A DNA stretch of 63,127 bases, filler included, from Basidioascus undulatus (lineage: Eukaryota), in NCBI GenBank assembly GCA_000826855.1. It is 5 parts of 5 records of this genome, joined end to end, with 100 filler letters (N's around TTAATTAATTAA, not from the genome) between each part and the next. Parts side by side here need not be neighbours in the genome. Positions count along the whole stretch, not along the records: positions 25,311 to 37,853 come from JTLS01000895.1; 4 more parts are not named here. One strand, 5' to 3'. Numbering within the stretch: the stretch's first letter is position 1; each line of letters starts with the position of its first letter. A model generated the notes under the pieces. It was not told where the DNA came from. It was given only the letters and a program-made list of their open reading frames with translations, and searched no databases. A program made the translations under genes and the position numbers. This document shows, in pieces, positions 1 through 63,127 of this stretch.

Positions 1-320
1 GGTCGGACGGTAGACGACACGGGGTGTCCCTCCCACTTTCGTCGACGAGTACTACAGCGACTCACATTCTAGAATGCTAACACGGCTGCCCGACTTGCCT
101 CACCCACCTCCCTTTCGCCAACTGTTGAAGCAGGCCAGAAAACACTGTCCGAAAGATATGCACAGTTAGTTTGTCTCGAAAGATCTCGTTCGAGCACCTT
201 GTGTTCTTGCCTACCCCAAGTCCACCTGGCCTGCCTCGAAGAGTTCTGGCCGCCCCACAGAAGGCTGTTACCACCAACGAAAGTGTGCCGGTGGAAATAA
301 CAAATGAACATCGCCTGAGT

Positions 321-1197
321 TATCTAAAGAAATCGGGCGGCAAGTTTTGTTGTCGGAGATCCCACTGAAGGGAACGATCTGGGGTTTGGCGGCGTCGGTT
401 GGCCGTGGTGACTTTCTTTCGCACTGGCCAGTCGCTTACCCAGGTCTTCCGGCTTCTCTTGCACCACCTGTAAACCATCGATTAGAATCAGATGACTTCG
501 AGAGGTATGTCTTAAGCTCTGAAACTCCCGACGCACCGAATGTCCCGCACCGGGGATGCGAACGTTGCGGCTGTTCGGAGCGCGCCAGACCATGTCCTGG
601 ACGGCCTCTTCGCCTCCTCCCTTGAACAACACAATCTCTGTAAGCATGCACTGTCTTATATAGGACACAATCATCTATGTAGAAAACGCGCACAAGAAAT
701 CCTCCTCCCCCGGTCCCGCCATAACCCACCGCTTCGGCAGTGACGCTGCAGCCTCGCCATCCCCGACGAGCCGCAGCCATACCTCGTGCAGCGTGCAGTC
801 GTCCGCGTAAACCGCGGCTTCGTAAAGAGGGGGCGGGGTGAGCTCCACGCTCCCGTCGGGTAGGACGGGGAGGTTGTGGAAGATGTAAAGCTTTACCCGG
901 GTGGAAGCTCTGGAAGATGGGGGAGGCAGCGAGGTAGCGGCGGGCGGTTTCCCTGAAGAGAAATAGGGCTTGTGATGAGCTGGGTCATTGCGGGAGGAGA
1001 TGGTTGAACGGGGAGTTTGTAGACATACAGCGAAGGCCAGACAGACCGCCGTGCGAGAACTCGTCTTGGGAGGGCCCGAGACGCGCCTACCAGGGTGAAA
1101 CGATGCGTCCGGTAGAGAGGGCGGAGGTGCGCCAATGGCCGGCTCGATGAGGATCAAGGATGAGAACAGGGAGGGTACAGTGAAGGCAGCGAGAGAA
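321..1197 (-). pseudogene. alpha/beta-hydrolase fold gene remnant, 5'-truncated and frameshifted
   Basis: Spliced pieces SLAAFTVPSLFSSLILIEP, LARRSVWPS, FQSFHP/VKLYIFHNL, YEAAVY and RIPGAGHS-VVQEKPEDL resemble fungal Abhydrolase_6 C-terminal motifs. They lie in different frames without splice sites to join them. No GHSxG nucleophile exon is visible between 1200 and the UTP18 start. Confidence 0.65.
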
Positions 1198-1801
1198 CTG
1201 GGGTGGACGCAGTGTCAGTCGCCGGACCGCTCGGGTCATCCGAGACCACGTGCGTGATTGTTCCGGTCTAGTTGCTTCTTTCATTCAGGAGCTGCAGAAT
1301 TCGGGGGATTCTTTGGTTGGGGCTTGTCTGTAAAGGGCGTTCAAAGTATGCAGACCTAGTGATCCTCGACGGTTGCGTGCCCTCTGCAGCTGACCTTCAG
1401 TGCGTATGCCCTGGTTGAAAGTCGCTTTTCCTGAGTTTGTTTTTGTTATCGTGTCTTTGCATCACAACCGAGGTCGTGGAGTGTCGTGTCAGAGCAAGAT
1501 GGGCAGGCGGGACACCATCGAGCACATGTTCCAATTCGGCCAATGTTGAGGCTTAGGCCCATGTGACTTTCTACTGGTCTTCAGAAATGTAATGAAAAAC
1601 TACAATTTCAGAGCATCTTTTCCTATAAGAGCGGTGAACTATGCAGGGGAGTCGGAAAGAGGAAAGTGGGTTTTAAGGGTGTTGCCTGAGAATTGCCTTC
1701 GACCGAAAGCCCTGGGCAAAGTCCGACAGAAATCTGGCTTGTTCCTGGTCTTCCTCTCACTGCAACACCCAAACCCCCTACTTCTGTCACTTCGCTCTAT
1801 A

Positions 1802-3986
1802 ATGCCGTCGAAGCCCGACCGAAAGCGTCAGCGCACATCCGCCGCGACCAGCGCTCCCGCTCCCCCCATCCCGCTGGGAGCGCGGCGCGACAATGAGGCG
1901 GCCAAGGACGACGAGGAGCGCGCGCTCGAGGCTGCGCTGTTCGGCAAACCGTTCGTGCCTCGCAAGGGCAAGGCCGCCGCTTCGGCAGCGGCGGAGGATG
2001 AGGAGGACGGGTATGATGCTATGGAGGGCGTGGAGGATGACCAGGTGCGTCTCTGGGCGAGCGAGAAGCCACTGGGCGAGCGAGAAGCCAGCAGAAGACC
2101 GTTGTTCCGGGGTGCTGATCGAACACTGCGGGATTCAGCTCTTCTTTGTGGATGCGCCGACGGCAGGTATCCTCGATGGCGAGGCGCCGAGCTACCTCCC
2201 GCAAGAAACTCCTTCGGCCTCTGGCTCGTACGACGAGGGCGAGGACGACGAGGGCGAGGACGACGAGGGCGAGGACGAGGACGACCAGAACGCGCCTCCC
2301 CCCGGAATCGACTTCAAGGTCGACTACGAAGCCTCCTCCGCATCCTCCTCAGCTTCCTCCGATTCCGACGCCTCGTCTTCCGATTCCGAATCCGACGACG
2401 ACCACGAGCCCCATCCTGTCCCTGTCCCCGCCCCCTCCTTCCCCCTCACGTCTTCCAAAAAGCGCACTTCCGTCTGGCACGACCCCTCGGACGCGCAGAT
2501 CGCCGTCTCGCTGCAGGACGACAAGCGGCTGCGGAAGCTCCGACGGGAGGCTGCGGAGGATGTTATTGATGGACGAGACTACGAGATGCGGTTGCGAGAG
2601 AAGTGAGTGGTTCAACGGGCTTTGGGAGGGCGAGAACGCAGGGCTGACAGGCGCGGCACACCTGCGCTCCGCAAGGTACGAGGCCATCAACCCCGCTCCG
2701 GCATGGGCGTCTGCTCTCCGCGCGAAGCGGAAGAAGGCTCCGCGCGCGACGTCCTCTGATGAGGAGGATGTCGAGGACGAGGATCTCTTCACGACTGCGG
2801 GCGTGTCGCTGTCTGTGCGCCGGTCGAAGCTCAAGCAGGGCGAGCTCGCCGTCGAACGTCAGCGCGACGCCAACCACGCAGCCCCGTCCAAAGCGCCCAT
2901 CAGCGCGGTCGAATTCCACTCGCGCGTCGCGGGCGTCATGCTCGTTGCGCAGGCGGATCGGAGACTGCGTCTTTTCAATGTGCGTCTTCCCGTGAACTTT
3001 CCGTTTGTGCGGACGGGTCCTGAGAATGCTTTTCCCTCATTGCAGGTCGACGGCGCGACCAATCCGCTCCTCCAACAAGTGCACATCCCCGACCTGCCCC
3101 TCTCCACCGCCACTTTCCACCCTCACCACCCCTCCGTCCTCCTCACCGGCCCGCGCCCCTTCTACTACACGTACGACCTCCAATCCGGCAATGTCTCCCG
3201 CTCCATCTGGACGCGCGGGCGCGCCTCGTCCTCCTCCACCTCCGCCGAAGGCCTCGGCATGGAGCTTGCGCGCTTCAGCCCCGACGGCGCGTCGCTTGCC
3301 GTCGCCGGGCGGCGCGGACACGTCCACTTGGTGGAATGGGGACGCGGCGGCGGGGAGGCGGTCGGCAGCGTCAAGATGAACAAGCCCGTCCGCGGGATGT
3401 GCTGGGCGAGGGAGGGGAAGGAGCTGGTAACCGTCGCGGAGGATGCGGAGGTGTATCTGTGGGATGTCGGGATGCGGCGGTGTATCAGACGGTGGACGGA
3501 CGACGGCGGGTTCGGACCGACCGCGATCGAAAGCTCGCGGAGTGATGGATGGACTGCTGTCGGGTACGACACTCCCTCTGCTCATCCCTTTCTCTCAATC
3601 GCCGTTTTGCTGACATTTCATGTCGGCACAGCTCCAAATCCGGCATCGTAAACGTCTACGACTCGCCCTCGCTCCTCTCCCCGCGCCCGACGCCGCGCAA
3701 GTCCCTCGGAAACCTCACGACGACCATCAGCTCGCTCCGCTTCGACCCGACATCGCAGATGCTCGCGCTCGCGAGCAAGGACAAGAAGGACCAGCTCCGC
3801 GTCGTGCACCTCCCGAGCCTGACGACGTTCTCGAACTGGCCGACGCCGGGCACGCCGCTCGGCAAGGTCACGAGCTTGGATTTCAGCAGCGCGAGCGAGT
3901 GGCTCGCGGTGGGAAACGCGAAGGGCGCGGTCAGGCTGTACGCGCTCAAGCACTTCAGGGACCGGGCGGCAGCGGCAGCGGTGTAG
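1802..3986 (+). CDS. UTP18: U3 snoRNP/SSU processome WD40 protein Utp18 (5 exons)
   Basis: KDDEERALEAALFG; WHDPSD..VSL..DKRLRKLR...IDGRDYEMRLREKYEAINPAPAWA; WD repeats; C-terminal KDQLRVVHLPSLTTFSNWPTPGTPLGKVT. Four GT-AG introns give a continuous frame. Confidence 0.93.
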
Positions 3987-4619
3987 AGGTGGGAGGGGCA
4001 TCTTGCATTCCATTCATAAGCATTCGCAGATATCCTCTTCTGCTTCGCCTGTGCCCCCAAGGCGCCTTGGCCCTTAAAGATTGTGCCTTCATGATCCATG
4101 TTGGAATGAGAAGACCGAGAGTGCAAGTTTGCCCTTGGCGCCATTCGAAAGTCGATCTCGATCACTGAGTGCACACGTGAACCCAAAAGGCGGTATCTTC
4201 CCACGTCCTCCTTCCCCGGCTTATCCGGACCGCTTGTAACCGTCCAAACTCCAAAATGCTCATCTCGCCCACCTGACCAATTTTTGTACATTCAATGCAT
4301 CAGCTGAGAACATGCAGTTTCTCCACCAAGCTCGTGGCCCCCCGTGTCAGGGCCAAGCGCTAGCCGAGGTTGAAGGTGAAAGGCTATGATCGCCAGACTG
4401 CGCCTGCTGTGCCCGGCCCAACGGGCTCCCGTCTCTTGGGCCGGACGTGCACACATCAGCAGCAAGACCGAGTGCTGGGACCTGATCTAGTGCGCTTGGC
4501 CCGAGGAGAAGAAAAGGAAAACGCGAGGAGACAGCAGGTTGATCGTCGACCACCACCACCCACTACCACAGCTCTCTCGATCCGTCCATCATACACACTA
4601 CCTTTCATATCGAGCACAC

Positions 4620-7600
4620 ATGGAGCATCATCAACGTTCCGCCTACCTCGAGAAGCCGGAGCTGGCGCAGGTCGAGCATATTATAACGCCGTCGTCTCGA
4701 CCGTCGACAGGCGAGCTCAAGGCGAGCAGCAATGCCGCTACCGATACGGAGGAGTACGACCTCAGCGTCCTGAACATTAACGAGGAGGAGGAGCGTCGCA
4801 TCTGGAGAAAGTGCGACATGCACTTGATGCCCATTCTAGCAATTCTCTGTGAGTCGTGCGAGTTGCATTGGAGGGATGCGCCTGCTGATTGCCGTCGGTC
4901 GCTGCCGCACACACAGACTTGCTCTCTTTTATGGACCGGTGTGCATGCTACCTTCATCTACCTTCATTAAATTCAGGTTTACTAAAGTGGTATGATAACA
5001 AGGTCTGCGATCGGAAACGCCCGCATCGAAGGCTTGATGACGGGTGAGTGGTTGCACAACGTCGACGTCGCGTTCACTTCGAGCTGAAATTGCCCACCCT
5101 CTTCCTTAGACCTCAACCTCACTTCTAGCCAATACAACATTTGTTTAACGACGTTCTTTATATGTAGGCAAACTGGAAGTGTGGTGGCAATTACAGGAGA
5201 TTGCGCTGACCCTTGGCTCGCCAACGCGATTTCCGCCAGCTTACTGCGTCTTTGAGGTACCCGCCAACATCGCAATGAAGCTCTTTCGGCCATCCATCTG
5301 GCTCCCCTCCTTAACCTTTATTTGTATGTGCCAGGACTAGAGCTCTGGGAAGCAGTGAGGCGCGAAGCCATCCGCTGACTGCCTTGGTGTCGGGCAGGGG
5401 GCGGCGTCATGCTTGCGACCGGATTTGTGGAGTCGTACACTGGACTGATTATGGCTCGGTAAGCATCTAATATATCTGAAGTCCCAACCTAAACCATTGG
5501 CCACTGAACGGACCGTCTATGATCTCCAGGTTCGCGCTGGTACGTGACAACTGCAGAGGAGCACCGCCCGGCAGCCCTGCCCCGAACAACTGAGCTGAAC
5601 GGAGGGTCACGATTTCCAGGGCATCGCCGAAGCTGGCTTGTTCCCCGGAGTAGTGTACTACTTGACCATGTAGGCATCATTAGTATCCATATCCATCATC
5701 AACGCTATGCTGATACCTTCCGGTTCAAAGGTGGTACCCGCGCCACAAGGTGCGCTTTGCCTTCTTCAACCCCCGACTTTGTGCTACTGCTGACGTGAGT
5801 TTCCACACAGGTTCAATACCGGCAAGTGCTTAATGAATATTCTCCGACAATCCAGGGAGCTAATATTGATGAGCCTTTGCAGCATTGGTCTCTTCTTTGG
5901 TACGTCGGCACGGCTTGAGCTCAAGAATTTTCACTCAACCATTTGCCTTTTCCAGCCGCTGCCACGGTTGCTGGAGCTGTAAGTCTCCTCATCAATAACC
6001 CTTGTCTAGAAGATGTCTGATCCCAGACGGACCTGCAGTTTACCGGCTTGCTGGCGTTCGGCATTGGCCACATGGCTGGGACTGCTGGCCTCGGAGGCTG
6101 GGTGAGTCGTTCGGGTGTCTCAATCATCGGATACGCGTATTGAACAAGCGAGCCCGTATAGTCCTGGATCTTTATCATCCTGGGGCTTATCACATGCGCT
6201 GCGTGAGTCATTCGTGTGCTTAGATTGTGTGGCAGCCAAGCTGATCCGGCGGACGTTGACTCTCAGATCTGTCCTTGCATGGTTCATGCTTTACGACTAC
6301 CCGCAGACCGCAAAGTTTTTGACTGAGGAGGAGCGACGCTGTAAGACCATGGTTTCGGTATTACGGGCTTCCGGCTGTTCTAACAGGCGGCCGGCAGACA
6401 TCATCACTCGCAAGCATCACGATGCAGGTAAAGGTGGCGAGTCGTCGTCTTTCCGCTGGAGTTACGTGTGGTGTGCCTTCACCGACTGGCAGGTGCGTCG
6501 TTATGCACGCTTAAGCAAGATTGATAGACCTATTGAAGTGTTTCTGGATCCAGATTTGGCTTCAGATTCTGCTTTACTTCGGCATCATCACGCCTCTTTA
6601 CAGCATCGGTCTTTCACTGCCGTCGTTCATTCAAGGTAGGCCGTTTTCCACAACATGTTGCGCGACTCTTAGTAACCGGAAACTACGAAGCCTTCGAATT
6701 CTCCCGACCCACCACCCAACTATTGACGTGAGTGCGCCCTTACTGTTTCTCTACTCAATGCGCTGATTGACATTCGCATTAAAAGCGTTCCGGTCTACGC
6801 CGTTGCATGCTGTAACGTCGTCCTGTTCGCGCACTACAGCGATAAGACCAAGCGTCGTGCACCTTTCGCGATCGCCGGCCTGACCCTCGGCTTGATCGGA
6901 TTCACTATCGCGGCCGCGCAGGATAAGGCTGGGCCATCCTACGCAGGCATGTTCCTTGCAGCGAGTGGCATCTACGCTGCTTTCCCATGCATTGTGGCTT
7001 GGTGAGTGGTTCGTCTTGTGAGGTACCTTTCACAAACCACACTGACATTCGGATACAGGGTCGGGAACAACCTTGCGCCTGATGTGAGCTGCCCCGGCGG
7101 ATGTTCATCACCAATTTGCTTACACAAATTCGTGAATGCAGCTCAAGCGGGGAGCTGGGATGGCCCTTCACATTGGTACGCGCTCTCATGTCCGTGACAA
7201 TCGGAACTTGAAATGCTGATATGCCTTTTCCAGGTGTCGGAAATTTCGCTGGGTAAGCGGTAGACTATTCAGTGCACCTTGTACCGCACTCACTTCTTGT
7301 TCCTTTCAACAGCGCTTTTGCAAGCAACATCTACCGCGCCCGTGATGCCCCGCGCTACTACCTTGGACACGTAAGTGTATCGTTTGTTGTTGCAGAGGGT
7401 GCGAATTCAGCTGATCAATTGCACTTTCGCGCGCCAGGTCACCGTTCTCGGGTTCATCTCCATGGGACTCGTCGTTGCCCCGCTTCTCTGGTTCTTGCTT
7501 GACCGGATCAACAAGAAGCGTGATCGGCAAGTTGCAGAGGAGGAAATCTTGCTCACCGACGAGGAATTGCGGGAATTGGGAGACCGGTATGCTTTTGCAC

Positions 7601-7691
7601 TTCCAATAATGAGGCTGGTCGTGGCGAATCACAGCTGCTGACTCTGTCGCTGTTCCCATCCAGCTCGCCGTATTTCCGTTACACTTGCTAG
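4620..7691 (+). CDS. MFS anion:cation symporter, Dal5/Tna1 (allantoate/nicotinate permease) family, about 25 exons
   Basis: Hand-spliced: WRKCDMHLMPILAILYLLSFMDRSAIGNAR, FEVPANIAMKLFRPSIWL, RFALGIAEAGLFPGVVYYLTMWYPR, DYPQTAKFLTEEER, NIYRARDAPRYYLGH, LGDRSPYFRYTC*. 24 introns, one of them GC-AG. Confidence 0.92.
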
Positions 7692-8350
7692 GCCATGACC
7701 TTTATTGCACTATACGTTGTTAGGCAAGATGTGCCGCTGGGTTCAAGTTGGTTTTTATGTACAACTGCATGTAACAGTAGAAATGAAGTGGTGACGAAGT
7801 GAACGTAATTGGCTGGTGATCAACGACCGACCGACCTCTTTCTGTTGAGAGTGAGCAAGTCAAGCGTTGACAATCTGATCACATATGGCTTTGACGACAG
7901 CAAATGAGAGAGTGTGAGGCAGATAAATCAGCTACTTGCCGTCTGATCAGTCCAATCTGTCCGGCTCGACAAATCCGGTCGCAAGTATGACGCAGCCCCC
8001 TGCCATCAAGGGAGTGGAGCCGATGGCTTCTCCTCTCACTCCTTCACGGAGCTCAAGTACTTGCCCGTGCAGATCGAAGTTGGGGAAATCAAAATGAATG
8101 TCTGAAAGAGATTCTTTGCAATGCTGGCGGGTACTGTAACCTCAAAGACGCATTCATTGGGTGTGTGCGCCGCGAACTAAGGGCAAGTAGTGCACTCTCC
8201 TGGCCATCACCTCCCTCACCCAAACAAGCACATGTCACGAAAGGAACAAGGTCGACAGATTGTACGGGGTTGCAAGTTTTGCAAAAAGATGGCGGCAAGC
8301 CCTCCGGAATAACCGCAGCGAAGTGCACAGGGGCACCTAGCAAAAAAGTG

Positions 8351-8442
8351 CGACCAGAGCAGGATTTGAACCTACGCGGGCAGAGCCCATGAGATATCAA
8401 CGATATTCGAGTCTCACGCCTTAACCGCTCGGCCATCTGGTC
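8351..8442 (-). tRNA. tRNA-Ser(CGA) with 10-nt intron
   Basis: GACCAGA/TCTGGTC acceptor stem, D arm GCCGAGCGGTTAAGGC, anticodon stem TGAGA/TCTCA with CT-CGA-A, intron TATCGTTGAT after position 37, long variable arm, GGTTCAAATCC T loop, and a T6 terminator just downstream. Confidence 0.95.
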
Positions 8443-9256
8443 CTGTGAGACACAGCTCGCGTGAAAACTAGCTACTGAGACAGGGCATTGTGAAACTTCC
8501 CTGCGCCCTCAGGTTGGGGAGCTTCAATATGTCGCTCGCCCTAAAAAATATCCTCCAGACCGGTATATCGCACAGTCTTTCATTATTTCCGACTCACTTT
8601 GATAAGCTCTTTCATGCCAATAGGGACCTATAACGCATCTCGCACTGTCAACATTGCATAGAGACCGCAAGGTGTACGCTGCTATTGTAATCTGTAGCTC
8701 CTGATTCTATGCTTGATACCAAAGGGTTCTGAGGTGGCTTCAAGTCCAGGATCTGGGAGGCTAGCTACCGTGGCCACCGGCAGGCTGCTAGACTGCTACA
8801 CAGCGCTGAAGGCTCCCACCACAGCAGAAAGAGCGAGAAAGGGCCGTCTGGTCTTGTTCAATGCTTACGTCAAGAGGAGGACCCCTGCATCCCCCACCTA
8901 TCGTGAGAGCTGTGTTCCTAAGTGCATTCCTTCCCCCCGGACGTATTCTTGCATCCGCCCAACGGACTGGCCACTGCCTACCAACAATAAAAGTTGAAAT
9001 CGGAATCGCTCGGGAAGATCAAGTCCAAACCAACCCTTCCACTTCAAAGTCTGCTGTTTCCGTGTGGCCGTCCGAATAGTTCGCACATCGGCCTACCTAA
9101 GTCTGTACATCCGCCTACTTAAGTCTGTGGGGCGATGCTTCCCTTCGACCACAACAACTATCATCTCCATTTGACAGGATAACGCGCATAAGAAACAACT
9201 TGCTCCCTCTCGCCTCTATCCAATCTACCTCGTCCTACAACCGCCCAGTCGCTGTG

Positions 9257-9829
9257 ATGGCCATTTTCAATCGCTTTTGCGTCACGGCGGTGCTGCCGCT
9301 TCTCCGCCACATTAATACCATCGTAGAACACACCTTCTTTCTCTCCGCATAACCTAGACCTGCTGTGCCTGTGAATTTTACAGGGCCTCTCAGGTGCTCG
9401 ACAACATCAGGTGCGATGCGATGCAAGTCGATGTTTCCCATTCTCGGGTGGCGAGCCGCATACTGACGGTAACCGTTGTGGTTTTCCCGCTCATAGCGAT
9501 GACCTCGACGACAACGGAACCACCGTCAAGGCATGTACCTCTGCCGGCACTCGACGGTCGACGAGCGCAGGACTGATCCGGTGGGTGACGGCGAGTCCTG
9601 TCAATTCACTACGTGCAGTTTCATGGCTAATGGTAACAACGATATCGCATCCGATATAGCCCTGTTTACCGGCTTCCTTCTTTTTATAGTTTCGATAGTC
9701 CTAGTCTTCGTGTGGCTCATCATACCTCCTTCTGTCCGAGCAGCGGTGACCCGCCAGCGCGCTCAGCTGGAAGGTCAAGGGGGGCAGCAGCCCGGAACAG
9801 ACGTGGAGATTGGCCAGGTTCAGCGCTGA
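9257..9829 (+). pseudogene. small putative secreted/single-pass membrane protein, tandem copy 1 (frameshifted)
   Basis: MAIFNRFCVTAVLPLL.. / VLDNIRCDA / hydrophobic IALFTGFLLFIVSIVLVFVWLII / GQGGQQP. Aligns with the copy at 10870 but has two small deletions, and the spliced frame hits a stop. Confidence 0.55.
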
Positions 9830-10869
9830 AGATTATTTGTACACGTTTGTGTTCCCCGTATATGTGTGATGGGGAAGCATTGTCTCATGTCGTCGTCTGC
9901 GAATGTATCGAATTCTTGCTGCGTTCACTGTCGCTGCCACATCGCCCAGTTTTGCTTCCAGGAATACTACGACAACCAACAAAATAACCTTCCCTCAAAA
10001 AGCAATAGTCTTTTTGAAATCTTTTACATTTAGTAAAAGAGAAGGCTGGCTTGTCTGTACCACTCGAAAGGCGGCATGGCGGGCCAGACGCCGGTAGGCG
10101 GTGCAGCATCGCTCGCGATGTGCGTCCTGCTTATGGAGGCCTAAACGTTCTTTAAGGTTTCTAGGCTTCTTGGTAGTTACAGGGTGGACGCATTCAAGAT
10201 CCAAACTTCCATTAGGCGAGTAGGAGGGCTGCTCAAGGTCGGCACAACCGCAGTCTGTCACGACGGCAATTTCTGCCACTCGCAGTGAGTCGGTCCGAAG
10301 AGTCAATTTCATCCTTTCTTCCCTTGCTTCCCTACATAGACACACCAGTCAGCTTAACCCTGAAGCCCACTGCCGCAGGCTGCAGCGTGTCTGGTCTCCG
10401 GCTAACTGCCTCTCGTCCGCCCGCCGCACAGATTCAATTTGTCCTCAAGCCTTCAACCATGACGGTCAAACCCATAGACCACGCCTGAAGAGTTCCTTGT
10501 CCCCTTGTCAAACCAAGCCTGTTCTGTTGTGAAGGCCGAGGCTGCAAAGAACAGTATTGCCTCATCTCTCCCACCGCATCTCTTCTTTCCGCATTCTGCA
10601 CGACCCACCCGCGCCCCCACCCTTTTCCACCCACCGCCAAGACCCCACAGACCGTCTCAATTGTCTTGGTCGGCGGTCGGGATCATCGACAGGAGCGCGA
10701 AGCGCCCGTCAGTTAGCTTGTTTAGCCACCTGCCGCAAGGGTGCCACCCTTCAACTCATTCAACAACAACCGACATCTCCATTGTACTTGTGGAATTTCA
10801 ACATAAATAGCTTGGTCCTGCTCCTTTTCCACTTACCCCGGGCCCCTACTGCATCGCCTATCCTCTGCG

Positions 10870-11413
10870 ATGGCCATCTTCAATCGTTTCTTCGCGGCGG
10901 CGCTGCCGCTCCTCCTGCTCATCAGCTCTATATCGTGAGGCAGAATTTACTGTTGGAGGAGTAACAGTTGAACATCGACCTCGTGCGTGTTCCAGGGCTG
11001 CCGAGGTTCTCGACAACATGTGGTGCGACGCCATGCAAGTCTCGTTTCTCTTCCCTCACGAGTGTTGCCCACTAGCTGATCACCCTCTTTTATACCTTCA
11101 CCTAAAAGTGAAGCGGGAGACCGCAGCGGAACCGCCGTCCAGCGCACGTCCCTCTGTCGGGAAGGCACGCCTGGCGAAAATTCGCATACCGGCGAGTCCA
11201 GTCCCATCCCATCCGCGTTCGTAATGCCGCTGAGGGGGCTGCATCTCATGGACCTAGCCGTCCGTATCCTCGTTATTTCCTTCTTCCTGGTCGCGGCTGG
11301 GGAAGCACTGTACGTCGTGGTCCTCCACCGCGCTCAGAGGGCGGCCGAACAAGGGGGGACAACAGCCTGCGGGAGGGACGGACACGCCGGACGTAGGGGC
11401 TCAGCGTGCATGA
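10870..11413 (+). CDS. small putative secreted/single-pass membrane protein, tandem copy 2 (possible +1 slip in G-run near the C-terminus)
   Basis: MAIFNRFFAAALPLLLLISSI signal-like start; exon 2 AAEVLDNMWCDA; GC-AG intron; TM-like LAVRILVISFFLVAAGEALYVVVL. One fewer G at 11353-11358 restores the paralogous EQGGQQP...QRA* end. Confidence 0.5.
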
Positions 11414-12560
11414 TTGTTGTACAAAATCTGGAGAAAAGTTTCCGTGATAGGGGAAGAAGAGTCCTACCGTGCTGTTTGCGAACGCTTGAAATCCTCGCTG
11501 CAGCTTCGGCCATTTTATCCCTGACAATCCGCACCTTCAATATTTTATTCGGTACCACCGCCTTTCCCATCAAAGCGCACCTTTCATCTTACCGGTGTAC
11601 ACGACTGCATCCTACCCTCACTCTCACTCCCTCTCGTCCGCCCACCAAGTGCGCGAATTCAGCTTCCTCGGCCTTCGTGGGATCCACACGATGCACACAC
11701 CAGGCTAGCAACGATGATTCTTCGTTGTTCGTTTGTATTCAAGTGTGTTGGGCAGGCGGACAGAGGCAACACAGCCTTATCCCACCCGTCCTGTTCATTG
11801 GATCCCTTACCGCCGCACACCCCACACCTTTCGGTCCCGAGCGCTTCTTGCCCAGTGGTTCGGTGCACTCACTCGAGAAAGACCGAGCGCACAGACCTTC
11901 ATGCCTCCTCCTCCTGATCGACAGAGAAAGGCAACGGCGGGCCGCAAAGTGCCGCTGCCGGATCAACGGGAATATCCTCAGCGCATCGTCGCCATTCCCC
12001 GCAATTCGCCTCCCTCTCACGCCCCCTCTCCCTCTCCAGTCTCGCTCGGCGTCCCAGGGGGTACCTCAAACGCGTCGGTAGTGAGGACGATTGGGATCGA
12101 GTGTGCGTGGGTTGGGGACGGTGCGCGAGTGGGTGGGGATACGGAAGACGAGGAGGATGGGGAGGGGGAAGGGTGAGGCGGATGAAATACTATTCCCACC
12201 CCGTTACAGGTCAGCCGCAGTACGCAGCAAGGAGGAAGAGCGGCCGAGAAAGTGACGCAAAGAAACATTAACCCACTCCGTCCTAATACTCGGCAGCGGC
12301 GCCCCTCCCCCTCCCTTCCCGGACGGAGGGGGAAGCGGCAGAAGCGCTATCCATTCTCCCGGATTGGAGGTGGGGGAGAAGGGGACGGTGCACTGGTCGT
12401 GTGTGAAGGATTGGACTTGCGGGACCTGGAAGATTACTTGGCGCGGAGGGTGAGCTTGGGCGGCTGTGCGGAGGGGTGGAACGAGGAGGGAAGGCAGAGG
12501 AGGACTGGGAGTGGGGTGAGGCGTGGATCTTTTATCAATATTTCTCTTGAGTCATATGAG

Positions 12561-12660
12561 NNNNNNNNNNNNNNNNNNNNNNNNNNNNNNNNNNNNNNNN
12601 NNNNTTAATTAATTAANNNNNNNNNNNNNNNNNNNNNNNNNNNNNNNNNNNNNNNNNNNN
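12561..12660. other. artificial contig linker
   Basis: N44-TTAATTAATTAA-N44, with stops in all six frames. Confidence 0.99.
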
Positions 12661-14940
12661 TGACAGTTGTCAGGAATCGGACTGGGTAGGGTATTCATGA
12701 CAGTGTCTCAGCCACAGCTGTCATTTATGTGTCACTTATGTAAAAAAATTAAGGGACATAAAAATGTCCTTAAGGGACATAAGCTTAAGGACATAAGTGA
12801 CAGTGCTAGTAGCACCATCCAGACATGATATAAGTAGCTTTCAGGGAGCTGTCCAACATGTCATCCCACCTGTCAGGCAGGTGGTCCAACATTAGGTCCA
12901 ACATGTCAGAGGGGCATCCAACATTGAGTCCAACATGTCAGCCAGCCATCCAAGATTGAATCCAACATGTCAGAGGCGTGTTCAACATGTCACACAACAT
13001 GTTGTCCAACATGTCAAGCAAGTGGTCCAACATGTCACACAACATGTTGTCCAACATGTCAAGCAAGTGGTCCAACATTTGGTCCAACATATCAACAGGC
13101 AATCTAACATGTTGGACTAACATGTTGGACTGTTGTCCAACACGTTAGGGGGTGGTTTCAACATGCATTCAACATGCTGTCTAACATCTCAAGGGTTCAT
13201 CCATACATGTTGTTCATTGTTCAACAGTGAAGTTAAGCTAATCCTCATATTTAATGTCAATGAAATCCAGCAAAACCTCAGGAAAATCCAATGAACCTGA
13301 ATCCTGACCAGCTGAACCTCACCTTTTTTTTTTAGTTGAACCTGGCTACTATTCAGCTGAACTTTCATTCATTCATCTGAACCTATACCATTCAGTTGAG
13401 CCTGGGATGTGGGCACAGATATCAGCACTGAGATGGACAGATGAGGGTATACATGAATGTCCTGCAAAACATGGACAAGGAAGTAAACATGGACATGTAT
13501 GTTGACACAGATATTTGCATTTGCATGGCCACAAACATGGACACTGGTATGATGAGTATGGACACACAGACATTGACCCAAGGATTAGTTTAATTTGGGA
13601 TGAATAGGCATACTCCTAACAATCAATCAGTGGCCTTTCAGTGAATGTCCTTTGGCAGAAAGGGCTTACACTCACAGTCCTTGACAGACATACATTGCAG
13701 TGACAATCTTTTGGCAGACAGTCCTTATAAGGACTGTCCTTTACCAAGGAGTCAGTCCTTGCACAGGCCTTTGGCAGACTGCGACTTTCCATGCAGTAAA
13801 TGTTATTGAGCAGACTGTCTTTCAAGGGCCTCTCCTTGTCAAAGTGGGCCATGCAGTGATTGCTCTTCAGAAGACAGCCTTTGCAATGGGTGACCTTCAG
13901 CTGACTATCCTTCAGCAGACTATCCTTCCCCTGACTGCATTGAGCAGACAATCAGACTGGCCTTCTGTTACTACCCTTAAGCAGCACAGTGAGAGCTGTT
14001 CACCAGACAGTTATTTCAGTAAAAGTCCTGCTGTGAACAGTATCTTCCAGGGACAATGTTCAAGCACACACGGTCATTTGCACTTCAGCAGACAGATCTG
14101 ATAGTGAATGTTCTTTAGAGGATGATAAGACAGGGTTTTCATGGCTTCCATTCAGTAGACATATATATACAGAAGGTCTTCTCAGTGATTGTCTCTTAGG
14201 GGACTGCCATTGAGCAGATAGTCAGACAGGCATTCCAATCACTGTCTTCAAGTACTGTGCTTTCAATTACTGTGCTTTCATTGGCAGTCTTTTCAATCAC
14301 TGTAATTTTAGTGACTGTTCCTTTGTAGACAGTTCTTCCATTGACTATCCCTTAGTGTACTGTTTGCATTCCCTTAGTGGCATTTTCAGTGGACTGTCAT
14401 TGAAGGAACATTGTATCCTTCTGGTGTCTCTCTGTGCAATGAATGCCTGTCCTTTGTGATGTCTGTCCTGAAAGAGACTGCACTTCAGCATCCACTGTCA
14501 GGAAGGAGAGTGTCCCCTAGAGCAGACTGTCCTTAAGCAGACAGTGAGGCAGGTGTCCTATAAATGACTATCCTTTTAGGCATGTCCCTCCAGGAGACTG
14601 TCCTTGGACAAACTGTCAGGCAGTTGCTATTTTGAAGTGCACTTTCCTGCAGCATGAGCCTACACAGTCAGTTCAGATGAACCAGGTTTGGCCCAGCTGC
14701 ACTGGAGCCCAGCCCAGCTGAAACTGTTGATTTTTGCTGAATGACAAAGTGGTTAGCTAAACATGAGCAGATTGAGCTGAATCTGCCTTGCACTCAGCTG
14801 GTCCCTGCCTTTCAGCTGAGCTGTAATGTGTTCAGCTGAACCCAGGGCAAATTCAGCTGAACCTGGGTTTATTTCAGCTGAACCTTGCATTTCTGGGTGC
14901 AGTTGAGCTGAATCTGGGTTGTCAATGACCATTACACTTT
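12661..14940. mobile_element. CpG-depleted island of nested short-repeat arrays, probably eroded non-autonomous DNA transposons/MITEs
   Basis: About six CpG counted by eye in 12661-15300. Distinct motif arrays: GGACATAA, TCCAACATGT, TTCAGCTGAAC, ACATGGAC and CAGACTGTCCTT. CAC...GTG-like termini. No transposase ORF. Confidence 0.55.
12850..13200. repeat. TCCAACATG(T) array including a perfect 45-bp tandem duplication
   Basis: Many copies of TCCAACATG. CAACATGTCACACAACATGTTGTCCAACATGTCAAGCAAGTGGTC occurs at 12983-13027 and 13028-13072. Inverted copies CATGTTGGAC lie near 13108-13130. Confidence 0.9.
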
Positions 14941-15442
14941 TGCCAAAGTCTTTCCCTGCTAGATTCAGTGGAATCTGTCACTCCCCAATACCTCCATTTC
15001 TCTAGAGATCGAGAGACTCCATGTCCTCATGGACTCATGATGTCTACAGGGAGGTGGTGTACTCATCTTGACCAGCAGTGAGTGTGAGCTGGTAATACTC
15101 TGAAAGTAGCAACTCATCTACTGGAGCCACAAGTGCCCTCCTTTCAACAATAAGACACTGTTAGTATGCAATGTGACACAGCCTGGATTACACAGATGGA
15201 ACAAGGCTCAGGTGGGTCTGTCTTTGTATGGACTAAAGAAAGTGGTGATCCTGAGTTTTACATGATTGCAGTTTTGTTGCTTTTCAGTTGAACTTTATAT
15301 GAGAAGCTCGTCACTTTGGTCAAAGCCCTGCACTCCATGTTTGAAGTGGACTTCTGACAAGTCAGGAGGTGACAGTGACGCTTCTCGTCTTTCTTCTTCT
15401 GTCATCACCCAACTACCACTGTCCCTTCTGACAACAGTTGCT

Positions 15443-16271
15443 ATGGTGAGTGTGCCTCCTCTCTTTAATGAAGGTGAGACTGGCGGTCTCAAGACTGAAA
15501 TTGCACTGCACGGCAGGCCCCACCTACTCTCCCACCCGAGCTACAAGCTGAAATCCTCACCTACACTTCCCTCATTCTCTCCCAACATCCTCCAGTCCCT
15601 CCGGCCCATCTGGCGCACGATCGCAGACCCCGTCATGCTTTACATCATGGACCCTGGAGCACTGATGTTTTGCTATCTTCCCCATCCTCATGAGTGGCTT
15701 GCCTTGACGCTCGCACTCCATCCAGACCTCGGACGGCACATTGTGCACCTCTCCATCTCCAAAGCCTGCCGGTAACCGCACTCGACACCCCATGTGCTGG
15801 TGCACTGCACTCGACACCGTCAACTTCGCAGGCTTGCGGAATGTGACCATCCTCGCAGAGTTGGATCAGGTGGTGGCCACGCTGGGGAAAGCGCAGCCCA
15901 GAGCGGTGAGAGGCTTAGACCCGGACTTTCTGCCAGTGATTAGAGCGTGGACCGAGCGGCTGGAGGAAGTAGAAGTGTGAGGTTGGGATACGGCGCTCGA
16001 GTCCGAGTCAGGGTGGGACTGGACGGCACAGGCCCCGAGTGTGAGGCGGATCAGGCTATACGAAGGCTTTCGTGACCGGGAAGACATCGACGTCGTCGCG
16101 GGTCAGCTGAGAAGGTACATTAGGGGCTGGAGGGGAGGGCTGGACCCTGTCCAGCTGGAAGTGACGGAGTCCTCGCAGATGGAACCGGTGTTTCGGGAGG
16201 CGGGAAAGGAGGTGGAGTGCGAGGGATTGTCGAAGAGGGTGGATATCGTCGTGGTACCGGATCCATGGTAG
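15443..16271 (+). pseudogene. F-box-like protein pseudogene
   Basis: ATG followed directly by a GTGAGT intron, then APPTLPPELQAEILTY (F-box-like). Continuation LRPIWRTIADPVMLY is in another frame. A further shift occurs near 15775 and an in-frame TGA at 15978-15980. Confidence 0.65.
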
Positions 16272-16688
16272 ACACGGAATGCTATGCTGAAGACGGAAGG
16301 TCACTGTGGATGGGAGGGGACTTCGAAAGATCGCCGCACTATCGAAGCTGTGGTTCACTTGCCGGCCTGCATGCAGCGGCTTGTCGGGGCTATAAAGCAC
16401 GTAAAATAATGCTGCGAATAATCTACTGTCCATGAACTATTCCTTTCGATTCAGAAGGGGCAACAAGCCGGCTCAATTGCGTGTAATCGACGCTGCAGCG
16501 CGCCTGAAACGCGGAACGAGCCTGCCAGCGCTCAACGACGCAGTCGCGCACGCGCCTCCGTCTCCCGCTCACCGCCATCATCATCTCCCGCCTCGTCCTT
16601 GCATCCACGCTCGTCAGTCCCTGCGCGATCCCAACCAGTGCCTGGACATAATCGCACATATTCTGACTTTCGATCTCGGAGGCAGGCC

Positions 16689-18674
16689 ATGTCGGACGGA
16701 ATTGGCATTGCGAACCTGCCCAACCAGCGGCACAAAAGTGCGCCCTCTCCTCGGGCTGTGATCGCAGGCTGCTGAAGGCTGACTTGCTGCGTGGGATACC
16801 CGCAGTTGGTCAGTCTAGGGTCTCATACGTGTGAAAGCTCGTGAGGGAGCGGGCTGGCTTTGGACGTCTTGGGAGGGAGGGGACGAACCGGGAGTCGGGG
16901 GTCGAGCCCGAACGAGGCAGCGGCTTCGACGATACACGTCCTCTCCCGGACCAATTGTTCGAGCAGCGGAGCAGGATAGCTGACGCTTGCTCTGATCGGA
17001 AACAGTCGCCAAGCGTGGCGCTCACTTCACGCTGATGGTCGTTGGCGAGTCGGGTCTGGGCAAGGTGCGTGTGCGCTCTGTTCACGAGGAGGGTTGGGAG
17101 ACGCTGACTGTCCAGACTACAGAGCACTCTCATCAACACCCTCTTCTCTACCGAGCTTTCCGCTGCGAAGGACTACCGCCGGCGCCACGCGAAGCAGCTG
17201 GACAAGACGACCGAGATCGAGATCATCAAGGCGTGCGTTACCCCGCACTTAGCATTGGGCACCAGATGGAGGGAGCTAAGGCGCAGGCGGGGATGGTTCT
17301 GATAACCAGGGAGCTCGAAGAGAAGCAGTTCAAGGTCAAGCTGACTGTCATCGACACGCCGGTGCGTCCGTGGCCGGTATGGGAGATTGGGTGAGGCGGT
17401 CTGAACCGGGAGGGAGGCCAGGGCTTCGGCGACTACGTCAACAACCGCGATTCTTGGACCCCTATCATCGACTTCATCGACGACCAGCACGAGGCGTACA
17501 TGCGGTGCGTCTCACCTTGCAGCAGCGCGGACCGCAGGACTGGCGTCTGAAACATTCCTTGTCCGCGCACACAGCCAAGAGCAGCAGCCGAACCGTAAGG
17601 AGAAGATCGACCTCCGTGTCCACGCCTGTCTCTACTTCGTTCGCCCCACGGGCCACACGTGCGTCCCTTCCGCTCCCGGCTCCCAGGCTGCCATCTGCGC
17701 TGACCAGACGGGTCCCTCTTCCAGCCTCAAGCCCCTCGACATCGAGATCATGAAGCGTCTCGGCACGAGGGTCAACCTCGTCCCGGTCGTCGCCAAGGCC
17801 GACACGCTCACGTCCGAGGACCTCGCGATGTTCAAGAAGCGCGTCCTCGAGGTCGTCGCTGCGCAGGGCATCAAGATCTACACTCCCCCGGTCGAGACCG
17901 ACGACGAGAGCAACCAACTGCACGTCAAGGAGCTCATCGTGCGTGCCCAGTTACCAATCATGGAGCGTGGGCGGCGGGGCGGGAACATGGAGACGTGTCT
18001 TGCAGTGACGGGGGCGTCAAATGCTGACGGCGAGAGCGGGTTCAGGACGCCATGCCTTTCTCGATCATCGGCTCTACCGAGGACGTGAAGAACGCCGAGG
18101 GCAAGCTCGTCAAGGGTCGGCAGTACCTGTGGGGTGTTGCGGAGGGTCAGTAACTTTCGTCTTCCCCCTCGGTCAGAAACAGGGTTGCTCAACCTGCGTG
18201 ACACCATCCGCAGTGGAGAACGAGGAGCACTGCGACTTCCGCAAGCTGCGGCAGCTGCTGATCCGGACGCACATGCTCGACCTCATCAGTACGACCGAGG
18301 AGACCCACTACGAGTACTACCGCCAGTCGCAGATGGAGACGCGCAAGTACGGCGAGCCCAAGGTCAAGAAGCTCGACAACCCCAAGTTCAAGGAGGAGGA
18401 GGAGGCCCTCCGCCGCCGCTTCACGGAGCAGGTCAAGCTCGAGGAGGGCCGCTTCAGGCAATGGGAGCAGCACGTGCGTCCCCCGATCTTTGTTTGACAT
18501 ACCTTCCATGGAAGGCACACGAAAAGTGACTGTCTCGGATGGGGAATTCAGCTCATCGCCGAGCGCGACCGCCTCAACAAGGACCTCGAGTCTGCGCACT
18601 CGGCGATCAAGTCGCTCGAGGCCGAGCTGGACGCGCTCCAGAGCGGCTACGGGCGGGGCAGCCAGCGCCGCTGA
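16689..18674 (+). CDS. CDC12: septin, Cdc12/Spn4/AspC group
   Basis: [72 protein letters not shown], coiled coil [24 protein letters not shown]. The model includes a 3-nt exon at 16806-16808. Confidence 0.95.
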
Positions 18675-19225
18675 TTCGCTGTTTCTCTCTTCTCTCTCTG
18701 CTCCCACGCTCTTTCGTACGCCTGTCGTCGCTCCTTACCGTATTCTTTAGTTCCCTCCCACTGTTGCCGATATCTCGTAGTCTTTACGCATACCCAAGCT
18801 TGCTTACTTTTTTTCCGCTCTTTCAGTACTGCTTTCTTCCCGCGTATGTTCTTGGTCGATGAGAGGAGGCCGCTCGGCTTCCATGAAAACATTTCAAAAA
18901 TCTCAACTGTTATCGGAGTGTACATGTGCTTCAGTCCGAGTGAACCAAACGCCTATGCTTCAAGCGTCCACGTAGACTCAACCAATGAGTGGCATGCAAA
19001 AATTCAATGCGGCAACGTGCACATATCGACTGAATAGAAAAGAGGACAATTAGGCGAGCGTGATATGCGTAATCGTGGATGGTTGCGTGATGTGAGCGAC
19101 AAAATGCGAAACGTATGCGTGAACAGCGGACGACGGAACAAAACAAGGACGGATGAGAGCGAAATGAAAACGGTTCCCAAAGGGAGTGAAAGGTATAATG
19201 TTGATGCGGCGTGATGAGCGGGAAA

Positions 19226-22200
19226 TTAGAGCGGCGAGGGAAGGCGGATGTCTTTAGACGGGGCGGGGTCAGAATCGTCCGCGCGAGTCCACTTGTCTGT
19301 TCGGAGGAGAGCCGTATATCAGGAGCGTTTGAGCAGAAGAGAAACGCAAGGCAGGACGTACCGGGACTGGCAACAAAGTAACATTCGATAGCGTCGACTG
19401 TGGGTCGCCTCCTCCGTCAGAACACAACAGGCAAAGTTGATAGATAATCGCTTGACTCACCGAATCGTTTTTGGTATTCCGCAGGCGGCAGGACCGTAAC
19501 TTTCGAGGCCCGAGCGGATTGCGAAGGGTTAAAGAGCGCTTGCTTCGAGCTGCGCAGAGAGGGCCACCCGTTAGCAGTCGGACCGCCAGGGAGAGACGGC
19601 ATCGGGGAAAACGCACTGCTTGCCGGCGCTCTCGAGCAGCTTCGCGAGTGTGTAAGCGCCAATGGCGTCGATGATGCCGATCACGAGTTCCTTCTTCTTC
19701 TCATCGATGCCAACAAGGAGAGCTGTGTGTCGGTACAGTTGTGAGTAATCGGTCGTCGCAACGGTTGAGAAAATCACGCCTCACAGTAGTCCCTGTTGAG
19801 GAAACGCGTGCGAGCCGTACGGTCAGCGGGGCGCTGCGACTCAAGTATCGAAGGCGATGCTTACATGATGTTCTGCTCGGCGAGGAAGGTCGTGTCACTG
19901 TTGATGGCGGCGCGGATGACGTTCTTCGCGTGTGGCTGCAACACGTGTAGTCGCTTGTATTGGGCTATACCGTGTACGGCGTTCGATGAGCAGGCTAGCG
20001 CCAGCGGGAGGGAGCCATCTGCTTACGGTCTTCCCAGTCGGCGTCGCCAAGCGTGCTGCCAGACTTGACTTTGCGACCTTCGATGCCCTGATGGCAAACG
20101 CAGAGTTGAGCGTGTTTCAACGACTGCTCAGTCAGGAATGAGACTCACCTTCAGATCAAAGACGCGCGAAATTGACTGTTCGAAGAAGAGGTTTTCCTGC
20201 AGTGGTCGTCAGTCTCGCATGCCGCGCCGGCAGTGTCCGTAAGCGTACCATGATGAGGACGTCCATGCGGGTCGGTGGAGCCTTTGACTCGGTGTTCGCG
20301 ATTTTCAGGCTGTAGAAGCCCAAGATCTTGCACAGCAGCGTTGGCTTGTCCTGCATCATCAAATGTCCGTCAGCAGTGGCCCCGGGCGCAGAAGGCTCGA
20401 ACTCAAGAACTTGCCTCGTCCATGTACTTGAAGTAGGCTGGAGCCCACTCGAGTAGTGCGTGCTGATGAAAGCGCGTGTCAGAGGCAGAGCTCGGAGGGT
20501 GAAACAGCGCGTCTGTCATACCTTGTCGTCCACAGTCCAGCTGCTCGTGAGCTGCTTGATCACGAAGCGGTCGTCGGCTGTCTTGAAAAAAGACGCCTTG
20601 GTCTTGCCGCCCTCGGCGTTCCACGGGGTGCTACGAGCGAGGGAGTTGACGTAGTCCTTGTCCACGCCGCATCGACGACGAAGAGCATCGAACTGAAACG
20701 CCGTGCTGTCAGCCACGACGAGAAAGAAGCATCACGAGAATCTGCGCCAACCTTTTCGGCGTAGTAGATGGTGCAGCTGAGGGTTAAAAGGGTCAACAAT
20801 TGCAGATGCCGGACGGCAATGCCCGCGACTGACCTGATCTTGATCTTCCGACCGCCAAAGTCATACCGCACATGCGGCGAGTCCTCGACCGGCGCGTCCT
20901 CCAGCGGCGACGGTCTCTCGGCGATTGGGGTTCCGGGGTCGCTCTCCGACGCAGGGGGCAGCGTCTTGCGGCCGAATGTAAGGAACGAGCTGAGCGAGTC
21001 GGACGCGCGGCTAGTGAGCGACGGGCGGACGGGCATGTCCTTGGGTGGGAGCTCAGGCGCGATCTCCTCCTCGTCGTCGTCCTCAACGGCGTCCTCGTTC
21101 TCCTCGACGATGCGCGGGCCGATCGTGCGGTCGCTCTCGATCGTCGCCGTCCGGCCGTGCGTGATGTTCGCGTCCGCAACTGACCCCTGGCTCAGGCCGG
21201 ACAGCGTGCTCAGCTCCGAAATGCGACGGTGCAACGGCGGCGGGCGAGTGGGCGAGTCGGTCGCGCTGCTGCGGGTTGGCGACGCGGGAGGGTTGGACGA
21301 CCCCGACGGAGAGCTGATGTGCGAGGGCGTGAGCGTCTTGACAGACGCGGGCGAGGCGTTTGAGCGCTCCTCTGAGGTCGGGCTGTCGGGCCGCTCGGAC
21401 GCCATGAGCTCCGCGAGGAACGCGTCGTCGTCGCGGATCTCCATCGTCGATCCGGGCTCGAGACGCATCGAGCTGCGCTTGCTGCCCGTGCCGTTCGTGT
21501 CGCCGGGTTCGAGCATGCTGACCGGCCGGCTGGGCGTGCGGAGGCGGAGGACGCCGAAGCCGTCGATGCTGCGCTTGGTGCTGAGCACGCGGAGGCTGAG
21601 CAGGCCCGACGACGCGTCCGCGGGGTCCTCCTTGCGCGAGATCGTCGACGTCCACGGCTCGGGATGGAATGCGCCCTCGTTCGCTTCGGGATCGGGCGTG
21701 CTCCGCCCGTCGAGCGTGGTGCGCGAGGCGGTGCTCGCGGCGAGGGTGCTGGGTTCCGGGATGGGCGTGAGCGTGGGTTCGCCGGATTCGGAAGGGCTCT
21801 CGATGGTCGGAGGGGAGGCTGTTGGGGGCTCGGGAGGCTTCTTCATATTTGCGAGCTCGTTGTAGTAGTCGACGGAGCTGGAGAAGAAGGAAAGTGTCAC
21901 AAAGGCTGCACAGAAGGTGGAGGCTGGGCAACCGCGACGCACGAGAGTGCAAACGCGATGATACTGGACGGCTCGTCCTCACGAACGAGGATAGAGCTGC
22001 CGGGGTACGCATGCACGCGGTCGTTGGTGAGGTACCTGTCATATCATCTCGCGTCAGCCCATCATTCGTCAATCAGCGTACCAGCATCGAAAAAGCTACG
22101 TACTCGGGAATGGTATGCTCCGCCTTCCTCCTCTCTTCGTCCTCCATCTGCTTGCGTTTCCTTGCCGCCTCCTTCATCGCCTCCGCCATCTTCTGCGCGG

Positions 22201-25200
22201 GCCCAGACTGCACGCCAGGGCTGATCGGCTTCCTGGGCGTCTCGGGCGCCTCCTCTTTCTCCCTCTCCTTCTTCTCCTTCTCCTTCTCCTTCTCTCTTTC
22301 CTTCTCCCTCTCGCCCTTGGGCTTGGGCAAGTGCTTCGCGCGCCAGCCGTCGATGCGGGCCCTGCAAGCGCGCGCGGATTCGGCAAGCGCGCGCCGGACG
22401 TCGTTGATCCGGCTCGGCTGCGTGCGCTCGAGGAGGTCGAACAGCGCCAGTTCCTCCTCGTTGAACGCCCGCTTGAGCCGGTTCAGGGACGCGGCTTCCG
22501 GGGTCGGGGGGAGCGGCCGCGAGCAGGGGACGAGCGCGAGGCGCGCCTCTTTGGACGACTCGGGCGGAGGCGGAGGCGAGGGTGTCGAGTCCGCAGCGCT
22601 GCTTGCGGCTGAGGCGGTCGATGACACGCTCAACGCGAGCGAGTCGCGGTTCGTGCCGCTCGCTTTGGCGGACGCCTCGACGTAGTCGGTCTGATGGAGT
22701 GGTGCGCCTTATCAGTGATCGCATCTTCGCATTGCAAACTAGAAGGAGTATAAACAAACGCACATGCAGCTGACTCAACCCCGCCCTAGCCTCAACCATG
22801 AAGAACGCGGCAATCTCCCTCTTCATATCCCTGACGAGCTTCTCCGCCGTCTCATGATCCACCAGCTCCGCCTCGCTGCAGCGGTGGTCGCGCTCCCCCT
22901 CGTGCTCGGCGTCGGCGTCGCTGACGTTCGGGTCGAGCTGGACCTTGGGCCCGCGCAGCTCGAACGGCGCCGGCGCGAGCTCGTCGAGCTCGAAGCGGAC
23001 CATGCGGGAGCGCGTGCGGAAGACGCGCACGATGTCCGTGCGCCGCGTGGGGAAGGCGAGGGCTGTCGCGGCGTGCGGGCAGAGCGCGGAGGGGATGAAG
23101 CGGTTGGAGTAGAGGAGGAGCTGGATGGCAACGAAAGTCAGCGGTAAGTGTGGTGCGATGAGAGCGGGACTGAGCGGACCTCGAGGCTTTTCCCGAACGA
23201 GTAGAGGCTGTGCCAAACCCCAATTTCAGCAACTCGCTCGTTCAGCAGGATCCCACAGCCGCCATGTGAGACTCACTATGTGCCATCCGCCATCCAAGCC
23301 GGCTCGCTCCGCTCTCCGCACTCCCTGCACTCGACCCACATATCGATCCCCTCCTCCTTCCCCCCCGCCCACTTCCCCATCCCCAGCGCAGCCTCCACCG
23401 CCTCTGGCAGCCTCTCCTTCTCCTTCTCCGCCTCCTCCTCGTTCCCTGCCTCCTCCGCACTTTCGAGCGCGACGACGTGCGCAGTGACGCGCCAGTTGGC
23501 GTGCGTCCAGCTCTCGCTCGCGCCCGGGCGCAGGTCCGCGAGGTCCTCGATCTTCTGGCCCAGCGTCGGGTCCGCGCGGGTGTAGTACGGGAGCTGGATG
23601 ACGCGGGGCGGCGTGGCGGGGAAGGGCGAGGCGGCGCCGCTGTACTCGAAGAGGACGGGGAGGGACTGGTGTCGAAGGAAGCCGCCGAGGGAGGCTGCAT
23701 TGCGAGTGAAGAATCAGAGTTCAGCTGTGGTGTGAAGATACAGACTAGACAGCCACACATACAGTTGTGGGTCATGAGCGACGCCAACCCTGCCTTGACG
23801 TCGCTAGCGATCTTGTTCCTAGCCTTTCCCTTCTCCTCGTCGCCGCCGCCGTCCTCTCCCGCCGCCCCAGCACCCGCAGCAACCCCGATCTGAGCCGCCC
23901 TGCGCGCCTGCGCGTACCCGACCTTGAGCGCAAACGCGTCCATGCTGACCCTGCGCGAGTCGACCTTGCGCCTCGCGCCCGCGCCCGCAGCGTGCGCGCG
24001 CGCCTCCTCGTCCTGCAGGCGCAGCACGAGCGCGGGTGCGGGGAACGCGCGCACGGAGGGCGAGGTGGAGAGGAGGAGGGCCTGCATCTGCCGCGCGACG
24101 CGCGCGAAGCGGTCGGGCTCGGCGAAGAGCGGGGGGGTCGCCGGCCCGGCGAACGGGGAGGATGGGCCGGAGCCGTCTTTGGGCGGAGGGGCAGGCGCCC
24201 CCGGAGGAGGGGGCGAGGACGGCCGCTGCCGTGACCAGGAGGCGAGCTTGTCGAGCGTCGAGCGGAAAAGGCTGTTCACCGATCGCTTCCGGTGGTGTTT
24301 CCGATGCGCGGCGTGTGCCGAGGAGGAGAGGTCGCCTGGGGAGGAGGGCGAGAGAACCTCAAAGGAGTCATGGTCCTCGGAGGCGATGGAGGGGGTCGGC
24401 GAGTGAGAGGGCGAGGAAGGCGGTGGGACATGCGAGTCGGACATGAGGGACTGCTCGAGGAGCAGGGAGAGCACGGAGAAGACCTAAAGACATGATGAGG
24501 GTTTAGCAACACAGGGCGATATGTCAGAAAAGTGAGAAGGAAAGCTCACCAGAATCTCAAGCACCTTCGCAACCCGTTCCGCCTCTTTGCCTTTCGCACC
24601 CCCAACAAGGAACGTCCCCCCCACACGTTTCACATCCTCTCCCTCCGTATCCTCCGCGCCGCCGCCAAATAGCGGTCGTCCATGCGGGATAGCCGTGCTA
24701 GCATGGCGCGCGAGTGAAGCGTGCGCATCCGGGATGAACACGACGCTGCGGGGCGCGGGCTGGTGCTCGAAGACAGAGAGCGAGAGGGCGAGGCGGGTGA
24801 GGCGGGGCGATGTGGGGGAGGCGGGGGAAGGTTTAGGGGTCTTATCAGACTCGGACGCGGATGATTGCTCGGCGGGCGTCGAGGGCGACTCGGCGGGCGA
24901 GGCAGCGGGCGAGGTCGCGGGCGAGAAAGCCTCGAGGAGCTTTAGCGCCATGTCGCGCTTGCGGGGGCGCGAAGGCTTGATCTCCTCCTTGACCGTGTCC
25001 TTGCTCTCCCTCCTCTCCCCATCGCCTATCGTCCCAGCCCCCAAACAGCGCGCGATGCGCTCCGCCCTTCCCTCGGCCTTGCGGCTGCGCGCGACGTCCG
25101 GGACGCGTTCGCGCACGTACTCCGCGAGGTCGAGCGCGGCGTTGAGGAGTGCGTCGGCCCAGTCGAGGTGCGTGCCTGGCGGGGGGTAGCTCGCGGGGGA

Positions 25201-25210
25201 GTGCTGGGAG
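19226..25210 (-). CDS. divergent Fab1/PIKfyve-like phosphatidylinositol-phosphate kinase, 5' end cut by contig end
   Basis: YSFGKSLELLL, ILVREDEPSSIIAFALSS, IYYAEKFDALRRRCG, GGKTKASFFKTADDRFVIKQL, MENLF, FDLKG, IMDYSLLVGID, GIIDAI, TVLPPAEYQKRF. Confidence 0.88.
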
Positions 25211-25310
25211 NNNNNNNNNNNNNNNNNNNNNNNNNNNNNNNNNNNNNNNNNNNNTTAATTAATTAANNNNNNNNNNNNNNNNNNNNNNNNNNNNNNNNNN
25301 NNNNNNNNNN
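25211..25310. other. artificial contig linker
   Basis: N44-TTAATTAATTAA-N44. Confidence 0.99.
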
Positions 25311-26257
25311 GGGGGGGGGGAGTGGGGGGAGGGCGAGGGGGCGGTGAGGAGGTGCTTGTCGGCCTGGGGAGCGGTGGTTAGAGGGGTGGTCAAGGAAGGA
25401 AGGCAGAGGAGGGGAGGAGAGGGACGCACTTTGAAGAAGGCGAGGGTGGCCCGCTCGGTGAGCGTCATGGGCGCGTCGGGCGGACGGTCGTCTTTGAGGA
25501 GCGGCGCGAGTGCACCCCCGTCGAAGCGCTTGAAGTAGCCGCCTGTAGAGTGGGGGAAGCTTGAGATGTACAGCGTGTGAGGTGGGAAGGGGCCAGCAAC
25601 CGACCTAATGATCGTGCCCACTCTACCCCCTCTCGTGCCTCCTCCGCCGTACAGCTCTCAAACAGCGCATGCAGCTCGTCCCTTAAGAAGTGGGACACTA
25701 CCGGGCCGCCGTGGCTTCCACCAGCACCAACACATCAGATCCTTCGCCCGCCCGAAGAAGGGGGGGGAGGGGGGAGTGGAGACGGATGCGTACCCATCAA
25801 ACATCCCGAAGTATGCAACCTGTCGCGCGAGGTTCGCAGACGCAGGCCCCACTGCGGCCGGGTCCCACGTCGGCGGGGGCTGCAGCGTTGCGAGCGTCGC
25901 TTGGAGCTCGCGCGGGTCGAGGGTGAGGACGCAGGTGGAGTAAGCATCTTCTTGGTATCTGCGAAGGGAGCATGGGGAAGTATGAGTAGCTGCATGGGGA
26001 TTGGGAGTGAAGGGAATGGGAAGAGGAAGACGCACGGTCGTTCGCCTCGGCTTGTTGCGGCGCCGACGACTTTGGGGGAAGAGAGGGGGACTTTGCCGGT
26101 GCCTGCGAGAGGGGTTCAGATGGTTTGCTACAGAATACTGTGAGGTAGCGGGAGGCTGACCATGAGGTGTGCGGAAAGTGATAAGGTCCGAGAAGGCGCG
26201 GTGGGAAGGGTAGGCAGGTAGGGTGCCCGATGCCCGTCGGACAGCATGGCGGAGCAT
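25311..26257 (-). CDS. PTC6: mitochondrial-type PP2C phosphatase (Ptc6-like), 3' end cut by contig start
   Basis: Arg-rich presequence-like MLRHAVRRAS; VPLSSPKVVGAATSRGERPYQED; YFGMFDGHGG; GGYFKRF; LTERATLAFFKAD. Confidence 0.78.
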
Positions 26258-26552
26258 GACGGCGGCGGGTAGGTGCAGAGGGGATGTACGTAACCTGATT
26301 TAAAGTACAATTGACATCGTTGCGCTTGTGATAAAAGATAAAAGTATGAGTATCGAGGAGGAGGAGCACCCCAAGCAAGAACGGTTCAAGCCGACAGCCG
26401 GGCTGAGCCGGAGCGAGTCGAGTCGCGTCCAGGATGGGCGCCAAATCACTTTCGCGTCAAGCTCAGCTCGGTCTACGCGTCTGCTCCTTGCCTTCCCTCT
26501 TGCTCTCAATTATCTTACCCTCGCCATCGCCATCGAAACCACCTTGCTCGCT

Positions 26553-29500
26553 ATGGACATCGACACGAATACCCCTGTCTACCCGACGCCGTCCAAGCGT
26601 CCGCTCTTCTTTGGTTCAGACGACGAGCCATCCGACACCGAGGACGCGCCCCCCACCGTCGCCGACGCGTCCACATCCACGCCCGCTCCCGCTCCCAAGC
26701 GCAGACCATCGCCCGTCTCCGCGCCCTCCAACACCCACACCTCTTACTGCCCGCCCCTCAAGAAGCCCAAGATAGAGGCGTCCACGTCTTCCCCCCCGCG
26801 CACATCCCCCACCCCTGCCGAAGGGACGGGAGCGCCCACCTTCGAGCACCGATATATCGGCGACCTCGTCCTCGCGGGATGGAGCACCGTCAAGGGCAGC
26901 GGGTACGTCAAAGACGGGGAAAGGATCGTCATTGAGCGGAAGAAGCCCGTGGAGGAGAAGGTCAAGATGAAGACGGTCAGGAAGGAGGTCAAGGTGAAGG
27001 CCACGGGCAAGGGCAAGAACAAGGTGAGTCTCGCATGCCGGGTGGGCGAGGAGGGTGTTGGGGCACATGGAGACTGACGTGCCTGGATGGGTGTGTAGCA
27101 ACAGGCCACTACAAAGACGGTCACCACCACCGTGCCTGTCGCCCCCAAGAAGAAGGGCGAGGACACCGTCATCCGGTGCGCCGCTGCGTCCACGTCCTCT
27201 CCCATCCCACCTTCTTACACCCCCTCCCTCTCCCCATCCAGCTTCCTAAACACCCGCGGCTTTGAAGTCGGCCGCCTCCCCACCTCGCACGCATCCTACC
27301 TCTCCAAGCTGCTCGACCACGACGTGCGCCTCATCCCTCCCCAATCCCCCTTCCCCCCGCTCACCCTCCACCCCCCACCCCGACCCAGATCATCCACCTC
27401 GCCGGGCACGTCGTCGCAGTCTCCCTGCCCCTCCGCTCAGGGGACGACATCTACCTCTCCCTGCGCGTCTCCCTGCGCTCCTCCGCGTTCCTCGCCTCCC
27501 CCGCCGCCGGCAAGAAGAAGGCGCAGACCGGCTTCGCCCCGGACGCGGGCAAGGAGACCGCGCAGGAGAAGGTCCTCGGCGAGCGCAAGGCCGCGCTGCT
27601 CAGGCTCTTCAAGGACGTAGGCATCAAGCCCGTCCGGAGTAGCGCGGTCGTGCAGATGCACAAGGACAAGGGCGCGCTCGAGAAAGGAGGGGCGGATTTG
27701 CAGCTGGACCATTACGCCGTGCGCCACTTTCTTTTTACTGCCTACCCGTCTCCTTCCACCCGCTCCACTCCTGCGGCATAGGTTTGCTGACTTTGCTGCC
27801 TGAGGTCACAGGACGCCGCCAAAGCGCTCGGGAAATCGTGCACGTCCGCGTCCGCCTCCTCTTCCCGCAAACCGTCCGCCTCTCGCTCGCGCGGCTCCTC
27901 AGCAGGCCCGATCGAGCTCGGCTCGTCCGACGACGAGGCGTCCCCCTCCGCCGCCGCCGCGCGACCCAAGGGCAAGGGCAAGGCGGCGGCGGTCAAGGTC
28001 GAGGATGGGGAGGAGGAGGAGGGCCAGGAGCTCTCGGACGACCAGCTGCAGCTCGTGTACCGCAAGGCGCAGGCGAACGACCGCGCGCTTGGCGAGCTCG
28101 AGCCGCCTGACTCGTTTAGGCTCAAGCTGAGGCGTTATCAGAAGCAGGCGCTCAAGTGCGTGGCTCTCTTCTGCTTCGCGGGATGTGGTATGGAGCTCTG
28201 CGTCTTTTGCTGATGTGCATAGGGGCTGTGTGCGGACGCAGGTGGATGGCCGCTATGGAGCTCGGGGAGACGGACGCGAGGGACCAGAGCATGCACCCGC
28301 TTTGGGAGGCGTGCGTACCCTTTTCTTCCTTCTCTCCCGCTCTCCCCGTACAACCGACATGAGAACCTCCATTCACTCTTCGCCAGGTATGAGTTCCCAC
28401 TGCTCCCCGACGCTGCCGAACTCGACGCCGACTACAGGACGTTCTACTTCAACCCGTACTGTGCGTCCACCAAGTCCCACTCTTCGCACCGCGCCGAGGC
28501 TGAAACAAGCGATGGGATGGGATGCTGCACAGCCGGCGAACTCTCGCTTGACTTCCCTAAGGCGAGCAAGAAGTGTCGCGGGGGGATTCAGGGGGACGAG
28601 ATGGGGATGGGCAGTGCGTCTCTCGCGTCCTTCCTCACTCTCAACTCCTGCCCCGCTGCTTGCTGATTGTTGTGTAAACTGCGCAGAAACGATCATGATG
28701 GCCGCCCTGATCCACACGAACCGCGTCGCCTCCTCCGCTGCGGACGAGCCCTCGTCCTCCTCTCCCGACCCGGACGCGTCCTCCGACGTCGAGATCCTTC
28801 CCACCTTGCCAGGGAAGAAGCGCGTCAAAGCCGCGCCTCTTTCCGACTCGGACGATGACTGGACGCCAGCGCGGAGCAAGCCTCGGCAGCTCAAGCTCGA
28901 CGCCGCGTTCCGGCCCGTCGCCTCCTCCCGGCCGCTCGCGCGCCCGGCGAAGAAGCTGCTGCCCCCCACGCGCAGGCTCGACAGCGCGACCCTCGTCATC
29001 GCGCCGATGAGCTTGCTCGGCCAGTGGCGCGACGAGCTCCTCCGCAGCGGCCGAAAGGGCAGCCTCAACGTCCTCGTCTACTACGGCGCGGAGCGCGTGG
29101 ACTTGGACGCTGCGCTCGGGGGGGCGGAGGAGGACGCGGAGGAGGATGCGGAGGAAAGGGCCGTGGACGTCGTTATTACTAGCTATGGGACGCTGCTGAG
29201 CGAGTATGGGCGGTGGGAGCGCGCGGTCGCGGGCGGGAAGGAGGACGGGCCGACGCTGTTCGATTGTGAGTCGCCGCGACGTCTTCCGTTACGCCTCCCG
29301 CGTTGGACCAGCACCGACTGAGGGACACGCGGAGCAGTCTACTGGCACCGCTGCGTGCTCGACGAGGCGCACCACATCAAGACACGCACGACGCAGAATG
29401 CGAAGGTGCGGCTTGCAACTGTCTTTTTGGTGCACGTGGGTCCGGTGGGAGGCTTCGGAACTGATGGGGAGGCGCGGGCAGGCGTGCTATGCGATCAAGG

Positions 29501-32190
29501 CGCACAGGAGGTGGGCGCTGACCGGTACGTTTTGCGCTGCTGGAACTGGGAAAATTGGTTGCTGAGGGAGGGATATTGCGCACAGGCACGCCGATCGTCA
29601 ACCGCTTGGAGGACCTCTACAGTCTCTGTACGTTTCAGCTTGCGCTTGTCTGTGGGCCCTGGACGCTTTGCGCTGACCAGCCGAGTTGGCAGTGTTCGTT
29701 CACTTTCGCGCTGTGGGATGGAAAAGGAAATGGCTGGCGTAGGTTGGCAGAAACTGACATGCGGACCCATAGACACTTCCTCCGCATCGAGCCGTGGGGC
29801 AACTTCTCGTTCTTCCGAAGGTGCGTGTGCTTCCAGCTGGTGTCTAGCTAAGGTTTGAAGCACTGACTCTGGAGGATCGGCGGCACAGCTTTATCACAAT
29901 CCCGTTCCAGAACAAGGACCCGAAAGCCGTGGATATCGTGCAGGTACGGGTTCCCGCAAGGCGAGTGCGTGCTGAAGGTCTGTGTGGTGGCTGACGTCTT
30001 TGGACCGTTGACCAGGTCGTGCTCGAGAGCTGCTTGATTCGCCGCGAGAAGAAGATGAAGGATGCGGACGGGAAGTCGATTGTGGAGCTGCCACCGAAGC
30101 ATGTGCGTTCATTCCGTCGTGTCCGTTGTTCTGAGGAAAGAGAAGACGAACGCTGACAGTTCAATGTAGCTGCATGTCGAGCACCTCGAGTTCGCCCCCG
30201 AGGAGCGCCAGATCTACAAGGCCATCTTCAACAAGGCGAAGCGCAAGTTCGACGCGCTCGCGGCGGCGGGGTTAGCGCTGAAGAACTTTACGAACATCTT
30301 CGTGCGTCAGATTTGACGAGACCGCATCGCTCCGATGTTGATGCTCATGGATTCTCCTTCCGCAGGCGATGCTGCTTCGGTGGGGCCGTTCACTACATCT
30401 AGTGTCGCCGTGCCTAGCTGACCGTGCGCACCTCTCCCGCAGTCTTCGCCAAGCTGTCCTGCACCCCTTCCTGGTGACGACCAAGAAGAAGGCGCTCAAC
30501 ACACGCAGCGCGACGGCGGACGGCGGCGACCCCGAGGCGGACTTCGTGCTCGACGAAGACGACGACCCGGCGGGCGTCGACGTTCAGAAGCTCATCGCGC
30601 GCTTTGCGACGGGGGAGGAGGTCGGCGACGCGGACGCGGTGTTTGCTACACAGGTCCTGCAGAAGATCGTCAATGGCGATGAGGACGACGAGGAGTGCCC
30701 GGTACATTCTCGAGGGTGGGAATGCTTCAAGGGAACAGCAGCTGACGGGAAAGTGGACGGCTGCAGATCTGCATGGAGACGCCGATGGAGAACCCCGTCT
30801 TGCTGCCCTGCATGCACCACACGTGAGCATTCCTTTCTGTTGCGGAAGTACTTCTACCGTCGCTGAGGTCTTCCTCCCTCCACCCGCAGGTGCAAGGGCT
30901 GCGTGCTCGAGTACTTCGACAGGCAAGAGGGGAAGGGCGAGGAGCCGTCCTGCCCGGTGTGCCGCAAGGGTCCCGTTCAGGGCGACCAGCTGCTCGAGAT
31001 CGTGCACAAGAAGAAGCCCGCGCAGACGCAAAGCGCGGACGACGGGAACGTCGACATGCCGGACGTGCCGAGCTCGTCGCCCGCTGTGCGGCTCCGCAAG
31101 AACAAGAATTTCCGCTCGTCGACAAAGCTGGACGCCCTCGCGGTGCACCTCAGTCGTCTGAGGGACGAGGACCCCGAGTTCAAGGCGGTCGTATTCTCGC
31201 AGGTGCGCGCGAAGACTCAATTCCGTCGGCTCTCCCTCAAGCTGACCATGTCTATGCGCTCGCAGTTCACCTCCTTCCTCGGTATGTACAATCACACTAC
31301 CTCTAGCACGTTCCGACGCGCTCACATCTTCACTCACCGCACCGGCGCAGACCTCATCGAGAAGACGCTCTACCGCGAGCGCATCGCGTTTGTCCGCCTC
31401 GACGGCTCGGTCAGCCAGAAGCAGCGCGAGGCGGTACTGAAAGAGTTCGAAAACGCAACCGAGGGCTGCGTCATGCTCATCTCGCTTCGCGCGGGCGGGG
31501 TTGGACTCAACCTGGTGCGTTTTCAGAGGTGCCCGCAGTGTTCCCCCGATATGTGGTCGAGGCTGATGCGTATTTTTGTTGGTGGGCAGACTTCGGCGAA
31601 TCACGTCTTCATGGTATGCGGTCACAAAGTATCGAATTGGACTTGGAACTAACTATGCCGCTGTTCAGATGGACTGCTGGTGGAACGAAGCAGTCGAGAG
31701 CCGTGCGTTCTTCTATCCTACCCATCTTCACTCTTCTGTCTTGATTATTTTAAGCTTATGTTTGCTTGTTCTGCAGAGGCCATTGACCGGATCCACAGGC
31801 GAGTTTTGTCGGCCCTTCGCAGCAGCCAAAGCAGTCGCTAAATTTTGTCTTCGTTGATCACAGAATCGGCCAGCAGCGCGAGGTGCACGTTACGCGGTTC
31901 ATCATCAACGAGACCATCGAAGACCGCATTGTAGGCAAGGTTTCTTTGCAGCCACGTTCATCAATTTGTCGTATGCTAACGAGAGTTTCGTGATACATAC
32001 AGCTGCAAATCCAGAAGCGCAAGACGGCGCTGGTCATGGGCGCGCTCGGAGGGACGTCGAGGGAGGAGGACAGGCAGCAGACGCTTGAGGTGCGGCCTTT
32101 CCGCTGCGCCGAGGTGATGGAAGATGGCTCGGGTGCTGACTGGTCCTTCTCCCGGGCGCGCAGAACCTGCAACTCATGTTCTCCAAGTAG
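26553..32190 (+). CDS. RAD5: DNA repair helicase/E3 ligase Rad5 (HIRAN + SNF2 ATPase + RING), about 28 introns
   Basis: HIRAN ([21 protein letters not shown]), [117 protein letters not shown]. Confidence 0.96.
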
Positions 32191-33478
32191 ATCGGGGGCA
32201 CTACAGCGATGGGTGGTTCAGGGTGGAGGGGGACTGAACTTGGTTCACGTTTATGATCATTGACATCTTGGAGCACTTTCGGCGCATGAAGGGCATGCGC
32301 ATACGTTTTTGCTAGCCTTGAAGCTCGTTCCGCCTTTACTCTCAGTCGACAGCTGGGAAATGAAGTCCGGGCACTGAGTGGTCACTACCTCCCCGGCCCT
32401 CTTCGAACGCAGCGTCACGAAGGTTGATTTGTCTCTGAGCATGATAAGAAATGCCAGTGGCTTGTATACGCTCGAAGATGCGTCGAGCGCCAGCGCGGCA
32501 GGCGCGATATCATGCGAGCGATCATGCAACTGCCAAAACCAACAAGCAGCTACAGCACAGCAGGCGAACGTTCCAAGCTCTTGCACAGCATCTTGTGGGC
32601 TTTCCAATCCCTATAGCGGTTATACAAGAACGAATTGCCTTGTCAGTCTCTCAAAAATTAAAAACGAGGACGACAGTCTTCGCCCCGTTTGCCAGGCTGG
32701 CCCTCCCCGCTTCCAGCGCAAGCCTCTTCAGCGCATTCTCTACGAGCCCTCCTTCAGCCGCCACGGGGTCCCGCAGCCTCTGATGGACCTCGCTGGTCCG
32801 GATAAGTATTACGAGAAACAGCAGATGCTTGCCGGCGTCTTTCGTCGACGCCTCGATGAAGAGGCGGGCGAAGTTCCTGAAAATGGCATGCTTCTCTGCC
32901 GCCGACAGAACAGCTGAGGATCAAGGAGGTGATGGCCGGCAAAACAGGAGGCTGAGAATTGCAGCGCTGAGGGTTAAAGAGTTGCTCGACGGCGTCGAGT
33001 CGAGCCAGAGGGGGACGAGCAGGGGGAGGAGACGAGCGTGCGACTGCATAGCACTGCACGACGTGCACAAGAAGAGCCGTGGCTCTATTCAGAAGGTTTC
33101 CGTCACATGTACTGATCCTGGGACTGTCTCACCTTCGGAAGGGGTTGAGTATATCATGTAATATTGAACGAGCAACGCTGCGGCCGTGTTGCGGCAGGCG
33201 ACGGCAAGGATGCTCTCGCCCGTGTACGAGCGGTCCTCCCAGAGCTGTGAACCACACCTCAGCGTATTGATCTTCCAAAGAAGGTCATGGAAGCTACACC
33301 TACACGGTCAAGTAGGTTTGGAAAGGTTTCGCGGAATACCCTCCTTTCAGGTTCGCCTACCAGCAACCCACTTGCGCTCAAGGCCCCCAGGATGCCAGAG
33401 AGCAAGGCGAGCTAAAGAGGTTGGTACTAGGTAAAGAGGAGGGTGGGTTCTTGGGGTGAGGCGAAAGGCTTTCGGCAT

Positions 33479-34006
33479 TCAAGTCAAGTCGGGACAGCTG
33501 CGCACCGGATCGCCAGAGTGTGTCGCCCTGTGGCCCCCCGTTCTTAGGCTTGGCATCTGCAGAAACCGCTCCACGACGGCGGCTGAGACACGGCTATAGC
33601 ACAAAACGTGGCTAGGAAGAGGTCCATTCAAGTAATCCTCCTTGCAAGTGGTTTTGTTGCATTCGGGGTGCCTCGCTCCATCGATGAAATGCAGCGATCC
33701 TTGGGTGTCACGGACGGTGGAATAGGTGGGGCAGGCTACTCTGAACGCCGACAGCTCGAACGAGCGGGGGATTGCTCTCAAAAGGGTGAAATCCTCTGCT
33801 TGGTCGAAGCACATCGCCTGCAGTCGCGCCACGGCGCCGAGAATGTCGCACAGGACGAAGCGCATCCCTTCCGTGAGTGGCGCGTTCATCGTTTCGTCGG
33901 GCGCCGACGAGAGAGGTGTCGGTAGTGGGACCCAGGTGGAAGCCTGAATATCAGATCGATACCTGGTCAGGAGATTTACGAATGGAGGACGACAGGAGAT
34001 GGTCAA
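33479..34006 (-). CDS. hypothetical protein exon (unassigned, possibly degenerate)
   Basis: Open 175-codon frame preceded by a CTGAC...CAG acceptor. Protein-like composition, but no family recognised. Confidence 0.3.
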   Translation of the reverse strand: MTISCRPPFVNLLTRYRSDIQASTWVPLPTPLSSAPDETMNAPLTEGMRFVLCDILGAVARLQAMCFDQAEDFTLLRAIPRSFELSAFRVACPTYSTVRDTQGSLHFIDGARHPECNKTTCKEDYLNGPLPSHVLCYSRVSAAVVERFLQMPSLRTGGHRATHSGDPVRSCPDLT

Positions 34007-35311
34007 GCAAGATACGTGAGGATGAGCGGCGCAATGGCACCACGGGCCGCTGGAGTGGCTCGCGCAACGTGGGCGTCAGAGCCCCACCCATGTCCGATTC
34101 GCTATCCAACGACAATTATACGCCCTTATTATCCGGAGAGAGGAGCAATAAACTTGAAGGTGTGGCAATCGAATAACCCGGGAAGCGGAGCACGGAGCAC
34201 GATGTCTGGGTTTCGTTGGGCAGCTTGTCATGTTCAGGTTGTAATCTCTCCCTACACACATGATTTCTGTGACAAACAAAGTGAAAAGGCCTAAAGAAAG
34301 AAGGTTAACCGGAAGTCCTCAGGACTACGCAATCAGACCATCGCCAGCTGAGCGTACCGACGCCGAGAATGGCAATAATTCTCGTCCAGTCAATACTCGA
34401 CGACTCAGGTCGCCCACTGAATAGTGAAATGCTCTTCTTATCACCGCCTTGCAGTTGTGCAAGATTCGGATGTAGGTAGGCGCAAATCACCGGTGTCCAA
34501 CTTGTCGAAAGAGTCCAGCAGGCACCGACTCGTCGACGTTTTTTTCCCAGCATTGAGCCGACACTCGCAGGAGGCGATCATCCAAGTCTCGGCAGCTCTT
34601 TGTTCATGCGAATAACATAAGAGCAGCGGCGGTATTCTGAAAGGACAGGAACGCGGGATGCGATGTGGAGAGATGAGGAGAGGAGTGAGTGAGTGAAATA
34701 TCAAAGAGGCCCAAGATTTGCCGAATCATTTGCTCAGAAAGAAAAAAAGAAAACAGTGCTCGTAGGATAAAACGCGAAAAAAAGAAAGGAGGAAAAGACA
34801 TTGAACTGTGCGGGCGGACCCGAAAGCCAAAAAGAGTACACGGATGGATAAATCGCGCGGACACGGACAATCAGCAGCAACACGATGCCGGGCGGGCCGG
34901 GGGAAACGGATATGCGTGATTGGATGTGGATGTTGTGAGGTACGTTGCTGCGAGTGTGGGGAGAGGAGAAGAGAGGAGGACGGGCGATCCAAAGTGGAAG
35001 GAAGAGGACGTCGGACGAGGGGGAATGGGAAGGAGCGAGGACCGATCGGCGAACGCGTCGGAGGGGCGGGCGCGCGACGGGTAGGAAACAACAAGGAGGC
35101 TGATGGTGATGACGATGATGATGATGACAGAAGAAGGTCGGCGGCAACAGGTTTCCTGAATCCACATCCCGCCCCCAAAAACAGCGGGACACCCTCCACC
35201 CTCGCGGCCCACAGCGTGCGGCAGCCCCTCGATCGAGCCGCACCGGTGCGCGCCCGCGCCATGCCCACGCGCATGCCGACGAGCGCCGAGCCAGCCTGCG
35301 CGCGGGCGCGA

Positions 35312-37076
35312 TCAGACCGACTGCGCGACCTGGTTGGCGGGAGGCGACTGATGTTGTTGGGCGGCGCTGGTGACGTCAAGGCGGCCAAGTCAGCGTCTTT
35401 GGGACTGCGCGGGTCAATGAGAACAGCAACACACTTTTTCCGCTTGCTCTTGTGCATCTCCTTCTTCAACGCCGCTCCATCTAACGGCTTCAACAGCTCG
35501 AACGCGCAAAGCAGATCCTCCGACACCGACATGACTGCGAAAGAGAAAAGTCAGCGACCAGCCTCATTCGACATGAGATCAGGCTCGAGAACAATACGCA
35601 CTCGCTCCGAAGTTGTCGAATTCTGGAGGCGACACGAAGATCAGTATTAGGAATGGACTGGAGATGGTGGATCGTAACGGACCTCCGCAATAATTCGGCG
35701 CGCTGAACACCGTCACCAGCGTGCGGTCGTTCCAGAACTCGTATCCACTGTCGCACCATAGCGTACGTCAGCCTCTTTACGTCTCCCCTGCCCTTTGCGC
35801 CGTGCCCCCCGCCCTTCCCCGTGCCCAAGAAAGGAAGGACGCACTCCTCCACAACCATGTGCGCCCGACAGATGAGGTCGAACTCGTAGCGGCCCAAAAA
35901 GTCGTTGATGACGGCCTTGCCGAAGCAGTAGCTCACGCCGCGCTCGTTGTCCTCCCAGTCGAGCGCGGTGTCGCTCGGATCGGACCAGAGGAGGTCGTTG
36001 AGGAGGCCGTAGTCGGGCACGTCCGTCGGGCGCTGGATGCGCCGGATGTCGTCCATCGAGCTCAGGCTTGGGCTCAGCCCGCCGTGCACGCAGAAGATCT
36101 TGGAAGCGACGACGGCGGCGATGGGGAGGCAGTTGAAGACGTCGATGAAGATCTTCCAGATCTTGACGTTGCACCGTCGTTTGCACTCGTCGTAGAAGCC
36201 GTACACTGCGTGAGGGGGGACGAAGGCTCAGCTCGTTGCACAGAGACCATGGGAAAGCAGCGGAAGAAAACAGGGGTTAGACGCACCTCGCGTGACGTTT
36301 GCGGACTCGTGGTTGCCGCGGAGGAGGAAGAAGTTTTCGGGATACTTGATCTTGTAGCAGAGGAGGAGGAGGATGGTCTCGAGACTCTGCTTGCCGCGGT
36401 CGACGTAGTCGCCGAGAAAGAGGTAGTTGGCCGCGGGTGGGAAGCCACACATCTCGAAGAGGCGGATGAGGTCCGAGTACTGGCCGTGCACGTCGCCGAC
36501 GATCTTGACGGGCGGGCTGAGCTCGACGAGCGTCGGCTGCGAGAGGAAGAGCTCGCGCGCGACGTGGCAGATGGCGGTGATTTCCGCATTCTTGAGGCAC
36601 ACCGACTTTGTCACCTTGCCCGTGTAGCCCGCGTCGAGCAGGCGCTGGATCATGTCGTCGATGTCGAGCGCGTCCCCGCCCGAGACGCTCGGCGGTGGTT
36701 GTACGGAGACGGGGGATGCGGGGGAGAGAGACGCGAGCGGGTTGGAGAGGATCGTGTTTTTGTTGGTGGGGATGGGTGACGAGCCGGGCGCAGGGATGGA
36801 GGAAGCGGAGGTGGACGGGGAGGCGGCAGTGGGTTCGGAGGGTCCGAAGGAGGAGAGGTCGGTGGTTTGGATTGAGGGGACGGAGGCGTTGGACGCGTCG
36901 CGGCCGTTGCCGGACGGGCCCTCGCCGTTGTGCACGGGCTCCTTGCCCTTGCCGCGCAGACTGCTCTTGCTCGGTGCATCGCGCAGCGTCTTTTCAGCGC
37001 CGTCGGCGGGGGACTCGTCCGTGGACGCGTCCTTCTTGGACTTGGCCCCTTTGCCCTTGGAGGGCGTCGAGCCCAT
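35312..37076 (-). CDS. PPZ1: PPZ-type (PP1-related) Ser/Thr protein phosphatase
   Basis: Myristoylation-like MGSTPSK, Ser/Pro-rich N-terminus, [62 protein letters not shown], end [11 protein letters not shown]. Confidence 0.94.
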
Positions 37077-37853
37077 GGCCCGGCCGAAGAAGGATGAGAA
37101 GGACGGAATGGTGGGCGGCGGTGGGGGGTGTGACGGGAGCTGGTGCGACGATGGAGATGGAGATGAGCTGGAGCTGTCAGCATACGACCATGAAGTAGAG
37201 CTTCGGTGAGATGTGAAGCGAGGGTGTGAAGTGGAAAGGCAAGAGCGCTCCTATCGGGGAGAATGCCGCCTGGGATGATGTTCCTCCCAGACATGTTTTC
37301 CCCATTCCAAATGACGACCAGGCACCCAATCCATCATCACCATCATCATCCAGCGCCACGACCGCAGCAGGCGAGCTGCGTCCGCAATGGGAAGCCGGTT
37401 GTAGGTCGAGCGTGAGACTCACGTGAACGATTCGCTGCCGACTAGCGCGGGACGGCTCGAGGGTGCGAAGAGGGTGGGCGCGAGCCGTGGGTCGAGGGGA
37501 GGGAGACAAGAATATCCGGGCCTGGGGAGGGAAGGCGAGGAGAGTGGGAATGAGTGTGAGTGTGTGGTTGAGAAGTAGGCGGGTGGTGCAATGGGCGTCG
37601 AGGCGATCAGCAGACCGGGCGCGAGTGGGACGGCCGGACGCTCAGCTCGGACGCCTTGTTTGTGAGACAGTGTACGCTTCAAGACCAACAGTATAGCCTT
37701 GGATGGAGCTGAGGAGGTGAGAGGGAATACTCACCAGCGTGGGCGTGCGCGAAGAAGGAGGGTCGAAGCGGGGAGCACGGAGGCAACGCGCACGCGTCCG
37801 GGCTGAGGTCCGCGGCGGGATCCGGGGCTGAAGAGAGCGAGCTCGGTTGGTCC

Positions 37854-37953
37854 NNNNNNNNNNNNNNNNNNNNNNNNNNNNNNNNNNNNNNNNNNNNTTA
37901 ATTAATTAANNNNNNNNNNNNNNNNNNNNNNNNNNNNNNNNNNNNNNNNNNNN
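37854..37953. other. artificial contig linker
   Basis: N44-TTAATTAATTAA-N44. Confidence 0.99.
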
Positions 37954-38356
37954 GCCTCGCAACGGCCCTGAACGCGTCCTCCAGCTCCGAGCCCGCCGCC
38001 GTCCTCCCCCGCTTGCCTTCCCTCCTCGCCAGCTGGCGCTGGCCTTCTGTCCCCCTTGCTTGTACCTTTGCGATCCGCATTTCTTCAAACCGTACCAAGT
38101 TCCTTGTCAAAACGGGATCAGACTCCCTCCCGAGGCAGCCCGGCGTACGTGGCGCGGCGCGTGAGGCCGGTGGAGGAAACCCAAAGAGTTGGCGTGTTTC
38201 ATGACGGCGCGCTAGTCTTTAATAGTCGGTCCACTTTCGAAGTGGTGCCCAGGTCTGCAGCTCCGGCATGCATGTTGTATTCCTACAGCCATCTCTCTCT
38301 TGTTCATCTGTGTTCCGGCACGAGGAGCCCAGTTGAGGTGAAGCGAGAGACACGAA

Positions 38357-39867
38357 ATGCCGAGGTTCAACGTTACGCTGCAGGGGGACTCGCCGATGCT
38401 TAATGTGCGTCACTGCTCGGAGTTGCAGGAAGGGCGCGGAGGAGAGGTAGCTGATGGTGGGAGGGGAGACAGTATTGGGGCGGCTGGGAGGCGGTTGAGG
38501 GGCGGCGGAGGGTGAAGGCGCAGGGGAGGGAAGGCGCGGGCGTGAGGGTCGGGTTCGAAGGTCCGTCCATCTGTTGACCCTCTCTGCTTGCTTGCTGTGT
38601 TGATCTGGGATGGAGGGCGGACAGGCACGGGCGTGTGGGTCTTCGGCTCTTCCCGAGCTCCGCTGGAGGTTACGCTCGACTCGCACCCCGCCGAGCACTA
38701 CCCAGCCGCGGAGGACGAGGAGGCGCTCCTCTTCTCCCACAGCTCCCTCGGCGATGGCTGGCACACCCTCGAGGTAGTAGGGAGGCAGCTCGAGCTGAGC
38801 TGCGTGGTTTGGGAGGCGGAGGGTGGGGAGGGGGCGGACGAGTGGAGGTGCGCTTTGCTTTAGCTTTCTTCTGCTGCGGCGAGGGGGGACTGATCGTGCG
38901 AAGTGGGGGGTAGATTATTGAGGAACGAGACGGTACAGCTGGCGGAGGCGGAGATTTGGGAGGGCGAGTGGGACGAGGGAGAGGGGGGTAAGAGGTAAGG
39001 GTGCGATGGAGGCGAGGCTGCAGGGGGGGCCTGGAGTTGAAGGTGCAGGGTGGAATGCAGGACGTCCAGGTCGGCAAGAAGCAGCGCGACGTTCCGGTTT
39101 TCTGGCTCAGCGGTGTACCTCGAAGGGTCGCTGGGTGCGTGCGGTATTCGCTTCGCCTCACGATAAAGCTGACTCTCTTTTGGAGGGGATGAAAGGAGAC
39201 GGCGGGTCATACGAGATCTCGTTGGACGACGGCGCCCCGCGCAAGTTCTCGAGCGCCCGACAGACAGGCAGTCGGTGCGTCTCGATTGCTTGGCGAGCTC
39301 TGGAGGGCTACATCCAGCTGACTATGCCGTTACAGAACACTACTGTTCTTTACATCCTCACTCGACACATCCTACCCACACATACTCTCCATGCGCTCAC
39401 TCTCCGCCTCCCCGCTGACGCTCTCCCACTTCACCACTATCTCCCTGCCCTCACTGCTCCTTCTCCCGTGCGTTCTCAAACGCCCCCTCTCTTTCCCCTA
39501 CCAAAGATGGCTGACGCCCGCTCCCTCTCCCAGGCGCGCCGAGAACCTCTCCCCTCCCGTCCCGAACGCGCCCGAGCCCGTGCTCCCCGAGCCGCCCTCG
39601 AGCCACGACGACGGCGGCGCGTCCTTCCCTGCCGTCCCGTCCCTGCTCGACCCATCAGACGCGTTCTGCGTCGCGCTCACGCACAACCCGCCTGTGCCCG
39701 TCCCGCCCATCTACGCGGACTGCATCCCCCTGCCCAGCAGCGCGCAGGCCGCGGGCAGCGCGCTGTTTGGCGCGGGCGCGTGCGTCGGCGTTGCCGGGCT
39801 TGTGGGGTGGCTCGTATGGAGGGGTAGTAGAAGGTTGGGGAGGAGGCAGGCTGGCGGATGGGCGTGA
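38357..39867 (+). CDS. single-pass membrane protein with two repeated beta-rich (galactose-binding-like) modules
   Basis: Spliced MPRFNVTLQGDSPMLNYWGGW..VRVGFEGTGVWVFG..VTLD..LLFSHSSLGDGWHTLEV. Second unit ATFRFSGSAVYLEGSLG..YEISLD..VLY..HALTL. Pro-rich stalk, then C-terminal hydrophobic segment followed by RGSRR. Confidence 0.65.
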
Positions 39868-40111
39868 GGCCGACGTCAGGCTTGGTTTTTGGGATCGTTC
39901 CTGCTTACGTATAGTGGAATGATTTTTTCATCGCAGATATCCTTTCCGTCTGTCCTCGCTTGTCGAGGGTGCTCTGCGGACCATGGCTGCATAATCTTAG
40001 AGTGCTCGTTGCGGCTCGTTGGGGACCATCTGAAGGCGATAATGAAGCTCCTCTGGAGGAATGAAATAAAAACAAAAAGGAGTCAGGTTAGACCAGGAAG
40101 GGTCTAAAGAC

Positions 40112-40183
40112 TTCCCCGTCCGGGAATCGAACCCGGGGCTGGGCGGTGAGAACACCCGATGTTAGCCACTACACCAACGAGGA
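40112..40183 (-). tRNA. tRNA-Glu(CTC), intronless
   Basis: TCCTCGT/ACGGGGA acceptor stem, anticodon arm GGGTG-TTCTCAC-CGCCC, T arm CCGGG-TTCGATT-CCCGG; 72 nt. Confidence 0.95.
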
Positions 40184-40373
40184 CATGTTAGCTATGTCGC
40201 ATTTGGAATTCCTTGATGGTCTTGGTCCGAACCAACCTCACCCGTAACAGCTGACGCACCTCCGAGCCTCAACCCAACCTCCTCGACGCGTACCTTCGGA
40301 CCTCATTCTGCTCGCGAACTCCTATACGCTCCCCTCTCTATAACCTCCGTTTACTCTTTGATCTCACATCACC

Positions 40374-41656
40374 ATGTCTGCACCCGGTGGTGTGTCTTTC
40401 TGGCCGGGAATCCTAGGCGTACAGGCATGAGCCGGGAAGCTAACGTCATCTTGCTTGGGCGTGCAGGCGGCGGCGCGTACAGGTGCGCGACGCACCCTGA
40501 GGAGCAGGAGAAGGAGATCGCGGATACTGACATAGACATATGGATCTGGCGCTATTCAGCTTCTCTCTCACGACCTTCAGCCCCTCCGGCAAGCTCGTTC
40601 AGATCGAGCATGCTCTGGCAGCCGTTGCGCAGGGGACGACTAGCTTGGGGATCAAGGGTGTGTCCTCTCCCTTCAGCTGCTGAGGCCCCTGCATGCTCAT
40701 CAGACAACCGCCTCACAGCGACCAACGGCGTGGTGATCGCGACGGAGAAGAAGACGCCCTCGCCGCTGGTGGACGACAGCATGCTCGAGAAGGTCGCAAT
40801 GGTCTGCCCGAACATCGGCATCGTTTACTCGGGCATGGGCCCCGACTTCCGCGTGCTCGTTACGAGCGCGCGCAAGAGCGCGCAGGCGTACTGGAAGATC
40901 TACAACGAGTACCCGCCGACGCGGATCATGGTGCAGGAGATTGCGAGCGTCATGCAGGATGCGACGCAGAAGGGGTGAGTTGCTCTCTCATCAGACTGGG
41001 GCTTGCTTGCTGTGGAGTGGAGGTGGGCGAGAGTGCGCTGTACTAGCGGTGCGCTGCGGAGAGTTGAGCTGGACGCGCTGTACTGGGCGAGAATGCTGGA
41101 GTTTTGCGGATCGCGGACCGGGTTCTGTTGTTCGATCTCCCCTTGAACACCCATCGCTGACTCCCTACATTCCTTTGCACTTCCCAGTGGTGTTCGGCCG
41201 TTCGGTGTTTCTCTGCTGGTCGCGGGGTGGGACAAGACGCGAGGCGTGACGCTGTACCAGGTCGACCCGTCCGGTTCCTACTGGGCGTGGAAAGCCTCGG
41301 CGATGGGCAAGAACATGGTCAACGCCAAGACCTTCCTGGAAAAGCGGTTCGTCTCTCATCCGTCTTCTGGCCTTCCATCTCTCCGCTCAACCACCCCACA
41401 TCCGAACTCCGCCAGGTACAACGACGACATCTCCCTGGAAGACGCGATCCACACCGCGCTCCTCACGCTCAAGGAGGGCTTCGAGGGCCAGATGACGGAG
41501 AAGACGGTCGAGATCGGTGTCGTGCAGATCCCGCCTGAGTGGGACCCGAACGCCGTCCACGAGGAGGAGGTCGGCGGGAAGTTCGGGCTCATCAAGGGCC
41601 AGCCGGTGTTCAGGAAGCTGAGCGAGGAGGAGGTCCGGGATCACCTCAATCTGTGA
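40374..41656 (+). CDS. PRE8: 20S proteasome subunit alpha-2
   Basis: [102 protein letters not shown]. Confidence 0.96.
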
Positions 41657-42193
41657 TTGTGGATCCGGGAGGGGAGGGGAGTAGAGGGTTGCGGCGCTGA
41701 AGCTGATATGAAGACACATTGACACGATGGCCGGGTGTGCGGCTGTGGGGAGGTGCCGCTTGGCAGGCGCCGGTCTTCGGGTCCTGCATACTCCTCCATT
41801 TTGCGGCACTCGGTTTCTTCCATCCGTCGGCGCCGCTAGTGCTCTGCAGCAGCTAACCTTGGATGGATCGATTCTACTGCGTGGCGGCCTGTCGACTTCG
41901 GGCCCGAAGGCACTTGGCGAACCGAAGGCACTTGGCGAACAAGCGGCTGGTGCGGCCGAGCTCAATGTTGTACTTGACGCTTGCATCCATCTGCAACTTC
42001 ACGCCCGCTCTGGCGCAGTATAATCTAGTGCCCACTAGCCGTTGCCTCGGCCTGCTGTCGTCAAACGGCCTCCGACAGTCATGAAGACAGCAACTGGTCT
42101 GTATCACTTGGAGTGCAGCGCTGCCTCAATCACTCGTAAACCTTCCCCCAAAGAAAATCAGCACGTGTCACGACACAATTTGACCGTCCGGGC

Positions 42194-42830
42194 TCAGTAG
42201 CCGTGACCCTTCACCAGTTCCTCGTACGTCCCATTGCCCGTGCTCTTGTCCCACAACTCGAGCGGCCACTTCTCGTCGAACGGCGGGGTGAGCTTCTCCC
42301 AGAGGTGGTCAAGCACCTGGCCGTGCTCCAGGGCATGCTCTTCGTTGCGCAGCCAAGGCCGAAGCAGGTCACTGACGTTCTCCTCGCTGTCCTCACTCTC
42401 CGTGCGGGCGTGAAACGTCCTGGCTGACCAAGTGTATGTCAGCTTGATGGATTGACTTCAAGTTCAACAAGTCCAGGAAAGTATGTCAAGTTGTTCGCGT
42501 ACTCCAAGTCACCTGGCTGCAGCGCCAAGTCGAGAGAGTGTTTCTCCGCTGCGAAGTGGATCGTGTCGAGCGCGACGTGCTGCGCCGGCGTGAGGGGTGG
42601 AACACCCGGGGCATGCTCGGTCGACTCGTAGAAGGAGAAGAAGGGGCGACGACCGTATTGCGCGACGATGCAGTTGTGACGTGGAAGGACGTGAGGTGCG
42701 CGAGGGAGGTCGGGGAAGCGCGCACGGGAGAGTAGGGAGAGGACTTCGGAGAAATCGGTCTCCATTGGAAACCTGAGCGAGGTGATAATGGAGGACGAGC
42801 GCGCGAGGACATCTCAGAACGCGCTGTCGA
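42194..42830 (-). pseudogene. TauD/clavaminate-synthase-like dioxygenase 3' remnant
   Basis: QYGRRPF..PPLTPAQHVALDTIHFAAEKHSLDLALQPGDLEYANNLT-TFHART..LLRPWLRN. An intron donor reads AT instead of GT (42484). The N-terminal HxD half is not found. Confidence 0.75.
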
Positions 42831-43504
42831 GGCCTGTGGTTCATTGGAGAGGATAAAGAAAGAAGGTCAGTCGAGCATCGAACGGCATCTGAAACTGGCA
42901 TTGAGCTTCATATTGCTCAACAAAATAGGACATCAGACATGAGTCGCTGATGAACAAAGGCGGACTAGCTAGCCCTAACAGAAAAACGGTCCTCCATCGC
43001 AGCACCCCAGGCCTCAACACGTGAAGTCCTGCTGCAACAACCTGAGGGGTTCAGGAAGATTATATCCACCGAGCGTGTGCAAAGGTCAAGGGACATAACA
43101 CATAGACAATAACATCTTCCCCTTACCTGGCGATCGTCGGAAATCGTCGGAAACGAATAAAGCGGCCTACCCCGCTGAAAGTGAGTGCATTCCCTGCGCT
43201 CTCTGTTAGCTCAGACCATCTCGAGAACGACTGTGGCTGCTTCTGTCGGCCATGAGTACGTTTCTGATTGCTCACAGACGGACAAGAGCATGCAGTCTTT
43301 ATGCAACGGGAACCTCTCCAGCCTGTTTCCAACCTCCACCTCACCCAAAGATCGGCGACGCCGAGAAACCTCCGCTCCCTCCCAAAGTGACCTCATCTCT
43401 AGTCTCTCTTGGTCTTCCCGCTTGGACTCCTGCTACGTTGTTACCCCAGCTCTTCTGAACAGACATAACACCCCTTTCCACCCACACTTCCTCAACAGTT
43501 CACC

Positions 43505-44917
43505 ATGTCCACTCCGTACCCCCCGCGTGGTTTCGCCCCCGTGCCTCGCGACCCATCCGAGCTCAAGCCCGTGAACGGCACCTCCCCCCCAGCCCTTACT
43601 CTCGCCGACATCCCCAAGCCCGACACGCCCCTCGTCCGCGCAGCGCTGGAGTTCGTTACCCAAGAGCTTCCCCCTGAGATCCTGAACCACTCGCAACGCG
43701 CCTACTGCATCGGTTCGTTCGCGTCCGCAGCTCCCGGGGGCGAGGAGAGAGGGTGGAGGGACTAAGGACGGACGACGAACGCGATGTGAAGGATACGCTC
43801 TCGTCAAGTCACAGTTCCCTGATTGGGAGGCAAACTTCGACCCGGAGGCGTTCTATCTCACTACTCGTGCGTCTTCGTCATTCCGAAAATGGAGCTGTGC
43901 TGACAGTGAGGTGCAGTCTTCCACGACATCGGATGCACGCCGAAGAACCTCACTGCGTTGGTGGTTTCCCTTGCAATACAACGCTTGTGCAGAATCTGAC
44001 AATAATTCCAGTACTTACCTCTCGTTCGAGGTACGTTTGGTTTCTGCAACTCTGAATCCTACGCACTGACATATCGACGCAGTACTTTGGTGCCATCATC
44101 TCTAGAGATTGGCTTCTGAAGGCAAAGGCGAAGCAGTCGCTTGTAGACAACGGTGCGCAGTTTGCCATCGGAACCTCGCTTGAAAGTGTACCTGATCATC
44201 CTTGCTGCTCAGTGGCTGAGGCAATCTTCCGGTGCGCAAGGGTCTTCTGAGAGAGCCTGTACACGACTTGTTGATGTGCTTTCAATTGCTTCACGCAGTC
44301 ACACGAGTATGCATGTCCTACCTTGGTTCTGGTTGCCCGCCCTGACTTGTTTCATTGTAGACTTCGTCGGCGGTCGTATCACTACCCACGGCCAGGTTAT
44401 TCAGCTTGCCACGAAGCTCGGTGCGTGGCTTTCCAAATGAGTGAAATGTCCATACTAACGAGAAAACGACATCCAGACATTCTGGGCTGGCATTCCGAGT
44501 GGATCAATCCGAAGACCTACCAGGCTATCGTTGAGGCGCACCCTCGGTCCGTCTCTCCGTCACCAGTTTTCGGTCCCCGTCGTGGCTAGCCGAACTGATA
44601 AGAAGCGAGACCTGTAGCCTCGGCTGGTCAGGGTGCTTCGGCCATGTCATGGACAAGGAGATCGAGGTCAAGCCTTGGAGGTTCGTTATTTGTTTTATTT
44701 CCCTCACGTCGCGCAGTCTTACCCGGTACTTCCTCTGACGGCGTCTCGGCATGTCTGCTACAGCCACACCACTACCTTCGAAGGCGAGGGGTACGCCGAC
44801 AACATCCGCAAGAACCCGTTCGCCAAGCCGCTGGAAGAGAAGGAGAAGGCGCACCTCAAGCCTACGTGGAACGAACGCCCTGATTTCAAGATCGCGGACA
44901 TGATCCAAACCGACTGA
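43505..44917 (+). CDS. cyanamide hydratase-like HD-domain protein (Ddi2/Ddi3/CAH family)
   Basis: GFAPVPRD, LPPEILNHSQRAY, LFHDIGCTPKNL, LSFEYFGA, VAEAIFRH, GQVIQLATKLD, HPRLGWSGCF, KPWSHTT. The spliced frame is continuous. Confidence 0.9.
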
Positions 44918-45475
44918 CCGGGACGAGGGACGACTGCTGGACACGGCACATGAACGAGATCCGAAACGCACAACTACCTGAGCCTGTCATGTTCCTCTGC
45001 TTACCACTGCTCTCGTGCTCTACGCCGTAAGGACTGCCGTGCGAGCCGCGGTGTCTGCCGTCGAGCGGGGAAATGTAGTGTTGGACGTTGCGTCCACAGC
45101 TCAAACCAAACTAGCGTCATGCCAGTAGTATTAGTTTGTATAATGGTTTAGCAGGGCCCCAAGATGGCAACAATATTCCTGGCCCTGCTTCTTTCCGACA
45201 CATATAATGAGGAACACGGCTGGGCCTTTCTGGTGAGCTTCAGCTGGCAACAAGCAACGCAAGGAGTCTTTTGTGAGCCCTTCTTTTGCCTTTCCCAGTG
45301 ATATTGTTTAGAGAGCATTCAGTTTTGAAATATTTTAAGCCAGCCGACAGTAGAACTACGGCGGAGGTAGGTACGAAGGGCGGCCAATTGCGGCGCACGT
45401 CAGCGCTTCGGGCCTTGTCTCCTACTCTTATCTTCGTTCTCTGTCACTCTGACCCCTCTCACAAACCCAACTACC

Positions 45476-46503
45476 ATGCCCTCTTCGACCTTCACCTCAC
45501 TGCCATGGTCCTGACCCTTATACTCGATGAGATCCCTTCGATCGAAACGTGCACCGCCCTCTCGCAAACATGCACCAAGCTGAGAAGCATTTGCAACGAG
45601 GCGTTCCTGTCCCGCCGCCTCCATCGTCTCGGACTCGGCGCACCAATCGCGTCCGGGGACGATATCGACGTATGCAAGGGCGTGCGCGCTGCGGTGGCGA
45701 GACTTGGTCGGACCAAATGCGGGGGTGTTCTTGCGTGCCAGTTCTGTAGCCACGAAGGTCACGTACGTCCTCGGCCGTCTCTACAGTGCTAACACACCCT
45801 TTTGAAAGTGTACAAAAAGTAGAGCATTCCAATCGCTCTGCCCCGCTGCTTCCCGCCCCTCGCGTGGCGGGAGAGAACCCCTCGCTCGACCTGCACCGCA
45901 TCCTCCGCGACGAGATCTGGGTTCCGTTCGACCGCGCCCCGATAAAGCTGCAGTGCTCCCTCGCCTACCAGTGCGACTCCTGCGGCGGGTATCACGACAA
46001 CGCAGCGTTCCTCTACGAGTCCCCGCGGACGAGCCTCCTCGACCATCTTCCGCTCGCTATGGCCTTCGCGACCGCCCCGCCGGTGACGAAACTCGAGATC
46101 CAGGTCATGTCTGAGCGGATAGGCGTAAGATGGACATGGTCTCTGCGGAACGCGACGGGTGTGACGGTGCTGGATCTGTGTAAAGCCGCTCAATCCATGT
46201 ACGCGCGCTCCGTTGCGGGTCCTTGACGCATCCGTAGTGATTGCGGCTGATATCGCCACCCTTCTCAGGCTCAAGGTCCCGCTCACTTCCGAGGAACTTT
46301 TTAAGCTGGAAGATTCGCTCGCTTGGGCCGGTCTCCCTTCGCGCACTCGGCGGTCGTACGTCTTCGAGGAAGGGTGAGTCCGTCGTAGTGTGTTGTCACG
46401 GAACCGCCGCACCGACTGAACTTTACCCGCCTGCAGGTGTGGGATCGGGTTCAACATCACCACTCGGGGATCGGGGGCGGAGATGCGCTGGACTTCGTGT
46501 TGA
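45476..46503 (+). pseudogene. F-box-like + DUF6699-like protein with a frameshift inside the F-box motif
   Basis: MPSSTFTSLP switches frame to VLTLILDEIP..ALSQTCTKLRSIC. Later FATAPPVTKLEI..W..RNATGVTVLDLCKA resembles basidiomycete DUF6699. It could still be expressed from the downstream ATG. Confidence 0.5.
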
Positions 46504-47420
46504 TGAGGTGCATGGATGAGTTCCTCGGTAGCGTTGGGCTGCCTTCTGAATGCATCGCATGCGAGATTGGAAGTTTACCACGGCGGCCACCTGCAGGCCA
46601 GCAGGGTTGGGCTTCGCCTTAGCTTGAATGACATAGAAGAAAGTGCAATGTTGCTGGGTACCCCACGTAAGCTGCTCACTGCACAGTCTGGCCCGAGACG
46701 GTTCACAGCATCTTTCCGAACTCATGTGAAACCGCCGAGGAATTCCAGTTCGAATCCGGCGAGCTTGCACCGCTGGATGTGCAAGTCGTCTTTCTACTAC
46801 TCGCCCGATGACGGTTAGGATGCTCTCATGACCATGCAAGTCAGAGTGGGGCTCGCCGCTTCAGCAGGTCGGGCGAATGGCCCAAGTTCAACACGAGACG
46901 GTAGTTAAAGGAAAAGCGCCTCCGATGGCCGCCGTGCGAATGCATGGAGCTGAGGTTTGACTTCCTCATCGAGCCTGAGCAAGCCGGGCGGCCCACAATC
47001 GCACTCTCCTCGCGTGCTTGGTCGCTTTTCTCCATGATATGATATCGACGGGCACGCTATCTGCGGTCAGGTTCGGGGAGGGATTCAGCGTGGATTGTGA
47101 GGGACTGTCGACCAGAGCGGAGGGGTCGCGCGAACGATCCGCCCGAAAAGAACACCCCGTCTCTGCAGAAGAACGTCTTTTCAGTCGCATTACAATCGAG
47201 TCAACGATTCAGCGGGGGTGATTGGTTTGAGCGACGGTGAGTGCGAGCAATGGCTGTCGCCCCGATCGGAGAGAAGGTTCGATCGAGGTGGACGGCGGGC
47301 GTTAGCAAATCCAGGCGTGTTCCGTTGATCTCCCACCAAAACGTAGTAGTGTTCGGTTTTCGGCGTTTTATTTTCCTCCTCCTCGCCTCTTCCATCCCCT
47401 CTACGACCTGCGTCCGACAT

Positions 47421-48152
47421 CTACCGCCCCTGCCCAGACATCATGTCTGCCCAAGCCGCGCCAGTCGCTCGGTCAGCCTCGGACGGACAGGAAGTGAATG
47501 AGGAGACAGTGACGCACCCGCATTGTGCTCCGCGAACCGCGCCCCAACCCGCTCGCTGTGCTTCAGGAACTTTTCTGTGCAGTTCTCGACGCAGGTGTTC
47601 TGTCGGAGAGAAATAAGTAAGGGAGAGGTCAGCTGTCGAGGCGGGGCGGGACGGTGACTGAGGGAAGGGAAGAGGAAGCGGATAATAGAAGGGGAGGGGA
47701 GGGTGTAGGAGAGACAAGTCGGGAAGGAGAGGTGTGTGGTGTATAGAGGAAGAGACCGACCTCCTTGGGCGTCAGCGTCCGGGAGGTAAAGTCGGTTGCG
47801 CACGAGGCGAAGCACCGCTCGACGAGGGAGGAGTAGAGGCGCATGAAGTCTTGCATCTGCAATCAGAAGCCTCTCAGCGCCGAATGATTGTATCAATGAA
47901 GGAAGGACGGACCTGTTTCTTCTCGATCACCTTCTGCTCGTCCGTTCGCCGGATTCGCAGCCCTCACATCAGCCTGAATGCGATAACGGCAAAGGTACAG
48001 AGGAAGGAGCGGACCTGGAGGTGTGCCTGCTCGGCGCTGTCATCATGGACCACCCCGCACCCATTCTCCCATTAGCTCGAGTCCCTCTCGTCCGTCTTCC
48101 TTGAGGTGCTTAGCACGCGAGCAACGTACCTGTTGAATTGGGAAAAGTCCAT
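47421..48152 (-). CDS. TIM9: mitochondrial intermembrane-space chaperone Tim9 (6 exons)
   Basis: [63 protein letters not shown]; twin CX3C. Confidence 0.95.
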
Positions 48153-48511
48153 CTGCTCGATCCGCATATTCCTCATTGCATCAGCAGCGTCCCTGCCTTG
48201 CACAGCTCTCCGGAATACGCACGTCGAGTCAGAATATAATGAGAATGCGGGGGCGGTAAGGGTGTGAGTCGAAGGAGAAGACGCTCGGAGGCGAGGGCGA
48301 GGTCTCTGCCGGTGAGTGTGACGCCTCCGTTCCCGCGCCCTTGAACTGTGCCCAACTTTTTGAACGCGCTCGCTCGCACACGTCTTCTCGCTTGACCTCA
48401 TCTCAACCGCTGCTTATCATCCCCCGCCAGCTTAATACTCGGGCATATACTCTTTCCAAATACACACAGCCCGACCTGCACTCTTGAATCGGCCCCGTAG
48501 ACACAGCGATC

Positions 48512-49877
48512 ATGGCCGTCCGTACGTTTGCGGGCGGGCGCGAGCGGCGGACGCTGCTCGCGAGCCAAGGGAGGATACTTGGGAAGTGGTGTTGATGGCG
48601 GCGGGGCGGGCGGAATTGCAGGTTGTCAATTTGAGAACTCGAGCGACATTGGCGTTGTGAGTGTCCCACTCTCAAGCTGTGGTGATGGCGTGCGGACTGG
48701 CGAGCTGACCTTCCCTGCCTCATCAGTTCTCCAAGCTCACCAACTCGTCCGCCGCTCTCTTGCTCTACTACACTCACGTACTCAGCTCACCCTCTGTCTT
48801 CCCTGAACGCGCACAGTTACTGCCTAAGTGCGTTCTCTTCTCTGAGGCGGTTGTGCGTTAGGATCAAGCGCTGACGTGAGCGGTGCGATTCCGCCCACAG
48901 CCGCCGTCGGCGGATCCTCAAACTTTTACTCCACATTCGAGGCCGAGCTGGCGGATGTGATTCCCATTGTGCACACCACTATCGGCGGGACTCGGATCAT
49001 TGGGCGGTTGACTGCAGGTGCGCAGCGCACCACCTCCCCCTTCCGCGCCGCGCCCCGCAATATTGATCACCATCCCCCTCTCGCGAACCAGGGAACCGGC
49101 ACGGTCTTCTCGTGCCCTCCACGACGACAGACCAGGAGCTGCAGCACCTACGGAACGCGTTGCCGGACAGCGTCGCGATCCAGCGCGTGGAGGAGCGGCT
49201 TTCGGCGCTGGGCAACGTCGTCGCGTGCAACGACTACGTCGCGCTCGTGCACCCGGACGTCGACCGCGAGACGGAGGAGATAATTGCCGACGTGCTCAAG
49301 GTCGAGGTCTTTCGCCAGACCGTCGCGGACCACGTCCTCGTCGGCAGCTACTGCGCGCTTAGCAACCAGGGCGGCCTCGTCCACCCCAAGACGAGCATAC
49401 AGGACCAGGACGAGCTGTCCAGCTTGCTGCAGGTTCCGCTGGCGGTGAGTGGAGGTAGTCCCTATCTGGGATGGAGGGATGCGCGGGATGCGCTGGAATC
49501 TTGGGCCGGCTGGCGGCGGACCGACACTGATCGTACCCTGCTTCTCACTTGCAGGCCGGTACCGTCAACCGTGGTTCGGACGTGCTTGGCGCAGGTCTCG
49601 TCGTGAACGACTGGTGTGCCTTCACCGGTCCGTCTCCATTTCTTTCTCCCCCTACCCATTCCACCCCAACCTCCACTCACTCCTTGCCTTCAGGCCTCGA
49701 CACGACCGCGACCGAAGTGTCTGTGATCGAGTCCATCTTTGTTCGTCCCCTCCCCTCCCAGACTGCTATCCCGTTGGCTGACCATGTGTGTGTGCGCGCG
49801 AGCAGAAGCTCCAGGGCCAGGAGCAGACCGCGATCGTGTCCGAATACCGCGACGCGCTCGTCGACCAGTACGCGTAA
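48512..49877 (+). CDS. TIF6: translation initiation factor eIF6
   Basis: [90 protein letters not shown]. Confidence 0.97.
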
Positions 49878-50494
49878 CGCGCGCGGCGAGGGGCGGGAAG
49901 CAACATGCATTGCTGCTTCGGAAACCTTTAAGCGAGATTACAATCTGCGGGACGCCGGTGAAATAGCACGCTGTCTGGATGTCCAGCAGCGTACGTACTC
50001 GCTCGTGCTGGTTTTCTCCATCGCTTATTCCTCTTCAGTCATCCTGAAATCATCGCTCGCTCGATACGCTGGTTGATGTACTGGCGTTGCTTACTCTATC
50101 CTTCCCGATACTTTCGACCCGGACTAACTATTGATTGCCGTGCTGGGCTGCACCCCGGAAAGGTTGCTCAACGGGCATCTCTTCGCGCTCCCCCATTCTC
50201 CCTGTCGCAAGCGCGCTCGACCAAAACGTCCCTCAGCGATCCGAACGTCCTGAAGGAGCATAGCCCTCGCGCATGCTGCATCGTGCGAGTTCAGCCAGAA
50301 TCCTGGGACATTGGCATTCAGCGCAACTGACCTAGCTCTTCCGGCTTCTCTTGTACCACCTTTGAACCATCCCTCCAGGTCAACCCCGGACGCATGCCAG
50401 TTCATAATATGTGGAAGCTCACCAAATGCCCAGCGCCAGGAATGCGAACGTTGCGGCTGTCCGGTGCGCGCAGACAATATCCCTGGGGATGGGG

Positions 50495-50594
50495 NNNNNN
50501 NNNNNNNNNNNNNNNNNNNNNNNNNNNNNNNNNNNNNNTTAATTAATTAANNNNNNNNNNNNNNNNNNNNNNNNNNNNNNNNNNNNNNNNNNNN
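50495..50594. other. artificial contig linker
   Basis: N44-TTAATTAATTAA-N44. Confidence 0.99.
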
Positions 50595-51522
50595 TATAAA
50601 AAAATAAAAAAGAAAAGAAAAAAAAGAGAAATGCAGGGGAGAAGGGGAGAGGAGCAGACGACCAGGTCAGTATTGCACCCAAAAGTGACCGCCCGCTCGC
50701 CGGAGCAACGAGTACAACGCACCCATCTTCTGTTCAGTCGACCAGCGAACGGCTCGATATCGTCAGTAACGTTGACGATGGCGAACCAAGCGAGGGTCGG
50801 AGGGGCACTGACGAAGCGATTCGAGCGAAGTCCAAGGACGCTGGGAGGAGAGCGACTTTTTGCTGAGGGGAGCCCTGCCTGAATCGCCGAAAGCCATCAA
50901 CGCAAATTTCATTTCGCGAACAGGCCCGATAGCGCCTCTCGTCACTCTCTTCCACTCTTTTCCCTACTTTCCGTTTCGAACGTATCTCACCTCCTCATAA
51001 AAAGCAAAATGTTCTTTATGCATATCAATACATTCTTATTTTTCAGAGCGAAGCGAGATAATACAAAACGTAAGCAGCGAACTGAACACGGCTATACGAC
51101 TGGCAGTCTCCATCTCCGAACTAGACGCATTGACATATCCCTTCAGCATTACCCAGTCTGGGATGGGAATCAGGTTGACGACTTGCGATTAAATGTGAAG
51201 ATGCGGGTCAGAATGCGAGGCTCGCGCCGCGTTCGCAGTCTCATGGCACCCCAACATTAGTCTACTCACCGACAGTGCACACCGTGCATGGCTTGGTGTA
51301 TTTTCACATCTCTCCAGTGAGTAGTAAAACAACAGAGTTAGCATCATAGTACACACGCTGTGGAGCAACGGCCTTGGCGCTCGTTCCGGATAGGCGGGCT
51401 TCCACGCTGCCTGTCGGCAAACTGACATTCCGCTACCTCGTGCAATGCCTGCAATGAACTCGTGAGAGAGTCGCGGGTCTTTAATCATGAAACAGCTTCT
51501 CTACCTCCCAACCAGTCGAAAG

Positions 51523-52470
51523 ATGCCCACCCACCCGCTCTCCCAACTACCGATCTGCCATCCGACTACCCTCCCCCGCTGCCCCCGCTCCCAGCCGACA
51601 TGCGCAAGTTGGTCTTCACGCCTGGGCCAACCATGGAGGCCAAACCATTCGAGGACCGCGTCGCGAACGACAGCCGCCGCCTTCGCGTTGTGGGGCGCAT
51701 GGCGCTGCGGCTCGCTATCAAGCACATCGCGCTCGAGGACTATCCGGCGGTGGGGCGGGGGACAGTACAGGTGCAATACACCCCTCCCCTCTAGTACAGA
51801 GGCCGCTTACTCATCCCTGGTGGACCAGGAGCTCAAGGACTTCATCTGGACCAGCAAGACCCTCCCGGCGCTATCCGAGCTGTACGGCCTGCCAGCCATC
51901 GACTCGCCCCGCGAAGGACGACCCCAATCGAGCGCGGATCCACGGCGACATGCTCCTGGCTTACACGGGGCCAGTCTTCCCCGACTTCGAGACGTTCTCG
52001 CATGGATCACCCCCCTCCTTCGCCCGATCCTCGACTCTCGCCTCTAGCAGGTCCGGACTGCACCTTTGTCGGTGCCGTCGGGCGATTGGACTGCGCTGCT
52101 GAACGAGTACTGCCGTGCCCCCTCTACCCAGCTCACGTCTTGGACCGCTGAATTTATGAACACTTCATTAGAGAAGAACCACATCAAGACCGAATGGTCC
52201 TTCAACAAGTCCGCCGACGGACCGAACAAGCAGCCGGTCGGAGTCGGGTGGCTGCGCATCGGGGAGGACGAGGTGGGCTCGTGCGAAGGGCAGAGCTAGC
52301 CCGAAGTGAAGAATAAGATCTCCGTTGAGGTCTGTGGGAAGCTGGACCTGAGTTTGATGAACAAGAAGAAGGTCTGTCGATTGTCTTTTCCGTATGTCAA
52401 GCGGACGCCGGCTGCTCACTGACCCTCGTGGACGGAATGGCCAGTCCGGTCGGAAGTCCAGCGCGCTTGA
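51523..52470 (+). pseudogene. degenerate RNase III-like + dsRNA-binding-domain gene
   Basis: PPLPPLP..KLVFT, DSRRLRVVGRMALRLAI (position of the ERLEFLGD signature), LSELYGL, WITPLLRP, then dsRBD-like WTALLNEYC / WTAEFMN..EW..G.W..IG..VG..EG. TAG stops at 52045 and 52297. Confidence 0.55.
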
Positions 52471-52564
52471 TGCCTTGTTAGAGTTTCCGGGCTTCCATTT
52501 CTAGCAGGCTCCATGTTACCTTCTTTCCCATCACGTTAGCGGGACCAACGCAAGTCATGGACTT

Positions 52565-54335
52565 TCAAAGCCTCGAACGGCATTCCACCAAGTTCTGGAG
52601 TAGTGCATTATCTTGATTCCTTCCACTGCTCCAAAAGGCCTGGTGTGGCTCGTCGCGCGAGCGTCTGTTACATTCACGAAGCTCGTGCACAAACGTCTCA
52701 GCGTTGGCTGTCCCTACGCGCTTTAGGCTCTTGAAATTCCTCAAAAATTTCATTGAAAAGGTATGCACTGAAGCCGTGCAGCCGGAAGCCGGCCGGTCGC
52801 AGTAATCTGTTCTTGTTCGCCCAAGTCTTCATTGAGATACTCGAAATTGCCTTCAGTCTGCCAAACAATGTCGAGCGAAGCCGACGCATCACCGCCCACA
52901 CTTAGCCACCGCTTCAAAAGTTTGACCAGTAAATAAGGTGACATCGAGCTTACCAAGGTAATCTGGTGATCAACTTCGAAGCGAGCAGTTGTAGCAACAT
53001 CATCAAGGATGAACTTGGGGTTTCCCGCAGCCATGCTGGTTTGAAAGACAGGACCCCCGAAGACTTGAGAGCCAGCGAGGTATACGAGGGTTAGAGCGGA
53101 ATAAGCATAGTGCGATTAACAGACTTCTCCTACCATTCAGAAAAGCAGGACTGACAATAGCAAAAAGGGGTCAGAAATTATCACTCGTCTTCAGCATTCG
53201 TCCGACCAACAGTGCAAAGAGCGGGTCATAACCCCTGTTCTCCTTGAACGCCTCAAGGAATCCAGTGCTCTGAAGCCGAAGCATAGAGAGGAGCACCGTT
53301 AACACTGGGATATTCGTGCAGTATGAGCTTAGGTTCAATTGGCTTTCCCAGAAAATGCTTGAAGGCGACACGAGGAACTCCTGGCTGTCCTCCCAGATGT
53401 ACAAGCTGACTCCCTGCTGCTGCAGCACCTTCAAATAACAAGAAATAGGGGTCAGTGCCAGGAAGAGGAACTTTTAATGAAGGAAATATATGTCACACCT
53501 CCAGAGTACCATTCGCCAGGATGAACTTCTAGACGGCCGAAGTCGATCCCTCTGCACCAACAACCGAGAAGTGGTCGACAGCCCAAGAACCCCATGACCC
53601 GGGCTTGTCCACGACACCGCCATCGAAGCCCTGCGCGGCCTGGAGATGTCCTGTCCCACGCTGGTAGAAGGCAAACAGGACGGTTCGTGTCCCGACGAGG
53701 GGGCTTCGTACAGCACGCTACCGGCGGTGAAGTTGCTCGTCAGGTCGACCATCGACGAGTAGTCGAGAACAGTAGAATCTGGCGGAGTGGACGAGTCTGA
53801 CGCAGGTTCAGCAGAAGGGACGTTGATCTCGGAAAACACTCACAACAGCATATCTGATATGTTGAGTCCGGTTATGACAGCGACGAGGGTGGCGTCATTG
53901 CTCGGGAATATGCTGTCTTCTTTTTCTGAGCCCGCCGTCACCGCCGTAACTGTGGGAGGTGACAATGAGCTAAGATTCTGCGCACATCCTGAAAAGGCAT
54001 AACCGAACTCATATTCCCTCTGGTAGGCGAGAAACTCGAACCCGCCGGTGCCAGAGCTCGCCATCTGTTGGATGTCGAGCTCGACAAACGCCGGACCCAC
54101 GCTGGGAGAGAGAGGTACGGCAGGTCACCGTCAGAAGGGGCTACCAGTGTGGAGCGGCAGAGTATGTAGCAACGGGACAACTTCGCCTCAACGTACTATC
54201 CATCTTGAACGCAATAACGCCATTTTACGACGAACGTCTCTTACGGAAAGTGACATAGTCCCAGTCGGAAGACGCGTGTTCCGACCGCACGAACGCGAGG
54301 ACGGAGGCGGTGAAGGCGAAGAGCGCAAGTTTCAT
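52565..54335 (-). pseudogene. large putative secreted protein, pseudogene
   Basis: Signal-peptide-like MKLALFAFTASVLAFVRS. Collinear ORF blocks are broken by in-frame TGA (53840-53842, 53171-53173) and by frame changes near the 3' end. No family recognised. Confidence 0.5.
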
Positions 54336-55439
54336 TTTTGTAGGTAGCTTGGTCATGGCTCAAGTTGCACAAGGAATGCGCTGTGTGGGGCTTCTCTTTG
54401 AAATGAACCATCCTTCTTAAGGGAAGTGTTCGCCGGCAGTGTGTCGTGTTCGGTGCAATCCTAGTCTCTCTGCCTCGTCCGTTCATACCAGACACTCCAG
54501 GGTGCCAGTGGAGTCAGGCTGCGATGCGAAGCGTTAGGCTACGATTGCACCGACAGCTCTTCGAAGGCGTGGAACGGCGTCGGTGATTTAAGCGAAATGC
54601 ATATCACAAGGTGAGCGGCAGTTGTAGACACAGATCACACGAGACGGTCAGATCTTGGTTGCAGTCCGTACAGACTAAGCAGACGGATGATCATTGCACC
54701 GAGTCTGGCCATACTCTGACATTCTTCGGTGTTTCTTGACGAGACCTGTTAATCAGATATTGACTCGGACTTCTGTGTTATTTGAGTCCGACGAACAGGG
54801 TTTTCAGCGCTCAGTATCGCTCCTGCCTCTTGCAGCGTGCCGCAGCTGTTGCCCTAGAAGTTTTAAGGGTGTGAAGCAGGTTCTGAGAACCTGCGTAACT
54901 TTGCGTGGTAGGTGACCCTCAAATTAGTTGATTGGAGCCAGAAAAGGAGAGCCGCCAGTGTGCGATCGGGCAACTTCCAACTCGCGAAGAACATCCTTGC
55001 GGGAAGCAACCAATATCACCCCACTCTCTCATACACAATTCACTGGATACATGAGTTGCTCATTTATCGCTTCAAACCACGACCCAAAAGAAGTTTCATC
55101 TCGGGCGCAAACAGAAGTAATAGCGAAGAAAAAATGTGTTTGAAGCGTAGCCTGAGCGAGTGAACGAGAAAAAAGAATGATCAGAGTACGACGAGCGAGG
55201 CGGTACACAGCGGCAATACAGATAGAGGCAGGCCGAGCCGGGGAGAGTGGAGGGTGTTCGTAGCGAGCGAAATATAGGAATATCAAGGTTAAGGGGAAAG
55301 GGGAAGGGAAGGACTAAGCGTCAAGTTGGAAGGGGCGGAGGGGCGCATGATATGAAGGGGAAGGAATAGAGGGTTTATAAGGAGGACGAAAAGGCGGAGG
55401 GTACATGGGCGCCGGGTCGCGAGGGTGGCGATCGGACGC

Positions 55440-57463
55440 TCAAGGCGCGGGCGTGCCGGTGCACGCGCCGCCCTGCGTCGTGTCGATGCTGCGCTTGGCG
55501 AGCGCGGTGAACAGCTGGGCCTCGCACGCGGCGTCGCCGGTGCACGTTGCCTTGGCCTTGAGCTCGTCGCAGAGGTTGTCGAGGTCGAAGTCCTGTTACA
55601 TCAAAGAAAGCAGAACGCGGGATCAGAACTTTGCTCAAACCTCCACGCGAGGACAACGCAGAACGCACCTTGACATTCACCATCGCCGGCAGGGGCTTTC
55701 CGATCTCCTTCCAAGCGCGCACGACGACCTGGCCTGTCGTCTCGCCCGTCTCCCTCGCTATAGCGCGGATGAGGCCGGTGATGGCGTTGCGCATCTCCGG
55801 GCCGGAGGCCGCGGGGTCCGAGTGCGGGGGCATGACGATCCCGAGCTCCGCCATCTTTGCGCGCACCTGCGGGCACTTCTTGGCCTCCTCGGGGTCGCAC
55901 AGGACCTGTGCGAGGTCCGCGATGGACGGGGGCGGGCCGAACGTTGCGATCGGGCTCGGCGCCGTGCGCGGCGGGGAAAAGGGCGAGAGCGTCGAGAGCG
56001 CGGGCTGCGGCGTCAGCCCCGTTCCGCCCGAGGGAGGGTAGCCGGTCATGAAGTCGTCGAAGGCGTTGTCGCCGAAGAGGTCAGGGAGGGCGTCGAACGA
56101 GCCAAGCCCGCTGTCGCGGTACGCGCCGAACAGGCTGTTGTTGCTCGGCGACGGGGCGGACGCGCCGGCGACACTGCTGTTCGGCTGGGCAGGCGAGAAG
56201 AGCGGGCTCTCGCCCGCGCTCGAGGGTGCGAAAAGGCTCGGGTCGGACTGCATCGCGGGGCTGTCGGACGCGGACCCCGGCGGAGTGAGCGGCTTCGGCT
56301 GCTGCGGTTGTGGTTGCTCGATGTTTTTGGTGTTGCCGAAGGGGGGCGAGGCTCCGGAGGACCCGGACTGAGGGTGTGGGAAGCTGAAGGTGAAGGCGGA
56401 GTTGCGGAGCGCCATGTTCTCCTGCTGCAAGCGCGAGAGCAGGTCGCGCAGGTTGGCCTGTGAGGTGGTTCAGGAAGGTCAGTTGCTGTCATGACAAGAG
56501 AGAACCAGAAGCACGCACGTTCTCCTCGGCTTGTGCCGCGACTTTCTCTTCAAGCTGGAAATGCAACGACGTCAATAGCGCTCACCCGATCGGTAAAAAC
56601 CTCAGCTAACAACGCACCTCCCGAACATGCTTCTCCTTACGCTCCCTGAACGCCCGCTGTGCAGCGCGGTTCTGCTCCTTGCGTTTCTACGGGGGGCGAA
56701 GCAAGGGCAGAGTGAGCGGGGACGAACGAATGCCCCCCCCACCCCCGCTGAGAACACGACGAGAACGGACCTGCGAGTTCACGTTCTTGCGCTTCGCCGG
56801 CTTGTCCCCATCTGTTGCCGACGGCGGTGACTCTCCAGCTGGACTGGGCGGCTTGGTCCCAGGTGACGAGCGGGCTGGAGAAGCGGCCGGCGCAAGGGTC
56901 AGCTCGCCAGGCCCATGTCATGCCACTGTACACACATATGGGAATGACGACTCACTCGTATGTTGGCTCTTCCCGACCGGCTGCTCATCGACGAGCTCGT
57001 CGTCCCTGTCCACCTTGCGCTTGTCCTCGCGCACCCTCCTGCTGCTCCTGCTCGCGCTCGCGCCGCTGCTGCTTCCCGCGATCGCCGGGCGCTCGCCGCC
57101 GCTGCCACTGCTCCAGTTGGAGTTGCGCCGGGTGCGGGCGCCGTCGCCGCTGCTGCTCTGGCTCGCGGGGCTGGGGGTGTCGTGCGCGGAGAGCGGGGGG
57201 GTCGCGTCGGGCGGTGGAGGCGGGGCGTACTGGGTGAAAGAGGGGAAGGGCTGGCGGGCGAGGTAGGACGGGTCGATGTCGCCGGGGAGGGCGGAGGAGG
57301 GGAAGGTGGTCGTGGTCGGGGTGACTGTGGGGTTGGGGAGGGGCGGCGCCGCGGACTGGGCGATCTGCTTCTCGAGCATGGCGAGGAAGTCCGAGTCGCC
57401 GCCGCCCGGGACGGAGAAGTCCCAGAGGTTGCCGATGGTCGAGGGGAACTCGTATGTCGACAT
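55440..57463 (-). CDS. YAP1: AP-1-like bZIP transcription factor (Yap1/Pap1 family) with C-terminal cysteine-rich domain
   Basis: KRKEQNRAAQRAFRERKEKHVRELEEKV..ENANLRDLLSRLQQEN, FTFSFP; C-terminal DFDLDNLCDELKAKATC. Confidence 0.9.
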
Positions 57464-59480
57464 GGCGGGGTGGGTAGAGGTGGGTGTGGGGGTGTAAAAG
57501 GTGGGGAGATGGTGGAGATGAAGGGAGTGTGGAAGAGTGACGGGGGAAGGAAGGTGGATGTCGGGAGCTGGGCTCGGCCGGTGACTCGTGCGCTCTACGT
57601 CGGTGCGCCGGAGTTCAGAAGGATGCCGTTACAGCTCGCGGGCGTGCGCGTTGCACTGTGCCGTCGTGCGGTCGTGGGTGTGATCCGGTGGACGGGCGTA
57701 TAGAAGGGTCTGGAGGGGCGGACTGAAACGGAGAACCCCGATCCCGGCGGTGAAGCGTGTTTGCGTGGAAGTGGACGCCCGTCGAAGCTACGCCCGTCCG
57801 CGAAGATTTCAATGCACGGCGGATACCGAGACTGCTGGGGATGGCGATCCTGGGGTGCACGATAGCGAGGAGGAGGGCAGGGATGGCGGTGGGAGGCAGG
57901 CTGGTCGGGAGCAAGAGCAAGTGCACGCTCGGTGGGGGCGCTGGGGAGGCCGGTCGAGGCCCGGTATAGAGTTGCTAGTGTTTTGCTAGCAATTCGCCGC
58001 CTTTATTTTCCAAGTGCTGACTGAGCTCTGGGCCCTTGGTTACGGTTCGCCTCACAGTGTCTCTGAATTTCCAGATGCATTTGGCCCAGATTGATCTTCT
58101 TTCGCGTGTTTCTTTGGATAAGGTTGCGGCACATGTGTACACATGTGTCAATTTTTATACATTTCTATTATACACTGACAGCCTGTGGACAGCCAAGCAC
58201 CAGTCGCCATGTGCGTATTAGGGAGTATGCCATTGCGGACGGCCTGGTAACGCTGATAATGGGCTCAAATTGGCATGATATATTGCAGCGTGGTGAAAGC
58301 TTGGTTGACACACCCCGTCGCAACCCGCTTCTTTTTGCTTCCATGTACTGTACAGAATGTCGAGCGTGTGAAGGAACGAGCTCGGCGAAACGGAAAGGGG
58401 AAAGCCTGCGTGCAAGAACGCAGTCGGCCGACTTGCAGCGCTTTCGGAACTGCACGCCCGACGACTTGCAACGGAGAGCTGCTCTCCTTTCGCCTGCACC
58501 GGGGTTTCCATGGAAGACGAAAGCGCAGAGATCACTTGGTTATCACAGACGATAAATGCCTTCATGAGGCTCGAGCTGCGCGATGACCGCGAGTGGAGAT
58601 CGTTGCTCTTGCGCAACAATCGCCACCAACGGGGTCAAAGATGTGCAACGTGCGTGTTGCACTCTTCTTGTTCAACATTGAGTGGGAGCTGCTTAGGTTT
58701 CTTTTCATTAACGCTGTTACCAGGATACCAATAACGTCCCCACCGCACGACGCAGAGCGATGCGATGTTTCCGAGGTCCTGTAATGGCGTAGTCCTGTAT
58801 TGGCGTGGAAAAGGGAAGGTACAGTTGCGTCGGAGTGAACCGGACCTGCTCCGATGGAGAGCCCCCGCCCTCTCCTCGGTTGACACAAGGTTGACAGTTC
58901 ACCCTGCACATCCCCGTCGGGTCCGCCCCTATCCCTCCTCATCTCAACCTGCAGATCCTTTTGTTTTTCTCTCACCACTTCCGCCTGCTTCTGCAGTTTT
59001 CAAGTCTCACACCCTGGATGCAGTCTCTATCATGTCGATCATGGCTGTATACTTTCACCCTCGGCCGTCCTCGATCTCTGTCAGGAGACGCTCACCTTCA
59101 AGTCTGGCAGGCTGCAGGCTCCTCGAGTTCTGCATCCTTCTGCCTCCTTCCCTTATCGTTATCGCTCACCACGTCCCGCCGCCTCCACCGCCAGCCTGTC
59201 CATCACGCCAACCTGGCAACCAGCACAGCCTTTCAGCGTGCTCCTCTCCGCTAACAGATTCATCTTGCAGCAGCCCGCCCCTCCTCTCGTTCCTACGCGT
59301 TTCATGTCCATGATGGCTTTTCAACGTGCAGAGCCCAACTATTGGCGCTCCGAACAGGCAACCGGTCATGCAGATGTTGAAACGGGGGCAGGAGGGCTCG
59401 TCGCTCTCGCTTCGTCCCTCTTCTTGCCTCGCGCACCACTCACCATTCGAGCACACTCGAGCCTCGATACTTCGATCAAA

Positions 59481-60630
59481 ATGGGCCAAACCGCCTCTCA
59501 GCCCTCATCGCCCGCGCAGGGCACGTCTCCCCCTCTCACGACTAACGCAGCTATACCGCCGCGCAAGCGCACGCTATCCACCCCGCTCCTCCGCGGGCGT
59601 CCCTCCCCCCTCAACTTCCCCCTCACTCTTCCCAATCCCATCCGCAACGAATCTCTCCATCTCCGCCCCCATCTGCACTCTCCCGCAAACCCCTCCCTCC
59701 GTTTCAACACAACACCAGCGCCCCACGCGCGCCTCCCTCCGCCGCGGCCTCCCGCCCGCAACCTCCTCCCCCTCCGACCGCATTGCAAAGTGGTGTGCGG
59801 GCGCGCGCCGCTCGCCCTCCGCCCGGCGCGCCTCGTCCTGCTCCCTCGCAGCGAAGCTGGAGCGCTCGCCGCCCTCGCACTCCCCCACGCCGCAATTCCA
59901 AGGCGCGTCCGAGCTCGTCCGCCCGCCTACGAACGGGCCCCTTCCGCCCCCGCCGCGCCGCAGGCGGGACAGCGCGTCGCGTAGGAGGTTCGTGGCGCCC
60001 GTGTACCGCGTACCGATCGTCAACTGGCCGGACTGCCCGAGCACGAGCATCAAGCCCGCCGAGCCTGCGGGTTCTTCCCAAAATCCACAACTCGCCATCT
60101 CCATACCGGAGCCCCTCGCTCTCCCCCCTCCCGCTCTCCCTTCTCCGCTCCCCTCGGGCCAGCCGCGCCGTCCCGAAACCCCAGCTCCCTCCTCCGCCTT
60201 CTCCACCTTCTCCCACACAGGCGCTCCTCCGCTTCCCGCGCTCCCCTGCGGACTCCCCACTCCCGCCGCGACCGACACCTCGCCGTCCGCTTCTAACTCT
60301 GCCAACGCCGACGACGACGCGAACGCATTCCCGGTGGATGGTCCTGCATCGGCAGCAGCGATAATTGTGCGCGCACAGCGGGGCGTCCGCACGCGCGCGC
60401 AGTCCGTCTCGGTCGTCGCGGCTCTGCGGACGGGGAGTGGAAGTGGGGGAAAGGGCTCGGTGGGCCGCGTGGATGAGACTGTGGAAGAGGGAGAGCGGGA
60501 GGTATATGTAAGCGTGGTGAAGACGCACCTGCGCAGGATCACGGTGGATGTGGATGTGCGGCGGAAGGGCGGATTCAAGGAGGACGATATTCGGAGGTGG
60601 CTGGACGGGGTCGTCGAGGCGGAGGAATGA
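59481..60630 (+). CDS. hypothetical Pro/Ser-rich protein with myristoylation-like start; apparent +1 slip in a C-run
   Basis: MGQTAS start is out of frame with the long downstream ORF. Removing one C from 59605-59610 gives RPSPSTSPSLF and a continuous frame ending IRRWLDGVVEAEE*. Confidence 0.45.
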
Positions 60631-61106
60631 ACTTGGCTTCATGTGCACATCGAACGTCTGCAGAGTTGTTGCTTATTGGAGACAAGCTCGAGACATCCGA
60701 GAAAGCACTTGGCTCGCTACTCTGAAGGATTAGAGCTCCCAGAATCGACACAATGGTGTTCCTCGTCTTGTGGGTCTGCGCAAGCTGCGCTGCCTGCGGG
60801 GGAAACGTGGGTCCTCGACTAGTGTTTCTGATTCTCTCTGTGTATATCTTCAAGATTATTGATACTGTTTCATTAGGAGTCGCTGCAGCCGCTTACGCTG
60901 TCTTCCACGGGAGCACGACGCAGGCGAGCAGCCCCGAGGCAGTCCAGTTCTAAAGAGTGCTTCCTTCGCTTCTCGGCATTTGATAGTTGAAATGTGGGGC
61001 ATATTTATCTAAACATACAGACAAGCAGCAGATAAACTTGAGGATCGCAGCAGGCCCCTTCGCGATGCCCTGACATGGCCATGCCTCCTCCGTTCGTCAA
61101 GCCTTC

Positions 61107-62139
61107 TCACGGCAAACAGTTCGCTTTGCAACGCTGCAGACCCACCGTCAGCGGAAGCTTGTCAAGAAGAGAAAACTTGGGGTTGGTAATTGGGGCTCAA
61201 GTACCTCTCTGTGTTTGGGCCAGTCCTCGCGCTGGTGTGCGTCCCAGCAGTACGTCGCCCCCTGCAACCGCGGCAGGTTTGCGTGCAAGGCACGCCACAG
61301 ACCTTGCACCACGGCTGCTCCAAGACTCGGCAGATTGTCTCACAAACGTCCTCGATCAGACTAAAGCCGCGGCCGTCCTGAGAGCATGCAGCGTTCAGAT
61401 GCTCATCGCACATTGCGCGCGGCTCGCCCAAGCGTGCGCGGCGTAGGAACAGACGCGTCAAGTCGTCGGGAGCAGGGGGCGGAAGTAAACGATCGTTGGA
61501 GAACTGGAGCCAGATTTCAGGCTTGGACCTGGTGTCCACAGAGATCATGAACGCAACCAGCTTGCTGTACGAGGCGTGAACATCCAGGTGAGGGTCGGTC
61601 TTGCCGAGGTTCTTAGGCGCACCCCAAATGTTGGCGGTTCGGGAAGGAGTAAGTGGACAGCGCTGTCCGCATCGACTACTACAGCAGAGTTTTGGGGCAT
61701 GCACTCATGTTTCCCCACGTCGACGATTTCCGGAGTGGCTCCAGCGAAGTCTGCCAAGTCGGCAATGGCGGATGTGTATGGTGTCCTCATGGCCCATATA
61801 TTTGAGGAAAATGATCTGAAGTGCATCCTTGGACGCCACGTCGTTTGGAAGCAGTGTTCGAAAGTTGACGAGGAGGGGCTGGCGGCCACGGAACGAAGTA
61901 GGAGCGTGCGCTCGAGAATGCGAATGATAACTCGGTGCTCCCCTGGAGTGAGCCCCTGCGCAAAGGGCTTGTTTATGTGACCTTGACCTTCGAGCACAGC
62001 ACGGGGAGAACAACGTCATCGCGAAGCCCCTCTGCACCGAGAGCCTGAGCTGATTAACTGTGTTGCGGGGGCCCTTCCGCGCTACGATGACCCCCGGGTC
62101 TGTCTCGTGAACAGTTTCGACATGGAGCTGAAGAGGCAT
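61107..62139 (-). pseudogene. MYND zinc-finger protein, multiply frameshifted
   Basis: CKVCG....CRGC then, in another frame, TYCWDAHQREDWPKHRE|RC (zf-MYND). The shift falls in the run at 61258-61262, and more frame changes occur upstream. Confidence 0.7.
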
Positions 62140-63127
62140 GGTGCGAGGTGATTGGTTCAAGGTGAGCTTGAGGGCGGCCGGATCCAGAGTTGACAATGGG
62201 TGATGGTGGTGGTGAATGACGAAAGGCCAGGCAGCACACGCGGGGTTTTGGGTCTCATGCGTCATGCATTCCGCACGCCCTCCGTCGTCGTCGCCTGGGC
62301 TGGGATTTCAGAAAAGGCTCACGTAGCTCCTCAATCTCAGATAATATGAGCCCCAACAAACAGCTACTCCCGCATAAGAGCGGCACTGGTTTGTAATGGG
62401 CAATGAAAACCGTTGCCAAGGGGTTTTCAATGCTTTTTAGAACACAAACTCCTGACATGGTGACTCCGAAGATATCCCCACTGTCTATGATCCCCCGGCT
62501 GTTCTCAACATTGCGTGCGAAGTGAGTCCGTAGTGAAAGCCCTGGACTCACTGCATTGAAAGCCGGGTGGTACTACTTTATCTTTCCTGTCGAAAGAACT
62601 GTTGAGGCCTGATTTTTCACGGTTGATTACCACATCAAAGCAGGCGATCGAAGGTCTTCAGTCAGCTCTATACTAACGGTCGCTTCGGCTAAATTTGGGA
62701 CTGTGCGGGCATTGGATTTCGGAAACTTCCAGAAATATCTCAGTGGACAAGTAGAGAGTAATTACATCAATCGAATGACTAGAATTACTGTACCATTGCG
62801 ATATATCACAACTTGTCACGGTCACACTGGGCGGTTGTGTTGTAAAGGTCATGCGTCACAGGAGGTCAGTTGTAATCGTGAGCTGGAACTTGAGAAAGCA
62901 CTGTGACGAGGTACTGAGGCACTGGCTAACATAGCATACACACTATATGTGCACAAAATGACTTCCAGCCGTTAATACAGCAATATTTTCCATGTCCAAT
63001 GTCAACCTCAGAGCTGACATTGCTGGGTCTCCTGCAGAGCCAGGCAGCCTGCGCAACTTCCCCTCCGCAGCAGCGTCCCACTTATAGTTGTGTCTGTCAC
63101 GGATCTTACTGGACCTGTTGTAAAGTT

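Follow-up and report, generated by a model that had tools for sequence, protein, structure and literature searches.

A very probable one-nucleotide exon in a RAD5/HLTF-type gene of the basidiomycete Basidioascus undulatus

One-base exons have already been published, fungi included, and the RAD5 case described here is another example. In Arabidopsis thaliana, APC11 exhibits a constitutive 1-nt exon which is flanked by AG and GT, is essential for the reading frame, and had been missed by the annotation (Guo & Liu 2015, PMC4674806). The sequence-only reading of the present locus, made before any database was searched, regarded such exons as very rarely reported; this view is out of date, given the one-nucleotide exon of Fusarium CYP621A (Nelson & Syed 2026, PMC12940212) and the long-read annotation of Coprinopsis cinerea, which comprises 13 exons of 1 nt in 13 genes, as well as 57 exons of 2 nt and 27 of 3 nt (2025, PMC12230235). 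Two related arrangements are also relevant. In the stwintrons of Pezizomycotina, such as the [D1,2] and [D1,2]/[A2,3] types, an internal intron interrupts the donor, the branch site or the acceptor of an external intron, which becomes canonical only after the first excision (PMC5587772). Recursive splicing at ratchet points, i.e. zero-length exons, is raised in the discussion of the APC11 paper (PMC4674806). With regard to RAD5, no report of a one-nucleotide exon or microexon appears among the literature titles listed, and the terms 'RAD5', 'SNF2' and '1 nt' are not found in five Coprinopsis supplementary files (PMC12230235); there is weak evidence that the RAD5 one-base exon is unpublished.

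The window, i.e. the whole stretch of DNA analysed, comprises 63,127 nucleotides, filler included, from the intron-rich fungus B. undulatus and includes one gene of interest:

26553..32190, + strand: coding part of a RAD5/HLTF-type gene, with 29 exons, 28 introns, and 1219 codons followed by TAG

The gene model is based on splice signals, on tblastn with four named RAD5 homologues, and on the joints observed in contigs of the sequencing run X3, described below. The predicted protein shares 41-44% identity with Basidiomycota RAD5 proteins, with an alignment spanning residues 2-1219. Pfam searches with single exons identified SNF2-rel_dom (E 1.5e-10) and Helicase_C (E 1.9e-7), together with a weak fragment match to HIRAN that lies below the cut-off (E 5.9e-4), and a C3HC4 pattern, ECPICME...CMHHTCKGC...CPVC, can be read from the translated model. 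Judged by its predicted protein, the gene appears to combine the features of the RAD5/HLTF subfamily, namely a HIRAN domain and a split SNF2 ATPase with, ahead of the Helicase_C lobe, an inserted RING finger. All 28 introns of the model are short (55-93 nt, median 70.5) and exhibit branch sites 11-29 nt from their 3' end. Several exons are tiny as well (14, 16, 22 and 24 nt), and the 1-nt exon is the extreme of this local habit. These exons, with an unusual intron that follows one of them, are located as follows:

30366..30379, + strand: 14-nt exon (AMLL-R), supported by X3 letters between 30302 and 30442
31266..31281, + strand: 16-nt exon (FTSFL-D), supported by the X3 joint 31202>31350 with 15 letters between
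31590..31613, + strand: 24-nt exon (TSANHVFM), from the model and the X3 joints 31513>31589 and 31612>31668
31777..31798, + strand: 22-nt exon (Q-AIDRIH-R), supported by the X3 joint 31702>31859 with 17 letters between
31799..31863, + strand: GC-AG intron of 65 nt, GCGAGT...CACAG, after the 22-nt exon, from the gene model and an X3 joint

The one-nucleotide exon lies within the following region:

29586..29627, + strand: exon 12, 42 nt, ending GAC CTC TAC AGT CTC T, the last letter being the first T of the Leu752 codon (X3 joints 29523>29585 and 29627>29773)
29628..29692, + strand: intron A, 65 nt, phase 1, GTACGT...GCTGACC...CAG (splice signals, typical length)
29693..29693, + strand: one-nucleotide exon, a T that forms the second base of the TTA codon for Leu752 (X3 contig, splice flanks, homologues)
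29694..29772, + strand: intron B, 79 nt, phase 2, GTTCGT...ACTGACA...TAG (splice signals)
29773..29820, + strand: exon 14, 48 nt, starting A CAC TTC CTC CGC, in which the first A ends the Leu codon and the last AG begins a Ser codon (X3 joints 29627>29773 and 29818>29887)

The coordinates and letters of both introns and of the lone T are those given by the sequence-only reading. The neighbouring 16-residue exon is missing from two Termitomyces RAD5 database models. At 29690-29699, the sequence CAG-T-GTTCGT places a single base directly 3' of an AG and directly 5' of a GT. Both introns exhibit the branch motif CTGAC, at 29673-29677 in intron A and at 29754-29758 in intron B, with the branch adenosines at 29676 and 29757, 16 and 15 nt from the respective 3' ends. 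Intron A conforms to the consensus of the RAD5 gene at all three of its signals, the donor, the branch site and the acceptor. The donor of intron B is more unusual, as none of the 26 other RAD5 introns has a T at position +3, and its TAG acceptor is found in one of these 26. The lengths of introns A and B fall within the range of the gene, while a single intron of 145 nt would be the longest by 52 nt. Taking all lines of evidence together, we consider it very likely that base 29693 is a constitutive one-nucleotide exon and that the Leu codon is split over three exons as T/T/A.

The transcript evidence comes from run X3, which is on record as 'DNA?' and stems from the same sample as run X1; none of the three runs used here (X1, X2 and X3) is recorded as RNA, and X3 was taken as cDNA-like solely since its contigs lack GT..AG introns which are present in the DNA runs. 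At least 17 of the 28 modelled introns are visible in X3, as joints or as letters between two joined positions. One X3 contig (record 20, 509 nt, depth 5.07) passes from 29627 to 29773, skipping 145 letters of the genome with the single letter T between, and carries four further joints (29265>29338, 29403>29480, 29523>29585 and 29818>29887). The splice product reads AGTCTCT-T-ACACTTCC, and the mature junction predicted from sequence, AGTCTCTTACACTTCC, is present in this spliced contig, so that the cDNA check proposed for the site came out in favour of the one-base exon. The transcript support for the T consists of a single assembled contig in a single run, with a depth of about 5. The T-less junction AGTCTCTACACTTCC was not found among the listed X3 contig joints, and no X3 contig aligned over the site retains an intron; T-skipped or intron-retaining forms may nevertheless exist unseen in X3, because contigs drop rare variants.

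Taken alone, the bare sequence pattern is no rarer than chance across the window: when the window was scanned loosely for YAG-N(1-3)-donor motifs accompanied by flanking signals, 7 sites were returned, compared with 4.55 on average for 20 simulated sequences. The six further matches are equally divided between the strands, and the three on the + strand have surroundings that contain stops in all three frames or look non-coding. When 100,000 intron-like sequences of 145 nt were simulated, a signal-complete internal split with halves of at least 45 nt occurred in 0.65% of them, a share that fell to 0.21% when the kept base had to be T. It is the transcript evidence that settles the question of a one-base exon.

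At the protein level, inclusion of the T gives TTA and the SNF2 segment DLYSL-L-HFL, whereas excision of the whole stretch as one intron shifts the frame and leads to a TGA after residue 792; both outcomes had been anticipated from sequence. In an alignment of homologues, all 114 of 114 of which cover the site, the position of Leu752 is occupied by V in 74, L in 36, I in two and F in one, with a gap in one, and 111 of the 114 are free of indels within 8 residues. The alignment shows that exactly one hydrophobic residue is needed at this position. A codon of the form T?A can only encode Leu, Ser or a stop. TTA accounts for 2 of the 111 Leu codons of the gene, in which GC3 is 88%, and this fits a codon shaped by the splice sites rather than by codon preference.

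The favoured explanation involves two ordinary, signal-complete short spliceosomal introns within one Leu codon, in phase 1 and phase 2, whose removal leaves T-T-A. The organism probably works by intron definition, recognising introns and not exons. Exon length would then be no requirement, because the introns are short (55-93 nt) and tiny exons of 14, 16, 22 and 24 nt occur within this one gene. As the acceptor of intron A ends 1 nt before the donor of intron B, two spliceosomes could probably not occupy the site together; since they could not sit side by side, we infer from this geometry, as did the sequence-only reading, that introns A and B are removed sequentially. It is somewhat more likely that intron A is removed first, because it is transcribed first and its donor and acceptor match the consensus better. 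If the donor of intron A were instead joined directly to the acceptor of intron B, the T would be lost and a stop would follow 40 codons later.

A metagenome scan for RAD5, from which 80 loci were kept, bears on the origin of this arrangement. No intron is present at the site in 79 of them, most of which are nearly intron-free and ascomycete-like. The remaining locus, L078, from an intron-rich relative, has one intron at the site, where it corresponds to intron B and not to intron A, which hints that intron A is a later arrival than intron B. A tandem-duplication origin of the two introns was not supported: their local alignment score ranks 51st of 378 intron pairs and was reached by 150 of 2000 shuffles. 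Introns A and B share GTTGGCAG and CTGTGGG, as seen by eye. Introner-like copies were sought in the window by blastn-short with A, B and A+T+B, and only chance matches of at most 13 nt were obtained.

The one-base exon could, in addition, act as a regulated switch, as the sequence-only reading had suggested as a possibility, in which inclusion or skipping of the T toggles between a productive message and a frameshifted one that is probably degraded by nonsense-mediated decay. The stop of the T-skipped message would fall, after residue 792, in exon 16, with 13 further introns downstream. A stop upstream of further introns is the typical set-up for nonsense-mediated decay, and the signals of intron B, which look weaker than the gene consensus, leave room for splice-site competition. 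However, the T-skipped joint is absent among the listed X3 joints, the four other tiny exons of the gene look plainly constitutive, and the published one-base exons are described as constitutive (PMC4674806, PMC12940212). Regulation of this kind therefore appears unlikely. An evolutionary version of the idea is likewise improbable: intron A would be a lineage-specific newcomer, 1 base 5' of an ancestral phase-2 intron B, and the exon would be non-neutral, its inclusion depending on a kinetic race. In this race, the acceptor of intron A would compete with the branch site and acceptor that lie further downstream in intron B, and RAD5 output could be tuned through the frameshifted, decay-prone T-skipped message, for example if replication stress altered the speed of transcription or the capacity for splicing.

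Retention of the whole stretch, with a functional protein carrying an insert of 48 residues, was suggested by a frame that is stop-free throughout. The sequence-only reading was right about the absence of stops, but its size of 144 nt refers to the intron letters alone, and the retained stretch is 145 nt when the T is counted. As a sign of coding sequence, the open frame was given no weight, since 49 open codons are expected in about 24% of simulated intron-like sequences of the same composition. The putative insert is rich in Cys and Trp and has no match in the homologues, nearly all of which, as noted above, have no indel close to the site. Moreover, the contig from X3 has its introns removed, and this one contig of depth 5.07 fully explains, by simple arithmetic, the X3 depth of 1.48 and 1.26 in the two bins that cover the site. 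We therefore regard retention as very unlikely.

A single intron of 145 nt in a frameshifted gene, owing to a pseudogene or to an assembly indel, is hardly tenable. The outer GT and AG of 29628-29772 do form a legal intron, but its length is far beyond the 55-93 nt of the gene, the cDNA-like contig carries an extra T, and the rest of the frame of 1219 codons is undisturbed, its product matching RAD5 proteins from end to end. An assembly indel, which the sequence-only reading had named as a result that would overturn its claim, is absent: the X1 contig spans 26553-32100 and the X2 contig 28957-32100, each with 0 other letters and 0 gaps relative to the genome. X1 and X2 are DNA runs of separate studies (2025 and 2014, respectively), and since both reproduce the genomic bases, the site is not an assembly indel.

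The source of the transcript T deserves a separate comment, since the aligner gave it only as a letter between two joined positions and did not place it on the genome. We infer that it comes from 29693, the sole canonical splice solution: among the 37 T's in 29628-29772, that at 29693 is the only one with both AG before and GT after, and no single-intron cut enumerated over the site yields the cDNA sequence. That the T is instead a contig-assembly artefact, a non-templated or edited base, or the product of a non-canonical splice using one of the 36 other T's is scarcely credible, as none of these has both AG before and GT or GC after, an artefact would have to restore the exact frame together with a conserved hydrophobic residue by coincidence, and we know of no insertional editing in fungal nuclear mRNAs.

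With the constitutive one-nucleotide exon as the preferred reading, several consequences can be considered. Standard gene finders cannot model a 1-nt exon and would call the gene frameshifted, truncated, or endowed with a false insert of 48 residues, and the gene affected is a conserved DNA-damage-tolerance gene. The locus is a further, transcript-supported case in which an intron-definition spliceosome needs no exon sequence between two introns. The order of removal around a one-base exon is left open by the published cases, and the compact pair of 65- and 79-nt introns is a possible test system for it.

In comparison with known systems, the locus resembles stwintrons in having two U2-type introns in one short fungal stretch, which would be excised consecutively (PMC5587772). 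In contrast to a stwintron, each RAD5 intron leaves the signals of its neighbour uninterrupted, and the mRNA keeps one base. The sequence-only reading had excluded a [D1,2] stwintron layout because no G precedes the first GT (29627 is a T); this observation is correct, and the exclusion is further supported by the completeness of both introns in the primary sequence and by an enumeration that gave no nested solution yielding the cDNA. Ratchet points have no base between AG and GT and leave nothing in the mRNA, and it is the upstream exon that rebuilds the donor. The RAD5 site is similar in that a donor begins only one base after an acceptor (CAG-T-GTTCGT), with one short region serving first as a 3' and then as a 5' splice site. 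The donor of intron B is, however, complete both before and after removal of intron A, and a recursive splice site with a zero-length exon was rejected because one base lies between AG and GT and stays in the mRNA.

There is also a likeness to APC11, as both genes have a 1-nt exon between AG and GT that is needed for the frame, and the APC11 authors too infer intron definition with consecutive removal of two introns (PMC4674806). APC11 differs in being a plant gene, in keeping an A where RAD5 keeps a T, and in the asymmetric position of its exon within the old 422-nt 'intron', with 333 nt upstream; moreover, its proof came from reporter constructs in which bases had been substituted or deleted, whereas the RAD5 T is known from the sequence and a contig. 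Coprinopsis is a short-intron basidiomycete whose normal gene structures include ultra-short internal exons, and leaving these out breaks the frame (PMC12230235), as in the present case.

CYP621A shares several features with RAD5 (PMC12940212): it is a fungal gene, the base that it keeps is the second of a codon within a conserved motif, its composite 'intron', at 139 nt, has roughly double the median length of introns, and public transcript reads support the exon while the gene models are wrong. In contrast to RAD5, it is a P450 gene of an ascomycete, its kept G in AG-G-GT fits both splice consensuses whereas RAD5 keeps a T, and its exon is conserved in 20-24 orthologues whereas that of RAD5 is known from one organism. 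The proposed origins differ as well. For the CYP621A exon, its authors propose the rescue of a 1-nt exon deletion (PMC12940212), whereas for RAD5 one relative, L078, suggests a second intron beside an older one, and this comparison is a first hint that one-base exons can also arise in this way.

The letters around the split leucine codon of the RAD5/HLTF-type gene, read over 29300-30100, are all as the sequence-only reading had claimed. The site is composed as follows.

to 29627, plus strand: end of the upstream exon, ...GAC CTC TAC AGT CTC T (sequence)
29628-29692, plus strand: intron A, 65 nt, GTACGT start, GCTGACC with the branch A 16 nt from the end, CAG end
29693, plus strand: lone T (sequence)
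29694-29772, plus strand: intron B, 79 nt, GTTCGT start, ACTGACA with the branch A 15 nt from the end, TAG end
after intron B, plus strand: start of the downstream exon, A CAC TTC CTC CGC (sequence)

Translation with the T kept gives a peptide of 29 letters (not shown), and the frame shifts when the T is dropped, also as claimed.

Three sequencing runs, none of them on record as RNA, were compared with 26553-32100. The X1 contig spans this entire region and the X2 contigs span 26553-28935 and 28957-32100, in both cases with no other letters and no gaps. As X1 and X2 come from separate studies (2025 and 2014), at most one of them can be the source of the assembly, and their agreement makes an assembly indel at the junctions very unlikely; the indel at the outer junctions that had been named as one refuting outcome is absent from the contigs of both runs. 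The third run, X3, shares its sample with X1 and is on record as 'DNA?'. Its contigs skip GT..AG stretches that are retained in X1 and X2, and its depth differs between pieces. X3 behaves as a cDNA data set, and on account of the skipped stretches we read it as the transcriptome of the X1 sample. X3 record 20 (509 nt, depth 5.07) crosses five consecutive junctions (29265>29338, 29403>29480, 29523>29585, 29627>29773 and 29818>29887), and at 29627>29773, where it skips 145, the single letter between the two sides is a T. The mature message thus keeps one T, as anticipated, and the one-base exon in a split leucine codon is real. The X3 depths of 1.48 (bin 29513-29697) and 1.26 (bin 29698-29882) equal 5.07 x 54/185 and 5.07 x 46/185. 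Record 20 therefore explains them, leaving no second X3 contig at the site, such as the intron-retaining product that had been put forward as a contrary outcome; contigs drop rare variants, and minor splice forms could go unseen in X3.

The gene, traced by tblastn of four named RAD5 homologues on the window, is intron-dense, and its model is based on splice signals and transcript joints. X3 supports at least 17 of the 28 modelled introns among the joints listed, and 8 more joints exist. At three other side pairs X3 carries 12, 15 and 17 letters between the sides, which were placed as exons of 14, 16 and 22 nt after allowing for bases that fit either side.

26553-32190, plus strand: coding part of the RAD5 gene, 29 exons, 28 introns, 1219 codons
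30366-30379, plus strand: 14-nt exon
31266-31281, plus strand: 16-nt exon
31590-31613, plus strand: 24-nt exon
31777-31798, plus strand: 22-nt exon
31799-31863, plus strand: intron 26, GC-AG (GCGAGT...CACAG), 65 nt, directly 3' of the 22-nt exon

The four tiny exons listed are backed by X3 joints or by the letters between sides, and each has introns of 55-75 nt on either side. Exon lengths in the gene include 1, 14, 16, 22, 24, 34, 42, 43 and 48 nt, the introns measure 55-93 nt (median 70.5), and intron 26 has the sole non-GT donor. The model shows 41-44% identity to Basidiomycota RAD5 proteins, with residues 2-1219 aligned. Single exons give Pfam-type matches to SNF2-rel_dom, Helicase_C and, weakly, HIRAN, and the model also shows a C3HC4 RING pattern. 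In the protein search, 114 matches were scored among 7998 candidates, the best identity being 43-55% over parts of one exon; no closer relative was present among these candidates, and the organism was therefore classed no more closely than as basidiomycete-like. Low-complexity GAG/GAA-rich (Glu/Asp-coding) stretches at 27961-28022 (exon 5) and 29118-29155 (exon 9) cross-match each other and other loci, which accounts for spurious 'joints' and loose ends in the DNA runs.

The alignment spans the split codon in all 114 homologues, which have V (74), L (36), I (2) or F (1) opposite it, the remaining one having a gap there. Within 8 residues of the site, 111 of the 114 are free of indels; the three exceptions are predicted proteins lacking 16, 16 and 26 residues adjoining it, which look like gene-model errors. 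This alignment requires one hydrophobic residue at the site, no more and no fewer. As the exon ends supply T..A, a middle T gives TTA (Leu), C gives Ser, and A or G gives a stop, so only T fits. Concerning the exceptions, the public RAD5 models of two Termitomyces spp. (P0004 and P0017) lack exactly the 16 residues matching exon 14 here, DLYSLL/F running directly into FITLPF, and P0043 is 26 residues short there. These gaps are probably annotation errors around short exons.

When every way of placing the cDNA on the genome was enumerated, no single-cut placement reproduced it. The stretch 29628-29772 contains 37 T's, and only the one at 29693 is directly preceded by AG and followed by GT or GC. 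Taken alone, the motif is not rare: on the two strands of the window, a loose scan for two back-to-back introns around 1-3 bases detected 7 sites, where 20 simulated sequences averaged 4.55. The other matches, whose frequency is in keeping with chance, include the following.

8885-9030, minus strand: loose-scan match
13544-13669, minus strand: loose-scan match
46437-46686, plus strand: loose-scan match
52643-52781, plus strand: loose-scan match
62300-62449, minus strand: loose-scan match

None of the three other plus-strand sites has a coding-looking frame. In 100,000 simulations of a 145-nt intron, 0.65% contained an internal site dividing it into two halves of 45 nt or more, each with a complete set of signals; requiring the kept base to be T lowered this share to 0.21%. 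The retained stretch is stop-free, as the sequence-only reading had said, but this carries no information, an open frame having a probability of about 0.24 by chance. A stwintron does not fit, again as claimed, because neither intron interrupts the signals of the other and the base preceding the first GT is a T.

Elsewhere in the window, the ORF list includes a long minus-strand ORF at 36228-37250 with a PP1/PPZ-type Ser/Thr phosphatase catalytic core (GDVHGQ...GDYVDRG...RGNHE), preceded by a Ser/Pro-rich N-terminal extension. Four pairs of 44-N runs, with 12 bases between the runs of a pair, lie at 12561-12660, 25211-25310, 37854-37953 and 50495-50594 (352 N in total). Their regular spacing of about 12,650 bases makes them look like masking or scaffolding and not biology.

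Skipping of the T leads to a stop after residue 792, retention of intron A to a stop after residue 814 and retention of intron B to a stop after residue 767. Retention of both is in frame and adds 48 residues within a segment where homologues show no tolerated indels. The 26 other introns have the donor consensus GT-G/A-C-G-T, with G (20), A (6) and never T at +3, and end in CAG (25) or TAG (1). Intron A (GTACGT, CAG) resembles this consensus and intron B (GTTCGT, TAG) departs from it; in both, the CTGAC branch motif is complete and lies at a usual distance. TTA accounts for 2 of the 111 leucine codons in a gene with a GC3 of 88%, and this rarity suggests a codon whose letters were set by the splice sites or by their history.

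The introns of 55-93 nt and the other exons of the gene, the shortest of which has 14 nt, point to splice sites being recognized across introns, not exons. A single base separates the branch site and acceptor of A (29673-29692) from the donor of B, and complexes on the 3' end of A and the 5' end of B would overlap, which argues for removal in succession. The available text on APC11 makes the same overlap argument (PMC4674806). Either order would be chemically possible, because the donor of B is complete before and after excision of A. We lean towards removal of A first, as it is transcribed earlier and has stronger signals. That inclusion or skipping of the T serves as a switch is speculation.

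When metagenomes were scanned with 18 aligned basidiomycete RAD5 proteins, 584 stretches matched, of which 442 encode relatives. Among the best 80 of these 442, most are nearly intron-free (35-41% identity) and the motif region is uninterrupted in 79. The locus L078 is intron-rich, with 46% GC and about 40-45% identity to Agaricales RAD5.

8380-8760 of its metagenome contig: L078 region with the split codon, ...GAT CTT TTT TCG CTT CT/gtgagt...cctag/T AAA TTT TTG...

L078 has a single phase-2 intron in the matching leucine codon (CT/T), at the position of intron B. Its next two introns coincide in position with introns 14 and 16 here, and introns 11, A and 15 have no counterpart in it. This one informative relative hints that B may be old and that A may have arisen beside it. 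The Termitomyces models that skip the 16-residue exon are consistent, if indirectly, with same-phase introns on both its sides there too. Intron A is not significantly similar to B (their score is 51st among 378 intron pairs, and 150 of 2000 shuffles score as high), and no copies of either were found elsewhere in the window.

The RAD5 case is useful for correct annotation, its intron pair offers a compact system for testing ordered splicing, and it hints at how a one-base exon arose. Among the matches listed in the literature search, no publication deals with it. In the accessible portions of the literature, stwintrons are introns within introns, of which nothing remains after splicing, and plant surveys catalogue microexons of 1-15 nt. 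The long-read annotation of Coprinopsis cinerea (2025) reports exons of 1 nt (13), 2 nt (57) and 3 nt (27), and its readable supplements do not mention RAD5 (PMC12230235). The RAD5 one-base exon joins a known, rare kind of exon, which, as far as the available text of the two papers goes, includes the constitutive 1-nt exon of Arabidopsis APC11, proven by mutagenesis (Guo & Liu 2015, PMC4674806), and that of Fusarium CYP621A, which lies within a composite 'intron' of 139 nt, supplies the central base of a Gly codon, has public reads as support and is counted by its authors as the second case overall and the first in fungi (Nelson & Syed 2026, PMC12940212).
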